Notes under the pieces: model-generated
The model's database searches: none
Told to the model about the DNA's origin: nothing
What the model saw: the letters and a program-made list of their open reading frames with translations, nothing else
Part shown: in pieces, positions 1-64,000 of the stretch
Numbering within the stretch: position 1 is the first letter of the stretch
Layout of the letters: every line of letters begins with the position of its first letter
Translations under genes and position numbers: made by a program
Assembly: GCA_964016885.1 (NCBI GenBank)
Contig: OZ024754.1
Coordinates: 7,192,001 to 7,256,000 of the forward strand
DNA: 64,000 bases
From: Eledone cirrhosa
Lineage: Eukaryota
Direction of reading: 5' to 3'

Positions 1-12262: not shown

Positions 12263-14149
12263 GCCTAAATTAGAAATCATTAAATAAAAGCCAACCTAAA
12301 AATATGTTTTCTGTTCAAAACAATCCAAAAGAAAAAGTAAACATTTAATAAATATCTTAGTGTGTCTCGTTAGATTATCTGCTAAATATATTTAAGTGAT
12401 TGAAAAATATAAATACTATTAGACAAGTCTGAAATAAAAGCAGTCTTATTTAACTATCAGGCTATCTATATTTGAAAGTTATGTTCTATTTCTTCCAAAC
12501 TGTTCACAGAAACGGAGTTACAATACGAAGTATGCCAATACAAACGCTGCTATTGGCTTTGTATCAAAGTATTTGGAATCATAACAATGGACATTGTTTT
12601 TCATTACTGACTACAAAGTTTCGACTGATGGCTGGAGTCCAATGACTAAAACAAGTAAAACAATAAAAGACTATAATTTGGATGTTAAAGAAAAGCTAGA
12701 GGTTACTTCATGTAATCTAAAAAGTCAAATTACTGAAACACTTCTCACAATATTTCGAATTTCAAGGATATTTATAGATATTTATAAACAGTGAATTGAG
12801 TAAGTGGTTTGGGTGTCGGATTAAATGCCTTGTAGTGTTTATTCAGGTTCTCTGCAATCTGAATTCAAATTAGTTTTACTTTTACCGAATTCCACTCGCA
12901 GGACATTATCTGCGAGAATGTTTCATTCACTAGGTTCTCCACGTGGTTCTTGGATAGGATATATTTAGCAAAAACCCTACGCTGTTGTGACCATTTAGAC
13001 CAAGTCTCAAGTTGAATCTCAATTTCCCCTCTTTATGCCAACAGTTTCAGAGTCCCTGAAAACATTCAAATGTGCTGCCTATCCTTCTTTCAATAAACTA
13101 TAAAAAATATTGCCAAAGTAGAGGGCAATACTTTCCTAACAGTGGACAGAATTTGAACTCAGAATGCTCAGAGCCGAAACAGATTCCGCAACTCACCAAG
13201 TCCACTTCTCTTGGACCGATACTTTGTATTTTATTTTACATTGTCGATAGTTTATTTTAATAGAATACCTAGAAATATACACAACTTAATGAGAAACTAC
13301 ATGAATGAATGACTATAAAATAATTAGAAAGACATTACACATATTAAAAAAAAAAGGGAAAAGCAAGGGCTCTAGGGTTACAGAATAATGGGGGGGGGGG
13401 GGATAAGGTGATGGGCATGGGGATGCTGGAACTTTGCCCCGCGGACAAGATCGCAAACGCAGTTCTGCGGACAATGGCCAGCGATACACGACATCGCGGA
13501 GCTCCTTCCCTAGACGTGCTGCTGACTGATGCAGAAATAAATAAAAACGTAAACCATATCTAGAAATGAACGAGAGTCGGAACAAATACGAAGACATTTA
13601 ATCAATGTGACTCTCTGAGTCTGTTAATTCACCACCTAATAGGAAGCTGGTCACACTATCGTTTCTTAAATGATATTGGAGAAATTTTGAGCTGTATAAT
13701 TAGAATAAAATTTCAATACTTGAAAACTAGTGTCTAGCAACAGCTCAGCGTCTCTGATCACTACAAACTCGCTAATAGCTACAGACAGGCAATTTCATCC
13801 TGGAAATTTAACTCGTGAGAGAAAGTTGTCTGTCTTTCTTTGTGTGTAATTGCAAGCAAAGATAATATTTTGGAAAACAAACATGTTTTCTATGCTAACA
13901 AGTTAATGTATTTATGAAGAGAAGTGATTGTGAATACTGCTACAAGGTTATTGTAGATCGATAGATAATAGGTTACTGAGAAGTAAACAATATGACAAAT
14001 TATCTTCAACTACCAGCTTTAGATTTTGTCAACCATGGTTACATTTTTTATCCTTATCTTTTCTTTGTTCCAACTCAGTAACTTCAGTGTTCTATGTCTC
14101 ATATGAATTGATTAACCTTAAACATTGTTTAGTATTTCATAAGTCGTGG

Positions 14150-14600
14150 AGATGGTTATCTTAGTGTACAGTCCATTTGATAGCTTTATAGAAGAAAGTT
14201 CGTTTCATTAGTCAAGATTTGAATCAGCGTTTCTCTTTCGTGTCTCGTTTCTTACGAAAAAAGAAAGTTTACATTTACAGTCCCCTTAGGCCGTATGATA
14301 ACAAATTTGTGGTAATAGTTCTGGTGAGAATTAAGATGCTAAACAATCCGTTTGACAGCTTTATCAGAAAAAAACTACGCCTCATCAGTCAACTTTCCAA
14401 TCGGAGTTTCTCGTTCGTGTCTCTTTTCCTACGAAAAATGAAGCTGAAATTTACAGAGTATTTAGGCCGTATGATAAAAATATTTTGTTAATAGTTCTGG
14501 TTATAATTAGGGTGCTTTACAATCCGTTTGACAGCTTTAGCAGGTGAAAATATTTCATGATTCAGAGTTCAAATTTTAGATTTTCCTTCATGTCTCTTTG
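14150..14600. repeat. Diverged tandem repeat, ~176-bp unit, ~2.5 copies
   Basis: CA(A/G)TCC(G/A)TTTGA(C/T)AGCTTTA at 14169, 14344 and 14520; TTAGGCCGTATGATAA recurs at the same period. Confidence 0.85.
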
Positions 14601-15826
14601 ATCCATCATATTGATTTTCTTTCTTACTTAGAAATAAGGCGGAGAATTGGCTGTCATCCATTCTGAAACGGGAGACAATGCATTCAAGGAAGGAATTGGA
14701 AACGAATCCAAACTGGGAAAGATTAGCTTATATTGTGTATATATCAAATAAAATGCCAGTTATGGTAATCATAATTTGACGGTTACCAAAAACGTTGTAA
14801 TATCATATTTAACCCTAGGTTTACTCGTGCAACTATGGTGCTTATGTGAAATATTACTATATAATTCAAAACGGGAGAAGAATTGAAGAACTTAGGATTG
14901 CAAAGGCATTACTGTAACGTGGATCTCTGGGAACATTATTATGCTAGAACGTAAGAGAAAAACATTGTGATATTTATTCCGTCGTTCTGAGTTCCGACTT
15001 AAAATCTCGCTGTATCCTACTTAGGTGGCAGACTACTATTTCATCTGATTTAACACCACAAAGAGGTACTAGGGTGCCTTCAGCACGGTTTCTATTATAA
15101 TATGAATAAATCTTCTTACGTATACGCACATACACACGCTCCCCACAATAATTTGTTTCTCTCCACAAAAAGTCTGGCGCCTTGTGCAAGAATGAAGAAA
15201 CTGACAAATGATAAATTTTTTGTTCCCTTTCGAAATAATAATAGTAAAATCAAAAAAAAAATCAAAACGAAAGCCAAAAGACAGAAATCTGTAACATAGA
15301 ATACAAAAGAAATAATACAAATAATGATGTATTTTCTCGATTCTGCAGGCAAAGTTGTAGAAATAACCAATTTATTATATTTAGCGGAATGGAAAAGTAA
15401 TGTGCTAAGAATATAGACACCTGGATAATAAAAAAAAAAAGATTTTTACGCGGCTTTTATCTATCTATCGCGCTCTCTCTATCGCGCTCTCTCTATCTCT
15501 ATATCTCTCTCTATCTATCTTCTATCTCTCTATCTCTATCTGTGGTTATTTATTTTTTCTTTTATCTATATGTAGAAGTTATTTTAGTACAACACGAAAT
15601 TGATTTTCATTGCAATGTAGAATATACAATAAATTTCCTTCTCAATAGGTTATAAATACTTGATGGGTTCTTTGGTTTCCAATCTCTGGACAACTAAAGC
15701 AATTTTTGTAGGACATTCTACAATGAAATAACTGTTATACTTGTCTATATTATCTAATTTCTTTACATTTACAGGCATGCCAGTCAGCATGTAACACAAC
15801 ATATATTGGTTGTGTGTAAAGGGATG

Positions 15827-15887
<61 letters not shown>

Positions 15888-15969
15888 GTTATTCCGGGTT
15901 GAATCGGAGGTAACCACAGTAAGTAAGGTACTCAATACATAGCAGAATATAAAAGTTTTAATATAGAAG

Positions 15970-16020
15970 AGCTTCTACAGGACTAGAACTGTTTTATTTG
16001 TGAGAAATCATCAGGAAGCT
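15970..16020 (-). ncRNA. Hammerhead ribozyme motif with G12>A core mutation (likely inactive)
   Basis: AGCUUC-CUGAUGA-UUUCUCACAAAU-AAA-ACAG..CUGU-A-GAAGCU; perfect 6-bp stem I; host element 15885-16240 homologous to 60735-60880. Confidence 0.7.
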
Positions 16021-16264
16021 GACTGTCCGAGTAAATGGTAGTATTTATATCTTTCCTTATATGGTGGTAGGAGAGGGTGGGGATTGGGATGGGTGTAGGT
16101 CATTGGTTGAAGGATTTAAAGAAAAGGGAGTTCATTAAAAGCTAATTCTTAAAAGCTATAATATTAACTAAGGCAGAAAGAATACTGTAAACAAATTCAA
16201 AATTGGAATTACAATCCTTGTTTATCACTTAGACTAACAATGCCTGTGTGTGTGTGTGTGTATG

Positions 16265-16303
<39 letters not shown>

Positions 16304-16321
16304 CCATCCCTATACACACAA

Positions 16322-16366
<45 letters not shown>

Positions 16367-16381
16367 GCCATCCGCTACGTT

Positions 16382-16417
<36 letters not shown>

Positions 16418-16435
16418 AGAGCCACCCACTATGTT

Positions 16436-16472
<37 letters not shown>

Positions 16473-17602
16473 GAGCCACCCACTATGTTTGTGTGTGTGT
16501 GTATATGTATAGGTTATTATGTGAGTAACTTGTGGATACTAGCGGCGACGCTGGTCGAAGCACTCGATGCTTTTACGGGGTCTCTCTCGTTGGGTTGTGT
16601 TCAAGGCTTAAGGCGGTTGTAATTTGGTGTGTGTGTGTGTGTGTGTGTGTGTGTCTGTGTGTCTGTGTGTCTGTGTGTGTGTGTGTGAAATTTGAACTGT
16701 GGATATGTTTAGAAAACCGTATAACTGCAAGTGCATTAGAATTACCAAGGTAACAAGTCGGAAGGGAGTTGAGAAAGATACAAAGTATCTACGACATTTA
16801 GATTTGGCTCTCATCTCTATCGAGTATTTCCGATAGAAATCAATAATCAAGATAAATATAATTGTTTCTACTTTAGGCACAAGGCCAGCAATTACCCAGT
16901 GCATTACTGGTACTAATCAAGATAAATATAATACCTATTTTCAGTATTATAGTTATTCATGCTTCAATCATCATCATTTCGATGTTTCACAGTTCTTGTT
17001 GTTGTTGTGGTTGTTGTTGTGGTTTGTTACTGTGGTTTGTTACTGTGGTTTGTTGTGGTGGTTTGTTGTGGTTTGTTGTTGTTTGTTGTTTTTGTCGCTG
17101 TCTTGTCATTTCTGACAACAAAACAAACAAACCAATAATAAAATATCCAGGAATAAAGACATTATTTTTATCATTACCATCTTAATTTTTTTAGAAGAAA
17201 ATAAAAGAAAAAACCAAAAGAATTAAACATTTCCTTTGCTGATATATTTCTGTAAAAACTTTATTACTGTGGAAAGTTGAGACTGGTTTAGTCTTATCTA
17301 AAACAATATTAAAAAAAATTGTATTTGATTATTCCTTCATTTTTGTTTTCTGTGTTTCAGTCAATCGAGGATTACCATGTTGTGGCGACACCTCTGAAGA
17401 TATAATTTATTTATGGTGACATTAGTACTCTGTCTATGGGTTGTTTTATTGAATTTTAAACAAGGAACGGTAAGATTACTTAAACTACTTATACGGGATT
17501 TGAACTAAAACCACATGTTCATTTCGTTCTCTTTCTCCGTCTGTCTCTCTCTCTCCGTCTGTCTATCTCTATCTCTCTACCCCCCTCTCTCTCTGTGATT
17601 AA

Positions 17603-17795
17603 TTAATTGTTTCTACTTTTGGCACAAGGCCATCAATTATTCCAGTGTATTACTGGTACTTTATTTTAACGACCCCGTAAGGATGAAAGGCAAAGTTAAC
17701 CTTGGCGCGATTTGAACTCGGACTATAAAGGACCGTAACTCTTTGCTGCAAAGTATGGCGTCCGACCCTCTACCGATACTGCCAATCCACCGCCT
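17603..17795 (-). mobile_element. SINE family A, full length
   Basis: Complete reverse-complement match from head to tail. Confidence 0.92.
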
Positions 17796-18502
17796 ATTAA
17801 ATTAATTAATATTGAATATTCAAGGTGATTCATTTCTTTGGAGGTATTTCATACCAAAATTATAAATATACAAAAAGTCCGGACGTGCATTATATACATA
17901 CATACGTACGTACGTACGTACGTACATACATACACACATATATATATATATACGTATATAGTTGACGGCTGAGAGAAAGGAGTATTCAATAATACCAAAG
18001 AGTTTTAATATTCATCTTATGAAAACTAAACATTGAGTCTTGTTACTTTAGAATTTTGCCTGTTTATTACAGTCATAGGACACAAGTTCTTGTCTGATGA
18101 CCCAATTTCGGCACAAGACCAAATTGCTGGTCTTGTGACTAAATTAAAGACCATTCTTAGATTTCTTGAATATTATGCAAGATTTCCAAGTACAAGTAGA
18201 GAAAAAAGAATGAAACTACTACAAATCGACACATTATATCTGTTTAGCAGCCATACTTTTGTTTATTTATTTAAACTACACGGTTCTAGTTATAACAATG
18301 GAAGTGCACTCCTCCAAATCATGCCTTCAGATAACAAAATGGCGAAGCATGTATCAGTAACATGCTGCGATAAATTTAGCTGAAATAAAATTTACTGACG
18401 CTAAGAATTTCCCCGTAGGATTAGTGTTGACAAAGCCAAATAAATTTATGTACTATTTTTTTCGACATGACATGAAATTGAAATTGGGAAGCGTGATATA
18501 AA

Positions 18503-18800
18503 ACACACTCACACCCACACTCACACCCACACCCACACCCACACTCACACCCACACCCACACCCACACCACACCACACCCACACCACACCACACCACACC
18601 ACACATATATAGATATATTTATAGACACACACACACACAAATATATACACATATATAGATATATTTACAGACACACACACACAAATATATACACATATAT
18701 AGATATATTTACAGACACACACACAAATATATACACATATATAGATATATTTACAGACACACACACAAATATATACACATATATATATGCACATATATAT
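18503..18800. repeat. CACACC repeat followed by a ~42-bp minisatellite
   Basis: Direct reading. Confidence 0.9.
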
Positions 18801-18934
18801 CGATAACAATTGAACAATTCTCCATTTCGATACATCATCTCTCTGCCCGCCTCCGCCGTTATCCTCTCCATGCCTCACCCCTCCCACATGTATGTACACG
18901 CGTTCATCTTTTTATATAAACAGGTATTCACATA

Positions 18935-19012
18935 AAGGTACAGCAAAAATATCTCCCACATTTTAAGGGTTGACCATGTCAAATATGGGAGGTTTTTCTG
19001 TTGCACCCTCTA
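18935..19012. mobile_element. Small decayed mariner-type MITE
   Basis: Imperfect TIRs AGGTACAGCAAAAATATCTCCCA / TGGGAGGTTTTTCTGTTGCACCCT. Confidence 0.5.
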
Positions 19013-19140
19013 TATATTCACATCTAATGTGCTCGATTGTTTTCTCAAACTTATTTTCTTTTTAAAATTTGAGTTCAAATTAAAATCTAAACTCTCCGGA
19101 GACATTGAAGATGGATGAACTTTTGAAGCCAATCTCTAAA

Positions 19141-19330
19141 GGCGGACGCCATGCTTTGCAGCATAGAGTCACGGCCCTTTATGATCTGAGTTCAAATCCC
19201 GCCGTGGTTTAACTTTACCTTTCATCCTTACTGGGTCGATAAAATAAAATACCAGTCACGCACTGGAGTCGATTTAATCGACTTTCCCCTCTCCAAAAAA
19301 GCTGGCCTTGTGGCTATATAAGAAACCAAT
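19141..19330 (+). mobile_element. SINE family A (long variant)
   Basis: B-box and core plus GTCGATTTAATCGACTTTCCC insert. Confidence 0.88.
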
Positions 19331-19686
19331 ATTTGGTTTGTCAGACGCTGTGACCCCGGATGGACTACCAGCACCGTTGGTAGGGGTCGAAACTGCCCAA
19401 GTCCATCTCAACGGCCAATGACCATAGTTTTGTGTCCTTCGTTTGTAAATTTATTTTAAAAAAATAATTTAAGGTTTCTCCTTAATTGTGTTTCGTTTCG
19501 GTTTGTTTCCGATCGTTGTCTTGCCATTTGTTAATTATCTTAAATATATATATATATATATATATATATAATGAGAGTGAGAGGGAGAGAAAGAGGTCAA
19601 CATGAATGGACCTGTTATTTTTATCTAAAGACATTTTTTCCAATTACACTCTCGCCCGCCCTTTCAATCAATCTCATTTCTCATTT

Positions 19687-19722
19687 TCTTCTGATGAAGG
19701 ACTAGCGTCCGAAACATTAAGA
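19687..19722 (+). ncRNA. Minimal type I hammerhead motif (stem III likely CpG-decayed)
   Basis: UCUU-CUGAUGA-A-GGAC UAGC GUCC-GAAAC AUU-AAGA; homologous to 36618-36653 including ~80 bp downstream. Confidence 0.75.
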
Positions 19723-20092
19723 CCCTCTTCATGCCATTTCAAGCGTTAACCTAATATATTCCTTCCTTATACTGTACCGATTGTGTTATTTCTGTTTACC
19801 TTTTACACACGCACGTATGTATGTATGTATGTATGTATGTATGTATGTATGTATGTATGTATGTATGTATGTATGTATGTATGTATGGTTAAAATCCCTG
19901 ATGTTATTTCAACAATCTACGACGACGATTCATTCACTCAGTGAATCAATAAGTTTGCAGTATTGAAACTGCGTCTTGATGTTTAGTGGACACATGATAG
20001 TTAATTCACTGGCTGATCGGTTATATATATATATTTGAAAAGGGAGTATGGTTCTATACAAAACAGTGGTTATAGAGAAAAGGTGAACTTAG

Positions 20093-20210
20093 AAATAGCA
20101 CGGAAAATATATTTAGGGATCTATTTTTCTTTTTTTCCTCTTTGATTCCTCAGTGTCATTAAGGAAAAAATGAGAGGAACAATCCTTTAAAAAGAGTTTT
20201 ATAATGTTTG

Positions 20211-20250
<40 letters not shown>

Positions 20251-20489
20251 ACAAGAAAGATGAACATACCTTTTCGACACTTAAATTTAAGTTTTTAATT
20301 CTATTTAATTATAATATTCAACATTTGATAAGATGGTTTACATTGATACATCGAAACCGGTTATATTTTATATATTTTATAAAAGTCCTTTTTTTTAAAA
20401 AAAGAATTGTTCCTCTCATTTTTTTCAATGTCACTTTGACGAATCAAAGAAGAAAAACAGATCCTTAAATATATTTTTCCGTGCTATTT
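20093..20489. mobile_element. Inverted-repeat cassette (20093-20206 vs 20375-20489) containing a hammerhead
   Basis: AAATAGCACGGAAAATATATTTAGGGAT.. mirrored by ..ATCCTTAAATATATTTTTCCGTGCTATTT; internal (TA)n. Confidence 0.75.
20320..20367 (+). ncRNA. Type I hammerhead motif, U3:A8 variant core
   Basis: AACAU-UUGAUAA-GAUG..CAUC-GAA-ACCGGU-U-AUAUU; palindromic stem III; one C.A mismatch in stem I. Confidence 0.68.
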
Positions 20490-20840
20490 ACAATTACCCC
20501 CTCTCTCTCTGAGAGAGATGGGCGGAGACAGAGAAATTGGTAGACAGACTCAAAGAGAAAAGAATAGACTAAGACAAAGTATTAAAGAAACAAATGCGTT
20601 ATATATTGTTCCGGAGATTCATTTCGAAGTTTCCAGTCTACATCTTGGCATCATTAAGATGAGAAACAAATTAAAAGTTCTATAAATAAGGATTTTCTTC
20701 TTTCTATAAATACCGTTTATTCTCTCCGGACATAACACTGTGGTGAAAGAAGTTTTCTAAAAAGACTTCCGTTGTATTCCGACCAAATTTATTGCTAGAC
20801 TGGGTTAGAAAGAAAAAGTAGGTTTTGTCTGTTTCATCGA

Positions 20841-20871
<31 letters not shown>

Positions 20872-21196
20872 TCTTTTTTTTTCAGCCTTATTATATGACG
20901 ATGAATTTCTATGTATATTCCGTGATTCGTTCTCCGCACTAAGTTTAGATGGTGGAACGATATCAATTCGTGCCTGACAATATTACACATCTACTGAATA
21001 CATTAACTCTATAAGATGATCATTTCCCAGGCTATGAATCTCATCCTTAGAGTATGCATTTACAGTATTGCAGCTTAGTCGTAAACATTCTTGTGCAAGT
21101 GACTGGACATTTTACTAAACCGTGTATACATGAGGTAATTCTCAAGAAGTTTCAACGTGACACAGTCTGTCTATCATAGTTAGGTTAGGTCATTAA

Positions 21197-21285
21197 ATTT
21201 ATCGACCCTATAAGGATGAAAGGTGAAGTGAACCTCAGCGGGATTTGAACTCAGAGCGTAAACAGACGTTACTATATGCTGCAAA
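21197..21285 (-). mobile_element. SINE family A fragment
   Basis: Core and B-box, reverse complement. Confidence 0.75.
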
Positions 21286-21537
21286 GCAAGTCACACCTGT
21301 CAAGTCTCCCCCTTCGACTAGGAGATCTTCCACCCATTCTGGGGTGCGGGTGAGAGATGTCTTCTCTTGTGAAAGTGGATATATCTCTCATTGTGTAAAA
21401 TCTCTCAATTTTTGCCTCATTTCTCCCCGTTTCGGAGCACGTTTTTCCATGCCACAGCCCTTTTGGGTTTTTAGAGGTTGGCAGGTCTGGCATGTTGTCC
21501 GACGTTCACAAATAATGATTGCTAGTATAAGCACATG

Positions 21538-21781
21538 TGAAGGCGCATGGCTTAGCGGTTAGAGCATTGGGCTTGCAATCGAAAGGTTGTGAGTTCAATT
21601 CTCAGACCGGGTGATATGTTGTTTCCTTGAGCAAGACACTTTATTTCACGTTGTTCCAGTTTACTCAGCTGTAGAAATGAGATGATAGGACTAGGGTCCC
21701 TATCATTAAATCACCCAAGACACCTCCAACGAGATATACCTTGGGGGAGGCCAGCTAAACCTGCATAGGTGTGAGCTGTAA
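21538..21781 (+). mobile_element. SINE family B (CORE-like)
   Basis: GGCGCATGGCTTAGCGGTTAGAGC head, GAGTTCAATTC B-box, CCTTGAGCAAGACACTT core. Confidence 0.88.
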
Positions 21782-21788
21782 CAACAAT

Positions 21789-21962
21789 AGCACAAGGCCA
21801 GAAATTTTGGGGAGGGGAATGTCGATTATATCGACTCCAGTACGTTACTGGTGCTTTATTTTATCGACCCCGTAAGGATGAAAGGCAGGATTTGAACTCA
21901 GACTGTAAAAGACCGTAACTCTATGCTGCAAAACAGTGTCCGACTCTCTACCGATTCTGCCA
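21789..21962 (-). mobile_element. SINE family A (long variant)
   Basis: Reverse-complement match. Confidence 0.88.
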
Positions 21963-22239
21963 GACGCTCACAAATAATGCTACCACTTCGTTATATTTGT
22001 TAAAGTGTTATTTTGCCTTATGACAGATATTTAAAGATTAGATATTAGATGGAGGTATTCAATAAACGTTGTTTTCTTCACGTTTATTAAATGTCACACA
22101 CAGAATCATTTTATAGAAATAACAACATGGTAAAATATTTATTTAACATAGGTTAAATATTTATTTTCTAAACTTTCGTGTTACCTCGACCGACACATTC
22201 GACAAAAACAACAACGCTAGCAGTTAACATATTAACATG

Positions 22240-23965
22240 AACAAAAAAAAAACAGCTGGCACAACAACAACAAGGAAAATAAGAGGAACATGAATAACAA
22301 CGCCAAGTACAATGGCAGTATCAACAACAACAGTAACACAAGCATCACCATCAAAAGCAATAAAAACGGCAGCTGCAACAACAGGAACAAAACAAACGAA
22401 GCGGCAACAAGACAACAACAATAACAGTGGCAGTAATAGCAACAACAAAAAGAAAAAAATCTGCAACAACTGGGAGGCAATAGCAACTACTAAAACAAAA
22501 ACAGCAATAACAGCAATAACAGCGGCAACAAGATCAAAGACAGCAACAACTGGAAGAAAACAGCAACTACTAAAACAAAAACAGCAATAACAGCGGCAAC
22601 AAGATCAAAGACAGCAACAACTGGAAGAAAACAGCAACTACTAAAACAAAAACAGCAATAACAGCGGCAACAAGATCAAAGACAGCAACAACTGGAAGAA
22701 AACAGCAACTACTAAAACAAAAAAACAGCAATAACAGCGGCAACAACAGCAACAAGATCAAAGAGAGCAACAACTGGAAGAAAACAGCAACTACTAAAAC
22801 AAAAAAAAAACAGCAGCAACAATAGCAACAAGAACAAAAAACAGCAGCGACAAATACAGCAACAGCAGCAAGAATAGCAACAAAATCAGTAACACAACAA
22901 CAACGTCAGCAACAACACCAACAGTAACAACATTAACAAGACAACAACGTCAGCAGTAGCAACACCAGCACCAACAAAATTAGCAACACCAGCACCAACA
23001 GCCACAAAATCAGTAACACAACAACGTCAACAGTAACACCAACACAACAACCAGTAACACCAACAGCAACAAAATTAACAACACAACGTCAGCAGTAACA
23101 ACACAACAACGTCAGCAGTAACATCAACAGCAACACAATTAGCAACACAACGTCAACAGCAACAAAATTAGTAACACAACAACGTCAGCAGTAACACCAA
23201 CAGCAACACAATTAGCAACACAACGTCAGCAGTAACACCAACAGCAACAAAATTAGTAACACAACAACGTCAGCAGTAACAACACCAACAGCAACACAAT
23301 TAGCAACACAACGTCAACAGCAACAAAATTAGTAACACAACAACGTCAGCAGTAACAACACCAACAGCAACACAATTAGCAACACAACGTCAACAGCAAC
23401 AAAATTAGTAACACAACAACGTCAGCAGTAACAACACCAACAGCAACACAATTAGCAACACAACGTCAGCAGTAACACCAACAGCAACAAAATTAGTAAC
23501 ACAACAACGTCAGCGGTAACAACACCGTCAGCAGTAACAACAGCAACAAAATTAGCAACACAACGTCAGCAGCAACACAATTAGCAACACAACGTCAACA
23601 GCAACACAATTAGCAACACAACGTCAACAGCAACACAATTAGCAACGTCAACAGCAACAAAATTAGCAACACAACGTCAACAGCAACAAAATTAGCAACA
23701 CAACGTCAACAGCAACAAAATTAGCAACACAACGTCAGCAGCAACAAAATTAGCAACACAACGTCAGCAGCAACAAAATTAGCAACACAACGTCAGCAGC
23801 AACAAAATTAGCAACACAACGTCAACAGCAACAAAATTAGCAACACAACGTCAACAGCAACAAAATTAGAAACACAACGTCAGCAGTAACAAAACCAACC
23901 ACAAAAATATTAACACATCAATGTCATCAGCAGTAACAACACCAACAGCAACACAATTAGCAACA
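22240..23965. repeat. CAA/CAG-rich low-complexity region with ~63-bp and 27-bp minisatellite units
   Basis: AACAGCGGCAACAAGATCAAAGACAGCAACAACTGGAAGAAAACAGCAACTACTAAAACAAAA repeats; CAACAAAATTAGCAACACAACGTCAACAG repeats. Confidence 0.92.
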
Positions 23966-24728
23966 GTAATATCCTCCATTTAAATGAAAATAAAATTTCA
24001 CGCAAAAAGGAAAAGATTTCTCTAAGAAAGATACACTTTACGCCGAAGGAAAAATCTTTCAGGAAGCTAATAAAAACTGCAACAACAACAACAACAACAA
24101 TAATAAAACGGAAGAGAATATCAACTGCCAGTATCGAAGTATTTAGTACTGAAGCATGAAAACAAATAACATTTTCAAACGCTATCATTAAATGTCTATC
24201 ACGGAATTTCAATATAATGTCTTATCGATGTATAAATAGATTTTATAAACAAACCAAAACCTAAATGAATAAATACGTGTGAATCTGAATTTTCTTTTAA
24301 ATGAATCATGAAAGTTGATTTCGTTTCGGTAAGTTTTAGAAACACCAAATTGGATGACTGACGTAACGAGAACTAATTCGTGAATACATGGAAGTCTTTC
24401 GTAATGTAATGTAATGACTGAGAGAGGTTAATTAACATGCTTGTACAGGTAATGTGTATACATTTTTTGTACAGGTAGTGTATATATATTTTCTTTTTTT
24501 GGGGGGGCGGGACACACACACACACTCACACCCTATATATCTCTATCTATCTATATATTTATTTATTATAAGAACAGATTAAAGTTTAAGCAAAGAATCG
24601 CTGCTTTCACCTTTAACGGGATCTTCCACGGGTTTTTATATATTTTATATATACATCTCTCTTTCTCTCTCTCTCTCTCTCTATACTTCTGCTTTTTCGT
24701 TTTGACTGCATGCCCATATATGGACTGT

Positions 24729-24824
24729 ACCCCTTGATAAGTTCAGCTAGATCCCCGCCGTCCTAATACTGCTGGGTTAGTTCGGATCAAGCGGTCGAAA
24801 CGGCCGGAGCTCATACGTCGGGGT
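24729..24824 (+). ncRNA. Type I hammerhead motif, U3:A8 variant core, long stem II
   Basis: ACCCC-UUGAUAA-GUUCAGCUAGAUCC..GGAUCAAGCGGUC-GAA-ACG..CGU-C-GGGGU; GUC cleavage triplet. Confidence 0.72.

Positions 24825-64000: not shown

Follow-up and report, generated by a model that had tools for sequence, protein, structure and literature searches.

The window analysed here, 64,000 nucleotides of the genome of Eledone cirrhosa, holds at positions 24729-24824 a sequence that reads as a hammerhead ribozyme with the core UUGAUAA. The question raised by this locus is whether it is itself an active and unusual ribozyme, in which both partners of the pair between positions 3 and 8 have been exchanged together, as was proposed in an earlier note on this DNA. 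The hammerhead motif is real. The UUGAUAA core, stem I, the GUC site, the 56-nt arm and stem III described in that note were all found in the sequence at the positions given below, and G10.1-C11.1, A15.1-U16.1, H17, U4 G5 A6 A9 and G12 A13 A14 are all present; positions 3 and 8 are U and A, and not the C3 and G8 of the canonical CUGANGA core. A descriptor made of stem I, YUGANRA, G10.1-C11.1, GAAA, a 3-bp stem III and H17 matched the window three times (the site at 24729 and two canonical ones) and gave no match in 100 Markov resamples of the window. Searches with Rfam returned 141 matches in the window and 20 in the locus of one young copy, and a hammerhead was absent among them. The parts of the locus, all on the forward strand, are the following.

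24683..24841, + strand: truncated 3' end (pseudo-LTR) of what its sequence indicates to be a Penelope-like retrotransposon, subfamily A1; 87-94% identity to other copies across the span
24729..24733, + strand: 5' strand of stem I, pairing with 24820-24824 in the sequence; unchanged among the subfamily majorities A1 to D
24734..24740, + strand: core nucleotides 3-9 (U3 U4 G5 A6 U7 A8 A9), from the sequence and the subfamily consensus; U3 is 24734, N7 is 24738 and A8 is 24739
24741..24796, + strand: arm II, 56 nt, closed by G10.1 (24741) and C11.1 (24796)
24744-24752/24786-24794, + strand: 9-bp helix of arm II, with two pairs broken in the window copy, at 24789 and 24793
about 24763-24780, + strand: distal hairpin of arm II
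24797..24799, + strand: G12 A13 A14 (GAA), from the sequence; constant in 10/10 subfamily majorities
24800..24818, + strand: stem III with a 9-nt loop; A15.1 (24800) pairs with U16.1 (24818), plus 4 bp in the family
24807..24812, + strand: loop III palindrome GAGCUC, a predicted dimer contact, constant in all subfamily majorities
24819..24824, + strand: C17 and the 3' strand of stem I; predicted cut after 24819, from hammerhead numbering
24839..24860, + strand: (TA)n run, from the sequence; 3' end of the element and likely target site
39642..39711, + strand: second, shorter fragment, with the 3' half only and without core 3-9

The three-helix architecture with an open helix I fits the family, and four of its pairs are broken in the window copy. 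Arm II is made up of a G-C pair, a U·U mismatch with a bulged U, the 9-bp helix, an internal loop and the distal hairpin; the stem II of about 56 nt announced in the note is therefore present as an arm, but as a two-part helix instead of one stem. Likewise, the looped stem III exists, but with just 3 bp in the window copy compared to 5 bp in the family. The related partial copy, from which the note had deduced a repeat family, is homologous to the window copy over 39651-39711 (82% identity), and its 5' junction bears an inverted duplication of 8 nt (39642-39649). A palindrome, CCAUAUAUGG, lies just 5' of stem I at 24713-24724 and is also found in the family, where in several subfamilies it forms part of a helix I extension that pairs with the last bases of the element.

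As for the activity of this copy, it is a 159-bp 5'-truncated relic ending in (TA)n. In the majority sequence of its subfamily, the proximal helix II is 9 bp long and stem III 5 bp, and the window copy breaks two pairs of each by four private changes (24789, 24793, 24814 and 24815). At its minimum energy the 96-mer takes a fold other than a hammerhead, with a stability like that of shuffled sequences (z -0.72); the hammerhead fold lies 11 kcal/mol above the minimum, with a predicted probability of 2e-8, versus 0.018 for a near-majority copy (L004). The window copy is thus predicted to be inactive. The proposal that the locus itself works as an unusual ribozyme can point to the intact core, stem I, G10.1-C11.1 pair and GUC site, but in view of the four stem-breaking changes, the folding prediction and the truncation of a copy whose subfamily is about 8.5% diverged from its majority, it is considered very improbable.

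The parent element, which was missing from the earlier note, was found by walking upstream. Judging by protein motifs, the locus is the decayed 5'-truncated end of a Penelope-like retrotransposon of the kind found in the Hydra clade. Long copies hold an ORF for a reverse transcriptase-endonuclease upstream of the motif, in which RLRWR, DKT, FDIE, GLYRDDGL, a CxCX5C linker and YIGLT were recognised, followed by a C-terminal endonuclease with CxxC and CxH (the latter read by eye) flanking conserved E and N residues. In one locus (L201), a stretch of 546 aa containing FDIE, LYRDD and YIGLT remains open, and corresponding pieces are found in L093 and L096. A protein search retrieved 1,463 relatives among 8,000 scored sequences, and the best 120 are about 40-58% identical and all unnamed; Pfam searches with the ORF pieces and two homologues gave no match above the cut-off. 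The assignment to the Hydra clade is based on these motifs and on likeness by eye to published proteins, Hydra-1_Obim among them. The endonuclease end of another family with a CxCX5C linker was seen at L211:1508-2026, and no hammerhead was recognised by eye in the 900 nt after it.

The family shares with the Hydra clade, as described by Craig et al. (2021, PMC8557442), the DKT in place of DKG, the CxCX5C linker, CxxC and CxH around E/N, the C-terminal position of the endonuclease, (TA)n targets, a 3' hammerhead, the tail, and inverted truncated partners. It differs in the RWR found at the site of the N-terminal RWK of that clade, a conservative change, and in its length: the 3' untranslated part of young copies is about 1.3 kb, which makes the element longer than the usual size of under 3 kb. 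Furthermore, all 26 Hydra-clade rows of the hammerhead table in that source show canonical CUGANGA cores with short arms, unlike the U3-A8 core and long arm found here; for the long arm, the 29-34-nt loops II of two spike-moss elements in that source offer a precedent (PMC8557442). Two family motifs were not found in its supplement, and this is therefore regarded as another family.

Every copy has the motif at its 3' end, and tandem copies have it a second time directly 5' of the ORF (L105, L107, L114, L122, L126 and L128); pseudo-LTRs generated by partial tandem copies were also seen in the family. Many insertions carry an inverted truncated partner copy. At the 3' end of the copies there is either a TA run or a tail of about 70 nt that they have in common, and a crude parse of 215 copy ends gave 60 TA runs, 55 tails, 84 other ends and 16 that could not be parsed. 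Three other identities were discarded: a Naiad element by the C-terminal position of the endonuclease, a SINE by the RT ORF, and a retrozyme by dispersed copies joined to an RT ORF, instead of short tandem non-coding units. Non-LTR retrozymes (PMC7229834; bioRxiv 10.64898/2026.07.22.740005) do resemble the family in their type I hammerheads, their occurrence as animal repeats and their link to Penelope elements, but they are short, tandem and non-coding, whereas the family is dispersed and protein-coding.

Other repeats were observed in and around the window. A different hammerhead occurs twice, at 40400-40457 and 63925-63980; its core is the canonical CUGAAGA, with a 5-bp stem I, a stem II of about 6 bp and a stem III formed by palindromic (UA)n, AT-rich or TA sequence comes after each copy, and it likely represents a second Penelope family. 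A minimal hammerhead with a canonical CUGAUGA core and a 4-bp stem II (19684-19725) has kin in L004, L020, L167 and others. Right after the TA run starts a different repeat (24863-25100), with copies in L016, L024, L041, L112 and L238, and often with inverted partial partners, as in elements also targeting (TA)n. A dispersed SINE-like repeat of about 170-300 bp is present as four to five near-tandem copies at 29223-30106 and in about 15 other places, and no hammerhead was found in it. Weak tRNA matches inside a dispersed repeat (12196-12251, 21548-21605 and 40023-40080) are probably tRNA-derived SINE heads. The window also contains a long array of 9-15-nt units (45356 to about 48000). Between about 53000 and 58000, some 5 kb have a GC content of 4-5% and a strong G skew.

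The abundance of the family allowed the state of the 3:8 pair to be followed across copies. A search of the 3.0 Gb genome of the same animal yielded 2,592 candidates, of which 40 were scored (90-93% identity). A 24-nt pattern leaving positions 3 and 8 free had 185 exact matches; among the 100 of these that were listed, 92 hold U3-A8, four U3·G8, two A3-A8, one U3-C8 and one U3-U8, with C3 in none (counted by eye). UUGAUAA is accordingly the consensus of the subfamily, a point that the note had proposed to check, and the possibility that the core is a decayed canonical CUGAUGA is ruled out by the same counts. A wider pattern with positions 3, 7 and 8 free gave 1,203 exact matches, so the family has at least this number of copies. 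Among them, 336 hold C3 and 35 lack A8; these 35 include four C3-G8 and four C3-C8 cores, which leaves at least 328 copies with C3·A8. Both patterns favour young copies and miss those with altered fixed letters.

The supposed rarity of the U3-A8 core is not supported. Cervera and de la Pena (2014, PMC4209133) have already published this core for Penelope hammerheads, counting about 1,300 hits in Schistosoma mansoni, and Fig. S3 of that work includes the same UUGAUAA heptamer, UUGAAAA, and one U3·G8 core (Saccoglossus kowalevskii 1). There is in this sense nothing unusual about the flagged locus, a dead fragment whose core variant is already known. The family and those hammerheads are alike in being of type I within pseudo-LTRs, with a U3-A8 core, G10.1-C11.1 and a palindromic loop III, and in occurring mostly as single truncated copies. 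They differ in stem III, here a true 5-bp helix with a 9-nt loop, and in arm II, which has 54-56 nt and two helices here but 3-8 bp and a short loop there (PMC4209133). A further difference is that C3·A8, amplified here, appears in none of the 56 rows of Fig. S3.

The copies fall into ten subfamilies on one ladder (A0, A1, A2, B0, B1, B2, C1, C2, E and D), with the window copy in A1. Along this ladder, the 3:8 pair passes through U·G, U-A, U·G, U-A, C·A and U-A, and is never C-G: A0 and B0 have U·G, C1 and C2 have C·A, and A1, A2, B1, B2, E and D have U-A. The trees were built with the three core columns masked, from the 100 copies among 167 whose homology extends 200 nt upstream, and a later tree has 78 rows after 6 were dropped; they rest on 184-450 nt. 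Median divergence from the subfamily majority is 11% in A0 and 8.5% in A1, then 6.4%, 6.5%, 4.8%, 4.9%, 2.9% and 2.6%, to 1.9% in D, with 5-25 rows per subfamily and just 2 for A2. This fall gives the ladder its direction in time.

The 5' half of the core is fixed by the search patterns for C, D and E, and a pattern-free check covers D, A0, A1, B1 and B2. When A0 was collected from upstream sequence alone (40 of 77 candidates scored), 22 of 31 copies held U3·G8, two C3-G8, one U3-A8 and three other combinations, while three could not be parsed. In D, UUGAUAA was present at all 30 loci collected in this way. B0 shows G8 in 10 and A8 in none of its 12 copies. The monophyly of C was rejected (p-AU 1e-4, upstream sequence alone, 55 of 100 rows), from which it follows that C·A ancestors gave rise to the young U-A subfamilies; a single clade of A0 and B0 was also rejected, both groups tested having been named after the first tree was seen. 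In the same direction, G7 and letters of the 5' flank are common to E and C2, but not to E and B2.

It could be argued that recombination or gene conversion between subfamilies has created a false ladder, that the source lineage has always been U3-A8, and that the mismatched subfamilies are side branches. The short alignments, the long branch to E and D, the majority states taken from 2 to 30 copies per subfamily and the template switching of Penelope elements speak for it. Nevertheless, the two rejected groupings, the letters shared by E and C2, and a divergence that drops from 11% to 2% make this the least probable of the explanations considered.

In the light of this series, the pair does not behave as the covariant pair announced in the earlier note. 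A two-sided change at 3:8 is found in no copy of a 38-row alignment, and entire subfamilies carry U3·G8 or C3·A8. On the evidence of the subfamily series, the pair toggles through mismatches rather than covaries. All five changes at positions 3 and 8 are transitions, versus 52% of those upstream (P about 0.04). U3-A8 is known as a natural, compensatory replacement of C3-G8 that is active in vitro (Perreault et al. 2011, PMC3088659); the same replacement is found in the variants of that study and here, but there it is a true covariation, and here a single-sided toggling via U·G and C·A in amplified subfamilies. An older subfamily with the canonical pair was also sought. C3-G8 occurs in 4 of the 1,203 matches, and in 9 matches, scattered, when stem I is left out of the pattern; the best lead (L285) led to A0, which is U3·G8, so that an origin from C-G is not seen. 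A distant copy at L283:1470-1605 has the stem III and loop of the family, but its core is the canonical CUGACGA and its arm II differs; it may be a relic that predates A0.

Along the ladder, position 3 changed twice, position 8 three times and N7 five times, N7 taking all four bases, while U4, G5, A6, A9, G10.1, C11.1, G12, A13, A14, A15.1, U16.1 and C17 did not change. N7 is the sole free core position of the hammerhead consensus (PMC3088659). The 17 positions that lie outside the search patterns (3' strands of stems III and I, U16.1, C17 and the palindrome) had no changes; for comparison, 40% of 160 upstream columns are unchanged, and 0.4^17 is about 2e-7 if sites are taken as independent. 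Two-sided changes between subfamilies affect four pairs of arm II, three in the 9-bp helix and one in the distal part, and paired cells reach 92.5%, versus 28-47% when the alignment is slid (38 chosen, related copies). The number of two-sided pairs (4) is not above shuffles, 494 of 500 being as high, with few events among related sequences.

Predictions for the fold vary among subfamilies. In single copies of B1, B2, C1, C2, E and D, the hammerhead fold lies 0.8-2.2 kcal/mol above the minimum, and cofolding of these same copies predicts a domain-swapped hammerhead dimer via the stem III palindrome. The free dimer of A1 is not predicted to be a hammerhead in cofolding, and in an A0 copy the hammerhead fold lies 6 kcal/mol above the minimum. 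The RNAalifold consensus is not a hammerhead either: bases 9-10.4 pair with the loop III palindrome, a predicted arrangement which could represent an off-state and could also account for the conservation of the palindrome.

It is proposed, with confidence and doubt evenly balanced, that the motif is the type I hammerhead of the element, and that in active elements it would be slow, assisted by dimer formation or by protein, and tolerant of weak pyrimidine-3/purine-8 pairs. As the 3:8 pair has switched among subfamilies in a core that, N7 apart, did not otherwise change, the element probably cuts itself weakly, or can do without cutting in some copying cycles. On the evidence of the subfamily tree, mismatched cores have passed through full retrotransposition cycles. 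Copies keep both flanks of the predicted cut, indicating that the template is uncut or rejoined at the 3' motif. Transcripts of tandem copies would carry two motifs, which might pair through the loop III palindrome; occasional cleavage could then trim the RNA of the element out of longer transcripts, and a weak core would spare the downstream motif until reverse transcription starts 3' of it. None of the six copies that span the pseudo-LTR into the ORF has its 5' end at the predicted cut, and cleavage as the event that sets 5' ends thus receives no support from them, the sample being too small to decide.

This proposal has parallels in known systems. Metazoan Penelope hammerheads cleave weakly and slowly, and as dimers (PMC4209133). 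In the Poseidon element PAc of the anole, cleavage by the hammerhead requires the protein of the element, and insertion uses mainly uncut RNA (PMC11167929). PAc and the family are alike in the location of the hammerhead near the junction of pseudo-LTR and ORF, in the use of uncut RNA as template, and in an optional tail marking the starts of reverse transcription. PAc differs in its canonical C3-G8 pair, in belonging to another clade and in that its activity has been measured.

A possible, less probable reading is that the motif is a hammerhead-shaped structural signal for protein binding or for the start of reverse transcription, with catalysis dispensable throughout the sampled history. In a deep mutational scan, the swap from C-G to G-C was the only one to rescue the 3:8 pair, and other single and double changes at this pair had low activity (PMC9901934); cores with U·G, with C·A or even with U-A may accordingly be close to inactive. 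At least 328 C3·A8 copies and two U3·G8 subfamilies were amplified and seeded later waves, and canonical C-G was never the consensus of a subfamily. Moreover, catalytic mutants of the anole element were unaffected in insertion in vitro (PMC11167929), and the extended stem I ends where most copies end; constraint at the end of the element could come from protein binding. However, the distribution of frozen and free positions fits catalytic rules (N7 free; C17, G12 and G5 fixed), and the lineage returned to Watson-Crick U-A in all three exits from a mismatch, an outcome with a probability by chance of 1 in 8, which AT-biased mutation would raise.

The C subfamilies admit a reading of their own, in which the register slips so that C3 pairs with G7, A8 acts as A9, and A9 is an extra base before G10.1, restoring a canonical C-G pair in a core without N7. 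C3 and G7 arose on one branch, G7 is present in 97 of the 100 C3 copies listed (94 CUGAGAA, 2 CUGAGGA and 1 CUGAGCA), and Penelope hammerheads typically have one more base between 9 and 10.1 (PMC4209133). Nevertheless, N7 changes so frequently that its coincidence with C3 is not unlikely, G7 persisted in E when position 3 went back to U (E type accounts for 21 of the 35 listed U3-G7-A8 matches, by eye), and backbone changes at A6-N7 lowered activity in the variants tested (PMC3088659). No natural hammerhead lacking N7 was found in the literature examined, and the slip is judged improbable.

A further reading would be that selection holds the lineage at a deliberately weak ribozyme, cycling among U·G, U-A and C·A and never fixing the fast C-G, which is one transition away from the cores of the family. 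The reason would be that fast cutting would sever the template from the start of reverse transcription. This is judged unlikely. If true, the genome would preserve a ribozyme active site as a natural, dated series of alleles, including a high-copy C3·A8 core (or a register-shifted one lacking N7) that still cleaves.

What is new in the family is the ordered series of ten subfamilies with an amplified C3·A8 core. No such time series was found in the parts of PMC4209133 examined, nor was one with an amplified C3·A8 core found elsewhere in the published work examined; variants of this kind, or rates for them, may be described by Lunse et al. (2017) and by Przybilski and Hammann (2007). In this one animal genome, Rfam misses hammerhead motifs numbering more than a thousand. 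In the family, nature provides U·G, U-A and C·A cores as an ordered panel in an otherwise fixed scaffold, each of them proven able to ride through cycles of retrotransposition. This panel bears both on the question, posed by earlier work, of whether the propagation of these elements needs catalysis (PMC4209133, PMC8557442, PMC11167929) and on the natural limits to which the 3:8 pair can be relaxed.
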